The notes under the pieces were generated by a model, which saw only the letters and a program-made list of their open reading frames with translations, was not told the origin of the DNA and searched no databases. This document shows, piece after piece, positions 1 through 64,000 of a stretch of 64,000 nt of DNA. A program made the translations under genes and the position numbers. Numbering within the stretch: position 1 is the first letter of the stretch; every line of letters starts with the position of its first letter. This stretch comes from an uncultured Thermoplasmata archaeon (GTDB lineage Archaea > Thermoplasmatota > Thermoplasmata > RBG-16-68-12): the NCBI GenBank assembly GCA_963768855.1, contig CAVYJM010000006.1, positions 928,001-992,000 of the forward strand, given 5' to 3'.

Positions 1-753
1 GCTCCACGCGAACTTGGCCCAACCCGGCTGGCTGATGTTGTAGTGGACGTCCCCCGAACGGACGCCGATCCAGGCGGCGGTCGCGAGGTGGCCGATCGGG
101 TAGCTGGCGTGGGTGTGGACGACCATCTTCGGAAGACCCGTCGTCCCGGACGTGAAGAAGATCAGGAGGGTGTCGCTCGATCGCGTCCGTTCCGCCTCCG
201 CGCTCTCGGGATAGCGGGAGATTTCGGAGGCTCCCAGCCATCCGGGTCGTTGGTCTCCAGCCAGGATCTTGACCGTCGCGGTCTTCCCCCGGCTCTTCTC
301 CGCCGCGTCGATCTTCTCCGCGCTCGCCGCATCGGCGAGGACGGCCGCGGGCTGGAGCTGGGAGAACCGGTACGCGATGTCCTTCTCGGTCAGGATCGTA
401 GCGGCGGGGACGAGGACGAAGCCGCCCTTAATCGCCGCGTAATAGCTGAACCAGACCTCGGGGACCACGGGGAGCATCACGAAGACCGTGTCGCCCTTCC
501 GCAGGCCGTGCTCGCGCAGAAGGTTCAGGAGCTGATTGCCCCGCGCGGCGAGCTCCGCAAAGCTGAAACGGTGCGCCCGTTCCGCCTCGTCCAGGTAGAG
601 GAGGGCCGTCTCGGAACCCCGCTCGGTCGTGTAGAGCGGCTCGAAGAGGTTCGACGCCCAATTGAAGAACTCCGGGATTGCCGGTCGGGCCCGGCGCAAC
701 GAGTCGTAGTCCTGGACCTGGATCAGCTGGAGGGCGTCGAGGACGTCAGTCAC
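1..753 (-). CDS. Acyl-CoA synthetase (AMP-forming), N-terminal part; runs off the window edge
   Basis: Manual translation from GTG at 753 (not in the ORF track): ...GLRKGDTVFVMLP...LLIFFTSGTTGLPKMVVHTH...QPGWAKFAWS, containing the AMP-binding motif. Confidence 0.88.
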   Translation of the reverse strand, partial: MTDVLDALQLIQVQDYDSLRRARPAIPEFFNWASNLFEPLYTTERGSETALLYLDEAERAHRFSFAELAARGNQLLNLLREHGLRKGDTVFVMLPVVPEVWFSYYAAIKGGFVLVPAATILTEKDIAYRFSQLQPAAVLADAASAEKIDAAEKSRGKTATVKILAGDQRPGWLGASEISRYPESAEAERTRSSDTLLIFFTSGTTGLPKMVVHTHASYPIGHLATAAWIGVRSGDVHYNISQPGWAKFAWS

Positions 754-1026
754 GAAGGCTGGACGACGGCATCAGGGACTTGATGTTTTTGTCTTGTCGA
801 GCACGGGTCCTCGGCGGGACGCGGCGGTCCGCGGCGCCGGTTCCGGTTGGGTTCTGGACGCACCGGTGGCGGTCGTGGTCATCCCATTCATCGTATGTCA
901 AGTCGCGTACATGGAGGCCGTCTATCGTCGTCGGTTGATTGTCTGAAACGGGAGCCGCACCGGGAAGCATTCGCTTCGTTGTTCGAGATCGCGTGAGCTG
1001 TGCCCCGTCTCCCCCGAGCGGAGACG

Positions 1027-1320
1027 CTACGTCCCTCGAAGCCGACGATACGCGAAGACGCTTACGATGACAAGCACCATCGACACGAGGTACCAGAACA
1101 CCACGTCGATGAGGAGGGAAACCAGCACGAACTCCGCCGATCCCAAAGGACCTCCCGGCATGTAGGCGTAGCACTGGGCGTAGAAGTACCGCGGATAGCC
1201 GATGACGGTCCCGCCCTCGATGCACATCGTGGACTTTAGGTATGCCGTGGAGAGGCCGAAGAACAAGGCAAAGAGGACAAGGGTGGGGATTTGCCACGTA
1301 AGGTACTCACTGGGTCTCAT
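1027..1320 (-). CDS. Small membrane protein
   Basis: 97 aa with two hydrophobic helices flanking a Cys-containing loop. Confidence 0.6.
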   Translation of the reverse strand: MRPSEYLTWQIPTLVLFALFFGLSTAYLKSTMCIEGGTVIGYPRYFYAQCYAYMPGGPLGSAEFVLVSLLIDVVFWYLVSMVLVIVSVFAYRRLRGT

Positions 1321-1617
1321 CGTCCGTCCGGAGGCGAATCAGCTTCTCCGCGCATAATCCCTCGGAATCCGTTAGGTGACCACAGGACGAGTGCCCCCGC
1401 GCGTCGGCACGAGCGTCCGGAAGGGCCATGCCGACGCTGGCCGTGGGTGCGGCTGCCGGAAGGGTCCTGCGGGGAAGCATGTTCGCGAAAGGGGAGTTGC
1501 CCCTCCTCATTCCCTCGAGGGATACGCGAAACCATTCAAGCGCGTCCCAAGGCCATCCCCCTGGGGCGTTGGACCCCGGGCTCCAGGGGCTCGCCCTAGG
1601 AAATGAAAGCCCTGCCG

Positions 1618-2052
1618 CTAGCGCCGGTCCGTACCCTTCGTCCTAGGGTCGTCCTTCGGGTTCGCGTAGAAGATGTCGAATGGCTTCGACCCATAGGCCA
1701 GGAAGATGCACTCCCCCGGAGTGTGAGCCACGTACCGCATGTCTCCAGGCAGGAAGAAGAAGCCTCCCTCCCGGATGGCCACGTTAGGCCGGCCGTCGCG
1801 GCGGATTGTCATGGAGCCTTTCATGAGCACCACCGCCACGTCGTTCGTGTGCCAGTGGGTGGGCACGGTGAATCCCGCGGGGAACCGGGCGATGAACGCG
1901 TACTCGCCCTCCGTCGGGTCCCCGTGCACCGTGGCCGAAGATGCACCAGGGGGCAGCGCTTCCTTCGGCTCCCATTCGAATTCCGAAGGGTTCACGACTA
2001 CCATTGGATCGTCAGTTGACTTACCTTCCATGAACTCCCCTTGGGTCGCCAC
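1618..2052 (-). CDS. Cupin-domain protein (DUF4437-like)
   Basis: HGDP...RFPAGFTVPTHWHT...FFFLPGDMRYVAH cupin motifs. Confidence 0.8.
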   Translation of the reverse strand: MATQGEFMEGKSTDDPMVVVNPSEFEWEPKEALPPGASSATVHGDPTEGEYAFIARFPAGFTVPTHWHTNDVAVVLMKGSMTIRRDGRPNVAIREGGFFFLPGDMRYVAHTPGECIFLAYGSKPFDIFYANPKDDPRTKGTDRR

Positions 2053-2240
2053 TAATGCGAGAGGCTCTCATTAATCCTGCGAAGACTCGGACGAAGCAGC
2101 CTTCCTCGCCAACTGAAAGAGTGCGGGAGGGACTCAAGAGCGAATAGCCCAGGGTTGGGTGCAAGGGGGCACCCTCAGAGCCTCGCCAGCCCGACGGACC
2201 GGCAAGCTGGGACCCAATTGGTATTACCCCGTGAGAAGAA

Positions 2241-2354
2241 TGGGTCCGTCCGGATTTGAACCGGAGTCGCCAGCACCCCAAGCTGGTAGGATTTCTTGTG
2301 GGTGGGCAGGCCGACGAGGGCCCCCGCACGCAAACCAAGCTACCCCACGGACCC
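2241..2354 (-). tRNA. tRNA-Pro(GGG) with a 41-nt intron at position 20/21 (2293-2333)
   Basis: Acceptor stem GGGTCCG/CGGACCC, anticodon arm CCAGC-TTGGGGT-GCTGG, T arm TCCGG-TTCAAAT-CCGGA; removing 2293-2333 leaves a 73-nt cloverleaf; BHB central helix CTTG/CAAG with GTT and AAA bulges. Confidence 0.92.
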
Positions 2355-2417
2355 GCGGGCGTCCTCGAACGGTTGCCGAGCTAAATAGTTTCTAGTCCGT
2401 CCCGGCGGTTCGGGCTC

Positions 2418-2609
2418 TCAACCAAAGGGGGCGACCTCGTCGATCAGTTCGGCGTGGGAGAGGATCATCCGGCGGCAACAGTACCGCGTGAGGCCCAGCT
2501 CGTCGAGGACCTTCCGCGGTTCCTCGCCGTTCCGGGTGCGCTCGACGAAGGGCTGCCATGCACTGGAGACGACCTTCCCACAGGTGAAGCAACGGACGGG
2601 GATGATCAT
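2418..2609 (-). CDS. rpoN: DNA-directed RNA polymerase subunit N (Rpo10)
   Basis: [12 protein letters not shown]...RYCCRRM signature. Confidence 0.98.
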
Positions 2610-2613
2610 GGAC

Positions 2614-3015
2614 TCACCGGTACGACTTCTGGCGCTTCTTGCGCGCGCCCCGGCCGAGGGGCTTCTTCGGCAGCTTCCGCCGGGTGTCGGGCACGATCAG
2701 CGTGCGGTCGTATTCGCGGAAGAGGAGCTCGAGGTCCTGGTCGTTGAGGTACTGAACGAGGCCCCGCGCGATCGCAGTGCGGACCGCGTCCGCCTGCCCC
2801 ATCACGCCGCCTCCCTGGACATTGACGTTGATGTCGACCGTCTCGGCCTTCTTGCCCGCGAGCTTGAGCGGCTCGAGGATCTTCATCCGGGCGAGCTCGT
2901 GGGGGAAGATCTCGACGGGAACGCTGTTCACGCGGACAATGCCCCGCCCCTTCGTGAGGCTGGCCCGGGCCACCGCCGTCTTCCTCTTCCCGCTCGCCAC
3001 GACCGCCTTCGCCAT
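2614..3015 (-). CDS. rps9: 30S ribosomal protein S9 (uS9)
   Basis: [22 protein letters not shown]-terminal [11 protein letters not shown]. Confidence 0.98.
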
Positions 3016-3023
3016 GATGACAC

Positions 3024-3455
3024 CTAGAACTTGGAGCCGAGCATCCGGGAGATTTCTCCCAGGCTCATGACGGGTCCCTGCGGAGGCCGCTTCGCCGTCG
3101 CGATGGTCTCGAACGGTCCCGCCTTGTACTCCGCGGGGACGTCCATGTAGACGCGGAGGCGTTTCAACGCTTCCCTCCCGCGGGCCTGCTGGTGCGGCAC
3201 CATCCGACTAATCGTCCTCCGGAGGATCATGTCCGGACGCCGCGGGAACAGGGGCCCGACGCCGCGCATGCGGCTTGCCGTGCTCCCGAGCTCCCGCTTG
3301 TGCTTGTAGACATTGAAGACCCTGCTTCGCTTCCCGGTGATGATCGTCTTCTCCGCGTTGACGATGACGATCTCCTCGCCGCGCAGGATGCGCTTCGCGA
3401 CCTCGGAGGAGAGCCGACCGAGCACGTGACCGGTGCCGTCGATGATGACCGCCAT
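3024..3455 (-). CDS. rpl13: 50S ribosomal protein L13 (uL13)
   Basis: MAVIIDGTGHVLGRLSS...IVNAEK...PRRPDMILRRTISRMVP; start at ATG 3455 rather than the long ORF start. Confidence 0.97.
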   Translation of the reverse strand: MAVIIDGTGHVLGRLSSEVAKRILRGEEIVIVNAEKTIITGKRSRVFNVYKHKRELGSTASRMRGVGPLFPRRPDMILRRTISRMVPHQQARGREALKRLRVYMDVPAEYKAGPFETIATAKRPPQGPVMSLGEISRMLGSKF

Positions 3456-3457
3456 GC

Positions 3458-3820
3458 TTACCCCAGGATCCGGACGCCGCTGCCCTTCGGGTTCTGGACC
3501 GCGAGCTCGAGGAGGCTCACGGATCGCCCGCCGGCCGCCTCGACCTTCTTCCGCGCGGCCGCGGAGGCGCGGAACGCCGCGACGGTCACCGGAACGCTCA
3601 GGTCTCCCGTTGCGAGCAGGACGCCCGGCACGACGAGCTGCTCGCCCTTCGCGGCGTAGCGGCTGACGCGCGAGAGGTTGACCTCGGACCAGTTCTTGCG
3701 CGAGCGCTCCAGCCGGTCCGCCACATCCCGCCAGATCGCGACCCCGTTCTCGCGGGAGAGCTCCCGCAGCTCGTGCACGACCCGGGTGAGTTGAGAGTTC
3801 GTCTTGGGGGTCCTGGCCAT
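3458..3820 (-). CDS. rpl18e: 50S ribosomal protein L18e (eL18)
   Basis: KTNSQL...IWRDVA...EVNLSRVSR...VVPGVLL...AAFRAS; conserved operon position. Confidence 0.97.
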   Translation of the reverse strand: MARTPKTNSQLTRVVHELRELSRENGVAIWRDVADRLERSRKNWSEVNLSRVSRYAAKGEQLVVPGVLLATGDLSVPVTVAAFRASAAARKKVEAAGGRSVSLLELAVQNPKGSGVRILG

Positions 3821-3860
3821 GAGAAGGGGCCTCGCGAAGCGGCGTTAAACCCGTGCCCGA

Positions 3861-3870
3861 TATAAAGGTT
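3861..3870 (-). promoter_or_regulatory. TATA box (TTTATA) with A-rich BRE-like flank for the rpl18e operon
   Basis: AACCTTTATA on the minus strand about 40 nt upstream of the ATG, in GC-rich surroundings. Confidence 0.5.
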
Positions 3871-4074
3871 TGGGCGCGCTCCTCTGGAGGACGCATCGCG
3901 CCGCTCGCGCCGAAAGGTTCTCGTGCTCGCGCGCCTTGCGGGCCGGAGAGGCGTGGAGTGTTGCATCTTTTTCCGAGTCCGCGTTCCGCCCGGCCCGTTC
4001 GCGTCCGCAAAACTATTAGTATCATCCAGTGCAGAATAATAGTCCTTGGCTGAGGGCGCACCGGCGGTTCCGAC

Positions 4075-5166
4075 ATGATCCGATTTGGCCCCTCGGGGAT
4101 CCCCTTGTCCTGCAAAGGCCGCACCCTGCGGGACGGGATCGAGGACATTCACAATCTCGGACTGACCGCGATGGAGGTCCAGCTCGTCCGCGTGAACCTG
4201 AACGAGCGCTACGCGGGCGACGAGGACATCGGTCACACTCCGCGGGAGATTCCGGGCGAGCTCGTCGTGCAGATCGGGCGGAAGGAGGACCGCAAGGAGG
4301 TCCTCTTGTCGAACCTCCACGAGAAGATCCAGAAGGGCGACACGCTCTACAGCCTGGCCTCGGGCGTCGCGCGGGACTACCTCGAGCTCGAAGATCTGGG
4401 CATCCTGGCGCGGGAGCTCGACATCGAGCTCTCCCTGCATACGCCGTACTACATGGACCTCGCGGACGCGGACGGCCTCGCGGAGAAGAGCATGCAGAGC
4501 GTCATGTGGGCGGGCATGCTCGCGCAGGCGATGAACGCCTCGATGGTCATCACCCACCTGGGCATGTTCGGCGAGGTGGACCATAAGGTCGCCCTCGACG
4601 CGATCCAGAAGAATCTCCGCACGCTCCGCGACTCGTATCGGAAGGCGAAGATCCACGCGCGCCTCGGGATCGAGGCGAGCGGTCGCCAGGAGGTCGTGGG
4701 CAGCTTGGATGAGATCCTGAAGCTCACCAAGAACGTGAAGGGGATCGCCCCCGTCCTGAACTTCGCGCACGTACACGCGCGCGGCTTCGGGCTCTTCAAG
4801 CGGCCCGAGGACTTCGACGACGTTCTCGGCAGGGTGGAGAAGATCGCGGACGACGGGCATCTCCACACGCACTTCTCCGGCGTCGAGCACGCGGACGGCA
4901 ACGAGCTGCGGTACACGCCGATCAAGAAGGGGGACCTGCGGTTCGAGCCCCTCGCCGAGTGCCTCCTGGACGAGGACTACGACCTCACGATTGTCTCGTC
5001 CTCCCCGCTCCTCGAGCACGACGCGATGTACATGAAGGTCATCCTCGAGCGCGTCCTCGCCAAGCGCTTGATCCGACCCACGAAGCCGGAGACCGAGGAG
5101 AAGCCGGAGAGGCCCGAACGACCGGAGCGACCGGAGAAGCCGGAGCGGGAGACCCGGAGGCGATGA
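4075..5166 (+). CDS. Endonuclease IV-like TIM-barrel protein (AP endonuclease family 2)
   Basis: FGPSG, MEVQLV, LSLHTPYY, HLG, LGIEASGRQEVVGSLDE, NFAHVHAR, HTHFSG, SPLLEHDA. Confidence 0.85.
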   Translation: MIRFGPSGIPLSCKGRTLRDGIEDIHNLGLTAMEVQLVRVNLNERYAGDEDIGHTPREIPGELVVQIGRKEDRKEVLLSNLHEKIQKGDTLYSLASGVARDYLELEDLGILARELDIELSLHTPYYMDLADADGLAEKSMQSVMWAGMLAQAMNASMVITHLGMFGEVDHKVALDAIQKNLRTLRDSYRKAKIHARLGIEASGRQEVVGSLDEILKLTKNVKGIAPVLNFAHVHARGFGLFKRPEDFDDVLGRVEKIADDGHLHTHFSGVEHADGNELRYTPIKKGDLRFEPLAECLLDEDYDLTIVSSSPLLEHDAMYMKVILERVLAKRLIRPTKPETEEKPERPERPERPEKPERETRRR

Positions 5167-5732
5167 GCGCCGTCGTGCCGACGAAGGGCGCCGCTGCGGA
5201 GGCGTACGCGTTCCTCGTCGAGCATCTCGCCAGAGTGCTCGGCGCGGACCGCACGCAGGAGATCGGCGAGACCGTGGACATCGTCGTCTCCGCGAAGCAC
5301 GTCTTCGTGTACGGGGTCGGGCGCAGCGGGCTCGCCGCGCGCGCGTTCGCGATGCGGCTCGTCCAGCTCGGGATCGACTGCTACTTCATCGGGGAGACGA
5401 TCACCCCTGTGGTGCGAGACGGGGACGCCGTCCTGATCGTCTCGAACACGGGCGCCACGATGAGCGCGAACCAGGTCGCAAACATCGCGCGCCGCGTCGG
5501 GGCGAAGGTCATCTCCGTGACGGGAGTTCGCGGGTCGAAGCTGTCCCACGCGAGCAACATCGTCCTCCTGCTCCAGGCGAACGGCGGCGCGGAGCAATCG
5601 CGGCTCGCGCCCCTGGGCACCCTGTTCGAGGACGCGTGCCTCATCCTCCTCGACGGGATCGTGGCCCAGGTCATGGAACGCCTCCGACAAACGGAGGCCG
5701 ACATGCGGGCCCGCCACGCCATCATGGTCTGA
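5163..5732 (+). CDS. hxlB: SIS-domain sugar-phosphate isomerase (6-phospho-3-hexuloisomerase-like)
   Basis: VFVYGVGRSGLAARAFAMRLVQLG...GETITP...SNTGAT...APLGTLFE; ATGA overlap with the upstream gene. Confidence 0.88.
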   Translation: MSAVVPTKGAAAEAYAFLVEHLARVLGADRTQEIGETVDIVVSAKHVFVYGVGRSGLAARAFAMRLVQLGIDCYFIGETITPVVRDGDAVLIVSNTGATMSANQVANIARRVGAKVISVTGVRGSKLSHASNIVLLLQANGGAEQSRLAPLGTLFEDACLILLDGIVAQVMERLRQTEADMRARHAIMV

Positions 5733-5789
5733 GCGCGGACCGCGAAGACGGCGAACGCTTAAGCTTCCGAAAGGGGTGGAGGGAGTGCG

Positions 5790-6224
5790 ATGGCCAGTTC
5801 CGTGAGCGGTTTCCTCAAGACGTACGTCCTCATCGTGGTCATCTTCCTCGTGATCGCGGTGGTCCTCACGCTCCTCCTCCACTGGCCCTTCCTCGAGGTG
5901 GCCGCGCAGGTGTACCTCTGGATCGGCGTCGGCTACGTGTTCGCCTCCGTGCTGGCATGGACAGGGTTCGCCAACCTGTACCGGTACTCTCCCACCCTGT
6001 TCCTAGGGTCTCCGAGCTACCGGCAGCAGATTATCCGGGGCCAGCTCTGGAAGGAGGGCCGGGACAGCGGGTCGCTCCTCGTCGGCTCCGCCTTCGGCCT
6101 CGCGTTGATGGGGCTCGGTGCGGCCCTCTGGGATCCCCTCTTCATCGTGTTGGATTCCGCGGTGATTGCGCTCGTCGTCCTCCTGTTCCGGTACCGCCGT
6201 TCGCGCGCCACCGCGAGGGCGTGA
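5790..6224 (+). CDS. Multi-pass membrane protein
   Basis: Four hydrophobic segments in 144 aa. Confidence 0.7.
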   Translation: MASSVSGFLKTYVLIVVIFLVIAVVLTLLLHWPFLEVAAQVYLWIGVGYVFASVLAWTGFANLYRYSPTLFLGSPSYRQQIIRGQLWKEGRDSGSLLVGSAFGLALMGLGAALWDPLFIVLDSAVIALVVLLFRYRRSRATARA

Positions 6225-6276
6225 GCCGCGCTGAGATGGAATGCATTTATCTACGCGCCCCGGATACTCCGCGCAA

Positions 6277-7398
6277 ATGCCCGAGGATTTCGTGGTCACC
6301 CCCTGGGAGGTCAAGGGCTCGATTGACTACGAACGCCTGATCACCCAGTTCGGCACGGAGCGCGTCACCCCGGAAATCCTGGAGCGGATCCGGCGCAAGG
6401 CCGGCGACCTGCACTTCATGCTCCGCCGCGGGATCTTCTACAGCCACCGCGACCTGAACTGGATCCTCGATGAGTCGGAGAAGGGCCACCCCTTCGCGCT
6501 GTACACGGGCCGCGGGCCGTCCAGCGGAATCCACATCGGACACATGCTCCCCTGGTTCTTCACCCGCTGGCTCCAGGAGAAGTTCAAGGCGACGCTCTAC
6601 TTCCAGATCACGGACGACGAGAAGTTCCTGTTCAAGGACTTCGACGACCTCGGTCAGGCCACGAAGGTCGGGTACGACAACATCCTCGACATCATCGCGA
6701 TGGGCTTCGACCCGAAGCTGACCCGGATCATCATCGACACGGAATACATCCACCATCTCTACCCGATTGCGGTGGAGGTCGCGAAGCGGATCACGTTCTC
6801 GACGACCCAGGCCGTCTTCGGGTTCACGAACTCGAACAACATCGGGGAGATCTTCTACACGAGCGTCCAGGCGGCGCCCGCGTTCCTTCCCAGCGTCCTC
6901 GCCAAGAAGAGTGTGCCCGTCCTGATCCCCTGCGGCATCGACCAGGACCCGCACTTCCGCGTCGCGCGGGACGTGGCTCCGAGGCTGGGCTTCCCGAAGC
7001 CCGCGCTGATCCACAACAAGCTCCTGATGAGTCTGCAGGGCCCGGACGCAAAGATGTCTGCATCGATTCCGGAGTCCAGCATCTTCACCACGGACTCCGA
7101 GAAGGCGGCCCAGAAGAAGATCCAGAACGCCTTCACCGGCGGCCGTGCGACCGTGGAGGAGCAACGTCGCCTCGGGGCGAACCCGACCATCTGCCCGATC
7201 TTCAACTTCTACGAGTACATCTTCGACCTGGACGACGCCCACCTCGCCGAGGTCGAGCGCACGTGCAAGTCGGGCGAACGGCTCTGCGGGGAATGCAAGC
7301 TGGAGTTGTGGGGCCTCGTGAAGCCCTTCCTGAAGAAGCACCACGAGGCGCGGGAGAAGGCGAAGGACCGCATCGAGGAGTTCGTTGTCCGCGACTGA
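6277..7398 (+). CDS. trpS: Tryptophan--tRNA ligase (archaeal/eukaryotic type)
   Basis: FVVTPWEV, YTGRGPS, HIGH, GIDQDPHFR, KMSAS, GGR. Confidence 0.97.
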   Translation: MPEDFVVTPWEVKGSIDYERLITQFGTERVTPEILERIRRKAGDLHFMLRRGIFYSHRDLNWILDESEKGHPFALYTGRGPSSGIHIGHMLPWFFTRWLQEKFKATLYFQITDDEKFLFKDFDDLGQATKVGYDNILDIIAMGFDPKLTRIIIDTEYIHHLYPIAVEVAKRITFSTTQAVFGFTNSNNIGEIFYTSVQAAPAFLPSVLAKKSVPVLIPCGIDQDPHFRVARDVAPRLGFPKPALIHNKLLMSLQGPDAKMSASIPESSIFTTDSEKAAQKKIQNAFTGGRATVEEQRRLGANPTICPIFNFYEYIFDLDDAHLAEVERTCKSGERLCGECKLELWGLVKPFLKKHHEAREKAKDRIEEFVVRD

Positions 7399-7404
7399 GC
7401 CGCT

Positions 7405-8112
7405 TCACGCCATGATCCGCGTGACCTTGAACCCGTTGTCGAAGACGAGAGCGTGGTAGTCCGTGTCGTGACGCGTGCCGCGCATCTTGACGATCCGGAG
7501 CTGGCGCTGCATCCCGAACTCGCCCTGCCTCGCGAGCCGCAGGTGCACGACGCCGTCCGCGAGATACTCCTCCTTGTGCTTCGCGAAGACCTGGCTCGCG
7601 GTTGCGCCGTCGTCGCTCGGCAGCTCTCCGAGGAGGAACACGGTGCACTCCAGCCCCCGGAGCCACCGGATCAGGGCGAACAGCTCCCGCCTCACATCCT
7701 GGAACTTGGCGAGGATCTCGAGCGCGTCGAGCGAGTCGATGACGAGGAGGCGGTAGTCGAGGGATTTCCTCAGGCCCTTGGCGTACAGCTTGAAGAGGTC
7801 CATCCAAGGCTGGTCGACCGGGCCCGTGATTTTCTTCCGGAGCGCGGCGAGATCGAGCACGCTCAGGTTCCCTTCGACATCCGCGAGGCGGTAGCCCAGG
7901 CCTTCCGTGTGATCGAGGAGACTGGCGCGGCTCTGCTCGAGGGAGACGTACAGCCCCTTCACCCCGGTCCGTGCGTTCGCATGGAGCACGTGGTACGTCA
8001 GGGAGGTTTTCATCGTCCCGGGCGCGCCAGAGACGAGCACGACGCTCCCTTCCGGGATTCCCTTCCCGAGGATCTCGTCCAGGCCGTCGACGTACGTCTT
8101 GATGAAGTTCAT
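7405..8112 (-). CDS. KaiC/RAD55-like ATPase, single domain
   Basis: KTYVDGLDE, GAPGTMKTS, LVIDSLDALE, EEYLADGV, KMRGTRH. Confidence 0.9.
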   Translation of the reverse strand: MNFIKTYVDGLDEILGKGIPEGSVVLVSGAPGTMKTSLTYHVLHANARTGVKGLYVSLEQSRASLLDHTEGLGYRLADVEGNLSVLDLAALRKKITGPVDQPWMDLFKLYAKGLRKSLDYRLLVIDSLDALEILAKFQDVRRELFALIRWLRGLECTVFLLGELPSDDGATASQVFAKHKEEYLADGVVHLRLARQGEFGMQRQLRIVKMRGTRHDTDYHALVFDNGFKVTRIMA

Positions 8113-9866
8113 GGTTGCTCCCCCGCGATCGCTTCGAGACGACGACGGATGGATTCGACCTGACCCTGGATCCGCTGTTTCTCTTGGGGCACGTCCACGA
8201 TTTCCGCCATGGCCACGAGATCGACCGCCGCGCGGTCCGCGAGTCGGGCAACGTCCCCGGGCCGCAGATCCTCCGGTCTCTTCCCCAGCTTTGACAGTTC
8301 GGACCGGAGGACGCCTTCGCCCGCCTCGCCGAGCTGTTCGACGAAGATGGAGCGGGCGCGCTCGAAGAGGGATTCCCGTTCGCTCAGGTCGCTCGCCACG
8401 GCGAAGAGCTCGTCCATCTCCTTGCCCTTCCAGTAGTCCGCCGCGGTCACCAGGATGCCCCGGTCCGCCTCGGATGCGCGGCGGGAGGGCCAGTCGCCCT
8501 CCGCGAGGTCTTGCGGGCTGCGCTCGGCGAACGCCTGCAGCGCGGCGCTGGCCGCGGTCGCCTGGACGCGGAGGCCCGAGCGGGCCGCATCGTCCGCGGC
8601 GGGGTCCCCGAGTTCGCGGACAGCTCGATCCAGAAAGCGCAGGAACGGGTCCGTGTCGCTGAGGGTGAGGTCCTCCCGGCGGAGGGAACGGGAACGGCAG
8701 AACGCCTCGAGGAGCTGACGGGCGCCCGGACCAAAGGACTGCGCGAGGACGGCCTCCATCTCCTCGGACGGGTCGGGCAGGGTCCACCAGGCCAATCGGT
8801 GCCCCTTCAGGTCCTCTTTCTCCCGGGTCGTCAGGCGGGATGCGGACACCGCGAGGCTGCACCGGGTGTCCCGGCACACGCTCCGGAGCCGCAGGAGGAT
8901 TGCCTGGGTCCGCGGCCACCCCGACATCATCGCGATGTCGGCCGTGTCGACGAGGACCGCGAGGCCGCCCGACGATCGGGTCCCGAATTCCGCGACCGTG
9001 CCGAGGGTGCGGGGAGCAGCGTGGGGGGTCGAAGAGATCGTGGCGAGCCCCGGGGGCGGATCCAGTGCCGTGATGGCAGGGCTTCCCCGGCCCACGACGA
9101 GCGTGGCCTGGCCGCGCCGGGCGGCCAGTCCCGCCAGGTGGAGCGCGTACTTGGGACGCGCCTCGTCCAGAACGACGGTGAGGCCCGGTTCGATTTCTCC
9201 CTGAACGGTCGGCCCCCGGCTCCGCCGCGGCCGCATTCCCGGGAACGGTTCGGAGTGGAACAGGACGTAGGCGAACAGGGCCACCGCTACCGGCGCCGCG
9301 ACGTTCGACCCCGCGGACTGGAGGATGCCGAGATCCTGGAACTCGAGGGCGTAGATCGGACCTCCGATGATGAGGGCGGCGACAGCGAACGCGAGCCAGA
9401 ACGAGTCGGCCGCGAACAGGGGGCTCACCATCCTCTCGTAGACGGGCTCCGCGAGGGCGACGCCCAGGCAGACGATCAGGAACGCGCCCAGGAGGTTCGG
9501 CTCATAGGCGTGCGCGACGGCCCAGTCCGCGCTCGGGGTGAGCACGACGACGATCGGGACGAGGGCCAGGAGTGCGAACACGGCGGGCCGGCGGCGCGGC
9601 ACGGTCTCTCCGTGGATTAGGGTGAGGACCAAGATCGCCGTGAGGGGATGGGCGAGGACCAGGGTCCACAGGACCGCCCCCTCCCACGCCGGCGCGAGGA
9701 AGCCTTCCGAGGTCCCGATGAAGGCCGCGCCGTTCACGATGAGCGTGAGGACGAGGGCCGCGAACGTGGCCTGCAGCCACGGGCGTCTCCCCCGGACGAC
9801 GACGAGCGCTAAGAGCCAGGCCTCCACCGCGAGGCCCGCGCCGACGGCGAGGCTGTATGCGATCAC
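8109..9866 (-). CDS. 7TM membrane sensor fused to a DUF835-like domain and a duplicated helical C-terminal module
   Basis: Seven hydrophobic helices, then LTVVLDEARPKYAL...AVLVDTADIAMMSGW (degenerate RecA-fold, DUF835-like); GTG start overlaps the upstream stop (GTGA). Confidence 0.7.
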   Translation of the reverse strand: MIAYSLAVGAGLAVEAWLLALVVVRGRRPWLQATFAALVLTLIVNGAAFIGTSEGFLAPAWEGAVLWTLVLAHPLTAILVLTLIHGETVPRRRPAVFALLALVPIVVVLTPSADWAVAHAYEPNLLGAFLIVCLGVALAEPVYERMVSPLFAADSFWLAFAVAALIIGGPIYALEFQDLGILQSAGSNVAAPVAVALFAYVLFHSEPFPGMRPRRSRGPTVQGEIEPGLTVVLDEARPKYALHLAGLAARRGQATLVVGRGSPAITALDPPPGLATISSTPHAAPRTLGTVAEFGTRSSGGLAVLVDTADIAMMSGWPRTQAILLRLRSVCRDTRCSLAVSASRLTTREKEDLKGHRLAWWTLPDPSEEMEAVLAQSFGPGARQLLEAFCRSRSLRREDLTLSDTDPFLRFLDRAVRELGDPAADDAARSGLRVQATAASAALQAFAERSPQDLAEGDWPSRRASEADRGILVTAADYWKGKEMDELFAVASDLSERESLFERARSIFVEQLGEAGEGVLRSELSKLGKRPEDLRPGDVARLADRAAVDLVAMAEIVDVPQEKQRIQGQVESIRRRLEAIAGEQP

Positions 9867-10393
9867 GCCGCGCCTCCTAGCGGGCGGACCTTGAGCACCG
9901 CAACGAGGTCCCGGGGCCGCCACTTCCAGCGGGCGCTCCCCGACTCCCGCATCTCCGGAGCCGAGTGGAACCCGGCCTTGCGGGCCTCCTCGTCCGTCAC
10001 GTCCGCGAGGAGCTTGCGCGTGCCGTCGACCACGAGCAGTCGGCCGAACGGCCGGCCCGTGTCGTACTTCGCCCAGACCACCTGGCCCACGAGGGGCAGC
10101 GAGACGTCGCCAATCGGGCGGATCATGAGCTCCGCGCCGCCCCGGAGGAGCCGGTCCCCTTCATCGAGGGTGAACGCCAGCTCCCCGTGAGGCCGCCGGC
10201 GGGGCAGCTCCCCGGACAGCGCGGCGCGGAACCCGAGGATCACGAGGAACGTGACGAGCCCGCCGAGCAGGAGGAGGTTCGTGAAGCCGATCTGGTAGAA
10301 GTTGCGGTGCTCCCAGAACCCGAAGACGAGGACGACGGAGAGGAGGAAGAGCAGGCCGGCGCGGGCGAGCAGGGTCACGAACCGTCGGGGCAT
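9863..10393 (-). CDS. Membrane-anchored ASCH/PUA-like domain protein
   Basis: Two N-terminal TM helices, then ...VVWAKYDTGRPFGRLLVV...LADVTDEEARKAGF, resembling ASCH. Confidence 0.6.
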   Translation of the reverse strand: MPRRFVTLLARAGLLFLLSVVLVFGFWEHRNFYQIGFTNLLLLGGLVTFLVILGFRAALSGELPRRRPHGELAFTLDEGDRLLRGGAELMIRPIGDVSLPLVGQVVWAKYDTGRPFGRLLVVDGTRKLLADVTDEEARKAGFHSAPEMRESGSARWKWRPRDLVAVLKVRPLGGAA

Positions 10394-10396
10394 GGC

Positions 10397-11140
10397 TCAC
10401 CCGATCGCTCGAGCGACCTCGAACCGGCCGTTCTCGAAGAGGAGCGTGTGGTCCTCGCTGTCCTGGTTCACGCTCCGCATCTTCGTGCACTGGATCCGGC
10501 GCTGGAACGACGTCTCCGTGACCGGGGCCATGCGCAGCCGCAAGATGCCGTCCGCGAGGAACTCCTCCTCGAGGACGTTCCCGCCCGCGCCGAGCCCCGG
10601 CTCCTCGGAGACGAGGAGGCTCGTGACCCCGAGGTCCCGGAGCCACTCGAAGAAGGCGAACGTCTCCGTCCGGCGGTCCTTGAACTCGAGGACGAGTTCG
10701 AGCGCGTCCCAGGAGTCGATCGCGAGGAGGCGGAAATCCTGGCGGCGCCGCAGATCGAGGATCTTCCCCTGGAGGACCGTGAGGAGGGCCTCGCCCTGCC
10801 GCAGGTCCGGACCCGCCATCTCGCCGACCTTCGCCGCCATTTCCTCGAGGTACTCGCGGCCGCGGCTCAGGTCGAGGATCGGCAGAGAATCGGAAACCTG
10901 CGTCGCGCGCAGTCCGAGCCCCGCGACGTGCTCGAGGAGGCTCGCGGCGCTCTGCTCCAGGGTCACGTAGAGCCCGGGCGTCCCCTGGAGGGCGTTGTGG
11001 TACAGGATGTAGTAGGCGAGGGAGGACTTCATCGTCCCGCTCGCGCCCCGCAGGAGGAGCACGTGCCCCTCGGGCACGCCGCCCCGGAGGACCTCCTCGT
11101 CGAAGCCTCGGATGAACGTCTTCACGGGGGTGCGGGCCAT
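10397..11140 (-). CDS. KaiC/RAD55-like ATPase, single domain
   Basis: KTFIRGFDE, GASGTMKSS, LAIDSWDALE, EEFLADGI, KMRS. Confidence 0.9.
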   Translation of the reverse strand: MARTPVKTFIRGFDEEVLRGGVPEGHVLLLRGASGTMKSSLAYYILYHNALQGTPGLYVTLEQSAASLLEHVAGLGLRATQVSDSLPILDLSRGREYLEEMAAKVGEMAGPDLRQGEALLTVLQGKILDLRRRQDFRLLAIDSWDALELVLEFKDRRTETFAFFEWLRDLGVTSLLVSEEPGLGAGGNVLEEEFLADGILRLRMAPVTETSFQRRIQCTKMRSVNQDSEDHTLLFENGRFEVARAIG

Positions 11141-11148
11141 CGGACACC

Positions 11149-12858
11149 TCACGGGCTCATCGCGCGGGTCACCTTGAACCGCCCCTCGTCCAGGACCAGG
11201 GCCATGTAGCCCGTCTCATGCTTCGTGCCGCGCATCTTGACGACGCGCAGCCGGCGCTGTAGCTCCACATCGGAGACGAGGTGCTGCCGCAGATGGAGGA
11301 CGCCGTCCGCGAGGAAGTCCTCGTCCCAGCGGCCTTGCATCACGTGGCCCCCGATGACCCAGTCGGGCCGCTCCGTGACCACGAAGCTCGTGACGTCCAG
11401 GTCCCGGAGCCACTCGAACAGACGGAAGATCTCGCGGCGGCGGTCCTTGAACTTCGCCAAGACCTCGAGCGCCTCGAGGGAATCGATCACGACGAGGTCG
11501 AGCCCGCGCTGGGCCTTGACCGCCTGGAGGGCGTGCTGGAACGTCTCGACCCAGTCCTTCCGTTCCTCGAGCAGCCCCTTCGCCGCGCGGGGATCCATGA
11601 CGACGAGGGATCCGCTGGTGACGTGGAGGGGCAGGCCGATGGAGCCCATCTGCTTCAGCAGGCTCGACGTCCGCTCCTCGAAGCTCAGGTAGAGGCAGTG
11701 CAGGCCCGCGTGCGCGGCGTTCTGCGCGAGCACGGAGAAGCTCAACGAGGACTTCATCGTCCCCGGCGCCCCGGAGACGAGCACGATGTGGCCCCAGGGG
11801 ATGCCGCCGCCGAGGGTCTCGTCGAGCCCGTCGACAAACGTGCGGACCCGGGCCGGGTGGGCCTTCGTCTCCTCCGCCGGTTTCGGTGGAGGCGGAGCGG
11901 GCGGGGCGGACAGGTCGGCGAAGTCGGGGAAGTCCTCGTCCTCGGGAGGGGCCACGGTCGCGGGAGGAGTCACCGGCGCCACGGGCTCCGGCTCGGGTTC
12001 CGCCTCGGCGGGTTCCGGGGCCGCTTCCGGGGCGCGCGTGGCGAGCTTCTCGTACCGCACGCGGGCCGTCCGGTGGTCGGGCCGGAGCTCCAGGGCTTTC
12101 TGGAAGCTCTTCGTGGCGTCGACCGGACGGTCGAGGGCCTCGAGGACGATGCCTCGTTCGGACCAGGCCTCCGTCAGCGCGGGGTTCGCCTGGACCGTGC
12201 GGTCGAGCACCTCGAGCGCGCCCGGCAGGTCCTCCATGGACCGGAGCGTGCGGGCGAGCCCGAGCCATGCGCTGTCGTTCGGCGGATCGAGCTCGATGGC
12301 GCGGAGATAACCGACAGCGGCCTTGTAGGGCCTCTCGAGGCGCAGGTACGCCTCCCCCAGGAGGGTCCACGAGCGGGGATCGCCGTCCTCCTTCGCGATG
12401 GCCTTGAGGAGATGCTCGATGGCAGCGTCGAAGTGACGCTCGCGGAACGCTTGGGTCGCCGCCTCGAGCTGCCGCGTCACGGCCTGCTTGGCCTCGTTGC
12501 TCGGGGCCTTCCGGGGGCGATCGCTCGTGTAGGGTTTGAATCGCTGGCCCGAGGCGGATGCGCGCTGGGCAATCCGATCCTTGAGTGCAGCGACGGGATC
12601 GCTTCGAGCCGGGGTACCGGGGGCAGGGAGAGCCGCGGCCTCCTCGGGCCGCGGCTCCGGCGGTACCGTCTGTGCGCGGCGGGGCCTCTTGACAACCGCG
12701 CTGTAGACCTCGCTGCCCATGACACGCTGCAGGTGGACGGGCTGTTCCGGAGGAGGTGAAGCCGTCTCGGCCGGGAGCTCGTGGCCGCAGATCCGGCAGC
12801 GGGCCTGGCCCGGTTCGTTCGTCGAGTAGCAGGCAGGGCACCGCACGGTTGGCGTCAT
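11149..12858 (-). CDS. Zn-ribbon + TPR + KaiC/RAD55-like ATPase fusion
   Basis: CPAC...CRIC, about four TPR-like repeats (WTLLGEAYL, AWLGLAR, AWSERG), Pro-rich linkers, GAPGTMKSS, VIDS, KMRGTKH. Confidence 0.88.
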   Translation of the reverse strand: MTPTVRCPACYSTNEPGQARCRICGHELPAETASPPPEQPVHLQRVMGSEVYSAVVKRPRRAQTVPPEPRPEEAAALPAPGTPARSDPVAALKDRIAQRASASGQRFKPYTSDRPRKAPSNEAKQAVTRQLEAATQAFRERHFDAAIEHLLKAIAKEDGDPRSWTLLGEAYLRLERPYKAAVGYLRAIELDPPNDSAWLGLARTLRSMEDLPGALEVLDRTVQANPALTEAWSERGIVLEALDRPVDATKSFQKALELRPDHRTARVRYEKLATRAPEAAPEPAEAEPEPEPVAPVTPPATVAPPEDEDFPDFADLSAPPAPPPPKPAEETKAHPARVRTFVDGLDETLGGGIPWGHIVLVSGAPGTMKSSLSFSVLAQNAAHAGLHCLYLSFEERTSSLLKQMGSIGLPLHVTSGSLVVMDPRAAKGLLEERKDWVETFQHALQAVKAQRGLDLVVIDSLEALEVLAKFKDRRREIFRLFEWLRDLDVTSFVVTERPDWVIGGHVMQGRWDEDFLADGVLHLRQHLVSDVELQRRLRVVKMRGTKHETGYMALVLDEGRFKVTRAMSP

Positions 12859-13580
12859 GGGCTGATCACCGAGGTGACCTGGAACCGTCCGTCCTCGAAC
12901 ACGAGGGCGTGGAACCCAGTCTTGTGGTTCGAGCCGCGCATCTTCACGACCTGCATGCGCCGCTGGATTTCGACGTCCGTAATGGGATGCATCTTGAGCT
13001 CGATGATGCCGTCCGCGAGGAACGTCTCGTCCTTCCGGGGCGGGGCGGACTCGAGCCCGAAGAAGCTGGCCTCGGGGGACGCCTCCGTCAGGACGAGCGT
13101 CGTGGCGCCGAAGTCCCGTAGCCACTCGAAGAAGTGGAACAGCTCGGTCCGGCGGTCCTCGAACTTCGCGAGAACCTCGAGCGCCTCTAGGGAGTCGAGG
13201 ACGACGAGGTCGACGCCATCGATCTCCTTCGTCGTCGTCAGGCTCCGCCGCAGGAACTCAATCCAGGGCTTCGTCGCGCTCTTGCCGATCTCCTTCTGGA
13301 TCGTGCCCACGTCGAGGAGATGCAAGTCCCCACGCACGGCCTCCGTGTTGAAGCCCATCGAGTCCATCTGTGCGAGGAGGCTGCGACGCGTCTGCTCTAG
13401 GGTGACGTACAGCCCCTTCGCACCTCGCTTCTCCACGTTGTTCTGGAGGATCGCATAGCTCAGCGTCGATTTCATCGTGCCCGGAAGCCCGGAGACGAGG
13501 ATGACGTGGCCTGCGGGCAGGCCGCCGCCGAGCGCCTCGTCCAAGCCATCCACGAACGTCGGGATCTTCTTGATTTCCAT
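12855..13580 (-). CDS. KaiC/RAD55-like ATPase, single domain
   Basis: KIPTFVDGLDE, GLPGTMKST, VVLDSLEALE, DETFLADGI, KMRGSNH. Confidence 0.9.
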   Translation of the reverse strand: MEIKKIPTFVDGLDEALGGGLPAGHVILVSGLPGTMKSTLSYAILQNNVEKRGAKGLYVTLEQTRRSLLAQMDSMGFNTEAVRGDLHLLDVGTIQKEIGKSATKPWIEFLRRSLTTTKEIDGVDLVVLDSLEALEVLAKFEDRRTELFHFFEWLRDFGATTLVLTEASPEASFFGLESAPPRKDETFLADGIIELKMHPITDVEIQRRMQVVKMRGSNHKTGFHALVFEDGRFQVTSVISP

Positions 13581-13611
13581 GTTCACACGTCTCCTGGGGT
13601 CCAACCTTGTG

Positions 13612-13995
13612 TCATGCCATAGCCTCCTGGTGGAGGATCACGTCCACCAGCCGGGCGGTTTTTTCCATGGCCATCAGCACGAGCCCGAGGTTTGCGTCTT
13701 TGTAGACTAAGGCGACGAGGAGGGCCTCCTCCCCCGCGCCGAGGCTCAGGAGCTTGCCCTCATCCGACTCGATGATGGCGCGCTCGAAGTGGCCCTGGGA
13801 GAGTTGGATCGTGGCCATCTCCGAAGTGCCGACGATCGCGGCCGTCATCGCGGCTACGATCCTCGGGTCCACGCCGTCCGGGAGCGTGTGGGTGATCACG
13901 AGCCCGTCCCTCCGCACGACCGCGGCGGCCTTGATGTCCGTGACGTGCGCGAGGTCGTCCATCGCGGCCTCGAGACGCTGCCACACGTCGGTCAC
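13612..13995 (-). CDS. Roadblock/LC7 (MglB-like) protein
   Basis: AAAVVRRDGLVI...VAAMTAAIVG...GEEALL...ANLGLV. Confidence 0.92.
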   Translation of the reverse strand: MTDVWQRLEAAMDDLAHVTDIKAAAVVRRDGLVITHTLPDGVDPRIVAAMTAAIVGTSEMATIQLSQGHFERAIIESDEGKLLSLGAGEEALLVALVYKDANLGLVLMAMEKTARLVDVILHQEAMA

Positions 13996-14387
13996 GTCCC
14001 GACCTCCTGCGCGGCCGTTTCCATGAGGTCGGCGATCGACTGGACGGCCTTGCCCACGCTGAGGAGGACGAGGCCCATGTTGGCGTCCGTCCGGACCATC
14101 GTGATGAGGATGCCTTCCTCGCCTGCGCCCGTGGCGAGCATCTTGACCTTCTCGCTGTCCACAATCGACTGGAAGAACGGGCCGAACCCCATCTCCCCGG
14201 CAGCCATCTCCGAGGTGCCGACGATTGCGGCGGCCATGGCGGCGATCCGCTTCGGGTCCATGCTCTTCGGGAGGAGGTGGGCGATCAGCAAGCCGTCGCG
14301 CCGCGCCAAGGCGACGGCGACGACGTCCGGGATGCGGCGGAGCTCCTGGAGGACGCCGATGAGGCGGGCGTGGAGCGAGTCGACCAT
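13992..14387 (-). CDS. Roadblock/LC7 (MglB-like) protein
   Basis: VALARRDGLLI...IAAMAAAIVG...GEEGIL...ANMGLV; paralog of the adjacent gene. Confidence 0.92.
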   Translation of the reverse strand: MVDSLHARLIGVLQELRRIPDVVAVALARRDGLLIAHLLPKSMDPKRIAAMAAAIVGTSEMAAGEMGFGPFFQSIVDSEKVKMLATGAGEEGILITMVRTDANMGLVLLSVGKAVQSIADLMETAAQEVGT

Positions 14388-14388
14388 C

Positions 14389-15564
14389 TCACCTCACCCC
14401 GATGATCATCTCGGCGAGGATCAGGAGCGCGTCGCGCACGCCCGAGTTCGCCGTCGCCACGGTGGCCAAGATGGGCGTCTCGTCGGGCAGCTCCATCTTC
14501 CGTGCAATCACGTCCGGCTTCAGGGCGCCCGGGAGGTCCGACTTGTTGGCCAAGACAACGTAAGGGATCCGTGGCCCGATCAGCTCGAGCATGTACTTCG
14601 CGCGCTCGAAGTCCTCCGGCCGAGTCGCATCGACCACGAGCAGGACGCCGCTGACCTCCCGCGCGAAGATCCGGAAGATGAACTCAAAGCGTTCCTGGCC
14701 GGGCGTACCGAAGACCTCGGCCTCGATGCCCGTGATGTTCACGCTGCCGTAGTCGAAGGCGACGGTTGTCCCCATGCGGTCGATGCTGATCGACTTCTCG
14801 CAGAGGACCCTGACCACCGTCGACTTGCCCGCATTGAAAGGACCCGTGACGAGGATCCGCGGGAAGTACACCGTCACACCGACGAGATCCTTGAAGGTGT
14901 ATGGAATCCAATTCGTGCGGATCCCGTCTTCCTGCATCTGCGAGATGCGCATCGAGTTGCGGAGGATTCCTCCGCGCATGGAGGACTGGAACTCGATGAT
15001 GAAGTCCGACATCGCGCGGATCGTGCCGAGGTCGCGCTCGTGGTAGGTCCAGTTGATGAAGAGGAAGCAGGTGACGCTGTGGGCGGCTTCCGAGGCCTCG
15101 ATGATCCGTCGCCACTCCGAGAGCACCGCTTCCTTGGGGAATCGGTCCGAGAGGAACTCCATGGAGTCGATGACGATCCGGGCGGGCCGCTCCGCCTCGA
15201 TGGCGTCGACGATGACATCCGTGATGCCGATTAGGCTGCCGATGTCCTTGACGCTGTACTTCTCCATGCTCGGGACGAGGAGCTGGCTTGAGATCGCGTC
15301 GACGATGACGAGGTTCTCCTGCGAGAACTTGCCGAAGCGGCCGAGCTCCGCGCGAGCGAGGCTCGGCGCCCGGAAGAAGTCCACATACAGGGTCGTCTCG
15401 CCCGTCTTGGCGCCCTCGACCGCGAAGTTCTCCGCGAAGAGCCGCTTCTCCGTCGGCTTGTCACTGAACAGGAGGAGCGTGGATGGCCGAGGGAATCCGC
15501 CATTGAGTCGCTCGTCGAGGATCTGGATCCCGGTCTTGACCCGAGTCGTGTCGGGATCGCCCAT
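14389..15564 (-). CDS. Degenerate KaiC-like domain fused to an MglA-like small GTPase
   Basis: N-terminal KTGIQILDERLNGGFP with Walker A lost (SDKPTEK); C-terminal GPFNAGKST, TTVAFDYG, FGTPGQERF, NKSD. Confidence 0.88.
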   Translation of the reverse strand: MGDPDTTRVKTGIQILDERLNGGFPRPSTLLLFSDKPTEKRLFAENFAVEGAKTGETTLYVDFFRAPSLARAELGRFGKFSQENLVIVDAISSQLLVPSMEKYSVKDIGSLIGITDVIVDAIEAERPARIVIDSMEFLSDRFPKEAVLSEWRRIIEASEAAHSVTCFLFINWTYHERDLGTIRAMSDFIIEFQSSMRGGILRNSMRISQMQEDGIRTNWIPYTFKDLVGVTVYFPRILVTGPFNAGKSTVVRVLCEKSISIDRMGTTVAFDYGSVNITGIEAEVFGTPGQERFEFIFRIFAREVSGVLLVVDATRPEDFERAKYMLELIGPRIPYVVLANKSDLPGALKPDVIARKMELPDETPILATVATANSGVRDALLILAEMIIGVR

Positions 15565-16229
15565 CAGAGGCCTCCCGTGACCACCGGCATCTGGACGAAC
15601 GGGTGCCAGGTGCTGTCGACCTGGAATCCCCTCATGTGGTGCACGCGCACCTCGTGGTCCATTGTGTCGGTGAAGCGCATCTCCACGACGCCGTCGACGA
15701 GGGACCGCAGGAGGTTCATCGTCATCTGCTCGTGGACGCCTTCGTGGACGGCGTACATGATGAAGCCCATGTTCATCTTCGCGCGGCTCGTGACGATCTG
15801 GAAGAACTTGGCAATCGCTTGCGTGGAGTTGTGAAGGAACAGGGTCGAGATCGTGTAGAAGTAGATCCGGACGGGCGTCCCGAGCTCCTGGGCCGCCTTG
15901 CTCATCGCCATCCCGATGCCCTCGAGGTTGCTGAAGCTCGACACGAGGAACGTCTTCTTGCCGGCGGGAACCTCGGGCCGCTCCGAGGCGGTCGCGCTGT
16001 AGCAGTCGACGAAGGCGAAGCTCCGGCCCTCGTACTGGTCCAGGTCGAGCTTGAGGGCCTTGGCCCGCGCGCGGATCTCGGACGGGTGGAGGTCGAGCGT
16101 CACGAAGACGACGCGCTCGCCCGCCCGCAGCGCCTCCCGCACCTGGGCGATCATGTACTCGAACTTGCCCACGCCGGGCGGGCCGCCGAGTAGGATCGCG
16201 TAGTTCGTCGGGAACCGCGGGTCACCCAT
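15564..16229 (-). CDS. KaiC/RAD55-like protein with degenerate Walker motifs
   Basis: GPPGVGKF, FVTLD, FVDCYS, SNLEGI, YFYTISTL, LVDGVVEM, HHMRG. Confidence 0.8.
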   Translation of the reverse strand: MGDPRFPTNYAILLGGPPGVGKFEYMIAQVREALRAGERVVFVTLDLHPSEIRARAKALKLDLDQYEGRSFAFVDCYSATASERPEVPAGKKTFLVSSFSNLEGIGMAMSKAAQELGTPVRIYFYTISTLFLHNSTQAIAKFFQIVTSRAKMNMGFIMYAVHEGVHEQMTMNLLRSLVDGVVEMRFTDTMDHEVRVHHMRGFQVDSTWHPFVQMPVVTGGL

Positions 16230-16429
16230 GGCCGAGCCCCCTGCGGGCTCGCGCTCGTAGCCGACGGCGAGAGACCTGGTTCACTGTCCGTCTCGATGCC
16301 CCGATTTCGCTTATAAGGGCCGTGCCGTAGTTCTCACCCTTGAGAGTGGCACGGGCCCCGACCCCGCCGACTCGGGGGGATGCAGGGAGGATTGAAGAGC
16401 GGGAAAGGGATTAGGCACCTGGAGGAGAG

Positions 16430-16982
16430 ATGCTGTCCAATCGTCCCCCTGGGAAGGGCCTGCTTTCGGAGCCGTTCTCGTGGATCATCTTGGGTGCGGC
16501 CCTTGTATTCGCGTCGAGCATTTTGTCCGGCGCCCTCGGCATTGTCTATGTGTTCGCGGAATTCAATCCAGCCGCGACCTTTCCCGGGGACCTCTTTCTG
16601 GCCGTCTCCGTAGGGCTCGTTCCTTCTCTTGGTGGGTCTCGCCCGAGCAGTCCATCGCCCCTTCTTCCCCGCCACGGAGCCCCTAGCCCATGAGGGCCAA
16701 GGCGCGGGGGTCGCCGGCCTCGCCCAACCCGCTAACCCGTACCGCATCGCGCTCCTGGGCGCCGTGCTCGCCCTGATCGGAGGGCTTGCGGGCATCTCGG
16801 CGTGCCTCGCGCGGTATCTCTTCCCGCCCGCATGGGCCTACACCGGTATCCAGGGGTACCTCCAGACATGGGCCCTGGTTGCGCTCCTGACCGGCGCGGT
16901 CGCTGCGGTTGGCTCCCTGCTCGCCTTCGTCGGCGTGGGACTCATGATTCGGTATGCCTCGCGCCGAGCAGAGCGTGTCTAA
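16430..16982 (+). pseudogene. Membrane protein split by a 1-nt insertion near 16622 (frameshift or assembly error)
   Basis: Removing one C joins ...FLAVSVGLV to LLLVGLARAVHR..., giving a continuous TM helix and a 183-aa 4-TM protein. Confidence 0.55.
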
Positions 16983-17040
16983 GGCGGTCCGAGGGCGCGG
17001 CGGGAAAAGCATATACGAAGTGCGCCCATCCGCCGACCTG

Positions 17041-18567
17041 ATGCCCCGGGATGTGGCGGCGGAGCTGAGCTACCTCGAGAAGCGGGTCCTGCTCACCCTG
17101 AAGGAGCTGAAGCGGGCCTCCCCCGAGGAGATCCGCTCGAAGGGGAAGTTCAAAGAGCTCGTCGAGGTGATGAACGCCGCTTCCTGGCTCCAGGCGAAAG
17201 GCCTCGTGACGATGAAGGAGCGGGTCGTGCGCACGTACAGGCTCACCCGAGCGGAGCTGGCGCGGAAGCCGCTGCCCGAGCGCAGGGCGCTCAAAGCCCT
17301 CCTGAAGGCGGGAGGCCGGATGCCCGTCTCGAAGGTCCAGGTCGCGTGCAAGTTCGACGAGTCGGAACTCGCGATCGCCCTCGGATGGGTGCGGCGGAAG
17401 GGCTGGGCCCAGGTCGAGAAGGGGCCCGGGGGCAGCTTCCTCGTCGCGACGGATGCGGGCCGCGCGGCCTCCGAGGGCCGGGCGCCCGACGAGGAGCTCC
17501 TTACGAAGATGGCCAAGGAGGAGATCGCGGAGGACGCCGCGGACCCGAGGCTCCTGAAGGACCTGAAGTCCCGCCAGGATCTCGTGCGGGAGCGGGAGTC
17601 CGTGCGGCGGGAGATTTCCCTCACGCCCGCGGGGGAGAAGGTGCTGGCGGCCGGGATCGAGCTGAAGCCCGAGGCCACGGTTGTGACGACGGACCTCCTC
17701 CGTGACGGGAAGTGGAAGTCGGTCGACTTCCGTCGCTACGACACGCGGGCCTTCGCCCCCACTGTGTGGCCGGGGAAGCGCCACGTGCTCGGCGCGTACC
17801 TGGAGAAGATTCGACGCATCTTCCTCGAGATGGGCTTCACGGAGATTGACGGGGATTACGTCCAGAGCGCGTTCTGGAACTACGACGCGCTCTTCCAGCC
17901 CCAGGACCATCCGGCGCGGGACCAGCTCGACAGCTTCTATCTCTCCAAGCCGCGGACGGTCCCGCTCCCCGAGGACCGCGTCGTGCGGCGCGTCGCGGAC
18001 GCGCATGAGACGGGCGGCGGCACGGGCAGCAAGGGGTGGCGGTACGCCTGGGACCGAGGCGAGGCCGAGCGAGCGCTCCTCCGGTCGCATACGACCGCGA
18101 TCACGATTCAGTGGCTTTCCGAGCACCCGAAGCCGCCGCAGAAGGCGTTCATCATCGGCCGCAACTTCCGGCGGGACGCGATCGACTGGAAACACCTGCC
18201 GGAGTTCCACCAGGTCGAGGGCGTCGTGATGGAAGAAGGCGCGAACCTCGCGCAGCTCATCGGCACGATCGAGGAGTTCTATCGGAGGCTCGGCTTCCTC
18301 GGCTCGAAGTTCCGCCCGGGGTACTTCCCGTACACGGAGCCGAGCATGGAGCCCGAGGTCCAGCTGCCCGATGGCCGGTGGATGGAGCTCGGCGGGAGCG
18401 GGATCTTCCGGCCCGAGGTGACGAAGCCGCTGGGCATCGAGACGCCCGTGCTTGCCTGGGGCCTCGGGCTGGAGCGGGTCATCATGGCGCTCGAGGGGAT
18501 CTCGGACATCCGGGAGCTGTACCTGAGCGACTTGGATTGGCTCCGGAACCACCGCGCCCTCGTCTGA
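17041..18567 (+). CDS. pheS: Phenylalanine--tRNA ligase alpha subunit (archaeal long form)
   Basis: FWNYDALFQPQDHPARD, LLRSHTTA, FRRDAIDWKHLPEFHQVEG, PGYFPYTEPS, ELGGSGIFRPEV, AWGLGLER. Confidence 0.97.
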   Translation: MPRDVAAELSYLEKRVLLTLKELKRASPEEIRSKGKFKELVEVMNAASWLQAKGLVTMKERVVRTYRLTRAELARKPLPERRALKALLKAGGRMPVSKVQVACKFDESELAIALGWVRRKGWAQVEKGPGGSFLVATDAGRAASEGRAPDEELLTKMAKEEIAEDAADPRLLKDLKSRQDLVRERESVRREISLTPAGEKVLAAGIELKPEATVVTTDLLRDGKWKSVDFRRYDTRAFAPTVWPGKRHVLGAYLEKIRRIFLEMGFTEIDGDYVQSAFWNYDALFQPQDHPARDQLDSFYLSKPRTVPLPEDRVVRRVADAHETGGGTGSKGWRYAWDRGEAERALLRSHTTAITIQWLSEHPKPPQKAFIIGRNFRRDAIDWKHLPEFHQVEGVVMEEGANLAQLIGTIEEFYRRLGFLGSKFRPGYFPYTEPSMEPEVQLPDGRWMELGGSGIFRPEVTKPLGIETPVLAWGLGLERVIMALEGISDIRELYLSDLDWLRNHRALV

Positions 18568-18630
18568 CCGCGCTGGTCAAGCCCTCGCGACCATCCGCTA
18601 CAAATAGGTCCGGCGCCAGACGTGTCCTCC

Positions 18631-19185
18631 ATGCCTTCGCCTCCCCCCGGAACCTCGCAGGGCGACTCGACCCCCCTCCCTATCACCTACGATTCGGAGA
18701 CGGGACGGATCTCCCTCCTGGGCGAGCCCGCCTGGTTCATGTCCCCGGAGTTCTACCTGGACCTCCAGATCCAACTCGAGACGCTGTCCGGGAAGGCCGC
18801 GCGGGGCATCCTCTACCGCGTGTCCTTCAGCGCGGGCTCCCGCACGGCGAAGCGGCTCGCGGGACCCCTGACCCCGCGGGACGACGTCCACGAACGGATG
18901 CAACAGATCTCCGATTACTCGTCCCTCACGGGGTACGGACGGTACGCCTACAAGGCCACGAACCCCGCGAACGCGGAGACCGAGTGGACGATCGCGGAGA
19001 GCCTGATCGCCTCGCTTCACCCGCCGGGTCGGGATTCCGTGTGCCACATGTACGCGGGCTTCCTCGCGGGGTGGCTCACGGTCCTCTTCGACCGTCCGGT
19101 CGAGTGCGTGGAGGCCGAGTGCCGCGCGAAGGGTGACTCCCGCTGCCTGTTTCGGACGAAGCCGACGCGCGTGGCGCCGGTCTAG
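18631..19185 (+). CDS. V4R-domain protein
   Basis: GYGR...CHMYAGFLAGWL...VECVEAECRAKGDSRCLF, the V4R Cys pattern. Confidence 0.88.
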   Translation: MPSPPPGTSQGDSTPLPITYDSETGRISLLGEPAWFMSPEFYLDLQIQLETLSGKAARGILYRVSFSAGSRTAKRLAGPLTPRDDVHERMQQISDYSSLTGYGRYAYKATNPANAETEWTIAESLIASLHPPGRDSVCHMYAGFLAGWLTVLFDRPVECVEAECRAKGDSRCLFRTKPTRVAPV

Positions 19186-19256
19186 CTCGCTCCGGGCGTT
19201 TGAGAATCCTGAGGTAACCTTTATCAGGCCTCTCCTGTGTTCCGCGGACGATTCCG

Positions 19257-19745
19257 ATGCCCTCCGCCGAAGAGGAAATCGCCGCAGGCGAGCAGGCCCT
19301 GAGCACCCTCGACTACGACGCCGCCTACAAGCACTTTGACAAGGCGTGCAAGGCGGACCCGAAGAACTCCGTCGCGTTCTTCGGTAAGGCGGAGTCCGCG
19401 CTCGGCGTGCCCAAGGCGGAAGCGGAGGAGATCCTCGGCCTGTACAAGAAGGCGATCGAGCTGGATCCGGAGAACCCCGGATACCACGACGCCCTCGCGT
19501 CGTTCTGCGTCGACCTCGGTCGGTTCAACGAGGCGGAGGAGCACTACAACAAGGCCGCCGCCCTCGACGAGGACAACGCCCCGTTCTACTGGTCCGAGTT
19601 CGCGATCAACTACGCCCGCAAGGCGCCCGTGGCGATGCAGCAGTTCCTTGATGACAAGACGCGGGACATGATCCGCGCGAAGGCCCTCACGTACGCGCTC
19701 AAGGCGCTCGACATCGGGAAGGACGACGCGAAGCGCGTCCTGTGA
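19257..19745 (+). CDS. TPR-repeat protein
   Basis: AYKHFDKACKADPKNS, YKKAIELDPENPGY, YNKAAALDEDNA. Confidence 0.85.
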   Translation: MPSAEEEIAAGEQALSTLDYDAAYKHFDKACKADPKNSVAFFGKAESALGVPKAEAEEILGLYKKAIELDPENPGYHDALASFCVDLGRFNEAEEHYNKAAALDEDNAPFYWSEFAINYARKAPVAMQQFLDDKTRDMIRAKALTYALKALDIGKDDAKRVL

Positions 19746-19746
19746 C

Positions 19747-19902
19747 TCAGCTGCGCACTCCGGTCCGCGCCCGGCGCCCCACGCGACAGGCGACACACAC
19801 GCCATCTGGGCCCAGATGCTCCTCGCACGTGGGACGTCCGCATGCCACGCACGTTCTCAGGGTGGGACGGCTGCAGACCTGGCACAGCCCGGGCACGACC
19901 AT
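19747..19902 (-). CDS. Small Zn-finger protein
   Basis: CQVC...CVACGRPTCEEH...CVAC; start codon uncertain. Confidence 0.65.
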   Translation of the reverse strand: MVVPGLCQVCSRPTLRTCVACGRPTCEEHLGPDGVCVACRVGRRARTGVRS

Positions 19903-19976
19903 CGGAGCGGTATGTTCCTGCAAGGCGAAGAGGTTTCGCCCCTCGCGGCGCAACGAGGCGTGCGTGGGCGGGGTCG

Positions 19977-20864
19977 TCACGGCGCGCGCAGCTCGCCGAA
20001 CGTGGCGGCGCGCTCCGCGAACGCGTTGTGCTTGTGGATCGATTCTTCGGCCTCGGACTTCACCCGCACCCAGGTGGCGTCCGGCAGCTTCGGATACTTG
20101 GCGAGGAGCCGGTCCAGGACCTCCCGCACGACGTCCTCGACGAAGCGGGGGTTCGCGTGCGCGAGTTCCACGAGTCGCCCTTCATCGGGCCGCTTCAGGA
20201 GACCGTACGTGGGCGCGGACATGGACGCCTCGACGATGTCGATCAGGTCGTCCGCTTCGATGTCGAACCCGTCCGGCTCCTGGAGGATCAGGGTCGTGCG
20301 GTTCCTCTGGTTGTGCGTCACGAAGGGGATGTCCTCGGGCCACGCCTTGATCTCCGGATGTTCCTTGACGAGGCGATCCCGCACCATCTCCATGGCGCAC
20401 GGGCAGGCGGTCATCCCGATCGCCTCGACGCCGATCGACCGCTCCACCGACGCGGATCCGCGGTGCGCGTTCGCGCGCGCCACGAGGTGGTACGGCTCCA
20501 TCGAGGTGTGGCCCCAGGGCGACTTCCGTTCCAGGAAGTAGTCCGCCCGCGCCCAGACCTCCGACGTGGTCGCGTACTCGTGCTTCTTCAGGAGCTGCCG
20601 CGCGATCGTCTCGGTGAGCTCCTCGAGGCTCCCGACGGGTTCTCGGACGGAGCGGTCCACCAGCTCGTTGATGACCTCCATGTTCCGCGAGAGGTGGGAG
20701 CCTTTCTGCTCCGGAGGCAGGTCCACGAAGACGTCCAAGGACGTGGTCAAGGTGAGATTCCGGCCCTTCCGGCGGATCTCCACGGGCTTCTGCACGCCCG
20801 TCACGCCGACCTTGTTCAGCCGGTACGAGTGATTCGCATTCTCGTTCTGGATGTCGCGGGGGAT
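19977..20864 (-). CDS. mptA: GTP cyclohydrolase MptA (FolE2 family); probable ATC start
   Basis: VDLPPEQKGSHLSR, GMTACPCA, THNQR, TYGLLKRPDE, NPRFVEDVVR, ESIHKHNA; homology extends upstream of the GTG to I-P-R-D-I-Q. Confidence 0.9.
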   Translation of the reverse strand: MPRDIQNENANHSYRLNKVGVTGVQKPVEIRRKGRNLTLTTSLDVFVDLPPEQKGSHLSRNMEVINELVDRSVREPVGSLEELTETIARQLLKKHEYATTSEVWARADYFLERKSPWGHTSMEPYHLVARANAHRGSASVERSIGVEAIGMTACPCAMEMVRDRLVKEHPEIKAWPEDIPFVTHNQRNRTTLILQEPDGFDIEADDLIDIVEASMSAPTYGLLKRPDEGRLVELAHANPRFVEDVVREVLDRLLAKYPKLPDATWVRVKSEAEESIHKHNAFAERAATFGELRAP

Positions 20865-20901
20865 GCGGCTGCCTCCCGGGGTGGCCAGTTCTGCGGTGGA
20901 C

Positions 20902-21336
20902 TTAAAGATTGTCGGCGTCCCCCACGACTTGGACGAGGACCTCGCGCCGCCTCGGCTTGTTGTCCAGCTCGAGGAACACGACCTGTTGCCAGGTGCCGAG
21001 GGCGAGCTTCCCGTCCACGACGGGAACGGTCAGGCTCGGGCCGAGGAAGGCCGCGCGCACATGGCTGTGACCGTTGCCATCGCCCCAACGCTTCTCGTGG
21101 CCGTACGCCAGGTCCTCCGGGAACAGCCGTCCCAGCGCCGCCGGGAGGTCTTCCTCCATGAGGCCCGCCTCGAACTCGTTCGTCAGGATCGCGGAGGTGC
21201 TGCTTGGGGCGAAGACACACGCCAGTCCGGCCCGAATCTTCGACCGGCCGACTGCATCGGTCACCTCGCGGGTGATATCGAGCGCTTGCGGTCCGGTTCG
21301 CGTGGAGAGATGCAGGGTCTCCGTGTGGACGGCCAT
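20902..21336 (-). CDS. yjbQ: YjbQ/UPF0047 family protein
   Basis: GDGNGHSHVRAAFLGPS...LGTWQQVVFLELD. Confidence 0.92.
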   Translation of the reverse strand: MAVHTETLHLSTRTGPQALDITREVTDAVGRSKIRAGLACVFAPSSTSAILTNEFEAGLMEEDLPAALGRLFPEDLAYGHEKRWGDGNGHSHVRAAFLGPSLTVPVVDGKLALGTWQQVVFLELDNKPRRREVLVQVVGDADNL

Positions 21337-21490
21337 GCCCCGCGGTACGGGCCTGGCTCGCAAGAAGCTTCCCCCCGTCGGCGGAAAGAAAGGGTCGCGA
21401 GGGCCGCCCGGCGCCTTGCGGCGCCGGTCGCCCGATGCCCTCGCGGGTGGGCGTGTTGGGGGGAGGAGTTACGTAAGATGGAAAGGGGGC

Positions 21491-22267
21491 TCAGCGGAGC
21501 CCGATGAATCCGTTGTCGTCGAACGCCACGGGTGCGACCTCCCAGGCCGCCTGGACCGTCTCCGGAGGCTGGACCTCCATGTGGACCGCGTGGCTGTTCT
21601 GTTCCTCGATCTCCCTCGCCACGGTCTCGACCTCCTCGGCGACCGTGGACAGGAAGGACTTCTCGAGATGGTCGACGACGCCCTCGACGATGGCCGCGAC
21701 CATGTAGTTCACGACCTGGAGCGCCTCGTTGAAAGAGAGGTGGTCCGCGAACTTGTTGAGGGAGTTGTTGTCGACGACGATCAGGCTGTCCGCCTCACGA
21801 CGGAGGTCCTCGAGTCCCGCCTTCGCGGTCTCGGAGCGGCCTTCCATGTCGAAGGGGACGATGCCGATTGCGATCGTCACGGCGCCGTTCGCGCGCGCGG
21901 CCCGGGCCACGACGGGCGCAGCGCCCGTTCCGGCGGCACCGCCCATGCCCGCGACCACGAACACGATGTCCGAGGACAGGGTGTCCTTGAAGTTCCCTTC
22001 GGAGCCTTCCGCGGACGTTCGCGCGGCGAGCACCCGGTCCTCACCGTCGACGTGGCTCAGCAGGATCTTGAAGTCCGCGGCGGACTTGGAGAGTCCGGCC
22101 GGATCCGTGTTGACCGCCACGGTCTCGACGCCCTTCAGGTCGCGATCGTAGAGCGCGCTCACCACGTTGCCGCCGGCACCGCCGATGCCGACCACGCTGA
22201 TCTTCGGATCGACGGCGTCCTCGAACAGTCCGTTGATGACTTCGTCGACATAGTCTCGGGGTATCAT
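21491..22267 (-). CDS. Truncated FtsZ/tubulin-family protein (N-terminal GTPase domain only)
   Basis: VVGIGGAGGN, VAVNTD, AGMGGAAGTGAAP, PFDMEG, IVVDNN; no NxDxxD T7 loop or C-terminal domain; 258 aa. Confidence 0.85.
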   Translation of the reverse strand: MIPRDYVDEVINGLFEDAVDPKISVVGIGGAGGNVVSALYDRDLKGVETVAVNTDPAGLSKSAADFKILLSHVDGEDRVLAARTSAEGSEGNFKDTLSSDIVFVVAGMGGAAGTGAAPVVARAARANGAVTIAIGIVPFDMEGRSETAKAGLEDLRREADSLIVVDNNSLNKFADHLSFNEALQVVNYMVAAIVEGVVDHLEKSFLSTVAEEVETVAREIEEQNSHAVHMEVQPPETVQAAWEVAPVAFDDNGFIGLR

Positions 22268-22438
22268 TCACCTAGCCTCCGCCTCGCGTACGCCCCTCGA
22301 TCGACGATCGAGGGAGGCCAGAGGGGAACTCCTCGTCTGAAGGCGTGCATCCCATCCCTTCATGACTGATCCCATCCCATTCCCTTTTTCCTGGATTGAG
22401 GCTTTCCCTTCTGGCATCCGACACGCCCCGCAGCTCAT
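22268..22438 (-). CDS. Possible 56-aa protein bridging the RHH gene and the ftsZ-like gene
   Basis: ATGA overlap with the RHH stop; its TGA abuts the next ATG; N-terminal CxxC; no recognisable family. Confidence 0.3.
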   Translation of the reverse strand: MSCGACRMPEGKASIQEKGNGMGSVMKGWDARLQTRSSPLASLDRRSRGVREAEAR

Positions 22439-22830
22439 GGCGGGATGACACCGTCCTTCTCGCCCGTGGATACGGAGACCACCCGGCCCGTTGTCTTGTC
22501 GATCTCCTGCCGGTGGTCTTGGATCTCCTTCACCCGCGCCCGCGTGAACCACTCCTCGATGCTGCGGACGATCGCGTGCTCCCGGCTGAGGAAGTACCCG
22601 TCCGTCACGAGGCGGTCGATCAGCTCCAGGTAGTACCTCGGGACGTGAATCGACACCGTGTTGCCCTCGCCCCGAAGGCTCTGGATGAACGACTGGACGG
22701 CATCGCGAACGAGCTGCGAGCGGCTGTCGTACGACTTGTTCTCTTTCAAGAACGCATCGACCAGCTCGAGGTTCTCCTTCTCGAGCCGCAGTGTGATCCG
22801 CTCGTTCTCGTCCATCCCGGTCCCGTCCAT
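22435..22830 (-). CDS. Ribbon-helix-helix transcriptional regulator with two RHH-like units (CdrS-like context)
   Basis: RITLRL...VDAFL...SRSQLVRDAV and TVSIHVP...IDRLV...FLSREHAIVRSI. Confidence 0.85.
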   Translation of the reverse strand: MDGTGMDENERITLRLEKENLELVDAFLKENKSYDSRSQLVRDAVQSFIQSLRGEGNTVSIHVPRYYLELIDRLVTDGYFLSREHAIVRSIEEWFTRARVKEIQDHRQEIDKTTGRVVSVSTGEKDGVIPP

Positions 22831-22934
22831 TTCACGCGGTCGGTATGACGAGGGTCACACCGTCCTTCCCCGCATGATTTTGGCGTGTTGTCTGACGGTA
22901 TCCGGGGGGTCTTTATAAATACGTTTTGTCAAGC

Positions 22935-22951
22935 GTCATACGACGTATGAC
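22935..22951. promoter_or_regulatory. Perfect inverted repeat GTCATAC-N3-GTATGAC next to the TTTATAAA box (22912-22919); candidate RHH operator
   Basis: Palindrome seen directly; extra half-sites GTATGAC (22843-22849) and GTCTGAC (22890-22896). Confidence 0.55.
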
Positions 22952-23110
22952 AAGTTCTCCATCCGTTCCGGAACGGGGGCGGAATCGGGGACGCGGATTT
23001 TTATCGGACATACCCGATGCAAAACGGTCCCGACGCGCGAGTCCCGCCGTGCGCTCCGGACACCGCGGCGGCTACGAAAAGCTTTACGACGGGCGTCCGT
23101 TCAGGCGCGC

Positions 23111-26100
23111 GTGGCGAAGCGGTCGAGGGGCACGCCATCGCGTCGGCGGCCTCGCCCGGCGAGGCGAAAGGGGGCCCGTCCGCGGAAGGACCGGACCCGG
23201 GCGCGCGTCCCCGTGACGAAGCGATCGAAGAAGGCGCCCAAGCCGCGTCGCACGACGCTTCCTCGTCGTCCGTCGAAACGAACGCGGGTGCGCGCTCGCG
23301 CACGCCCTGTCACACGAAAGGTGCGTCGGAGGAGTCCGCGGCGCACATCCGGGAAGATCGCGCCCCCTGCCCGCCCCCGTCGCCGGGTCGCGCCTGTGGC
23401 GCATCCGAGGGACCTCGATTTCCGCTCAATTGAGCAGAAATGGCAGGACGCATGGTCCCAGGCGGGGCTCTTCGAGGCGACCGCCGCACCCGGGAAGCCG
23501 AAGTGGTACTCCAACGTCCCGTACCCCTACATGTCGGGGTACCAGCACATGGGGTTCGGGGTCTCCTTCCTTCGGGCCGAGTTCCAGTCGCGCTTCCGGC
23601 GGATGCGGGGGTACAACGTCCTCCATCCGCAGGCGTTCCACTGCACGGGCCTGCCCATCCTCGGCGCCGCAAAGCGGGTGGCGGAGGGAGAGCCCGGGCA
23701 ATTGAAGATCCTCGAGCAGATGGGCGTGCCCGCTTCTGAGGTCCCCGCGTTCGCGGACCCCCTGCACTGGATCGAGGTCTTCCCGCAGGCCACGATCGAG
23801 GACCTGAAGGGCCTCGGCGCCGCCGTGGACTGGCGGCGGTCGTTCATCACGACCGAGCTGAACCCGCCGTACGACGCGTTCGTTCGCTGGCAGTTCCGCC
23901 GCCTCCGGGACGGGGGCTACGTGAAGATCGACAAGCACCCCGTGATCTGGTGCCCCAAGGACCAGGCCCCCATCGGGGACCACGACCGACTCGAGGGCGA
24001 GGGCGTCACGCCCCAGGCGTTCACCCTCCTCAAATTCCCCCTCGCCGATGGACGCATCCTCGTCGCGGCGACCATCCGCCCCGAGACGGTCTTCGGCCAG
24101 ACGAACATCTGGGTGGACCCCGCAGCCGAGTACCTGGTCGCCGCGGTGGACGGGGAGCGCTGGATTCTGAACGAGTCGGCCGCGGCGAAGCTGGGGGAGC
24201 AGGGAAAGAAGGTCACCCGCGAGGCAACCTTGCGCGGCGCCGACCTGGTGGGCCAGGAGGGCATCGCACCCATGATCAACCGCGCGGTCCCCGTGCTCCC
24301 CGGCGCATTCATCGACCAGGGCCGGGGGACGGGCATCGTGACGAGCGTCCCCTCCGATGCGCCCGACGACTATGTCGCGCTGCGGGAGGTGCAGGGGGAC
24401 GACGCGCTCCTCGAGCGATACGGGCTCGACAAGGACCGCATCCGGTCGATCGAGCCCTTCCCGATCATCAAGACTCCGGGCTGGGGCCCCCTCCCCGCGA
24501 AGGAGATCGTCGAGCGCATGGGGATCACGAGCCAGCGGGACAAGGACCGCCTCGCCGCGGCGAAGGCGGAGGTCTACAAGTCCGGGTTCTACCAAGGGGT
24601 CATGAACGAGCAGTGCGGCTCCTACGCCGGCATGCGCGTCGAGATCGCGAAGGAGGAGATCCGCAAGGAGCTCCTGGCGAACCGCCTCGCGGACACGATG
24701 TACGAGCCGAGCGCCGAGGTCGTATGCCGTTGTACGACGCGCGCGATCGTGAAGGTCGTCGAGGACCAGTGGTTCCTTGCCTACGGCGACGCGGCCTGGA
24801 AGACGAGGGCCCACGAGGGCCTCGCGAAGATGACCCTCTACCCGGACTCGATCCGGAAGCAGTTCGACTACGTGATCGACTGGCTCCAGGACTGGGCTTG
24901 CTCGCACCACAAAGGCCTCGGGACGAAGCTCCCCTGGGACGACCACTGGGTCATCGAATCCCTGTCCGACTCCACGATCTACATGGCGTACTACACGATC
25001 GCCCACGTGCTCCAGGGCGGCAAGCTGCGGAGCGAGGTGCCCTGGGCGGCCCGCCTCGACGACGCGTTCTTCGACTACGTGTTCCTGGGCCTCGGAGACG
25101 CGGCGTCCGTCGCCTCGCGTCTCGGCCTCGCCGCAGAGGACGTCGACCGCCTGCGGGGGGAATTCACGTACTGGTACCCCTTCGAGCTTCGCAACACCGG
25201 CAAGGACCTTCTCCAGAATCACATGACCTTCTGCCTGTTCAACCACGTCGCGGTCTTCCCGCCCGAACTCTGGCCCCGCGGCTTCGGCGTCAACGGGTGG
25301 GTCCTCATGGCGGGCATGAAGATGTCCAAGTCCAAGGGGAATACGGTCTACATCCGGGACGCCCTGAAGGACTGGGGGGCGGACACGGTCCGCGCGACCG
25401 TCGCGAACGCCGGGGACGGCGTGGACGACCCGAACCTGGAGAAGGAGTTCGCCGCGTCGATCCGCGCCCGCCTGCGGGACTGGCATGCCTACGCGACCGG
25501 ACCGCATGAGACGAGGTCGGAGCGCCGGACGATCGACGCTTGGTTCCTGTCCGTCCTCAACCGGACGATCGCGTCGACGACCGCGGCCATGGAATCCATG
25601 AGCTACAAGGCCGCTCTCCGGATCGGATACTTCGACCTCCAGGCCGCCTGGTCCTGGTATCTGCGGCGGTGCGGCGGGCGGCCCCACGCGGAGGTCCTGA
25701 CGCGGTTCCTCGAGGTCCAGACCAAGATCCTGGCGCCGTTCACGCCCCACGTCTGCGAGGAGATCTGGCAGCGGATGGGTCGGGAGGGGTTCGTTTCCAG
25801 CGCGGTCTACCCGACGCCCGACGCTCCCGAGATCGATCCCGCGGCCGAGGCCGCGGAGGCCCTCCTTCAATCCACCCTCGGGGATGTGCGCGAGATCCTC
25901 AAGGTCACGGGGCTCAAGCCGCGGCGGATCGCCCTGTACGTCGCGCCCGCGTGGAAGGCGCGCGTGCGCGCCCTCGCGATCGAGCTCGCGCGCGCGGGGC
26001 CCGTTCCCATGAACGTGCTGATGGAGACCGTCCTCGCGGAACCCGGCATGCGGGAACGGGCTCGCGACGTCGCCGCCTATGCGAAGCGGGTCGCGGACGA

Positions 26101-26302
26101 CCTGCGGCGGACGAAACCGGACGACGCGGCCCGCCTGGCCGTGGCGGACGAGCTGTCCATGTTCTCGGAGAACGCGGACTTCGCGCGGGCCGAGCTCCGT
26201 TGCCGAGTCGATGTCTTCCGCGCCGACGACGCGGCGCGCTGGGATCCCGCGAAGAAGGCGGAGCACGCCGTGCCGGGACGACCCGCCATCTACGTGGAGT
26301 GA
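23111..26302 (+). CDS. leuS: Leucine--tRNA ligase (archaeal type), with a possible 95-aa Arg/Lys-rich N-terminal extension (alternative GTG start at 23396)
   Basis: PYPYMSGYQHMG (HIGH-like), CP1 editing domain GTGIVTSVPSDAPDD, IESLSDSTIYMAYYT, GKDL, KMSKSKGN. Confidence 0.95.
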   Translation: MAKRSRGTPSRRRPRPARRKGARPRKDRTRARVPVTKRSKKAPKPRRTTLPRRPSKRTRVRARARPVTRKVRRRSPRRTSGKIAPPARPRRRVAPVAHPRDLDFRSIEQKWQDAWSQAGLFEATAAPGKPKWYSNVPYPYMSGYQHMGFGVSFLRAEFQSRFRRMRGYNVLHPQAFHCTGLPILGAAKRVAEGEPGQLKILEQMGVPASEVPAFADPLHWIEVFPQATIEDLKGLGAAVDWRRSFITTELNPPYDAFVRWQFRRLRDGGYVKIDKHPVIWCPKDQAPIGDHDRLEGEGVTPQAFTLLKFPLADGRILVAATIRPETVFGQTNIWVDPAAEYLVAAVDGERWILNESAAAKLGEQGKKVTREATLRGADLVGQEGIAPMINRAVPVLPGAFIDQGRGTGIVTSVPSDAPDDYVALREVQGDDALLERYGLDKDRIRSIEPFPIIKTPGWGPLPAKEIVERMGITSQRDKDRLAAAKAEVYKSGFYQGVMNEQCGSYAGMRVEIAKEEIRKELLANRLADTMYEPSAEVVCRCTTRAIVKVVEDQWFLAYGDAAWKTRAHEGLAKMTLYPDSIRKQFDYVIDWLQDWACSHHKGLGTKLPWDDHWVIESLSDSTIYMAYYTIAHVLQGGKLRSEVPWAARLDDAFFDYVFLGLGDAASVASRLGLAAEDVDRLRGEFTYWYPFELRNTGKDLLQNHMTFCLFNHVAVFPPELWPRGFGVNGWVLMAGMKMSKSKGNTVYIRDALKDWGADTVRATVANAGDGVDDPNLEKEFAASIRARLRDWHAYATGPHETRSERRTIDAWFLSVLNRTIASTTAAMESMSYKAALRIGYFDLQAAWSWYLRRCGGRPHAEVLTRFLEVQTKILAPFTPHVCEEIWQRMGREGFVSSAVYPTPDAPEIDPAAEAAEALLQSTLGDVREILKVTGLKPRRIALYVAPAWKARVRALAIELARAGPVPMNVLMETVLAEPGMRERARDVAAYAKRVADDLRRTKPDDAARLAVADELSMFSENADFARAELRCRVDVFRADDAARWDPAKKAEHAVPGRPAIYVE

Positions 26303-26307
26303 GCCCC

Positions 26308-26802
26308 GTGAAGATCCCCAAGGCGACGGAACCGGAGGCTCCCCCGTTCAAGCGCAAGCGCGGACCGCCGCCGCAGGCCACGAAGCTCCTCATCGCCTCG
26401 CTGGGCGCGGGGCTCGTGTTCATGGCCCTCCTGGCCATCGTCTTCGTCCCGCGCTACCTGGAGAACCTGAACCCGGCGCCGTCCACGCTCCTCACGCTCC
26501 AGCTGAACACGACCGCGGGAGCGCCCCGGATCGACGTGACGTTTGCCCTGTATGACCTCGACCTGTCCAAGTTCAACGCATCCCTGACGCGCGACAACGG
26601 GACGATCGCCTCCCTTCCTGCCGGCCTCGGCGGGACAGATGCCGGCTTGAACTTCACGGACACGAACCGGGACGGCAAGCTGGACGCGGGCGACTTCTTC
26701 ACGCTTCCCGCGGGACCCCAGGCCAACTACCGCTTCGAGGTCTGGCAGGTCGACGTGGACCATCGCGTCGGGCTCCTCGCGTGGACGGGCGCTCCCGGGT
26801 GA
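26308..26802 (+). CDS. Single-pass membrane protein with an EF-hand-like Ca-binding loop
   Basis: GTG start 26308; one TM helix; DTNRDGKLDAGD motif. Confidence 0.7.
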   Translation: MKIPKATEPEAPPFKRKRGPPPQATKLLIASLGAGLVFMALLAIVFVPRYLENLNPAPSTLLTLQLNTTAGAPRIDVTFALYDLDLSKFNASLTRDNGTIASLPAGLGGTDAGLNFTDTNRDGKLDAGDFFTLPAGPQANYRFEVWQVDVDHRVGLLAWTGAPG

Positions 26803-26851
26803 GGTCGCCCGTCGGAATCCTTATCTAACGGCGCACATTAGGCCGCGCCGC

Positions 26852-26987
26852 GGGCCTGTAGCTTAGCTAGGTAGAGCGATCGGCTCTTATCGCCGCGCCT
26901 GTCGGACCGTCGAGAGACACCGATAGGTCAAGGGTTCGAACCGGCTGCGGGCATCTCCCCGCCGCCCCGGAAATCCCTTCAGGCCCG
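26852..26987 (+). tRNA. tRNA-Lys(CTT) with two introns: 37/38 (26890-26918) and T-loop ~59/60 (26941-26973)
   Basis: GGGCCTG/CAGGCCC acceptor stem; ATCGG-CTCTTA|A-CCGAT; AAGGG-TTCGAA|T-CCCTT; removing 29+33 nt gives a 74-nt cloverleaf; TTATCT box about 30 nt upstream. Confidence 0.92.
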
Positions 26988-27082
26988 CTCTCCTTTTGTC
27001 GCCGGGAACTGCCCGCCCTCGCCATGAGGCAACTCTCAAGAACGCAGAAGGCCATGAGACGGGCGGTCGTGGAGGGTTGGAC

Positions 27083-27288
27083 TTGAGCGCATCCGTTTCG
27101 GAGAACGCCTGCCTTCGCTGCGGTGGGCGGCTGCAATCGATGGGGTCGAACAGTTCCGGGTGGGGGGCACGAGCGGCGGCTGGAAGCTCTTGTTCGGGGA
27201 GTGGGCCGAGCTGGGCGAGCAGATGCTGCCTCTCGAGCTCCTCGCCTGCGGAAGCTGCCGGCGGGTCGAGGTCCGCGCGCCGCGGTGA
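27083..27288 (+). pseudogene. Small Zn-ribbon protein with a 1-nt deletion in the G run at 27142-27145
   Basis: GGAGG then TTG; CLRC...MG, and in the shifted frame VEQFRVGGTSGGWKLLFGEWAELGE...CGSC; adding one G gives 68 aa with two CxxC. Confidence 0.65.
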
Positions 27289-27298
27289 CGGCGTCGGG

Positions 27299-27649
27299 TC
27301 AGGAAAGCCGCCGGCCACAGTACGGGCACAGAAGGGAATCGGACAGGATGCCCCGGCCGCAAGCGGGACAGGTGCCGAAACCGCCGGGCGCAGCCCGGGC
27401 GCGAACGGTTGCAGAATGGGCAGCGATGAAGATGATCGCCGCGACCACTACGCCGGAGAGGATCGTAATCCCGGCGTCCGGGCGGAATCCGCCGGTCGTC
27501 CAGTCGAACGAGAGGATCACGCTGAGCCCGACGATGAAGGACACGATCGTCATCACCATGCTCGCCCTCTGCTCGGCGCCGCGGATCGATCGCGGCCGGG
27601 TCGTCATCCCCGTCTGCCGCGACGGCAAGGGCGCGCTCGGTCCCGACAT
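27299..27649 (-). CDS. Membrane protein with a C-terminal Zn ribbon
   Basis: Two TM helices then CPACG...CPYCG; start codon uncertain. Confidence 0.7.
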   Translation of the reverse strand: MSGPSAPLPSRQTGMTTRPRSIRGAEQRASMVMTIVSFIVGLSVILSFDWTTGGFRPDAGITILSGVVVAAIIFIAAHSATVRARAAPGGFGTCPACGRGILSDSLLCPYCGRRLS

Positions 27650-27745
27650 CCCCCTCACCCAGGCGTGCATCACCGGGAGTCCACTTAGCGCTTCGCATTC
27701 CCCGCGAAGCTTCATCTGGGCCGGGGCCATGGCCGGCGCACCACC

Positions 27746-28513
27746 ATGGCGAGGAACTTGTATTTCATCGGCACCGCGGGCAGCGGCAAGTCGACGATGG
27801 TCTACGCGTTCCAGCTCTGGATGAACTCCCAAGGCCTCGACTGCGTGACCGTGAACCTGGACCCCGGGGCGGAGACGCTCGGCTACACAGCGGACATCGA
27901 CGTCCGCGATTGGGTCGACCTCGGGAAGCTGATGGAGGAGCAGGACCTCGGCCCGAACGGCGCGCAGGTCGCGGCGGCGGACATGCTCGCCCTGAACGCG
28001 AAGGAGATCGCGGATGTCCTGGAGACCTTCGAGACGAACTACTTCCTGATCGACACGCCTGGGCAGATCGAGCTCTTCACCTTCCGCTCCTCCGGTCCCG
28101 CCATCATCGACGCCTTCGGCCGCGAGGATTCCGCGTTCATCTACCTGAACGACCCGAACCTCGTGCGCACCGCCTCGGGATTCGTGTCCGCCGTCCTCCT
28201 GAGCGCGATCGTCCAGTTCCGCCACTCGCTGCCGTTCATCAATGTGCTGAGCAAGGCGGACCTCCTTCCCGAGGGCGAGCTCGAGCAGGTCGTGAAGTGG
28301 TCCCTGGACCCGTTCGCCCTCTACGAGGCTCTGTTCGCGGACGCGGCCACGCCGAAGACCCTCCTCGACGTCGAGTTCCTCAAGAGCATGGAGACGATCG
28401 GCGTGTACCGTCGGCTGCACCCCGTCTCCTCGGAGCTGACCTTCGGATTCGAGGAGATCTACAATCAGGTGCAGCAGGTGTTCGAGGGCGGCGAGGACCT
28501 GAGCAAGGACTGA
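27746..28513 (+). CDS. GPN-loop GTPase
   Basis: GTAGSGKST, NLDPG, LGPNGA, DTPGQIELF, NVLSKADL. Confidence 0.95.
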   Translation: MARNLYFIGTAGSGKSTMVYAFQLWMNSQGLDCVTVNLDPGAETLGYTADIDVRDWVDLGKLMEEQDLGPNGAQVAAADMLALNAKEIADVLETFETNYFLIDTPGQIELFTFRSSGPAIIDAFGREDSAFIYLNDPNLVRTASGFVSAVLLSAIVQFRHSLPFINVLSKADLLPEGELEQVVKWSLDPFALYEALFADAATPKTLLDVEFLKSMETIGVYRRLHPVSSELTFGFEEIYNQVQQVFEGGEDLSKD

Positions 28514-28551
28514 GATCCACTTCATCGATCGCCGCGGGCCTTCCGGCCGTA

Positions 28552-29739
28552 TCACACGAGGAGGCCTTTGAACCCCTGGAGGGCGTCGGGGCACCGTTCG
28601 AGGACGACCTGCACGATCGCCTTCGCGCTGATGTCCTTGATTCCGGACTCCGCGACCGCGCGGACGATCCGGTTCATCGAGGCGTCGTCCGTCCTCTGGA
28701 GGCCCTCTTTGATCAGGTAGTGCCGGGCCAGCTCCTCCTCCATCCGCGCCCGCCATCGTCGCTCGTACCCGAGGAGGCCCGCCTCGCTCGGGTCCTTGGA
28801 CTGGACCGCCGCCGCGGCGGCCTCCCCGGCCCAGCGCCCGGAGAGGAGGCCGTTCAGGATTCCCGCACCCGAGATCGGATCGATGAGCCGGGCCGCATCT
28901 CCGGCGAGCATGAGTCCCGACGCCACGCTCTTGGCAACCGGAAGGGAGGCGCTCACGCCCCCGGCGACCTCCTCGATTACTTCGCCCCGCGCGAGCTCCG
29001 GATGGCGGGCGATGAAAGCGTCGAGGTAGTCCTTGACCTCCGCACGATCATGGAGCTTCGCGAGGCACGCACCGATCCCCACGTTCGCGAGGTCGTTCCC
29101 CTTCGAGAAGACCCAGGCGTAGCCTCCTGGGGCCTGCGTCCCAAGGTGGAAGTCGAACGTGTCCTTGTCGATGTCGACCCCCGCCAGGGTGTACTGGAGG
29201 CACGAGACGACGTCCCGCATCCGGAGGCGCGTCGTGAGGCCGGCCCAGCGGCCGATCTGGCTCTCGAACCCGTCCGCGCCGATGACCACCGTGGCTCGCA
29301 CGTCGAACGACTCGGCCATGTGCTGGCACCGCGCCCCGACAATGCGGCCGTCCTCCTGCAGTAGCTCTGTGGCGCTCGTCTTGATCCGAATCTCCGCGCC
29401 GGCCTTGGCCGCGTCCTTGGCCAGGAAGCGGTCGAAGAGGTCCCGTTCGACGACGTACCCGCTCTTCCCCGCCCCGAGGGAGTCGAACGAGATGCACGTG
29501 CCATCTGGGGAGAAGACGCGGGACCGGTTGACCTCGTGCGCGATGAAGCCGGGGCTTGCCTCGACCCCCGCCTCCGCGAGCCAGTGCTTCCCCACGCCTT
29601 CACCGCACCGGACGGGCGTGCCGATCTCCTGGCGCTTCTCGATCATCAGGGTGCGTGCGCCGCCGACTGCCGCGTATTTCGCGGCCATGCTGCCCGCCGG
29701 CCCGGCGCCCACGACGAGCACGTCCACATCGAGATCCAT
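28552..29739 (-). CDS. Geranylgeranyl reductase (digeranylgeranylglycerophospholipid reductase family)
   Basis: VVGAGPAGS, PVRCGE, ADGFES, APGGYAWVF, LAGDAARLIDPISGAGI. Confidence 0.92.
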   Translation of the reverse strand: MDLDVDVLVVGAGPAGSMAAKYAAVGGARTLMIEKRQEIGTPVRCGEGVGKHWLAEAGVEASPGFIAHEVNRSRVFSPDGTCISFDSLGAGKSGYVVERDLFDRFLAKDAAKAGAEIRIKTSATELLQEDGRIVGARCQHMAESFDVRATVVIGADGFESQIGRWAGLTTRLRMRDVVSCLQYTLAGVDIDKDTFDFHLGTQAPGGYAWVFSKGNDLANVGIGACLAKLHDRAEVKDYLDAFIARHPELARGEVIEEVAGGVSASLPVAKSVASGLMLAGDAARLIDPISGAGILNGLLSGRWAGEAAAAAVQSKDPSEAGLLGYERRWRARMEEELARHYLIKEGLQRTDDASMNRIVRAVAESGIKDISAKAIVQVVLERCPDALQGFKGLLV

Positions 29740-29837
29740 GTCTGCCGCACAGAACGCGGGGCGGGGCATGAGGCTTTGGGGCGCGGACGGAAAAAAAGAG
29801 TGAGGGAGCGGGAGGGCGGACTCCCGCCCATGAGCGT

Positions 29838-30926
29838 TTAGTCGTCGAGGAGAACGAGCAGCGTCCCGGTCATCGTCTGGTGTCCGTCGCCGCAGGGGTT
29901 CGTGCAGTACCAAATGAAGGCGCCGGCCGTGGGAACCGTGAAGGTAATCAGGGTCGCCGTCGGCGTGATGTCCCCCGTGACGTTGTCCTGGCTTGCCGCC
30001 GGGAGGACTTGGTTCACTCCGATCGCGTCGATCGCGAACCCGTGGTCCATCGTATCCTCGTTGTACACCGTGATCTTGACCGTGTCTCCCGCATGCGCGA
30101 CGAGCTCATCCGGCACGAAGGAGTCCCAGCCCGCGCCGCGGAAGTCCGGGACGACGGTGACCTGGAGGCTGACCGTCGCCGGCACGTACCCGCTCGACTT
30201 GCCGACGCCTCCGGTGACGAGCAAGGCTACCGCGGCCCCCGAGAGGATCAGGGCCGAGATCGCCAGGTAGGCGACCGCTTTGTTCGCGTTCGCGGCTCCG
30301 GGGACACGTTTCTTGGACACGTTCTTGTCGGATTCTTGTTCTTCCATGCTCTCCGTCTCCTCTGACTCGAATGCGTCGTCCTCAGGTCGGGATCCCGCGC
30401 CCCGGATGCCGAGGATCAGATAGCCGATGAAGCCGTACGTCGCCCAGACTCCGCCGATCACGGCGACGATTACGAGCACGATGAGGCGGTCCGCGGGGAC
30501 TGCCGGGGGCGGCGGGGTGTACGCGGCGAGGACCGTGAGGGACAACGTCGTGTTGCTGGGGGCGTAACTCCCATCCCCGGCGTACGACACGACGATCGAA
30601 TACGTCCCGTTCGCTACGGGCGCGAATCGCACGCCGCCTTCGCCGAGGGCGTTCGTCGTGACGTTCCCGAGGAGGAGCCATCCGAAGGTCGTCTTCTCCG
30701 TGAAGCTGAGGTTGGCCCCGCCAACGGGCTGGCTCGTGGCCGTGTCCCGAATCGATGCGACGAGCGTGGTTTCGATTCCGGCGACGAGCGCAGACGGGGT
30801 CACGGCCTGGATGCTCGTCGGGTCCACCGCGGCAGGGGCGCTGGGCGCAGGCCCTGAGGCCGCGACGGCGGGTGCCGTCGCGAGGATGACGAGCAGGACG
30901 GCGGCCGCCACGAGGAGCGCCTTCAT
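29838..30926 (-). CDS. Signal peptide + Ig-like domain + two TM helices + CuA-type cupredoxin domain
   Basis: Ig-like GTYSIVVSYAGDGSYAPS; C-terminal DHGF...WYCTNPCGDGHQTMTG matching the H...CxxxCxxxHxxM CuA ligand set. Confidence 0.82.
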   Translation of the reverse strand: MKALLVAAAVLLVILATAPAVAASGPAPSAPAAVDPTSIQAVTPSALVAGIETTLVASIRDTATSQPVGGANLSFTEKTTFGWLLLGNVTTNALGEGGVRFAPVANGTYSIVVSYAGDGSYAPSNTTLSLTVLAAYTPPPPAVPADRLIVLVIVAVIGGVWATYGFIGYLILGIRGAGSRPEDDAFESEETESMEEQESDKNVSKKRVPGAANANKAVAYLAISALILSGAAVALLVTGGVGKSSGYVPATVSLQVTVVPDFRGAGWDSFVPDELVAHAGDTVKITVYNEDTMDHGFAIDAIGVNQVLPAASQDNVTGDITPTATLITFTVPTAGAFIWYCTNPCGDGHQTMTGTLLVLLDD

Positions 30927-32236
30927 TGGGCCACCTCCTCTCCGGCGGGCTCCGGGGTCGGCTGCTTCGCGGGAACCTCCTCGGACACCTCCCAGATGCT
31001 GACCAGGGGGAACACCTTCGAGAACAGCGCGTACAGGAGGACGAACCCGGCGATTGCGCCAGCGGTGATGGACCACTCGACCCACGTCGGGCTGTACGTG
31101 CCCCAGGCGACAGGCATCTGCGGCGTCGCCATGGCAGGCACGACGATCAGGAGGCGCTCGAACCACATCCCGACGTTGACGCAGACCGCCGCGACGACGA
31201 GCCAGGCGATGCTCTTCACGCGGGTGAAGGCGAGGATGAAGACGGGCACGAGGAACCCGCCGACGACCATGCCCCAGAACATGTAGGCATAGGGGCCGAA
31301 GGCGAGGGACGCGAGCCAGGCGTTGTCCGAGCTCTCGGACCCGTACGCCGCGGTCAGGTACTCACTCAGGGTGAAGTAGATCAGGATCAGCTCGAGGGCG
31401 AGCATCATCAGGCCCAGGTTCCGGAAGTGCAGCGGCTTGATCCAGCGCTCGAGGTGGTACGCCTTCCGGAACACGGCCATCGCGAGGATGATCGTCGCGA
31501 TTCCGGACAGGATCGCACCCACGACGAAGTATGGGCCGAAGATCGTGCTGTGCCAGCCCACGCGGAGGGTCATCCCGAAGATCCACGAGACGACCGTGTG
31601 GACGCTGACCGCAATCGGGATGATGAGGATCGCCATGATCGCGATCCCGCGCTTTAGCCGCCGGCGCTGGCCCGGGCTGCTGCGCCACTTCATCGCCAGG
31701 AAGCCGTACAGGCGGCGCTGAAGGCGGTTGCCGACCTGCTTCTCCTTCAGGGCGGCGAGGTCCGGGATCAGCGGGAGGTAGAGGTAGAGGAGGCTGCCCG
31801 TGAGATACGTGGCGATCGACATCAGGTCCCAGAGGATCGGGGACTGGATCCTCCCGTAGAGGAGCAGGTTCGCGATCCGGTCGGGACCGCCGAGGTCGAT
31901 GAGCGGGAACAGGGCGCCGATCGAGATCGCGATGACCGTGATGGACTCCGCCATCCGGGTGATCGGCTTGCGCCATTCCGCCCCGCTGACCCGCAGGATG
32001 GCGGAGATCAGGGTGCCCGCGTGGCTCACGCCGATGAAGAAGACAAAGTCGGAGATGTAGAGGCCCCAGCTCACGTAGTTGTTCATCCCCGTCACGCCGA
32101 GGCCCGTCGTGAACTGCACGTAGTACGCGTACAGGCCCAGTCCGACGACGACTGCGAGGGGCGCGACGAGGGCGTAGAACCGCCAGGTCGTCTTCCGCAG
32201 CGGGGACACGAGCCGGTTGAAATCGGCGTCTTCCAT
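30923..32236 (-). CDS. NrfD/PsrC-family quinol-interacting membrane subunit (ActC-like)
   Basis: WGLYISDFVFFIGVSHAGTLISAIL, RMAE, SPILWD, LPLIPD, VHTVVSW, GWHSTIFGPYFVVGAILSG. Confidence 0.92.
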   Translation of the reverse strand: MEDADFNRLVSPLRKTTWRFYALVAPLAVVVGLGLYAYYVQFTTGLGVTGMNNYVSWGLYISDFVFFIGVSHAGTLISAILRVSGAEWRKPITRMAESITVIAISIGALFPLIDLGGPDRIANLLLYGRIQSPILWDLMSIATYLTGSLLYLYLPLIPDLAALKEKQVGNRLQRRLYGFLAMKWRSSPGQRRRLKRGIAIMAILIIPIAVSVHTVVSWIFGMTLRVGWHSTIFGPYFVVGAILSGIATIILAMAVFRKAYHLERWIKPLHFRNLGLMMLALELILIYFTLSEYLTAAYGSESSDNAWLASLAFGPYAYMFWGMVVGGFLVPVFILAFTRVKSIAWLVVAAVCVNVGMWFERLLIVVPAMATPQMPVAWGTYSPTWVEWSITAGAIAGFVLLYALFSKVFPLVSIWEVSEEVPAKQPTPEPAGEEVAQ

Positions 32237-32240
32237 CGTC

Positions 32241-33050
32241 TCACCTCCGGGCGGGCAAGTAGTAGACCCGGGGGTCCGTGCCCAGCTCCTCTTTCCATCG
32301 GAATCCCGCCTGGCTCTGGAGCGTCGCGCGGAAGGGCAGGGTCTCGCCCATTCCGTTCGTCACGGCGTCCTCATTCTCGTTGCCGAAGTAGATCGCGCCC
32401 ATCGGGCAGCCCGTCGCGCACTCGGGGAGCTGTCCCTGGCGGGCGTTGTGCGCGCAGAACATGCACTTCATCGCGACGCCCTTGTGGGTCGGCCACGGCT
32501 CCTCCGGGGAGTAGGGGTGGGCGAGGGCCTCCGCAGGGTACGTGGGCTCCGTCCAGTTGAACGAGCGCGCGTTGTACGGGCACGCGGCGAGGCAGTAGCG
32601 GCACCCGATGCACCGCGTGTGGTCCACGAGGACCGTGCCGTCCGGGTCGACGTACGTCGCGCCGACGGGGCAGACCTTCACGCACGGCGCGTTGCGGCAG
32701 TTGAAGCAGGGGCGCGGGAGGTGATACGTCCCGCCCGTCTCGTCCTGGACCGTGTAGACCTGGATCCATTGCTGGTTGAACGGGACGTAGTGGGCCTGCT
32801 GGCAGGCGAGGGTGCACTTCCCGCAGCCGTCGCACTTCTTCAGGTCGATCAGCATGACCCAGCTGTCCGCCGCGGACCCCCTCAACCGCGGGTCCGACGA
32901 GGCCGGGACGATCTTGTCCGCCAGGAACTTGGATCCGAAGGCGAGGATCGCCACGGCCCCCGCCCCGATGCCGGCCATCTTCAGGAACTTGCGACGGTCC
33001 ATCGACCGGTCCGACGAGCCCTTACCGCCTTGCTGGATTTGCTCCGCCAT
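32241..33050 (-). CDS. Tat-exported 4x[4Fe-4S] ferredoxin subunit (NrfC/DsrO/ActB Fe-S domain-like)
   Basis: DRRKFLK Tat motif; CDGCGKCTLAC, CFNCRNAPCVKVCP, CIGCRYCLAACPY, KCMFC...CATGCP; GTDPRVYYL. Confidence 0.93.
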   Translation of the reverse strand: MAEQIQQGGKGSSDRSMDRRKFLKMAGIGAGAVAILAFGSKFLADKIVPASSDPRLRGSAADSWVMLIDLKKCDGCGKCTLACQQAHYVPFNQQWIQVYTVQDETGGTYHLPRPCFNCRNAPCVKVCPVGATYVDPDGTVLVDHTRCIGCRYCLAACPYNARSFNWTEPTYPAEALAHPYSPEEPWPTHKGVAMKCMFCAHNARQGQLPECATGCPMGAIYFGNENEDAVTNGMGETLPFRATLQSQAGFRWKEELGTDPRVYYLPARR

Positions 33051-33159
33051 GTCTCTTCCCCTCATGGCCTTCCTACGAGCGTAGTACTACTGATGCCGGA
33101 CTCGGCCGGTGCGAATATGTACGCGACGCGCCCAAAATACGTATTGTGCTTGTAGGCTC

Positions 33160-33169
33160 TACAAGTGTA
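33160..33169. promoter_or_regulatory. TACAAGTGTA: BlaI/MecI/CopY-type operator (TACA-N2-TGTA)
   Basis: Exact consensus 24 nt upstream of the BlaI-like gene; variant TACGAGCGTA at 33074-33083 upstream of the divergent Fe-S gene. Confidence 0.7.
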
Positions 33170-33193
33170 CGGGGTGCGCCTCCGTAGATACGT

Positions 33194-33550
33194 ATGCTCG
33201 GGAGTCTCGAGAGCGACGTCGTGGCCGTCCTGCAGGAGTTGAAGGAGGCGACCACACGGCAGGTCCTGGACGGGGTGAACCGCCGGGGCCATCCGGTCGC
33301 GTACACGACCGTGAGCACGATCCTGACCCGCCTCCATGCGAAGGGCGTGATCGACCGCCGCAGCGAGCCGTTCAAGGGCGGCGAGCGCTACCGGTACGCG
33401 TACAAGGACATCGAGGAGGCCTACCTGGACAGCCTCCTGAGTGGGCTCGTGAACGTGTTCGGCCGCCCCGGGGTCACGCACCTTGCGGAGAAGATCGAGC
33501 ACCTGGATGACGACAAGATCCGCCAGCTCCGCGAGCGCTTGAAGGCATGA
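33194..33550 (+). CDS. BlaI/MecI/CopY-family winged-helix repressor
   Basis: LGSLESDVVAVL...ATTRQV...VAYTTVSTILTRLHAKGVIDR. Confidence 0.92.
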   Translation: MLGSLESDVVAVLQELKEATTRQVLDGVNRRGHPVAYTTVSTILTRLHAKGVIDRRSEPFKGGERYRYAYKDIEEAYLDSLLSGLVNVFGRPGVTHLAEKIEHLDDDKIRQLRERLKA

Positions 33551-34443
33551 CGAACCTGGGCCTCGTCCTGCTACTGTCCTCAAGCACGATGGCGGTGGCT
33601 GGCATCGCCCTGTTCCTCATGTCGAGGCACACCGTCCGCACCTCGCAGGGCGCCTCGTTGGCGCTCTTTTCGCATGGGGCCTTCGCCACCTCGGCCCTCC
33701 TGTTCGTCGTCAGCCTGGTCCATGTCCAGTCCCTTTGGCCCTTCGATATCCGGTTCTACAGTATCTCGCAGGCCCTCGTGGACGACTTCGACTGCGACCT
33801 GGCCCTTGACTGCGTCGCGACGACAGCGGTCCTCATCGCGGGGATCGTCCTTGGAGCGTCCATGGCGCTCGGCCAGGCGAGCTCGCGCGCCCTGCTCCGT
33901 CAGTGCCGCCGGCGCCTCGTCTGGCCGGGAGGCAATCTGCCACGGGATGGAGTCCCGTCGGACGTCCAAGTGTGGCTTGTGCGGGAGGCCCGTCCGGACG
34001 CGTTCGCAGTCGCGGTGCTCCGGCTCGACCGGCGCAGGCTTCTCCGCGTGCAGGATATCATCGTGGTTACGACGGGGTTCCGGGATCTCCTCACCGCCGC
34101 CGAGCTGCGCGCGGCCCTGGCCCACGAGGCGGCCCACGTGAAGGCGCACGACCACCGGTACCTCCCGTTCGTCCGGAGCCTCTCCCGCATCCTGTTCGTA
34201 GACCCGGTCCTCGGCTACCTGGCCCGACATCTCGCGGCCCGGTACGAGTTCGGTGCGGACGAGGATGCGGCCTGGGCGACGAAGGATCCGCGGTCCCTCG
34301 CGCGCGCCCTGTTGAAAGTCCACGATGCGGCGAGCCCGTCGGCCGGCGCGACGGCCTTCCTGGGTCACGAACGCTCCCCGATGATCGTGGAGCGGATCGA
34401 ACGGCTCCTCGATCTGGCGGATCGTATGGACCGCTCGGCCTAA
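33547..34443 (+). CDS. BlaR1/M56-M48-type membrane zinc metalloprotease
   Basis: Three TM helices, ELRAALAHEAAHVKAHD (HExxH), EFGADEDA, LARALLK; ATGA overlap with the repressor. Confidence 0.88.
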   Translation: MTNLGLVLLLSSSTMAVAGIALFLMSRHTVRTSQGASLALFSHGAFATSALLFVVSLVHVQSLWPFDIRFYSISQALVDDFDCDLALDCVATTAVLIAGIVLGASMALGQASSRALLRQCRRRLVWPGGNLPRDGVPSDVQVWLVREARPDAFAVAVLRLDRRRLLRVQDIIVVTTGFRDLLTAAELRAALAHEAAHVKAHDHRYLPFVRSLSRILFVDPVLGYLARHLAARYEFGADEDAAWATKDPRSLARALLKVHDAASPSAGATAFLGHERSPMIVERIERLLDLADRMDRSA

Positions 34444-34589
34444 GTCGGCCCACCTGGCGTCCGTACGCGGCCTTGCCACTCGGAACGATACGATGGGAAT
34501 CGGGTGCCCTCGGGTGGGACTCAGGCCGGGTCGTATCCGACCCAGCCCGAATCAATATGTATTTACCCGACTAGATGCATTCAATACCC

Positions 34590-35690
34590 ATGGAGCTCGA
34601 GACCCGCAAGGTCCAGAAGCTCGGCTACTCCAGCGTGGGCATCTCCCTCCCGAAAGACTGGGCCTCCGCCAACGGCCTGAAGCCGGGCGCGATCATCACG
34701 CTCGCGGTCGAGGATGATGGAAGCCTCAGGATCCGGACGGGGCCCCTGGACGACCGCCCCATCACCTCCGAGGCGATGATCGACGCGGACGAATGGAAGG
34801 GCCCTGAGGCGCTCACGCGGATCATCACGGGCAACTACCTCGTCGGCCGGAGCACGATCCGCGTCCGGTGCCGCGACGAGCTCTCCCCGGAGCAGCTCCA
34901 GGAGATCCACGAGGCGGTGCGCGGCTTGACGGGCCTCACGATCGTGAACCAGGGCCCGAAGTTCGTGACGATCGAGAACTTCGCTGAGCCGACGCGCTTC
35001 CCGATCGAGGGCCTCCTGCGCCGCCTGCACTACCTGACCTCGCGCATGGAGAATCTCGCCCTGGGCGTCCTCACCGGATCGAGCTCGGGGAACATCGAGG
35101 AGGTCATCCGCATGGAAGCGGAGGTGGACCGCCTGTACTGGCTCGTGGTCCGCCAGCTCCTGCTCGCCGCGCAGAACCGGACCGTTGCGGGCAAGATCGG
35201 CGAGGGCGAGCCGCGGCACCTGCTCGGCGACCGCGTCGTGGCCGTCGTCCTCGAGAACGTCGGGGACCTCTGGGAGGAACTGGCCCGTGGCAGCCTGACC
35301 CTGCTCAAGCCGACCCGGCGGATCCCCAAGGACTTCTCGAAAGCTCTGACCGCGATCAAGGAGCGGCTCGAGAAGCTCATGGACCTGACGATGACCGCGT
35401 TCTTCACGGCGAACCTCGAGAAGGCGGACGACGCCCTTGACCTCAAGGACGCCCTCGAAACCGACCTCAGGGCGTTCTCCCAGTCGTCCGGCCTCAAGTG
35501 CGACGGGAAGGGCGGGATCTGCAGCACGTGCACGTTCCTCCGGACGGTCCTCCGTCCGATCGAGCAGGTCGCGAAGTACTACGGCACGATCGCCCAGATC
35601 ACGATCAACCGGTCCCTCGAGCCCCCCAAGGGGGAAATGAGGGTCGCCGCGGCTCCGCCGACTCCGGCGCCCGCCGTCACTCCTGGATGA
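34590..35690 (+). CDS. AbrB-domain PhoU-family regulator
   Basis: ETRKVQKLGYSSVGISLPKDWA (AbrB) followed by two PhoU repeats (EAEVDRLYWL, ENVGD). Confidence 0.88.
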   Translation: MELETRKVQKLGYSSVGISLPKDWASANGLKPGAIITLAVEDDGSLRIRTGPLDDRPITSEAMIDADEWKGPEALTRIITGNYLVGRSTIRVRCRDELSPEQLQEIHEAVRGLTGLTIVNQGPKFVTIENFAEPTRFPIEGLLRRLHYLTSRMENLALGVLTGSSSGNIEEVIRMEAEVDRLYWLVVRQLLLAAQNRTVAGKIGEGEPRHLLGDRVVAVVLENVGDLWEELARGSLTLLKPTRRIPKDFSKALTAIKERLEKLMDLTMTAFFTANLEKADDALDLKDALETDLRAFSQSSGLKCDGKGGICSTCTFLRTVLRPIEQVAKYYGTIAQITINRSLEPPKGEMRVAAAPPTPAPAVTPG

Positions 35691-35693
35691 CGC

Positions 35694-37835
35694 CTACCCG
35701 CCGCGGCGGGCCGCGCCCGCGCCTCTCGACTCGTAGTCCTGCCGGAGCGCCTTCATCGTCTTCGTCTTGCCCGGGCCGGCCTGCGGCAGCTCGGCGACCA
35801 GGACGACGTCGTGCACGTGGGCGAGGAGGGGGTTCAGCCGCTCCTTGATCTCCCGCTGGAAATCCTCCCGCAGTCGCCGCGCGAGCTCGGGGTTGCCGAC
35901 CTGGGCCGGGTCCCGGGGCACCGCGTAGATGACGAGGCTGTGGCGACCCGTGTCCCCGACGTCCACGGCCACGGGCTTCGCATCGTACACGAGCTCGTGG
36001 CCCAGGACGCTTCGGATCTCCTCCGCGCTGGACTTGACCCCGTAGATGTTGACCATGTCGTCAATCCGGCCGTGGTGGCGGAAGTAGCCGCCGCCGAGGC
36101 GCTCGACCTGGTCCCCGTGGCGGCGCAGGGTCTCGCCGCCCGGTCCACGGGGCGCGTCCGCGTAGTACTCCCGATCCGGGTCGTAGTTGAGGAGGTCGTT
36201 GGCGAGTCCGATGGACGGCGGCACGAGATACACCTCGCCGCGCTGCGCGGGCCGTCCCTCGTCGAGGATCACGAAGTCCAGGCCCATCGCCGGCGTCGTG
36301 AAGCAGGACGGAGCGCAGGGCTGGACCAGGGTCCCCGTGATGTACGCCCCTCCGACCTCCGTGCCACCGCAGTACTCGAGGACGGGGCGGTAGCCCGCAA
36401 GGGACATCAGGTAGAGCATCTCCTCCGGGCTGGACGTCTCCCCCGTCGAGCTGAATCGACGGATGCGGCTCCAGTCGAGCCCATCCATGACGCGGTCTTC
36501 CTTCCAGCCCCGGACGAGCTTCGGGACGACCCCGAGCATCGTCACGCCCGCCCCGGAGATGAACTCGCCGTAGGCGCGTCGCTGCGTCGCGCCGACATAG
36601 AGCGCCATGGTCGCGCGGTTCATCAGGCTGGCGTAGGTGAGCCAGGGTCCCATCATCCAGCCGAAGCTCGTGGGCCATGCGAGGACGTCATCCGGATGGA
36701 CGTCGTGGTGAAGGTATCCGTCTGCTGCGGCCTTGATTGGGGTGGTCTGGCTCCAGACGATTGCCTTCGGATCCTTCGTCGTCCCGGAGGAGAACAGGAT
36801 GTTGGTCACGTCCGCGGGTCGGGCCGGCACCGCATCGATCGTGTCGCGGTCCCCCAGGAAGTCCTCCCAGGCGAGGTCGTCGGCTCGCGCGAGGTGGACG
36901 CTCTCCTTGCCCTCCGAAGGGAGGACGACCGTGCGCGGGGAGTGGGCCTCCGCGACCTTCTCGTAGATGGCGTGTTCCTTGCCGTCTCGCACATACGCGT
37001 CGATCGTGAACACGACCTTCGCGCCGCCGATCCGCACGCGCTTCTCGATATCGGGTGCGGCGGATGCATCCGCGATCCCGACCACGCTGCGGCCCGCGAG
37101 GAGAGCGCCCAGGTAGATCGCCACGGATTCCTGGGTCATGGGCAGGTCCAGTGCGATTCGCTCCGCGTGCTGAATTCCCATCGCCTCGAGGCCGCTTGCC
37201 ACGCGTGCCGCGAGCCGCCGGAGGTCCCCGTACGTCATTCGGCGGACGGTCGGATCCGTTTCGGACGCGGAGAGGATCGCGACGTTCGCGGGATCCGCGA
37301 GGAAGCAGCTCTCCGCGATGTTGAGCTCCGCGCCCGGCAGCCATTCCGGATGGGCGATCGGAGAGGCGGGGTCGCGGATCCGCAAGGGTTTCTTCCGGAA
37401 CACGACGCCGAGGTTCCGGAGGACCGTGTCCCAGAACTCGTCGCGGTGGTCCACGGACCAGCGATGCAGATCCCCGTAGCGCGTCAGATGGAGCTCGCGC
37501 ATCATCCGGCCGAGATTCGTGGTGTCGAGGTCCTCCGGTTCAGGAATCCAGGCCGGTCCCGGTCCGGCCTCATGGGGACGCCCCTCGTAGGCCCGATGAT
37601 AGAGGAACGACTGCGTTTCAAAGCGGGTGCGGAGGGATGGCGTGGACCGAATCAGGGACTGGAACTCGAGCCAGACGCGGACCTGCTCGTCGGGGTCTTC
37701 CCGCCGCGGGTGCCGGACCTCGATCGCACGGACCTGCTCGGAGACGACGCGCGCCTCCTCGGGTGCCAGGCCCGTCGCCGCAAGCGTTTCCCGCACGGAT
37801 GCAGGACGCACGCGCGGCGAAAGCGAGCCCGGCAC
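35694..37835 (-). CDS. AMP-binding acyl-CoA synthetase-like enzyme with an N-terminal extension (plant AAE17/AAE18-like)
   Basis: NILFSSGTTKDPKAI, WPTSFGWMMGPW, STGETS, EYCGGTEVGG, HGRIDD; start codon uncertain. Confidence 0.88.
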   Translation of the reverse strand: MPGSLSPRVRPASVRETLAATGLAPEEARVVSEQVRAIEVRHPRREDPDEQVRVWLEFQSLIRSTPSLRTRFETQSFLYHRAYEGRPHEAGPGPAWIPEPEDLDTTNLGRMMRELHLTRYGDLHRWSVDHRDEFWDTVLRNLGVVFRKKPLRIRDPASPIAHPEWLPGAELNIAESCFLADPANVAILSASETDPTVRRMTYGDLRRLAARVASGLEAMGIQHAERIALDLPMTQESVAIYLGALLAGRSVVGIADASAAPDIEKRVRIGGAKVVFTIDAYVRDGKEHAIYEKVAEAHSPRTVVLPSEGKESVHLARADDLAWEDFLGDRDTIDAVPARPADVTNILFSSGTTKDPKAIVWSQTTPIKAAADGYLHHDVHPDDVLAWPTSFGWMMGPWLTYASLMNRATMALYVGATQRRAYGEFISGAGVTMLGVVPKLVRGWKEDRVMDGLDWSRIRRFSSTGETSSPEEMLYLMSLAGYRPVLEYCGGTEVGGAYITGTLVQPCAPSCFTTPAMGLDFVILDEGRPAQRGEVYLVPPSIGLANDLLNYDPDREYYADAPRGPGGETLRRHGDQVERLGGGYFRHHGRIDDMVNIYGVKSSAEEIRSVLGHELVYDAKPVAVDVGDTGRHSLVIYAVPRDPAQVGNPELARRLREDFQREIKERLNPLLAHVHDVVLVAELPQAGPGKTKTMKALRQDYESRGAGAARRGG

Positions 37836-37882
37836 TTAAGGATGAGGCGGTCCGAAACGCTCGTGGGCTCCCGGGAGGCGAC

Positions 37883-38413
37883 TCAGGTCTTCTTGCTGTC
37901 GAACGGCTGTCCCGGCCGCTCGACGGCGAGTGCCTTCCGTGCGTACTCGAGCGCGTGGTCCACGGCGTCCCGCGGGGTCTGGACCGGCACGAACAGGTTC
38001 GCCTCGACGCCGGTCTTGTCCATGGGCCAGGTGTGAAGGGCGAACACGGTCTTGCCCTGGTCGAAGGCATGGGCCATCTCGCTCATCGTGCCGTACGAGC
38101 CGTTGATGGCGATCAGGGCATCCGCGGTGCGGATGATCACGAGATTGCGGGCCGTGCTCATGGCCGTGGCCACGGGCAGGTCGATGTACGGGTTCGCGTC
38201 GGCTTTGTTGCCCGTTGGCAGGATCCCGAGCGTGAGCCCGCCGCCACGCTTCGCCCCCTTGGCGGCGGCCTGCATCACCCCGTTCAGGCCGCCGCAGACG
38301 AGGACGGCGTCGGCGCGGGCGATGAGGTACCCGACCTCCTCGGCCATCCGGAGGCCTTCCTCCGACGCGATGTTGCCGCCGCCAATGACTCCAATCATGA
38401 GTTTTCGGGACAT
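37883..38413 (-). CDS. LOG-like Rossmann-fold protein (TIGR00725-like)
   Basis: IGVIGGG, CGGLNGVMQAAAKGA, TAMSTARN, INGSYGTMSE. Confidence 0.88.
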   Translation of the reverse strand: MSRKLMIGVIGGGNIASEEGLRMAEEVGYLIARADAVLVCGGLNGVMQAAAKGAKRGGGLTLGILPTGNKADANPYIDLPVATAMSTARNLVIIRTADALIAINGSYGTMSEMAHAFDQGKTVFALHTWPMDKTGVEANLFVPVQTPRDAVDHALEYARKALAVERPGQPFDSKKT

Positions 38414-38466
38414 GGGGGAATCTCTGTTGACGGCGCCGTCCGATAAAAGACTTTTCCGTCCGCTAG

Positions 38467-39201
38467 TCATTCCGGAGAACCAAGACCCTGGAGGAGCCCG
38501 GTCAGCCCGTCCAACGACTGGATCCAGGGGCACGGGTTCGGGGGGCTACCTTCGCGGCAGAGCAGGACCGCATGCAGTCCGGCCTGCCTCGCGCCCAGGT
38601 AATCCGCCTCGTAGCTGTCGCCGACCATGAGGACCCGGTCCGGTGTGGTGCCGGCGCGGACCAGAGCGTTGCGGAAGATTCTCGGATGGGGCTTCTCGGC
38701 CCCGGCCTCAAACGAGTACGTGACCGTGTCCAGGTAGGACGCGAGCCCCGCGTCCCGCAGGATGACCGGGAGGCGATGAGAGAAATTCGAGACCACACCC
38801 GTCGCGTAGCCTCGGTTCCTAAGGGCCTTCAGGGTGCGGACTGCCTCCGGGTACGGTCGGTACACGACGTCCCTTTCGAAGGTTGCATGGATGTCGTCGA
38901 GCGTGGCGATATCCACGTTCAGGCCCAACTGTTCCATGAGTCGCGCGTTCACGGACCGGAAGAACTCGGGCTCGAGCGCCGAAGTCATCGGTCGAATCAG
39001 GGTGACGATCAGCTCGGGCGATCGCAGGGTCTTCGAGATCGTCCCCCGGTCAAGGATGTGGCCGCGTCGCTCCAGCGCCCGCCGGAAGATCTCCGCGGGC
39101 CCCGGAATGGGAGAGAGGAGCGTGCCGCCCACGTCGAAGAACACGTGGGTCACCCCCTGGAGGGCCTCGTCACGCCCGCCGGAGCTTGGCCTCGATCCCA
39201 T
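38467..39201 (-). CDS. HAD-family hydrolase
   Basis: FFDVGGTL, VVSN, EKPHPRIF, MVGDSYEADYLGA. Confidence 0.92.
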   Translation of the reverse strand: MGSRPSSGGRDEALQGVTHVFFDVGGTLLSPIPGPAEIFRRALERRGHILDRGTISKTLRSPELIVTLIRPMTSALEPEFFRSVNARLMEQLGLNVDIATLDDIHATFERDVVYRPYPEAVRTLKALRNRGYATGVVSNFSHRLPVILRDAGLASYLDTVTYSFEAGAEKPHPRIFRNALVRAGTTPDRVLMVGDSYEADYLGARQAGLHAVLLCREGSPPNPCPWIQSLDGLTGLLQGLGSPE

Positions 39202-39757
39202 AATGATACGGTCCCGCCTCGAAGGTCCGCGTCGGCGCGAATCCCGCGTCGGCAAGCATGGCACGGGCGTGTTGCTCGTCGAGGCGGTGCGCTTTCGGCG
39301 GACCGAACTCCATCTCCTCCTTCTTCCAGTCCACGACCCCGAGACGGCCCTGGGGCCGGAGGATACGGTGGCACTCCAATAGGGTCCCCCGTCTGTCGAG
39401 CTCGTGGAGGACGCAGGCGAGGAACACGAAGTCGACGCTCGCGTCGCCGAGGGGGATGCGGTCCTCGGTCGACCGTACCGCCGTCACCTGGGGGACCCGC
39501 TTGCTGGACACTTTGGCCTGGAGGTCCTCGAGCATCTCCGGGGAGAGGTCCACGGCATACACGTGTCCGGACCGGCCGACCAGCGTGGCCGCCGGGAGGG
39601 TGAAGTACCCGGTGCCCGCACCGATGTCCGCGAGCCGCATCCCCTTTCGCAGGTCGAAGACACGCAGGATCCTCGAGGCATCCAGGTAGGACCGGCGTTC
39701 CTCGCTGTCGAGGTAGGCGCGGTGCTCGACTTCGAACTTGTGGCCTCCCCCGGTCAT
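39170..39757 (-). CDS. Class I SAM-dependent methyltransferase
   Basis: LADIGAGTGYF, VYAVDLS, VLHE, LRPQG. Confidence 0.9.
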   Translation of the reverse strand: MTGGGHKFEVEHRAYLDSEERRSYLDASRILRVFDLRKGMRLADIGAGTGYFTLPAATLVGRSGHVYAVDLSPEMLEDLQAKVSSKRVPQVTAVRSTEDRIPLGDASVDFVFLACVLHELDRRGTLLECHRILRPQGRLGVVDWKKEEMEFGPPKAHRLDEQHARAMLADAGFAPTRTFEAGPYHYGIEAKLRRA

Positions 39758-39846
39758 GTGTCCACCATGGCGGTCACCACGAAAAGCCTTGCTCCCGGAG
39801 GCGCAGCTTTTATCGCCCCAGCGCGTTCGCCCCGCAGGCGTTCGAC

Positions 39847-40233
39847 ATGGCGCGGGACCCCACGAAGACATACTTTGCAGGCAACGACCGGGACCGGGCG
39901 GCGTTCGAGGCGGGAATCAAGCTCGGTTCGATCTACCATCAGTACATGGGCGCCCCGCTGACCCGCGCGACGGCCGCGGACCTCGAGCGGGCCATCGAGT
40001 CGGCGGCGCGCGTCCAGCCCGCCGTGGAGGACGTCCGCGTGCGGATTGACCGCAAGCGGCTGAAGACCCGGGGCCCGTACAAGTATGCGACCCTGTCCGA
40101 GGACATGCTGCAGGCCGAAGTCACGGTCCGGGTCGGCGCGGCACGGGCGACCGCGGTCCTCCGCTATGTGCCCGAGCTGGACTACCCCTTGATGTACTTG
40201 AAGGAGATCCGCGGCGCCTCGACAAAGGCTTAA
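39847..40233 (+). CDS. mptD: Archaeal dihydroneopterin aldolase (MptD/DHNA family)
   Basis: RAAFEAGIKLGSIYHQYMGAP...YATL...ELDYPLMY. Confidence 0.88.
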   Translation: MARDPTKTYFAGNDRDRAAFEAGIKLGSIYHQYMGAPLTRATAADLERAIESAARVQPAVEDVRVRIDRKRLKTRGPYKYATLSEDMLQAEVTVRVGAARATAVLRYVPELDYPLMYLKEIRGASTKA

Positions 40234-40261
40234 TTACGCTCTCCCGGCTGGCGGACCTCCA

Positions 40262-42631
40262 ATGGCTCGGGGCCGTGGCGGGGAGGTCGAGGTCAAGCTC
40301 CGCCGGGACCTCGGCCTCCTCGAGATCGTGATGATCGGGCTCGGTCCGACGATCGGCTCCACGATCTTCCTGCTCGTGGGGCCAGGGTTCTTCATCACGG
40401 GCCCCTCCCTCCTCCTCGCGTTCGGGCTGAACTTCGTCGTCACGATGTTCACCGCGATGGCGTACATGGAGCTCGGGTCTGCGTTCCCGGAGACAGGCGG
40501 CGGATACCTCTGGATCCGCCGCTCGATGCGGGACCCCTGGGGGTTCCTTGGCGGCTGGCTCTCCTGGTTCGGCCACATGGTCGTGGCCTCCTTCTACATC
40601 TTCGGGTTCGGCCTCGGCGCACTGACCCTGATCAAGGTGATTCTCAACATGCAGACGATTGTCGTGAACTTCGGCGGCATCGTCCTGGGCGAGGACATCC
40701 TGATCAAGCTCCTGGCCGTGAGCGTCGCGGGCGTGTTCATCTTCCTGAACTACCGCGGGACGAAGCTGACGGGTCACTCGGCGACCGCCGTCACAGTCGC
40801 CCTCGTCGTCCTCGTCTGCCTCTTCATCGTCGCGGGCCTGGTCCACTTCGCTTTCCACGGCGGGGTGCCCGTGCAGAACTACGAGCCGTTCTTCGCCAGC
40901 ACGAACGGCTGGTCGTCCTTCGTCTCGCTGTTCGCCGCGATGGGCTTCACGTTCATCGTCTTCGAGGGCTACGAGATCATCGCCCAAACAGGGGAAGAGG
41001 TGCGCAACCCGGAGAAGAACATTCCCCGGGCCCACTTCATCGTGATCGGTGTCGCTACCGTGATCTTCGTCTTGGTGGCGTTCGTGGCGATCGGTCTCAG
41101 CGCTCCGGGATGCCTTGCGCCGGCGAACGGGGCGGGGGCGTGCCTGGTCCAGGTGGATCCCCATAACGCCGCGGGCGTCACGGGCAACCCGAACGCGATC
41201 GCGGAGCTCGCAGACCTCGTGATGCCATTCGGACTCCCCATCATCGCCTTCGGCGTCGCCCTGGGCGCGCTGGCGGCCCTCAACAGCCTGATCTTCTCGT
41301 CAAGCCGCGTCGCCTTCGCGATGGGCCGGGACGGCACCTTGCCCCACTTCCTGAGCCGGCTGCACCCCCGGAAACGGACCCCGCACATCGCGATCGCAAT
41401 CAGCGGGATCATCATCATCATCGTGACGCTCAGCCTGGACATCACGCGCGTCGCGGCAAGCGCGGACATCATGTTCCTGCTCCTGTTCCTGCTCGTGAAC
41501 TGGGCCGTCATCGTGCTGCGGCGGACGATGCCGGACGTGAAGCGATACTACCTGATACCGCTGTTCCCGCTCATCCCGATCCTCGGGATCGTCACGAAGT
41601 CGATGCTCGCCCTGAGCCTCTGGACGATCGAGTCGCCCGCCTGGTTCATCGCGCTCGGCTGGATCGCACTCGGGTTCGGGATCCACTACCTCTATCAGAA
41701 GAGGGAGGTCGTCGCCGGCGTCACGCGGGTGGTCGGTTCCGTCCTGCCGTCCGCTCGCCCGCACTATCGGATCCTCCTCCCGATTGACGACTTCGAGCGC
41801 ACGGAGCTCGTCGACTTCGCCTCCCTCGTCGCCCAGGTGGAGGATGGCGAGCTCACGCTCTTGCACGTCGTCGAGGTCCCGGAGACCCTGCCGATCGACG
41901 CAATCGACCGCCTGTACCTGAGCGAGGTGCGTTGGTCCCTCGGCCGTCTGCGGCGCCGGGCTGAGGAGGCCGGTGTCAACGTCAAGGCGCGCGTCGAGGT
42001 GAGCCACCGCGTGACCGAGGCGATCCTGGACAACATCAAGGATGAGGAGATCGACCTCCTCGTGGCGGGATGGAAGGGCGGCTGGCGCCGGGGACGCATC
42101 CTCGGCTCAAACGTGGACCGGTTCGTCCAGGAGGCCCCCTGCGACGTCGTCGTGTTCAAGGCCGCGGGGATGAAGGAGAAGCTCGACCGCATCCTGATCC
42201 TCAACGCGCCGGAGTGGCACGTCTCCTACGCGACCGGCTACGCGATCCTGCTCGCGAAGAAGCACAAGGCGAAGATCTCGATTCTGAGCGTCGTCCAGAC
42301 GGACCTCGAGGCGGAGAAGGAGAGGGCGTACTCGGCCCGTCTCGCGGAGATGTGCCGGACGCACGGCGTCCCGTTCGAGGAGAAGATGGTCCGCATCCGG
42401 AACGTCGTCGACACGGTCGTGGCGGAGGCCGCGAACTACGACCTCCTCGTCCTCGGGGCGAGCAGCGAATGGCGGCTCACCCAGTTCGCCTTCGGCCCGA
42501 TGCAGGACCAGATCGCGCGCAAGACGACCACGCCGATTCTCATGGTCCGCAAGGTGCGCCGACCCGAACCGACCGTGCCGTACTATCCCGCGACCCCCAG
42601 CCCGGAGAGCGCGCCCCCGCAACCATCCTGA
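40262..42631 (+). CDS. APC-family amino acid permease fused to two universal stress protein (USP) domains
   Basis: LRRDLG, GPTIGSTIF, ELGSAFPETGGGYL, FIVFEGYE, SRVAFAMGRDG; C-terminal LLHVVEVP...GSNVDRFVQEAPCDV and LLVLGAS...TPILMVR. Confidence 0.92.
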   Translation: MARGRGGEVEVKLRRDLGLLEIVMIGLGPTIGSTIFLLVGPGFFITGPSLLLAFGLNFVVTMFTAMAYMELGSAFPETGGGYLWIRRSMRDPWGFLGGWLSWFGHMVVASFYIFGFGLGALTLIKVILNMQTIVVNFGGIVLGEDILIKLLAVSVAGVFIFLNYRGTKLTGHSATAVTVALVVLVCLFIVAGLVHFAFHGGVPVQNYEPFFASTNGWSSFVSLFAAMGFTFIVFEGYEIIAQTGEEVRNPEKNIPRAHFIVIGVATVIFVLVAFVAIGLSAPGCLAPANGAGACLVQVDPHNAAGVTGNPNAIAELADLVMPFGLPIIAFGVALGALAALNSLIFSSSRVAFAMGRDGTLPHFLSRLHPRKRTPHIAIAISGIIIIIVTLSLDITRVAASADIMFLLLFLLVNWAVIVLRRTMPDVKRYYLIPLFPLIPILGIVTKSMLALSLWTIESPAWFIALGWIALGFGIHYLYQKREVVAGVTRVVGSVLPSARPHYRILLPIDDFERTELVDFASLVAQVEDGELTLLHVVEVPETLPIDAIDRLYLSEVRWSLGRLRRRAEEAGVNVKARVEVSHRVTEAILDNIKDEEIDLLVAGWKGGWRRGRILGSNVDRFVQEAPCDVVVFKAAGMKEKLDRILILNAPEWHVSYATGYAILLAKKHKAKISILSVVQTDLEAEKERAYSARLAEMCRTHGVPFEEKMVRIRNVVDTVVAEAANYDLLVLGASSEWRLTQFAFGPMQDQIARKTTTPILMVRKVRRPEPTVPYYPATPSPESAPPQPS

Positions 42632-42706
42632 GCGGCCTGTCTCGCGGCGCGTCCGGTGACGGTTTTTATAGAACGCCGCCTATGGGCCCCTTCGGAGTGT
42701 TGCTCG

Positions 42707-43252
42707 ATGGGTGAGGCGTTGAAGATTGGAATTACAGGCCTCCCCGGGGCGGGCAAGACCTTCTGCCTCCTCAAGGTCGTCGAGATGCTCGAGGCCGACG
42801 GCAAGAAGGTCGGCGGCATGATCACGGAGCCGATCGTCAAGCGCAATCGCCGCGAGGGCTTCTACGTCCTCGACTGGACGACGAAGGAGAAGCGCGTCTT
42901 CGCGTCGCGCGAGATCGAGTCCAAGATCATGGTCGGCCGGTACGGGATCGACATCAGCGCGCTCGAGGAGGTCGGCGTGAACGCCCTGCGCCGGGCCACG
43001 GAGGGCGCCGACGTGATCGTCATCGACGAGGTCGGGAAGATGGAGGTCGAGTCCCCGAACTTCGTCCAGGCGGTAAAGGACGCGCTCGACGCGGACAAGC
43101 CCCTCCTCCTCACGCTTCACAAGAAGTCCCGCAACCCGCTGCTCCAGGACATCCGCCGGCGGGACGACGTGCGGATCCTGGAAGTCACGATGGTCAACCG
43201 GAACCTGCTGCCCTACAAGATCGTCAAGCTGATGAAAGGCGAGGTCCTCTGA
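42707..43252 (+). CDS. Nucleoside-triphosphatase (THEP1/NTPase_1 family)
   Basis: ITGLPGAGKT, RREGF, VGRYGID, IVIDEVGKME. Confidence 0.93.
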   Translation: MGEALKIGITGLPGAGKTFCLLKVVEMLEADGKKVGGMITEPIVKRNRREGFYVLDWTTKEKRVFASREIESKIMVGRYGIDISALEEVGVNALRRATEGADVIVIDEVGKMEVESPNFVQAVKDALDADKPLLLTLHKKSRNPLLQDIRRRDDVRILEVTMVNRNLLPYKIVKLMKGEVL

Positions 43253-43289
43253 GGGCAAGGCCTATCTCGGGCGGTGCGTTTCCGGCGCC

Positions 43290-44411
43290 GTGGACTTCCC
43301 GTTCCCCGTGAAGGAAGTGGCCGAGGGCCGCGCACACCTGCTCGTCCCGGACGTGCCGCGCCGCAAGGGGCCCGGGGCGAAGGGACCCTACCCGTTCTAC
43401 AATCCGACGATGACCGTGAACCGGGACCTGAGCGCGATTGCGCTCGCGAAGTGGCCCGGCCGGCCGACGCGGATCCTGGACGGCCTCGCCGCGACCGGCG
43501 CGTGGGGCATCCGGATGGGCCTCGAGACCGGGGCGACGGACCTGGGCTTCGTCGACATGTCCGCAGACGCCGCGGAGCTCATCCGCGAGAACCTCCAGCG
43601 GAACGGGCTGAAGGGCGAGGTGTTCCATGGAGACCTCCGAAGCCACCTGACCCGGATGCCCTACGACTACGTGGACATCGACCCGTTCGGGCCGCCGACC
43701 CCGTTCCTGGGCCACGCCCTCCACGCCGCTCGGACGCCCTCCGGACTGGGGATCACCGCCACGGACACGGCGCCGCTGTGCGGCACCTATCCGAAGACCT
43801 GCCAGCGTCGCTACGTCGCGCGGCCGCTGCGGTGCGAGCAGGGCCACGAGATCGGCCTTCGGATCCTCCTGGGCTACGTCGACCGCGTCGCGCAGGTCCA
43901 TGGCAAGGTCATCCGACCGCTCCTGTCCTTCGCGGCGGAGCACTTCTTCCGGATGCACTTCCTCGTCCTCGACGGATTGCAGGAATCCGCCCCGGGCCTC
44001 GGGTACTACCTCCGGGACCGGGAGGGCAGCTTCCAGCGCGTGGACGCGCGGGAGCCCGAGGCAATCGGTCCGCTGTGGACGGGACCCCTCGGCGACGCGG
44101 AGTTCGTGCGGTCCCTGACGTCGTCCGAATGGACGTCCGCCGCGGGCGCGCGCCTGCTCGACACGCTGCAGGGAGAGGTCGACCTGCCCCCGTTCTTCGT
44201 GACGACGGACGAGATCGCGAAGCGGATGCACGCGTCTCCGCCAAAGTTCACGCGCTTCCTAAAGTCCCTGCGCGATGCGGGGTTCCGCGCCGAGCGCACG
44301 CACTTCCATCCCCGCGGGGTCAAGACCGACGCGCCCCACGAGGAGATCCTGCGGGCGTTCCTGCGCGCCGCGCCTAGCGGACCCACGGGTGGTTCAGCGC
44401 CTTCCAGCTGA
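43290..44411 (+). CDS. trm1: tRNA (guanine-26-N2)-dimethyltransferase
   Basis: FYNPTM...NRDLS, LDGLAATGAWGIR, VDIDPFGPP, TATDTAPLCG, HEIGLRILLG, IGPLWTG. Confidence 0.93.
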   Translation: MDFPFPVKEVAEGRAHLLVPDVPRRKGPGAKGPYPFYNPTMTVNRDLSAIALAKWPGRPTRILDGLAATGAWGIRMGLETGATDLGFVDMSADAAELIRENLQRNGLKGEVFHGDLRSHLTRMPYDYVDIDPFGPPTPFLGHALHAARTPSGLGITATDTAPLCGTYPKTCQRRYVARPLRCEQGHEIGLRILLGYVDRVAQVHGKVIRPLLSFAAEHFFRMHFLVLDGLQESAPGLGYYLRDREGSFQRVDAREPEAIGPLWTGPLGDAEFVRSLTSSEWTSAAGARLLDTLQGEVDLPPFFVTTDEIAKRMHASPPKFTRFLKSLRDAGFRAERTHFHPRGVKTDAPHEEILRAFLRAAPSGPTGGSAPSS

Positions 44412-45246
44412 AGCCGAACGCGGCGCTGCTCTCCGTCGCGTAGTGGTACAGGCACGTGACGAGGATCCCGTGGACCACGGACCACAGGGCCATGAGGACG
44501 AGCCACACCAGGAAGGCGAGTCCGACGCCGAGGTAGCCCCCGTCTCCGAGGACGCTCCACAGGAACGGGACGAAGCCGGCGAGCCAGAGCAGGAGGAAGA
44601 CGACGCCGGTCCCGAGGACCCCGCTCGGATGCGAACCCCAGCGCTCCCGGACGAGGTCCCGACTGCGGCGGAAGCCGCGCATCGGGCCGACGTCCTCGAT
44701 CGTCATCGTTGGCAGGACGAACACGCTGGCGATCGGCCAGGGGTTTCCGAGCACCCGCGCCTGGATGCGGCCCGCCTGCTCCCACCGAAGGGACGCCAGC
44801 CGGAGGAAGACGCCGAACGTCGCGGCGAAAAGGCTCCAGGCGACGAGGCGGACGAAGGACCGGTTCGCCGCTCGGAAGCCGTCCGAGACGGTCGGGCGCT
44901 GACCCCGGAGTCGCTCGTCGGCGGCTCCGATGATGGCGGCCATGAAGTACGTGCAGAGGAAGTAGGTGATCAGGTAGGCCGCGAACATCTCCTGGTACAC
45001 GAACGTGCTCGATGCCGAGGTCACGGAGAATCCCAGGACCCAGCCGCTCACGAACACGAGGAGCCAGACGAACCCGCTGAAGACGAGGGCGAGGAACGGG
45101 AGGGCGAGGAGCTGCGGGTCCTTCACGAGGACGCGGAGGCTGGTCCAGGTGAGATGGATGCCCCGCGCGAACTGCGCATGAACGCCAGAGGGTGCGCGCT
45201 CGGAACGCTCCGCGTGACCCCAGGTGGTCGACTCGTTCGAGTGCAT
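44374..45246 (-). CDS. Membrane protein (DUF6159-like)
   Basis: SLRVLVKDPQLL, LVAWSLFAATFG, IEDVGPMRGFRRS. Confidence 0.72.
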   Translation of the reverse strand: MHSNESTTWGHAERSERAPSGVHAQFARGIHLTWTSLRVLVKDPQLLALPFLALVFSGFVWLLVFVSGWVLGFSVTSASSTFVYQEMFAAYLITYFLCTYFMAAIIGAADERLRGQRPTVSDGFRAANRSFVRLVAWSLFAATFGVFLRLASLRWEQAGRIQARVLGNPWPIASVFVLPTMTIEDVGPMRGFRRSRDLVRERWGSHPSGVLGTGVVFLLLWLAGFVPFLWSVLGDGGYLGVGLAFLVWLVLMALWSVVHGILVTCLYHYATESSAAFGFSWKALNHPWVR

Positions 45247-45286
45247 CCGACCGCTTCAAGCGAGGGGACGCGTCATAAAGATGTTG

Positions 45287-45991
45287 TCAAAGGGGCGGGT
45301 CGTCCTCGGGGGATTCATCGAGACGCTGTTGCTCCCGCTCGTACTTGGCGCGGACGAGCTTGACAATCTCGGCGGCCTTGATGTCGCCGATCTTGGCGAC
45401 CTTCTTCAGTTCCTCCTCGGACGCGTTGAAGACCGTCTGCACGGATCCGAAGTGCTCAAGCAGATTCCGCGCGAGGGTCTCTCCGACGCTGGGCAGCCCC
45501 TCGACCAGGAAGCGCTGACGCTGGTCGAGGCTGAGTCCCTTCGGTTTGTGCCGCAGGCCGTACTCCGCGGCGCCTTTGTCCTGCCGCTTCCAGAGCACGC
45601 TCAGCAGGAGCGCGGTCTGGTCCTTGTCCGCGGTGCTGAGCACGGGCACGTGCTCCGTCGTCTCGATCGCGAGGAGGGCGCCGAGGATGGCCTGGGGGTG
45701 GCGGAAGGTCGAGATCTCCGACAGGTCGCCCTCGAGGATCAGGAGGGGCTGGGGATAGGCCTCCCGGAGCCGGAGGACCTGTTCGAAGAGCCGCTTCTTG
45801 ACCATGCTGCTGAAGAAGTCCTGGAGGGCCTTGCGTTCGATGCCGATTGGCCCGAGCACATAGTCGCCGGGTGCAATCTTCTTGATCTCGAACTCGACCC
45901 CAAGGGCGCGCAGTTTCTCCGGGATGTCCTCGGGCTCGTTCGAGTCCACGATCAGAGGGGCTCGCGCCACGGATCCAACGAAGCTGGCCAT
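45287..45991 (-). CDS. Short XPF/ERCC4-domain structure-specific nuclease with HhH motifs
   Basis: IVDSNE, GDYVLG, GIERKALQDF, LILEG, VEGLPSVGETLARNLL, IGDIKA; start uncertain (45991 or GTG 45970). Confidence 0.9.
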   Translation of the reverse strand: MASFVGSVARAPLIVDSNEPEDIPEKLRALGVEFEIKKIAPGDYVLGPIGIERKALQDFFSSMVKKRLFEQVLRLREAYPQPLLILEGDLSEISTFRHPQAILGALLAIETTEHVPVLSTADKDQTALLLSVLWKRQDKGAAEYGLRHKPKGLSLDQRQRFLVEGLPSVGETLARNLLEHFGSVQTVFNASEEELKKVAKIGDIKAAEIVKLVRAKYEREQQRLDESPEDDPPL

Positions 45992-46122
45992 CGGTGTAAA
46001 GATTCCGGTGGGGTGGGCGGCTCCCTCGTTCCGGTCAACCTTTCCGGGCTTGCGTAGGAGCATCGAGAGCGAGTGTCACGTTGCCGTAGGTCCGTAACCT
46101 TTGAATCTCCCCGAGGCGTTAC

Positions 46123-46923
46123 ATGTCCTGGTGGAGAGATGCAGTCACAGCAGCCTCGGGCCGAGCCTCGGATTCGATCCGACCGGTGCCTGCGATGGCC
46201 GTTGCTGCCATTCTCGTGACCGCGATGGTCGCGCTTGTCGCGTTGGTCTGGTATCCGACGACGCAGCAGCCCGCCATCACGTTGACGGACGCGAAGTTCG
46301 TGCCGACGGCCAGCTGCGTGCTCATCAACGGCTGGTACGGAAACCGGTACGATTGGTCCTTCACGCTCGTGAACAGCGGTGCGGCGGATGGGTATGCCTC
46401 CGCGGAGTTCTTCCTCGACGGAAACCCGATGGGCTACCTGCCGTTCCTGGTCGGCCAGCACACACAGGCCACGGAGACCGGCAGCACGATCGGAAATCTC
46501 TATCGAACCACCGCGGAGTGTGGAGTGCCGGAAACCCTCACCGTGTCCCTGGCTTCCGTGGCGCGCTCTCCCGCGATCGACGAGCGGACGCTCATCCAGG
46601 CGACGGTGAGTCCGCTGTCCACGTTCATCCTTGTGGGGCTGATGCTTGGTATTCCGAACCTCCTCGCTCACCGTCGCGGGCTCTCCATCTTCAAAGACCT
46701 CGGAGCAGCCGGCTGGCGTCCTGCGTTCCTCACCGTCTTCGCGGCTCTGCTGCTCTCCGGTGTTGTGACGTTCATCTTCACGACCCCGTACAACTACCCG
46801 CTCGATTGGACCCCCGCCATCTTATATGGGGCGGTGGTCGGTTCAATCGGCGTCGCGATCTTCATCGTGGCGTGCCGTGCTGTCCTTGCGGGAGGCGGCC
46901 GCGACCGAACCCTCGGATCCTGA
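46123..46923 (+). CDS. Membrane protein with an extracellular domain
   Basis: N-terminal TM helix, beta-rich soluble region, three C-terminal TM helices. Confidence 0.7.
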   Translation: MSWWRDAVTAASGRASDSIRPVPAMAVAAILVTAMVALVALVWYPTTQQPAITLTDAKFVPTASCVLINGWYGNRYDWSFTLVNSGAADGYASAEFFLDGNPMGYLPFLVGQHTQATETGSTIGNLYRTTAECGVPETLTVSLASVARSPAIDERTLIQATVSPLSTFILVGLMLGIPNLLAHRRGLSIFKDLGAAGWRPAFLTVFAALLLSGVVTFIFTTPYNYPLDWTPAILYGAVVGSIGVAIFIVACRAVLAGGGRDRTLGS

Positions 46924-46970
46924 CCAGCGCTCCCGCTCGTCCAGAGAACGAATCGCGGGAAAATCACGGG

Positions 46971-47007
46971 TACCGATCATATGCCTTCCTGTTTGACGGC
47001 TAAGCCG
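46971..47007 (-). other. 3' arm of the 23S pre-rRNA processing stem (BHB)
   Basis: Complementary to 50251-50286; forms a GACG/CGTC helix with 3-nt bulges. Confidence 0.85.
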
Positions 47008-47033
47008 CCAACGCACCACCGACGGGTGCTAGT

Positions 47034-50242
<3,209 letters not shown>

Positions 50243-50250
50243 TGACCTGT

Positions 50251-50286
50251 CGGCTTAGCACACGTCCAGGATGCATATGATCGGTA
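50251..50286 (-). other. 5' arm of the 23S pre-rRNA processing stem (BHB)
   Basis: TACCGATCATATGC...TCCTG GACG TGT GCTAAGCCG pairs with 46971-47007. Confidence 0.85.
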
Positions 50287-50483
50287 TCAGCGGCGCGCGG
50301 TGCGTGCGGAGCTTGACGCTCCTCCCGCGGCCTCTACCTCTTCCCCGCCGAACGTCCCGCGAGCGTCGGGGGTGCACGCGATCTCCCGACCTAAAATGGG
50401 GCGCTTATACGACGCGGAGCCCAGGGTCGCAGAGAGCTTTCATCCTTAGGCGAGGGAACTACTTAATGCTTGCGACGGTAGGC

Positions 50484-50717
50484 TCACGGGCTCCGTCCGC
50501 CACCGTAGTCGGAGCCCAGGCGCTTCCAGTGCGACCGGACGAGCGCCCACTCCACGCCGAGGGACGCGGCCATGAGGGCGGCCCCTGCCAAAACGAGGGT
50601 CTCCACGGACGCCAGGCCCACACGCCATTCGGAGAGGAGGGCGAACGCGCCCAGGATTCCCGCGAGGAGCGCCGCCTCCCGGAGAAAGAGATGGATCGCC
50701 AGCTTCCGCCGGCTCAT
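50484..50717 (-). CDS. Small membrane protein
   Basis: Two hydrophobic helices in 77 aa. Confidence 0.6.
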   Translation of the reverse strand: MSRRKLAIHLFLREAALLAGILGAFALLSEWRVGLASVETLVLAGAALMAASLGVEWALVRSHWKRLGSDYGGGRSP

Positions 50718-50728
50718 GGGCGCCGCAA

Positions 50729-51430
50729 TCAGGCGCTCACCCCGGGCATCTGGACGATCCGCGCCTTGCCGCGGCTCACAAGGATCTCCGCGATCGTCTT
50801 GGGCAGGGTGACCACGTCCTCCTTCTTCAGCGAGTACGTGGTGTCCAGGCCCGCAAAGGGAGGCAGGTCCTCCAGGACGTGCACAACGACATGGTCCTTC
50901 AGGCTCGGGGCGATCTTGGGCTTCTTCGTCTCCTCGCTGGAGACGACCTTCATTCCAGACGTAACCTTCCGATCGGGTGGGGTCGAGGGCCCCGCCGTGG
51001 GCTCGGTCGCGGGCCGTTGCGCGTCGGGCTCCCGCCCGAACGGCGAGCCGCCGAAGGCCTCGGCGCGCGTCTGCACGAGGAGCGCGACCATGGCGTCGAA
51101 CAGCACGCGGTCCTGATGGGGGAGGGTCATCACCTCGATCTCTGCGCCGCTCGCCCGCCCGGACGCTAGGAGCGCGAGCTTCCGCTCGCGGTAGGTGAAG
51201 ATCTGGTCGCGGCGCTTGAGGACCTTCCGCAGCTCGTCTTGGAGCATGAGGGCTTTGGGGGAGTTCGGGTTCGCCTGGGCCTCCTTGCTCGCTCCCTCCT
51301 CGAGGCGCTTGACGTACTCCGCGAGCTTGTCGTAGAAGTCCTGCTCCAGGGCGACGAGGGTCTTCTTCCCGCTTTCCTCGCGGTAGACCTTCGTCACGCG
51401 CTCGAAGTTGACCTCCTCTTCTCCAGGCAC
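50729..51430 (-). CDS. DNA replication complex GINS family protein (Gins51-like)
   Basis: LVALEQDFYDKLAEY...RERKLALLA (A domain); VHVLEDLPPFAGLD...DVVTLP...LVSRGKA (B domain). Confidence 0.85.
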   Translation of the reverse strand: MPGEEEVNFERVTKVYREESGKKTLVALEQDFYDKLAEYVKRLEEGASKEAQANPNSPKALMLQDELRKVLKRRDQIFTYRERKLALLASGRASGAEIEVMTLPHQDRVLFDAMVALLVQTRAEAFGGSPFGREPDAQRPATEPTAGPSTPPDRKVTSGMKVVSSEETKKPKIAPSLKDHVVVHVLEDLPPFAGLDTTYSLKKEDVVTLPKTIAEILVSRGKARIVQMPGVSA

Positions 51431-51525
51431 AGCGACGTTATCCCGAGGCGGATATAAGACGCCGTCGCCCGGCTCTCCCGGGAGGCCGGAAGGCATATCC
51501 CCCGCGTACCGATAGAGAGGGTCCG

Positions 51526-51855
51526 ATGAGCGTCCACCGGCCTCCGGCCGCGGTGGTTCGGGACGACCCGTCGACCGGTCTCGTCCTGGTCGACGTGGTC
51601 GTCACGCCGAGCGCCGCCCGCACCGAGATCCGGGGCACGGACCCCTGGCGGCACGGGGTCGTGTTCCGCGTGGCGGCGAAGCCCACGGAGGGCGCGGCGA
51701 ACGCCGAGCTCCTGCGGTTCCTCGCCGTTCGGCTCGACCTCCCGCCGTCCTCGATTCGCCTCGTGGCGGGCCGTCGGAGTCGCCGAAAGACCATCGGGAT
51801 CCAGGGGCTTGCGAAAGAGCGGATTGAGGAGCGACTGGGACTGAGGGGCCGTTGA
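51526..51855 (+). CDS. DUF167/YggU family protein
   Basis: VTPSA...VFRVAAKPTEGAANAEL...GRRSRRK. Confidence 0.88.
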   Translation: MSVHRPPAAVVRDDPSTGLVLVDVVVTPSAARTEIRGTDPWRHGVVFRVAAKPTEGAANAELLRFLAVRLDLPPSSIRLVAGRRSRRKTIGIQGLAKERIEERLGLRGR

Positions 51856-52362
51856 TGGACTACGTCAGCGATCCACGAGGACCTCGAGCGCGTCCTCGAC
51901 GACCTGATCGAGAAGAACCGCGTCGCTCCGATCATCGTCGAGGGCGAGTACGACCGACGGGCCCTCGTGGAGCTGGGCGTCCACGGGGACATCCGGGTGC
52001 TGAACCGTGGGAACTCCGTCCTGGGGCTGTGCGAGGCGATCGCGCGCGAGTACCGCGAGGCGATCATCCTGACGGACTGGGACGTGCGGGGCGGGCGGAT
52101 CGCGCGGCAGTTGCGGGACGCCCTGACCGCGAGCGGCGTCCGCTACGACGACGAGCTCCGGGCGCGCCTGACCATCCTCTGCCGCAAGGACATCAAGGAC
52201 GTGGAGTCGCTCCACCGGTTCGCCGAGCGGATCGAGGCCCTCGCGGCCTCCGGGGAGCAGCAGCGTCCCTCCAAGCGGTTCTACGCAGAGCGGGTCCGCC
52301 GCCGGGACGACCGACGACGCTCCAAGGGCGCTCGTCCCTCGCGCGATCGGAAGGCCCCCTAG
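51855..52362 (+). pseudogene. Small stand-alone Toprim-domain protein with a 1-nt insertion near 51867 (likely assembly error)
   Basis: IIVEGEYDRRAL...IILTDWDVRG Toprim motifs; ATG 51855 is in frame only if A51867 is removed (MDYVAIHEDLER...). Confidence 0.7.
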
Positions 52363-52391
52363 CCCGTGGGACGCCTCGAACGGATCCGGGC

Positions 52392-53018
52392 CTACCGGGT
52401 CCGGCGCGAGCCCCCGGTCCAGACGTCGTCCGTCCGCCCGATGGACGCCACGAGCCTCTCCACGATGAGATAGAACGGAACGACGAGCGCCAGGAACAGG
52501 ATGGTGAAGGGGAGGCTCAGCAGAATCCCGAGGACCGTGACGCCCGCCCCGGCGACGAGCGTGCGGCGACGAGGAGCGAGCCGATGGCTCCCAATCTCGG
52601 CCACGACGGAGAGAACCAGGAACGCGAGAGCCCGGAGGTACAGGAGGGCGTCGGTCATGTACGGGGCGAGCCACGGCAAGTGCTGCGGGACCGGCACGCC
52701 CTGGATCCAGTAGAACAGGACATCCTCCCACCCAGCGAAGAGAACCGCCGCCAGGGGAAGCCACCAGTGCCTCCGGAACACGAACAGCGTCGTTAGGGGG
52801 AAGATGATGTACCAGGCGGCGATCCAGAAGAACCCGATGTCCTGGGACCCCGCGAGCGGATGGGGAAATGCCCGGACGACCACAATGTAGTCGAAGACGG
52901 CCCACAGGACCGTCCACAGGAGCGTGGCGAGATACAGCAAGACGACATGGCCGCCGCGCGTGCGGGCGAAGGCTTCCAAGGACCGCTTCGCCGAATTCCA
53001 TTGGGATTCGAGGGTCAT
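52392..53018 (-). CDS. Multi-pass membrane protein
   Basis: About six hydrophobic segments; WEDVLFYWIQG motif; start uncertain. Confidence 0.65.
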   Translation of the reverse strand: MTLESQWNSAKRSLEAFARTRGGHVVLLYLATLLWTVLWAVFDYIVVVRAFPHPLAGSQDIGFFWIAAWYIIFPLTTLFVFRRHWWLPLAAVLFAGWEDVLFYWIQGVPVPQHLPWLAPYMTDALLYLRALAFLVLSVVAEIGSHRLAPRRRTLVAGAGVTVLGILLSLPFTILFLALVVPFYLIVERLVASIGRTDDVWTGGSRRTR

Positions 53019-53337
53019 CCGGGCGGCATCCTTCGCGCGGGCAGGCGGCTCAGGCCACTTCAAGCCGGCGACGCTCCGCTTAGCTCTTCGCAGGGCCCCG
53101 GGAAGCCGGAGCCGAGGGTCGTGACTCGACCTGATACCAGGCAACCTCACATTTAAATAGGGCCGGCTCCAGTGACGAACTGGGATAGCGGTCCAACCGC
53201 GCTTGATCGATCCCACTCATCCGAATCCTCCTTTCACTCCTCCCGACGAGGGAGCTGCGAAGCGTGCCCTGCGGGGCGCCAGAGCCGTCCGGATAGGCGG
53301 GACGTGGCAGCGGCGGACGCCTCCCGGAACGTGAAAT

Positions 53338-54690
53338 ATGAACATCGATCCGAGTACAACCAAGTACATGATCCAGGCCCGCCTCGAGGCGGAGGGCATC
53401 GTTGAAAAGCCCGACGTCGTCGGCGCGGTATTCGGCCAGACCGAGGGTCTCCTCGGCGAGGAACTGGACCTGCGAGACCTGCAGAAGAGCGGCCGCATCG
53501 GCCGCATCGAGGTCGACGCGCAGAGCAAGAAAGGCCGGACGGAAGGGACCATCCTGATCCCGTCGTCCCTGGACCAGGTCGAGACCTCGATCCTCGCGGC
53601 CGCCCTCGAGACGATCGACCGCGTGGGACCGTGCAAGGCCTCCATCAAGGTGGAGAAGGTCGAGGACGTCCGCATCTCGAAGCGGAACAAGATCATCGAG
53701 CGCGCCCGGCAACTCCTGTCCTCCATGATCGAGGAGTCGAAGACGAGCGGGACGGACCTCCTTGACGAGGTCCGCGGAAGCGTGACGGTCGCCGAGATCG
53801 TCTCCTTCGGTGCTGAGCGCCTCCCGGCCGGCCCCAACGTCGCGGACAGCGACGCGATTATCGTGGTCGAGGGACGGCAGGACGTGTTGAACCTCTTGCG
53901 CAGCGGCATCAAGAACGCCGTTGCGGTCGAGGGGACCAACGTGCCCAAGACGATCCAGGAGCTCTCCAAGGAGCGCGCGCTCACGGCCTTCGTCGACGGA
54001 GATCGCGGCGGCGACCTCATCCTGCGGGAACTGCTCCAGGTGGCCGAGGTCGACTTCATCGCCCGCGCCCCGCGCGGCAAGGAGGTCGAGGAGCTGACCC
54101 AGAAGCAGATCATGAAGGCCCTGCGGAACAAGATTCCCGCGGACCAGTACATCGAGATGTACGGCCTCTCCGGCCAGGTCTACAAGCCCGAGTCCGAGTT
54201 CCCCGAAGCGCCCGGTGCACCGGGTGCGCCGAAGGCCGCCGAGGCACGCCCCGAGCCCCGCGGCGAGCTCCGACCGGAGCCTCGCGAGGGTCGTGAGCCG
54301 AGGGAATCCCGCGAGCCGCGCGAACCGCGTGAGCCGCGGGAGCCCCGCGAAACCCGCGAACCCGCGCCCCTGACGCCCACGACGAAGGCTCTGAACCCGA
54401 AGCTCGAGAAGTACCGGGACATGCTGCTCTCCATGGGCGGATCCTCCAGGGCCCGCCTGCTCGACGACGGTGACAGCGTGGTCGCCGAGGTCCCCGTCCG
54501 GGAGCTCGTCGAGACGCTCAAGACGTCGAAGCAGACCCGCGCCCTGATCTTTGACGGGATCATCACGCAGCGGATCCTCGACATCGCATCCGAGATGAAC
54601 ATGCACTCCGTCGTCGGCACGAAGATGGGCACGATCACGAAGCAGCCCGCCGGCGTCGAGGTCTGGACCCGCAGCGACCTCTCCGCGTGA
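53338..54690 (+). CDS. dnaG: Archaeal DnaG-type primase/exosome-associated protein
   Basis: VEKPDVVGAVFGQTEGLLG, LQKSGRIGRI, IIVVEGRQDV, AFVDGDRGG, ARAPRGKEVEEL, FDGIITQR. Confidence 0.96.
   Translation: MNIDPSTTKYMIQARLEAEGIVEKPDVVGAVFGQTEGLLGEELDLRDLQKSGRIGRIEVDAQSKKGRTEGTILIPSSLDQVETSILAAALETIDRVGPCKASIKVEKVEDVRISKRNKIIERARQLLSSMIEESKTSGTDLLDEVRGSVTVAEIVSFGAERLPAGPNVADSDAIIVVEGRQDVLNLLRSGIKNAVAVEGTNVPKTIQELSKERALTAFVDGDRGGDLILRELLQVAEVDFIARAPRGKEVEELTQKQIMKALRNKIPADQYIEMYGLSGQVYKPESEFPEAPGAPGAPKAAEARPEPRGELRPEPREGREPRESREPREPREPREPRETREPAPLTPTTKALNPKLEKYRDMLLSMGGSSRARLLDDGDSVVAEVPVRELVETLKTSKQTRALIFDGIITQRILDIASEMNMHSVVGTKMGTITKQPAGVEVWTRSDLSA
54253..54366 (+). repeat. Degenerate 9-nt coding tandem repeat encoding (R-E-P)n in the DnaG linker
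   Basis: EPRGELRPEPREGREPRESREPREPREPREPRETREP. Confidence 0.85.
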
Positions 54691-56239
54691 ACGAGGTGGC
54701 GCCCATCGCCCGGTCCAAGCTGCTCACCTCGGACGAGGGGTTCTCCCTCAACGAGCTCGAGAGCACCGCGGATATCCTGATCCCCGACGACCCGATGAAG
54801 CGGGTCATCGGTCAGGACGAGGCGGTCAAGCTCGCGCGCGTGGCGGCGAAGCAGCGACGGCACTTCCTCTTGGTCGGGCCGCCGGGCACGGGCAAGTCGA
54901 TGATCGCGCAGGCGCTCTCGCTCCATCTGCCTCCGCCGTCACGGAGGAGATTCGGATCGTCCACAACCCGGAGAACCCGGAGCGGCCGCTCGTCGAGGTC
55001 CGCCGCCGGGACGAGGTCCTGGCGGAGGAGAGCCGCATGGCGGGCGCCGAGGGCGACCTGATCGATCCGAAGGAGGCGCCGATCAACGTGGCCGAGCGCC
55101 TCGGCTACAAGTGCGTCCACTGCGGCACCTACTCTTCCCCGACGGAGAGGATGTGCCCGAAGTGCTCGCGGCCCAAGATGGTGGCCCAGGGCAACAACGC
55201 GGGCAACCCATTCGGCGACCTGTTCAGCGGGATCTTCGAGGTCACCCTGGCCCAGATGGGCGGACGCGACCGGGTCACGACGACCCGCAACCAGTTCGGA
55301 AAGGAGGAAGTCGTCGTGTACGAACGCGCGGGCGACATGATCCGCGTGCTGGACCAGAAAGCCCTCGAGAAGCGGCGCGAGATGGAGAAGGAGAGCCCCC
55401 GCAAGGTGCTCGTCCCGATCACCCGCAGCCCGTTCGTCCTGTCCACGGGAGCGAGCGAGACCGAGCTCCTCGGGGATGTCCGCCATGATCCGTACGGAGG
55501 CCACCCGCAGCTCGGCACGCAGCCCTACGACCGCGTGGTCGCCGGCTCGATTCACGAAGCCCACCAGGGCGTCCTTTTCATCGACGAGCTGCCCCAGCTC
55601 GGCCACCTACAACGGTACATCCTGACCGCGATGCAGGAGAAGCGCTTCCCGATCTCGGGCCGCAACCCGCAGAGCGCGGGCGCGAGCGTCAAGGTGGAAA
55701 GCGTGCCTTGCGACTTCATCTTCGTCGGCGCCTGCAACATCCAGGACCTCCCCCACATCCTCTCGCCCCTGCGCTCCCGCATCAACGGCGGGGGCTACGA
55801 GGTCCTCGTCGAGACGACGATGCCCGACACGGAGGCGAACCGCGCCAAGCTCGCCCAGTTCGTCGCGCAGGAGATCGCGATCGACAAGCGCATCCCCGCC
55901 GCGAGCGCCGAGGCCGTCAGCGTCGTGATCGAGGAGGCCCATCGGCGCGCGAAGATCCTGGACAACCAGGACAAGTCCCTCACCCTCCGGCTGCGGGAAC
56001 TCGGGGGCCTGATCCGCTCCGCCGGCGATATCGCGGTCACGGAGGAGTCGGGCGTCATCGAGGCGGATCACGTGAAACGCGCGATCAAGATCGCGCGGAC
56101 GATCGAGGAGCAGATCAAAGAGCGTTACGGCTCCTATTCGGCGGGAGTCGGCACGGACATGTCCGCGGCCCAGAAGGAATCGTCCCCCTACCACTACTGG
56201 AACGTCCACGAGGGCGACGACGTCCAAGGCTACCAGTGA
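54687..56239 (+). pseudogene. LonB-like AAA+ ATPase without a protease domain, with a Zn-ribbon insert; 1-nt deletion near 54933-54937
   Basis: VIGQDEA, GPPGTGKS; then in the shifted frame VTEEIRIVHNPENPERP, CVHC...CPKC, DVRHDPY, IHEAHQGVLFIDE, VPCDF, LRSRINGGGYE, LRELGGLIR. Confidence 0.8.
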
Positions 56240-56248
56240 GTCCGCGGC

Positions 56249-56683
56249 TCACAGTGACTTGAGCATCTTGTATCCGTCCTCGCCGTCCGTGTAGAAGCTG
56301 GGCAGGACGTAACCGATCTCGAACCCGTACTTCTGATAGAACCGGATGCCGCCCTCGTTGGACCGTCGCACCTCGAGTTCGATGCGGCGGATCCCCTTCA
56401 TGCCGCAGTTCTGGAGGAAGACGTTCATGACCTGCGTGCCGATCCCGCGCCCCCGGAACCCCGCGGCCGTCGCGAACATGAGCACGCGGGCCTGCGCGTC
56501 GGCGGAAACCACCGCGGCGAGGAAGCCGACGGGGTGTCCGTCCAGATCCGCGATCAGGAACCCCTCCCGCCACCAGCGGTGGATGTCGAGGTACAGGGAG
56601 GTCGGGTAGTTCTCCCGCAGCGCCTCGCGGACGATCGACGCCACCGCGGGGATGTCGTTCGGGATGAACGGCCGGATCTGCAA
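56249..56683 (-). CDS. RimI/Ard1-like GNAT N-acetyltransferase
   Basis: TTG start; FRGRGIGT, LEVRRSNEGGIRFYQKYGF...FYTDGEDGYKM. Confidence 0.9.
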   Translation of the reverse strand: MQIRPFIPNDIPAVASIVREALRENYPTSLYLDIHRWWREGFLIADLDGHPVGFLAAVVSADAQARVLMFATAAGFRGRGIGTQVMNVFLQNCGMKGIRRIELEVRRSNEGGIRFYQKYGFEIGYVLPSFYTDGEDGYKMLKSL

Positions 56684-56763
56684 CGGCTCCCCGCGAAGAA
56701 CCCCCGCCTTTTCAACGTGACGGTCGTCGGCAACCTCATGAGCCTGCGGCTGAATCGGGCGCC

Positions 56764-57747
56764 GTGCGCGTTTGGATCGAGCTCTCCGGGGAACATCCGA
56801 CCCTGCCCCGAGCCGAGGCGCTGGCGGCGTTCGAAGCCGAGGGCTGCGTGATCCGAGAGGCGTCGTGGTCCTCCCAGATTCTCCGCCTCGAGGCCACCGG
56901 GAAGGTCGCGCGCGCCGCCGCCCGCTTGGGCCTGGCCCACGTCGTCTGCGAGGAGCTGGCCCGGGGAACGTACGAGGAGGTCCGTTCCTTCGCACGGACA
57001 TACGAACTCGGGGGAAAGCGGTTCCGCACGCGCGTGCGCGCTCTCGGAGCCGACCTGGACACCAAGGCGATGGAAGGCGCCCTCGGTGCCGACTTCGGCC
57101 GGACGGGCCGGGTGGATCTGCGCGCTCCCTCCGTGGAATTCCGGGTCCTCGTCGGCGAGGAGTTCGTCCTGGGTCGGATCCTCCACAAGGTGGATCGCTC
57201 GGGAATGCAGGCCCGGAACGTGACGAACCGCAGCTTCCGGTTGCCCATCACGCTCCATCCGAAGCTCGCCCGGGCGCTCGTCAACCTGTCGCGGGTGCCG
57301 TCCGGCGGCCTCGTCCTAGATCCGTTCTGCGGCACCGGAGGCATCCTTCTGGAGGCCTCGCAGCTCGGCCTACGCGTGCTCGGTGCGGACGTCCGGAGGT
57401 CCATGGTCGTCGGCGCGCGGAGATCGCTCCGCTCCCTTGCGGCGGACGCGGACTTCGTGACCGCGGATGCGGGACACGGTCCGTGGCGCGAAGCGTCCGT
57501 GCTCGGGATCGCGACGGACCCGCCGTACGGCCGGGCGGCCTCCACCCGAGGGGAGCCGCCTCTTGACCTCTATGAGCGAGCGTTCTCCTCGTTCGATAGC
57601 GTGGTGCCCGCCCGGCATTTCGTGGCCGTGACGCTCCCGAGCGAAGAGGCCGTCGCGGTGGGAGAGGACCACTGGGACCTCGTCGAGCGCCACACGATGC
57701 GGGTCCACCGCTCCCTGAGCCGGACGTTCTGCGTCTTCGTCACGTGA
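56764..57747 (+). CDS. tRNA (guanine-10-N2)-methyltransferase with THUMP domain (Trm11/TrmG10)
   Basis: ELSGEHPTLPRAE, GRVDLRAP, LHPKLARALVNL, VLDPFCGTGG, TDPPYGR, RVHRSLSR. Confidence 0.92.
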   Translation: MRVWIELSGEHPTLPRAEALAAFEAEGCVIREASWSSQILRLEATGKVARAAARLGLAHVVCEELARGTYEEVRSFARTYELGGKRFRTRVRALGADLDTKAMEGALGADFGRTGRVDLRAPSVEFRVLVGEEFVLGRILHKVDRSGMQARNVTNRSFRLPITLHPKLARALVNLSRVPSGGLVLDPFCGTGGILLEASQLGLRVLGADVRRSMVVGARRSLRSLAADADFVTADAGHGPWREASVLGIATDPPYGRAASTRGEPPLDLYERAFSSFDSVVPARHFVAVTLPSEEAVAVGEDHWDLVERHTMRVHRSLSRTFCVFVT

Positions 57748-59218
57748 TGTTCAGGGTGATCGGGAGCACGGGGCCCTCGCTGGTGGTCCCCAGGAGCGCT
57801 TGGACGCTGAAGGACCACGTCCTTCCCGGGATCGCCGAGGCGGGTGCGTCGATGCGCAGCGCGACCATCGCGCGCTGACCGTTCCCGAGATTGAACGTGG
57901 TCGATGCCGTGTTCACGTTCGTCGTCTGCCCGCCGATCGTAACGTTGACAAGGATGAGTCCGAAGCCCGCGCTGTTCAGGTTGTTGGGATTGATGACGAG
58001 ATGCACTTGATCGGGGGTCGTGCTCGTGTCCACGAGGCTGAAGTTCAGGAAGGCTGTCGACGCCGGCGTGAGGTTCTGGACCAGCCCTGTGAGCGGCAGG
58101 CCCGCGACGGTCTCGAACGCGATTCCCTGCTGAACGGGGACGAACTGGAAGGGCTGGACCACGAATGTGGTCAGGAGGATCGCCACGGCCGCGACCCCGA
58201 TGAGCGTGCGCCCCGCGTCGAGCCGGCTCAAGTCGTTGAGCGGAGGCGGATGACGCACGCCGATCAGGAGGATCAGGAACGCGAAGATGAACCACCCGGT
58301 GTAGAACGCGCCGAAAAGGACAAGCAGGCCGATCGCCCCCCAGGAGATAAGGCTCTGCCGCTCGCCGAGCAGCGCGCGGGCGATGTGTCCCCCGTCGAGC
58401 TGGCCCGCGGGGAGAAGGTTGATCGCGGTGACGAAGAGCCCGACCCATCCCGCGAACGCGAGCGGGTGAAGCGCGACGCCCGCGGGCAGCGGGAAGAACA
58501 GGGCGAGGAAGTTGTAGAACAGGGACCCGTTCGTGATTTGGAACTCGCTGCCAACGGGGAGTAGCGCGTGCGGGTTCGCCGCCGTCAGGAAGAGCCCGGC
58601 GAGCGTCACGGGGATCGCGATCGCGAACCCCACCAGCGGCCCGGATGCGCCGACGTCGAGGAGCGCGCGGCGGCTCGGGAGCGGGTCGCGCATGCTGATG
58701 AACGCCCCGAACGTGCCGAGGGGCGGGATGCTCGGGATGAAGAAGGGCAGGGAGGCTTGCATCTTGTAGTGCTTTGCGACGACATAGTGCCCCATCTCGT
58801 GGAACCCGAGGATCGCGAGGAGCGGCAGGGTGAAGAAGACCGTCCCGTTCAGGATCGCGTCGACGGAGAGGAGCGGCTCGCCGATATACTGCGACCAGTT
58901 GTAGGCCCCGCCGAAGAACACCGTCGTGATGATCGTGAGGAGGAGCATCGTGACGTTCACGGACAATCCGGTGAACCGTTGCTTGGGGCGGCGCTGGATG
59001 TGAACGAGGAGCTCGCCCCGCTCTTCCGTGATCGACGGAATGTAGTCCTTCGGCACGAGGTCCCGGCGCAGCGCATCGAACGGCTTCTCGATCTTCCCGT
59101 CGGAGGGTCGCGCGACCTGGAAGGTGAGCGCAAGCGGCGTGATGACGCTCCCGTAGACCGTGAAGTGACGCGCGACGACCTCTCGGAGATTCTCGATCTC
59201 CTGGTCCGCGGACAGCAT
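57740..59218 (-). CDS. Site-2 protease (M50) with an extra C-terminal beta-rich domain
   Basis: HEMGH, PPLGTFGAFI, GASGPLVG, NLLPAGQLDGGH. Confidence 0.93.
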   Translation of the reverse strand: MLSADQEIENLREVVARHFTVYGSVITPLALTFQVARPSDGKIEKPFDALRRDLVPKDYIPSITEERGELLVHIQRRPKQRFTGLSVNVTMLLLTIITTVFFGGAYNWSQYIGEPLLSVDAILNGTVFFTLPLLAILGFHEMGHYVVAKHYKMQASLPFFIPSIPPLGTFGAFISMRDPLPSRRALLDVGASGPLVGFAIAIPVTLAGLFLTAANPHALLPVGSEFQITNGSLFYNFLALFFPLPAGVALHPLAFAGWVGLFVTAINLLPAGQLDGGHIARALLGERQSLISWGAIGLLVLFGAFYTGWFIFAFLILLIGVRHPPPLNDLSRLDAGRTLIGVAAVAILLTTFVVQPFQFVPVQQGIAFETVAGLPLTGLVQNLTPASTAFLNFSLVDTSTTPDQVHLVINPNNLNSAGFGLILVNVTIGGQTTNVNTASTTFNLGNGQRAMVALRIDAPASAIPGRTWSFSVQALLGTTSEGPVLPITLNIT

Positions 59219-59261
59219 CGGGCGTCTCAACCCCCGCGCGTATTTGAATCTGCGGCCGCGC

Positions 59262-59849
59262 TCACGGCGCGCCGCCCCGGAGGAGCCACAGAATCAACGC
59301 CGTGATGAGCCCCGCTCCGATGAACCGCAGCCCTGTATAGACCATCCGCTCCCGCACGAGCGACCCGAGGTACGCGCCCATGGCGAAGAGGAACAGGAGG
59401 GTCACGACCACCGCTGCAATCGCCGCCTCGCCGGTCGGGAGCAGGAGAAACGGGACCAACGGCGGAAGAGCCGCGATGAGCGGCGCGACGCCGTGGACGA
59501 GCGCGCTCGTGTAGGCTGCGAATCGGAACGCGCCCTTGTGCTCTTCGCTGAGCCGCGTGAGCATCGCGCGCTCGAGACTTCGGATGTCTAGCTTCTTCTC
59601 GACCCGCTCCGCCTCAAACGCCCCGACCGCGCTGCTCACCGCGAGCGCGATCGCAGCGCTGATGGATGCGGTGAGGACGATTGCCTTCTCAGACTCCCCG
59701 ACGCCGGAGGCGACCGCGCCCACGATGATTCCGAGAATCGTGAGTGCCCCGTCGAACGCCCCGATGACGAAGTAACGCCGGGCGATCGGTCCGAGGTCTG
59801 TGATCTCGCTGTACTCCTTAATCCGCTGGCGCCAGGGCGGTCGCTCCAT
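59262..59849 (-). CDS. VIT1/CCC1-family metal transporter-like protein
   Basis: RRYFVIGAFDGALTILG, AVSSAVGAFEAE, about five TM helices. Confidence 0.85.
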   Translation of the reverse strand: MERPPWRQRIKEYSEITDLGPIARRYFVIGAFDGALTILGIIVGAVASGVGESEKAIVLTASISAAIALAVSSAVGAFEAERVEKKLDIRSLERAMLTRLSEEHKGAFRFAAYTSALVHGVAPLIAALPPLVPFLLLPTGEAAIAAVVVTLLFLFAMGAYLGSLVRERMVYTGLRFIGAGLITALILWLLRGGAP

Positions 59850-59850
59850 G

Positions 59851-62553
59851 TCACCCGCTCGGTGCCGAGAGTATCTCCTGGACCCGTTTCAGCGCCATCT
59901 CGAGCGCCTCCGCGACGCCCGCCACATTGGAGCCGGCTCCCTGCGCGAAATCCGGCCGGCCGCCCCCCTTCCCCCCGATGGAAGACACGGCATGGGAGAG
60001 GACGTCGCGTGCGTCGAGGGCGACCTCGGCCCCATGGGAGACGATGAGGCTCGCGCCGTCGGCAGACTTGGCCCCGAGGAGGGCGACTGCTTTCGGGTCC
60101 ACGCAGATTTCCTTCGAGAGGGCCATGAGGTCCTTCATGTCGCCCTCGATCTGTCTCACGACGATTTTCACGTCGCCGACCGTGGTCGCGCCTTCGAGCA
60201 GGTTCTTCGCCGCGGCCCCAGCGAGATCGGACCGGACCCGCTCGAGCTGCCGCCGCTGTTCCTTCCACTCCTCTGCGATGCGGGTAGCGGCGCTGCCCAC
60301 CTGGCCGGTCGGCACGCCGAGGGCGGCCGCGGCTTTCGTGAGCTCCTTCTCTTGCGACCGGACCACCGCGAGCGCCGCGGTCCCCGCGGCGTACTCGATG
60401 CGGACCACTCCATCCTGGATGCGGGTCGTCCGGAGGATCTTGATGAGCCCGACGTCGGCCGCGTTCGACACGTGGGTGCCGCCGCACGCCTCCACGTCCC
60501 ACTTCGGGAACTCGACCACCCGGAGTTCGCCTCCGGGGACGGAACCCCCCTGGTACAGCCGGAATCCGAACTTGCGTTCCGCCAGGTCCCGGGGCATGAA
60601 CTTCGATCGGACGAGGCCGTCCTGGAGGACGCGGCCATTGGCGAAGTCCTCGATCCGGGCGATCTCTTCCTCGGAGAGTGCGTCGTAGTGAGTAATGTCA
60701 AGGCGCGCGAAATCCTGGGCCTTGTGGGCGCCGGCCTGCCACACGTGGTTGCCGAGGGCTTTGCGCGCGGCCCCCAGGATGATGTGGGTCGCGGAATGGT
60801 TCCGCGTGAGCGCGTCCCTGCGCGCAGCGTCGATCTCCGCCTTCACGCGCTTTCCGACCAGGGGCGACGCGTCTCCGTGGACGAAGTGGAGGACCGAGGT
60901 CCCGACCTTCTGGACATCGTGCACCTCGAATCCGCCGATCGTTCCGTGGTCGGCCTCCTGGCCGCCGCCCTCGGGGTAGAAGTAGGTCTGGTCGAGGACG
61001 AGCGCGCCACCCTGGAAGGTGAGAACTTTCGCCCGGAAGCTGCGCTTCCTCCGGTCTTCGTACACACGGAGCTTCGTCGCGGGCAGGTCGCCCGAGACCT
61101 CGATCTTCTTCTCCGGTTCCCTCGTGGGCTGGATGTGTCGCGCGGCGACCCGCGTATAGAAGTCGTCTGGGACCTCGACTGGCAGGGAGGTGAACTCCCG
61201 CACGACGTCCGGGTTGAGCCCTTGGCTGTCATACAGTTGCAAGAGCGTGTTGACGTCGAAGGTCTTGTTCGCCGCACGCAGCTCGCCCTCCATGCGCCCG
61301 ACGATGACTCGCCCCTTCTCGAGCGTCTCGCGGTACCGCTGCTCCTCGACTTTCAGCAGCTTGAGGATGTCCGCCTTGTTGAAGAAGAACTCCGGGTAGT
61401 CCTCCCGCATCTGGTCGATCATGAAGCTGATTGTGTCCGCGAGGGTGTACGCGATGTTCAGGTCCTTGAGCGCGCGGAGCCCGCGGCGGATGAGGAGGCG
61501 CGCGAAGTAGCCTTCGCGGCTGTTCGACGGTGTGACGCCGTCGCCCAGGAGGAAGATGAGGGCGCGCGAGTGGTCGCAGATCGTGTAGAGGGACTCGAGC
61601 GGCAAGACCTGGGCCACGAGATCCTCGACGTCGATCCCGACCCGTTCGGCGGTGAGCCGCCGGATTTCGCGGACATCGGCCAGGTTCTCGACCTTGAGCA
61701 TGCCCGCGACCTTCGCGTATTCCTTCAGGATCCGCTCGTCGACCCGTTTCGCTCCGGTCGCCCGTTTCAGGTAGGCCAGCGCGTCCCCGAACACGGCCTC
61801 GTACGCGGACGTCGTCCCCTGGGAGATCCACGTGAGCCGCTCGAGACCGTAGCCCGTGTCGACGACCTGCGTCTCCATGGGCACGTCTTTCCCGTTGACC
61901 TCCCGGTTCATCATGAACACCAGGGTCGCCGGCTCGGCGCCGCCGAAGACGACCTCGAAGCAGGGGCCGCTGTTCCCGCCCCCGCGCCACTGGGATTCCT
62001 TGTACCGTACGATCGTCGGGTCGAGCCCGAGCCGTTCGGTCAGGAAGGTGTGGCAGAGCTCGACCGTGCGGTCCTTGAAGTAGATGGGCTTCCCCGGGAA
62101 ATTGAACGCGTGATGGGCCATCATCTCGAAGAGCGTGAAGTGCTGCCCCGTCTTCCCGACGTTGTCGATGTCGTTGAAGCGCGCGCAGGGCTGGCTGATC
62201 GCGAGCGGGTTCGCGGGCGGGCTCGCCTGCCCACTGATGACCCACGGCTGGAACGGGTAGATGCTCGCCTGGGTGAAGAAGACGTCGTCCCGCCAACGCG
62301 CCACGATCGGGTAGCGCTTTACGCGGGTGTGGCCGTTCTGCTCGAGGAACGAGAGGAAGTCCTCCCGCATCGCGCGGTAGGTGAGACGCTTCTTGAACGG
62401 CGAGTTCCCGATGAAGTCGTACTCCTGGCAGGGTGCCTCCCCGCAGGTCGTATGCTGGCCCAGGGACCAGAACGGCGTCCCGCACTTCGTACAGGTCAGT
62501 CGCGTGAATCCCCGTGTCCGGAAGAGCTCGACCTCGTACTCACTCTCGGGCAT
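59851..62553 (-). CDS. alaS: Alanine--tRNA ligase (archaeal type)
   Basis: CTKCG...C...C, YPIVARWRDD, QPCARFND, VDTGYGLER, DHSR, FYPEGGGQ, HSATH, EACGGTH, GGKGGG. Confidence 0.97.
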   Translation of the reverse strand: MPESEYEVELFRTRGFTRLTCTKCGTPFWSLGQHTTCGEAPCQEYDFIGNSPFKKRLTYRAMREDFLSFLEQNGHTRVKRYPIVARWRDDVFFTQASIYPFQPWVISGQASPPANPLAISQPCARFNDIDNVGKTGQHFTLFEMMAHHAFNFPGKPIYFKDRTVELCHTFLTERLGLDPTIVRYKESQWRGGGNSGPCFEVVFGGAEPATLVFMMNREVNGKDVPMETQVVDTGYGLERLTWISQGTTSAYEAVFGDALAYLKRATGAKRVDERILKEYAKVAGMLKVENLADVREIRRLTAERVGIDVEDLVAQVLPLESLYTICDHSRALIFLLGDGVTPSNSREGYFARLLIRRGLRALKDLNIAYTLADTISFMIDQMREDYPEFFFNKADILKLLKVEEQRYRETLEKGRVIVGRMEGELRAANKTFDVNTLLQLYDSQGLNPDVVREFTSLPVEVPDDFYTRVAARHIQPTREPEKKIEVSGDLPATKLRVYEDRRKRSFRAKVLTFQGGALVLDQTYFYPEGGGQEADHGTIGGFEVHDVQKVGTSVLHFVHGDASPLVGKRVKAEIDAARRDALTRNHSATHIILGAARKALGNHVWQAGAHKAQDFARLDITHYDALSEEEIARIEDFANGRVLQDGLVRSKFMPRDLAERKFGFRLYQGGSVPGGELRVVEFPKWDVEACGGTHVSNAADVGLIKILRTTRIQDGVVRIEYAAGTAALAVVRSQEKELTKAAAALGVPTGQVGSAATRIAEEWKEQRRQLERVRSDLAGAAAKNLLEGATTVGDVKIVVRQIEGDMKDLMALSKEICVDPKAVALLGAKSADGASLIVSHGAEVALDARDVLSHAVSSIGGKGGGRPDFAQGAGSNVAGVAEALEMALKRVQEILSAPSG

Positions 62554-62688
62554 TTCGGCCGATGAAGGGGTCGCGGGCCTTAAAGGTTCCCGGGAGCGCT
62601 GCCTGTCTTCAGCAGGAGGTTCGTCGGAAGCCAAACTCAAGTGGTTTCGTTAAGTACGGGGCAACCGATACGGGGACGGGGGTATGGC

Positions 62689-63207
62689 TTGGAGCAGCGA
62701 CCAGTTGCAGCATTCATCCTGTCCATGTTGGGTGGCCTATTTCTCGAGGCGGGCACCATCGTCGGGTTCCTCACCTTGCCGACCTACTCCTCCTACCCGT
62801 ACAATCCCGCTCCCACATACTACAGCGTGTACCTGGGCACTGCTGCCGTGAGTGGGGCCCTCGTGCTGGTGGCCGCGGCGATGATGTACCTGCGCCCCCA
62901 GCTCCACATGGCGTGGGGGATCATGACCCTCGTGCTCTCGATCGCCGGCGCCTTCGGCGTGTTTGCCGGTCTATTCGCCGTCTTCGGCTCGATCGGGGTC
63001 GCGTTCGGGGTCATCGGGGGCGCGATGGCGGTCGGATGGGGGTCCGCAGGCTTTGGCGTGAGCGTTCCACCGGCTGCGGCCCGCATGTGCCCCGGATGCG
63101 GCCGCTACGTGCCGATGATGTTGCCCTATTGTGCCTACTGCGGCACGCCCGCCCCAACGGTCGGCCCTCCCAGATCGGGGACTGGAGCCCAACCGCCCGT
63201 CCCGTGA
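62689..63207 (+). CDS. Membrane protein with a C-terminal Zn ribbon
   Basis: Four TM helices then CPGCG...CAYCG; start uncertain. Confidence 0.75.
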   Translation: MEQRPVAAFILSMLGGLFLEAGTIVGFLTLPTYSSYPYNPAPTYYSVYLGTAAVSGALVLVAAAMMYLRPQLHMAWGIMTLVLSIAGAFGVFAGLFAVFGSIGVAFGVIGGAMAVGWGSAGFGVSVPPAAARMCPGCGRYVPMMLPYCAYCGTPAPTVGPPRSGTGAQPPVP

Positions 63208-63414
63208 CCGGATCGGGACCAAGACGTCAGTCAGAGGGCCCGCGGATCCGTTCCTCCCGGAGGCCCTGACTGAAGTCGACGCAGGATCCGGAGCTGTCGA
63301 GGGTCACGACGACGCTGAGCCGGCGCAGCGCGGTCGGTGCAAGCCCTGCGCAGATCCGGCAGGAGCGTCTCTGCATGAACGGGGGCGGCTTCGCGCTTTC
63401 GCCCATCCGGGGGC

Positions 63415-64000
63415 TCAGGTCCCGTGCAGGAGCTCGCGAGCGATGACGAGGCGTTGGACCTCGCTCGTCCCCTCGCCGATCTCCGTGAGCTTGGCGTCCC
63501 GCATCAGGCGCTCGACCGGATAGTCCTTGATGTATCCGTAGCCTCCGTGGATCTGGATCGCTTTGTTCGTGACGAACGAGGACATCTCGCTCGCGTAGAG
63601 CTTGGCCATGGCGGCCTGGCGCTTGAACGGGAGCTTGCGGTCCTTCCGCCAAGCCGCCTGCAGGACGAGGATCCGCGCGGCCTCGATCCGCATGGCCATA
63701 TCGGCGAGCATGAACTGGATCGCCTGGTGATCCGCGATGGGCTTCCCGAACTGGGTCCGTCCCTTCGCGTACTTGATGCTCTCCTCGAGCGCACCCTGCG
63801 CCAGGCCGACGGCCATCGCCCCGATGCCGATTCGCCCGTTGTCCAGGATGCGGAGCGCATTCACGAATCCCTTGTTCTCCTCCCCCAGGAGGGCGTCCGC
63901 GGGCACCTCGCAATCGTTCAGCAGGACCTGCGCGGTCCCGCTCGCGCGGACCCCGAGCTTGTCCTCGACCTTTCCGATCTCGAGCCCCGGGTTCCCTCGC
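63415..64000 (-). CDS. Acyl-CoA dehydrogenase, C-terminal part; runs off the window edge
   Basis: [69 protein letters not shown]. Confidence 0.95.

What the first reader, a model, noticed from the sequence alone, without database searches (positions are those of the whole stretch)
13612..15564. MglA-like GTPase fused to a P-loop-dead KaiC domain, followed by a Roadblock paralog pair
The 391-aa protein has an N-terminal KaiC-like domain whose Walker A is replaced by SDKPTEK (Walker B RIVIDS is kept). Its C-terminal GTPase has intact G1 GPFNAGKST, switch-I TTVAFDYG, an MglA-type G3 (GTPGQ instead of DxxG) and G4 NKSD. Two similar Roadblock genes follow, translationally coupled. In MglA/MglB the Roadblock dimer is the GAP; a heterodimer here would parallel eukaryotic Ragulator-type Roadblock pairs. 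The fusion physically links the KaiC layer to the GTPase layer.
Basis: partly seen in the sequence, partly recalled or inferred. Interest (0 to 1): 0.75.

Follow-up and report, generated by a model that had tools for sequence, protein, structure and literature searches.

The report
Dead-KaiC/MglA-type GTPase fusion with Roadblock pair
An uncultivated Thermoplasmata archaeon encodes a small G-protein switch welded to a catalytically dead KaiC-type ATPase domain, followed by two Roadblock regulator genes; this is a local variant of a gene module that is widespread in archaea and that I found no experimental study of.

Summary
Gene 14389-15564 (-) encodes 391 aa. Residues 1-233 are a KaiC/RecA-fold domain with Walker A FSDKPTEKR, no catalytic Glu, and Walker B RIVIDS kept. 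Residues 234-391 are an intact small GTPase (GPFNAGKS, GTT, GTPGQ, NKSD). Two Roadblock genes, 41% identical to each other, follow with start and stop codons overlapping or abutting.

The fusion is not an assembly artefact. About 100 clusters at 50% identity carry the full-length form, and it occurs across Euryarchaeota and DPANN. Contigs from three other studies bridge the domain junction without indels.

By published motif criteria the GTPase belongs to MglA groups 2-5 (archaeal type). It is not M. xanthus-type MglA, Arf or Rag.

The conserved core is a degenerate KaiC-like gene, the fusion, and a Roadblock gene. The Roadblock pair is a duplication confined to this order, and one-GTPase/two-MglB systems are already known in bacteria. 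In six related fusions without an adjacent Roadblock gene the GTPase motifs have decayed, in at least two independent events.

Best reading: an MglA/MglB-type GTP switch mounted on a pseudo-KaiC scaffold inside a ten-gene KaiC-rich operon. Binding and GAP activity are untested.

This scan has found the same module before on other DNA, with notes from at least 20 genomes.

The parts
15564..16229 (-). Upstream degenerate KaiC-like gene (221 aa; matches KaiC and DUF7504). Walker A is GPPGVGKF with no Ser/Thr after the Lys. There is no catalytic Glu (VTLD) and no Walker B Asp (IYFYTIS). Its stop overlaps the fusion's start.
   Evidence: An orthologue sits directly upstream of the fusion in type-A loci across archaea.
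14866..15564 (-). Inactivated KaiC-like (iKaiC) domain of the fusion, residues 1-233. Walker A remnant FSDKPTEKR (15442-15468), YVDFF in place of the catalytic Glu, Walker B RIVIDS (15163-15180).
   Evidence: Pfam KaiC on 9-233. AlphaFold2 model matches PH0284 (2dr3), TM 0.80-0.83 by target length. Walker A is degenerate in all 45 fusions examined.
14389..14865 (-). MglA groups 2-5 type small GTPase domain, residues 234-391 plus the stop codon. G1 GPFNAGKS, G2 GTT, G3 GTPGQ, G4 NKSD. It joins the KaiC domain with no linker.
   Evidence: Motif criteria from PMC4316618. Domain model pLDDT 86.8; best structural matches are MglA 6h17, 3t12 and 3t1q at Z 21.0-21.4, tied with Arf/Arl.
13992..14387 (-). 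Roadblock/LC7 (MglB-like) paralogue 1, 131 aa, with the RRDGL motif. Its start lies 1 nt after the fusion's stop.
13612..13995 (-). Roadblock/LC7 (MglB-like) paralogue 2, 127 aa, with the RRDGL motif. Its GTG start overlaps the stop of paralogue 1 (GTGA).
12855..13580 (-). Canonical single-domain KaiC-like ATPase. Walker A GLPGTMKST, catalytic Glu in VTLEQT, Walker B VVLDS. It is the next gene in the operon.
7405..12858 (-). Rest of the co-directional operon (context). Zn-ribbon-TPR-KaiC (11149-12858), KaiC-like (10397-11152), unknown 176 aa (9863-10393), unknown 585 aa (8109-9866), KaiC-like (7405-8112).
   Evidence: The lead came from scan note e1-5476011.

Best explanation
This is a lineage-specific version of a widespread archaeal three-gene module: a degenerate KaiC-like protein, a dead-KaiC domain fused to an MglA-type GTPase, and an MglB-like Roadblock protein.

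Proposed mechanism:
- The C-terminal domain is a working GTP/GDP switch of the MglA groups 2-5 kind. It has a catalytic Gln in GTPGQ and no intrinsic Arg finger.
- A Roadblock dimer docks on the switch regions and controls GTP hydrolysis and/or nucleotide exchange, as MglB does for MglA. Here an old duplication may have turned the homodimer into a fixed heterodimer of the two paralogues.
- The N-terminal RecA-fold domain cannot hydrolyse ATP. It serves as a rigid adaptor, with no linker, that places the switch on or in oligomers formed with the neighbouring degenerate KaiC-like protein and the four canonical KaiC-like ATPases of the operon. The ATPase state of the KaiC layer and the GTP state of the switch are thereby coupled.

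Shown: the domain anatomy, motif status, conservation, synteny, and the association between Roadblock loss and GTPase decay.

Inferred: all binding, GAP/GEF activity, oligomer formation, direction of signalling, and the output.
For: 1. The fusion is real and old.
- 278 homologues.
- About 100 full-length clusters at 50% identity.
- Full-length matches in Thermoplasmata, Methanosarcinales/ANME-2, Methanoperedens, Methanocellales, Archaeoglobaceae, Methanobacteriaceae, Halobacteriota, Hadarchaeota, and Aenigm-, Alti-, Woese-, Parv- and Nanoarchaeota.
- In a quick FastTree run, read without branch support, the fused GTPase domains group together.
- Contigs from three other studies cross the domain junction without indels. 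20 of 30 listed substitutions are at third codon positions.

2. The GTPase carries the published diagnostic features of MglA groups 2-5: TT in G2, GTPGQ in G3, and MglB within four genes (PMC4316618). Its nearest stand-alone relatives outside the fusion clade are actinobacterial 'ATP/GTP-binding proteins' and methanogen GTP-binding proteins. The bacterial ones have a Roadblock gene upstream.

3. Synteny. The order is either KaiC-like / fusion / Roadblock, or Roadblock / fusion / KaiC-like, in nearly all 45 loci.

4. Co-variation.
- All 6 fusions with decayed G1-G4 motifs lack an adjacent Roadblock gene, although Roadblock genes exist elsewhere in those genomes.
- 36 of 39 fusions with intact motifs have one adjacent.
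- The tree requires at least two independent events.

5. The N domain has the KaiC/PH0284 fold. Its Walker A is dead in all 45 fusions.

6. Both Roadblock paralogues keep the Asp-Gly pair that PMC4316618 notes for MglB partners of groups 2-5. First-position and second-position copies mostly fall into separate groups across families. This suggests an old, retained duplication.
Against: - There is no biochemical or genetic evidence for any member of this family.
- By sequence, the GTPase profile scores Arf, Arl and Rab structures above bacterial MglA. NCBIfam gives no MglA hit at E <= 0.01. Structural Z-scores for MglA and Arf are tied. The MglA assignment therefore rests on motifs, neighbours and gene context.
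- One intact fusion (Methanocellales, L043) has no Roadblock gene within 6 kb.
- The co-variation rests on only two independent events.
- The Roadblock tree is a quick FastTree run on about 115 columns, and one first-position copy (L029) sits outside its group.
- The genome has 5 more Roadblock genes over the Pfam cut-off and about 18 Ras-family GTPases, so cross-talk is possible.
- No output component is identified.
Confidence: 0.6

Rival explanations
1. The dead KaiC domain is only an oligomerisation handle. It makes homo-oligomers (for example RecA-type rings) that display several GTPase domains. The module works as an MglA/MglB switch without functional coupling to the canonical KaiC-like ATPases, which are merely operon neighbours in this lineage.
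For: The widely conserved core holds only degenerate KaiC-like domains (the upstream gene and the fusion). The four canonical KaiC-like genes are not part of it in many archaeal loci. PH0284-type single-domain KaiC homologues are the best fold match.
Against: A KaiC-like gene sits next to the fusion in almost every locus. In type-B loci it lies downstream, and its motifs were not examined. The window's operon packs five further KaiC-fold genes onto one strand with overlapping or abutting genes.
Confidence: 0.2
2. The Roadblock proteins are not GAPs of the fused GTPase. They act as a platform, an exchange factor or a sensor, or they serve other small GTPases of the cell, for example the Ras-like paralogues.
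For: In loci L022 and L033 the Roadblock gene lies next to a Ras-family GTPase gene, which in turn lies upstream of the fusion. The genome has about 18 Ras-family GTPases and 7 Roadblock genes over the Pfam cut-off. PMC10933270 describes eukaryotic Roadblock dimers as platforms and exchange factors.
Against: Roadblock lies directly beside the fusion, with no other GTPase in between, in most loci. The fused GTPase's catalytic motifs decay exactly where the adjacent Roadblock gene is missing.
Confidence: 0.13
3. The GTPase is functionally an Arf/Arl-like membrane switch rather than an MglA-like one.
For: Arl3, Arl8 and Arf1 are the top sequence matches among solved structures. Arf is the best Pfam GTPase model. 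PMC4316618 itself notes that archaeal Group 4 MglA is close to Arf/Sar.
Against: G3 is GTPGQ, not DxxGQ. The N terminus is occupied by the KaiC-like domain, so no free N-terminal helix is possible (own knowledge of the Arf family). Roadblock coupling is the MglA hallmark.
Confidence: 0.05
4. The fusion is an assembly or gene-calling artefact that joins two separate genes.
For: Some database entries of 609-643 aa and a 'split' locus (L037) show that calling errors do occur in this family.
Against: One open frame in hundreds of independent assemblies. Contigs from three other studies bridge the junction with no indel. Pfam matches end at residue 233 and begin at 236, with an invariant Pro235.
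Confidence: 0.01

Closest known systems
MglA/MglB switch, MglA groups 2-5 including archaeal Group 4 (Wuichet and Sogaard-Andersen 2015, PMC4316618; called 'MglA2-5' in later work)
   Same: Ras-superfamily fold. G2 has TT and no Arg finger. G3 is GTPGQ without Asp. A Roadblock (MglB) gene with the Asp-Gly pair lies within four genes. There is no bacterial G1-G2 insertion in the window's protein.
   Different: That survey covered single-domain GTPases and reported no conserved neighbours for Group 4. Here the GTPase is fused without a linker to a dead KaiC-like domain and always sits beside KaiC-like genes.
MglA/MglB of Myxococcus xanthus and Thermus thermophilus (Group 1; PDB 6h17, 3t12, 3t1q, 6izw)
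   Same: Best structural matches to the GTPase domain model (Z 21.0-21.4, 156-157 of 158 residues aligned). A Roadblock dimer is the regulator.
   Different: Group 1 has TVPGQ and an intrinsic Arg finger in switch I. Both are absent here. Sequence similarity is low: 22-26% identity in the structural alignments, and no NCBIfam MglA hit.
Actinobacterial conservon CvnA-D (Group 2 MglA)
   Same: Nearest named bacterial relatives of the GTPase domain ('ATP/GTP-binding protein', 33-38% identity), with a Roadblock gene upstream. GTPGQ-type G3.
   Different: No histidine kinase and no CvnC-type gene are present in the window's operon. KaiC-like genes take their place in the operon.
Archaeal KaiC-like ATPases and inactivated KaiC (iKaiC) domains proposed as signalling hubs (Makarova, Galperin, Koonin 2017, as cited in PMC5847659)
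   Same: Single RecA/KaiC-fold domains, some with inactivated ATPase sites, clustered with sensor and adaptor domains. The window's operon has six KaiC-fold domains.
   Different: I could not read that paper (not held), so I cannot say whether it lists a GTPase fusion. No paper in the searchable library describes one.
Eukaryotic Rag GTPases with Ragulator (LAMTOR Roadblock heterodimers)
   Same: Roadblock-fold pairs are used as platforms for small GTPases. A paralogue pair could form a heterodimer.
   Different: There is no Gtr1/RagA signature in the fused GTPase. The Roadblock domains are separate genes, not C-terminal domains of the GTPase. The pair arose by a local duplication. This is an analogy only.

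Membership tests
MglA groups 2-5 (PMC4316618) | Ras-superfamily small-GTPase domain with G1-G4 motifs | tested here: met
   Pfam Arf, Ras and MMR_HSR1 on 236-384. GPFNAGKS, GTT, GTPGQ and NKSD read from the DNA. Domain model pLDDT 86.8.
MglA groups 2-5 (PMC4316618) | G3 lacks the Asp and reads GTPGQ; G2 has Thr-Thr instead of the Group 1 Arg-Thr | tested here: met
   G286-T-P-G-Q290 and T266-T267 are invariant in the family alignment. Present in 39 of 45 fusions. Criteria quoted.
MglA groups 2-5 (PMC4316618) | Coupled MglB (Roadblock) gene within four genes | tested here: met
   Two Robl_LC7 genes lie directly downstream. A Roadblock gene is adjacent in 36 of 39 fusions with intact motifs.
MglA groups 2-5 (PMC4316618) | Single-domain protein of about 160-200 aa | tested here: not met
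   391 aa with an N-terminal KaiC-fold domain.
MglA groups 2-5 (PMC4316618) | GTP binding and MglB-stimulated hydrolysis | not testable with these tools
   Needs biochemistry.
MglA Group 1 (M. xanthus / T. thermophilus type) | TVPGQ G3 and an intrinsic Arg finger next to the G2 Thr | tested here: not met
   G3 is GTPGQ and G2 is GTT. Criteria.
MglB / Roadblock-LC7 | Robl_LC7 domain with the conserved Asp-Gly pair noted for partners of groups 2-5 | tested here: met
   PF03259 E 9.5e-12 and 1.8e-14. RRDGL in both paralogues. The Gly is invariant in alignments A3 and A4.
MglB / Roadblock-LC7 | Forms a dimer that binds the GTPase and acts as GAP | not testable with these tools
   Needs purified proteins: pull-down, size-exclusion chromatography and GTPase assays.
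KaiC-family ATPase (active) | Walker A GxxxxGK[ST], catalytic Glu after strand 2, Walker B Asp | tested here: not met
   FSDKPTEKR lines up with GLPGTMKST of the neighbouring canonical paralogue. YVDFF replaces VTLEQT. Only Walker B RIVIDS is kept.
Inactivated KaiC-like domain (iKaiC, as named in PMC5847659) | KaiC/RecA fold with lost ATPase motifs | tested here: met
   PF06745 E 1.4e-17. Fold match to PH0284 (2dr3), TM 0.80-0.83. Walker A is dead in 45 of 45 fusions.
Rag/Gtr GTPase with Ragulator | Gtr1/RagA G domain with a fused C-terminal Roadblock domain and a heterodimer of two Rags | tested here: not met
   No Gtr1_RagA hit for the fusion at E <= 0.01. The Roadblock domains are separate genes.
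Arf family | DxxGQ-type G3 and a free N-terminal amphipathic helix (own knowledge of the family) | tested here: not met
   G3 is GTPGQ. The G domain starts at residue 234 of a fusion. Sequence similarity to Arf/Arl is nevertheless the highest among solved structures.
Actinobacterial conservon (CvnA-D) | Histidine kinase CvnA and CvnC encoded with the Roadblock and GTPase genes | tested here: not met
   No kinase domain in any of the operon's genes by Pfam.

The most novel reading that the evidence does not exclude
The triad of degenerate KaiC-like protein, dead-KaiC/MglA-type fusion and Roadblock protein is an ancient, pan-archaeal G-protein signalling device. In it a GTP switch is read out through, or controls, KaiC-type ring assemblies: a coupled ATP/GTP two-nucleotide switch with no bacterial or eukaryotic counterpart. 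In this order the Roadblock duplication has hard-wired the asymmetry that MglB homodimers show when they bind MglA, which would be an independent archaeal route to the Roadblock heterodimer platforms of eukaryotes.
Probability: 0.2. Interest if true: 0.8.

Novelty: new variant of a known kind. Interest (0 to 1): 0.55.

Why it matters
Archaeal signal transduction is poorly understood, and KaiC-like ATPases have been proposed as its hubs. The published survey of prokaryotic small GTPases found no conserved gene context for archaeal MglA-like GTPases (PMC4316618).

This locus and its relatives show a conserved physical and genomic link between three things: an MglA-type switch, its Roadblock regulator, and KaiC-fold proteins. 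That gives a concrete module, testable in vitro, for how GTPase and KaiC signalling could be joined in archaea.

Two comparisons come ready-made. The window's order has a Roadblock pair where other archaea have a single copy. Its sister families have lost the adjacent Roadblock gene and let the GTPase site decay.

Tried and rejected
- **Complex prediction** of Roadblock 1 + Roadblock 2 + GTPase domain, each given as an alignment: no verdict (score 0.18, mark 0.32). It counts neither for nor against binding.
- **RNA evidence:** no RNA holder listed among public runs. Only DNA contigs could be laid.
- **Literature:** Makarova et al. 2017 (mBio, KaiC hubs) is not held. Full-text searches for KaiC with Roadblock, GTPase, small GTPase or fusion found no description of the fusion. 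The two papers that hold all four terms do not treat it.
- **Longer forms:** the 609-643 aa entries are miscalled N-terminal extensions of Arg/Pro/Gly-rich out-of-frame sequence.
- **'Split' form in L037:** the GTPase ORF starts inside the last KaiC strands and in another frame. It looks like a frameshift, not an ancestral unfused state. I did not check this further.
- **L036:** it does carry a stand-alone GTPase nested inside the fusion clade.
- **Classifying the GTPase by similarity alone fails.** PDB sequence searches rank Arf, Arl and Rab first. The structural ranking puts MglA first, but within 1 Z unit of Arf. NCBIfam gives no MglA hit at E <= 0.01.
- **Whole-fusion Foldseek search:** the listed matches are all KaiC-family chains and say nothing about the GTPase.
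- **Rag/Ragulator, Arf, conservon and active-KaiC membership:** considered and rejected on defining features.
Full report
**Observation**

The minus strand between 16229 and 13612 carries four tightly packed genes.
- A 221-aa KaiC-like protein at 15564-16229.
- The 391-aa protein of the finding at 14389-15564.
- Two Roadblock/LC7 genes at 13992-14387 and 13612-13995.

Pfam places KaiC (PF06745) on residues 9-233 of the 391-aa protein and small-GTPase models (Arf, Ras, MMR_HSR1, Roc) on 236-384. Both small proteins match Robl_LC7. NCBIfam gives weak MglB hits for both.

The junctions are TGATG, TGA-g-ATG and GTGA, so the genes overlap or abut.

**The fusion is real**

- The word-indexed search returned 278 homologues. 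The best 120 listed are nearly all about 390-395 aa with the same Pfam pair. The sources that name them call them 'Thermoplasmata archaeon' or 'Euryarchaeota archaeon RBG'.
- A profile search of 1.84 billion cluster representatives found about 100 clusters at 50% identity that match the whole profile.
- A scan of one genome per species found full-length matches in Methanomassiliicoccales, Methanosarcinales/ANME-2, Methanoperedens, Methanocellales, Archaeoglobaceae, Methanobacteriaceae, Halobacteriota and Hadarchaeota, and in the DPANN groups Aenigm-, Alti-, Woese-, Parv- and Nanoarchaeota.
- Within the window's class, the full-length fusion is found in most genomes of its own order and in a few other families.
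- Metagenome contigs from three other studies cross the domain junction (about 14865) with no insertion or deletion. Of the 30 listed substitutions inside the gene, 20 fall on third codon positions.
- Entries of 609-643 aa are miscalled N-terminal extensions.

**The N-terminal domain**

The AlphaFold2 model (mean pLDDT 84.3) matches the single-domain KaiC homologue PH0284 (2dr3), with TM 0.80-0.83 by target length.

Continuing the alignment with the canonical neighbour without gaps puts FSDKPTEKR opposite GLPGTMKST. The lysine survives, but the glycines and the Ser/Thr are gone. The catalytic Glu (VTLEQT in the neighbour) is YVDFF here. Walker B (RIVIDS) is kept in this order.

In all 45 fusions examined the Walker A is degenerate, in different ways in different clades. 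Walker B is also lost in many.

This is what PMC5847659 calls an inactivated KaiC-like domain, citing Makarova et al. 2017. I could not read that paper.

The KaiC match ends at residue 233 and the GTPase match begins at 236. Pro235 is invariant. There is no flexible linker.

**The GTPase domain**

Wuichet and Sogaard-Andersen (PMC4316618) define MglA groups 2-5 by three features:
- GTPGQ in G3, which lacks the otherwise near-universal Asp.
- Thr-Thr in G2, in place of the Group 1 Arg finger.
- An MglB gene within four genes.

They also state that archaeal members lack the bacterial G1-G2 insertion. The window's protein meets all of these.

The nearest stand-alone relatives outside the fusion clade are actinobacterial 'ATP/GTP-binding proteins' and methanogen 'GTP-binding proteins'. 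The bacterial ones have a Roadblock gene 0.5-2 kb upstream, as in the conservon.

Similarity alone does not settle the family.
- PDB sequence searches rank Arl3, Arl8, Arf1 and Rabs first.
- The structural comparison of the domain model (pLDDT 86.8) ranks M. xanthus and T. thermophilus MglA first (Z 21.0-21.4, 156-157 of 158 residues aligned). Arf/Arl are within 1 Z unit.

It is not Group 1 MglA (no TVPGQ, no Arg finger), not Arf (no Asp in G3, no free N terminus) and not Rag (no Gtr1_RagA hit). In a quick tree the fused GTPase domains group together, apart from bacterial groups and from stand-alone Methanomicrobiales GTPases. That fits a single origin of the fusion, although I did not read branch supports.

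**Roadblock genes and synteny**

I built my own HMMs and mapped KaiC-like, GTPase and Roadblock domains in 47 loci. Two layouts dominate:
- Type A: KaiC-like, fusion, Roadblock. This is the window's type.
- Type B: Roadblock, fusion, KaiC-like.

The upstream KaiC-like gene is itself degenerate. In this order it has GPPGVGK followed by Phe, Leu or Met, no catalytic Glu and no Walker B Asp. It matches DUF7504.

Two Roadblock genes after the fusion occur only in some families of the window's order (the loci of its own genus, plus L029 and L026/L039). A Halobacteriota MAG also carries extra copies. Other loci have one.

In a quick tree, first-position and second-position copies from different families mostly fall into separate groups. 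This suggests one old duplication retained in three families. Support is weak, and one copy sits outside its group.

One-GTPase/two-MglB systems are already reported in bacteria. PMC11016934 describes an MglB homodimer acting asymmetrically on MglA. A fixed heterodimer would be a natural outcome, but it is untested.

**Co-variation**

Six fusions from sister families of the same order (L024, L025, L027, L028, L031, L032) have lost the G2 threonines and the G3 Gln, and most have lost further motifs. None has an adjacent Roadblock gene. Five of the six have a Ras-family GTPase gene beside them instead.

Roadblock genes do exist elsewhere in those genomes, but on other contigs.

Of the 39 fusions with intact motifs, 36 have an adjacent Roadblock gene. 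Two more sit at contig ends. One (L043) truly lacks it.

A maximum-likelihood tree needs at least two independent changes. This is modest but direct comparative support that the Roadblock proteins serve the catalytic cycle of the fused GTPase.

**Operon context in the window**

Downstream on the same strand lie:
- A canonical KaiC-like ATPase (12855-13580).
- A Zn-ribbon-TPR-KaiC protein (11149-12858).
- Another KaiC-like ATPase (10397-11152).
- Two proteins with no significant Pfam match (9863-10393 and 8109-9866). The second has a weak NitrOD2 hit, E 0.051.
- A further KaiC-like ATPase (7405-8112).

The scan's first-stage notes on this stretch gave me the lead to the ten-gene extent. I checked only the Pfam content.

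**Mechanism**

The best-supported reading is an MglA/MglB-type GTP switch carried on a pseudo-ATPase scaffold.
- The GTPase domain cycles.
- The Roadblock dimer, possibly a heterodimer here, regulates hydrolysis and/or exchange.
- The dead KaiC domain and the upstream degenerate KaiC-like protein tie the switch to KaiC-type oligomers.

The anatomy, conservation, synteny and co-variation are shown. Every interaction and activity is inferred. The one complex-prediction job gave no verdict.

**Novelty and scoring**

I found no publication describing this fusion in the searchable library. The key survey of archaeal KaiC-like proteins could not be read. The published GTPase survey reported no conserved neighbours for archaeal Group 4 MglA.

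The scan itself has met this module before on other DNA. Notes from at least 20 genomes hold all six search words, and the follow-up agents whose notes were shown reached similar conclusions. My analysis was done before I read those notes, and it agrees.

What this window adds:
- The retained Roadblock paralogue pair.
- The KaiC-rich ten-gene operon.
- The link between Roadblock loss and GTPase decay in sister families.
- A genome with about 18 further Ras-family GTPases.

I class it as a new variant of a known kind (an MglA/MglB switch) and score interest at 0.55.

Noticed in passing
own genome, e.g. G000:C7:106450-108233, C12:41751-42891, C6:749275-749769, C6:1000241-1000738 (about 8 kb beyond the window's end): The 2.87-Mb genome holds about 18 stand-alone Ras-family GTPase genes (PF00071, 79-135 bits, full-length matches), some in tandem arrays. 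It also has 7 Roadblock genes over the Pfam cut-off. This is a striking small-GTPase expansion for a non-Asgard archaeon.
   Followed up: partly
L024:5346-5840, L025:5445-5933, L027:5433-5924, L031:7317-7811, L032:7280-7774; also L022:4936-5412, L029:9649-10149, L030:7902-8390: A Ras-family GTPase gene (PF00071, E 1e-30 to 1e-40 in the four copies checked by Pfam) sits beside the fusion in related loci. It takes the place of the Roadblock gene exactly where the fused GTPase has decayed. This may be a pseudo-GTPase/GTPase pair.
   Followed up: partly
window 47029-50247 (-), intron 48071-48303: The archaeal 23S rRNA gene carries a group I intron (RF00028, 71 bits). GC drops to about 0.59-0.60 over the rRNA region.
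   Followed up: no
window 8109-9866 (-): A 585-aa operon member has no significant Pfam match. [quoted passage not shown] A first-stage note calls this protein a 7TM sensor. I did not check the membrane topology.
   Followed up: no
window 11149-12858 (-): A Zn-ribbon, TPR repeats and a canonical KaiC-like domain in one protein. It is a likely adaptor within the operon.
   Followed up: partly
window 18622-19185 (+) and 19257-19745 (+): A V4R-domain protein (PF02830, E 1.9e-15) and a small TPR protein lie beyond the divergent Phe-tRNA synthetase alpha gene. Another scan note reports V4R proteins inside a related operon.
   Followed up: no
L036:6001-6510: A stand-alone 169-aa GTPase that nests inside the fusion clade. 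It sits next to an integrase gene and is followed by two KaiC-like genes and a TPR gene. This may be a secondary fission or a truncation at an integration site.
   Followed up: no
window 1-64000: ARAGORN finds no tRNA gene in the whole 64 kb.
   Followed up: no
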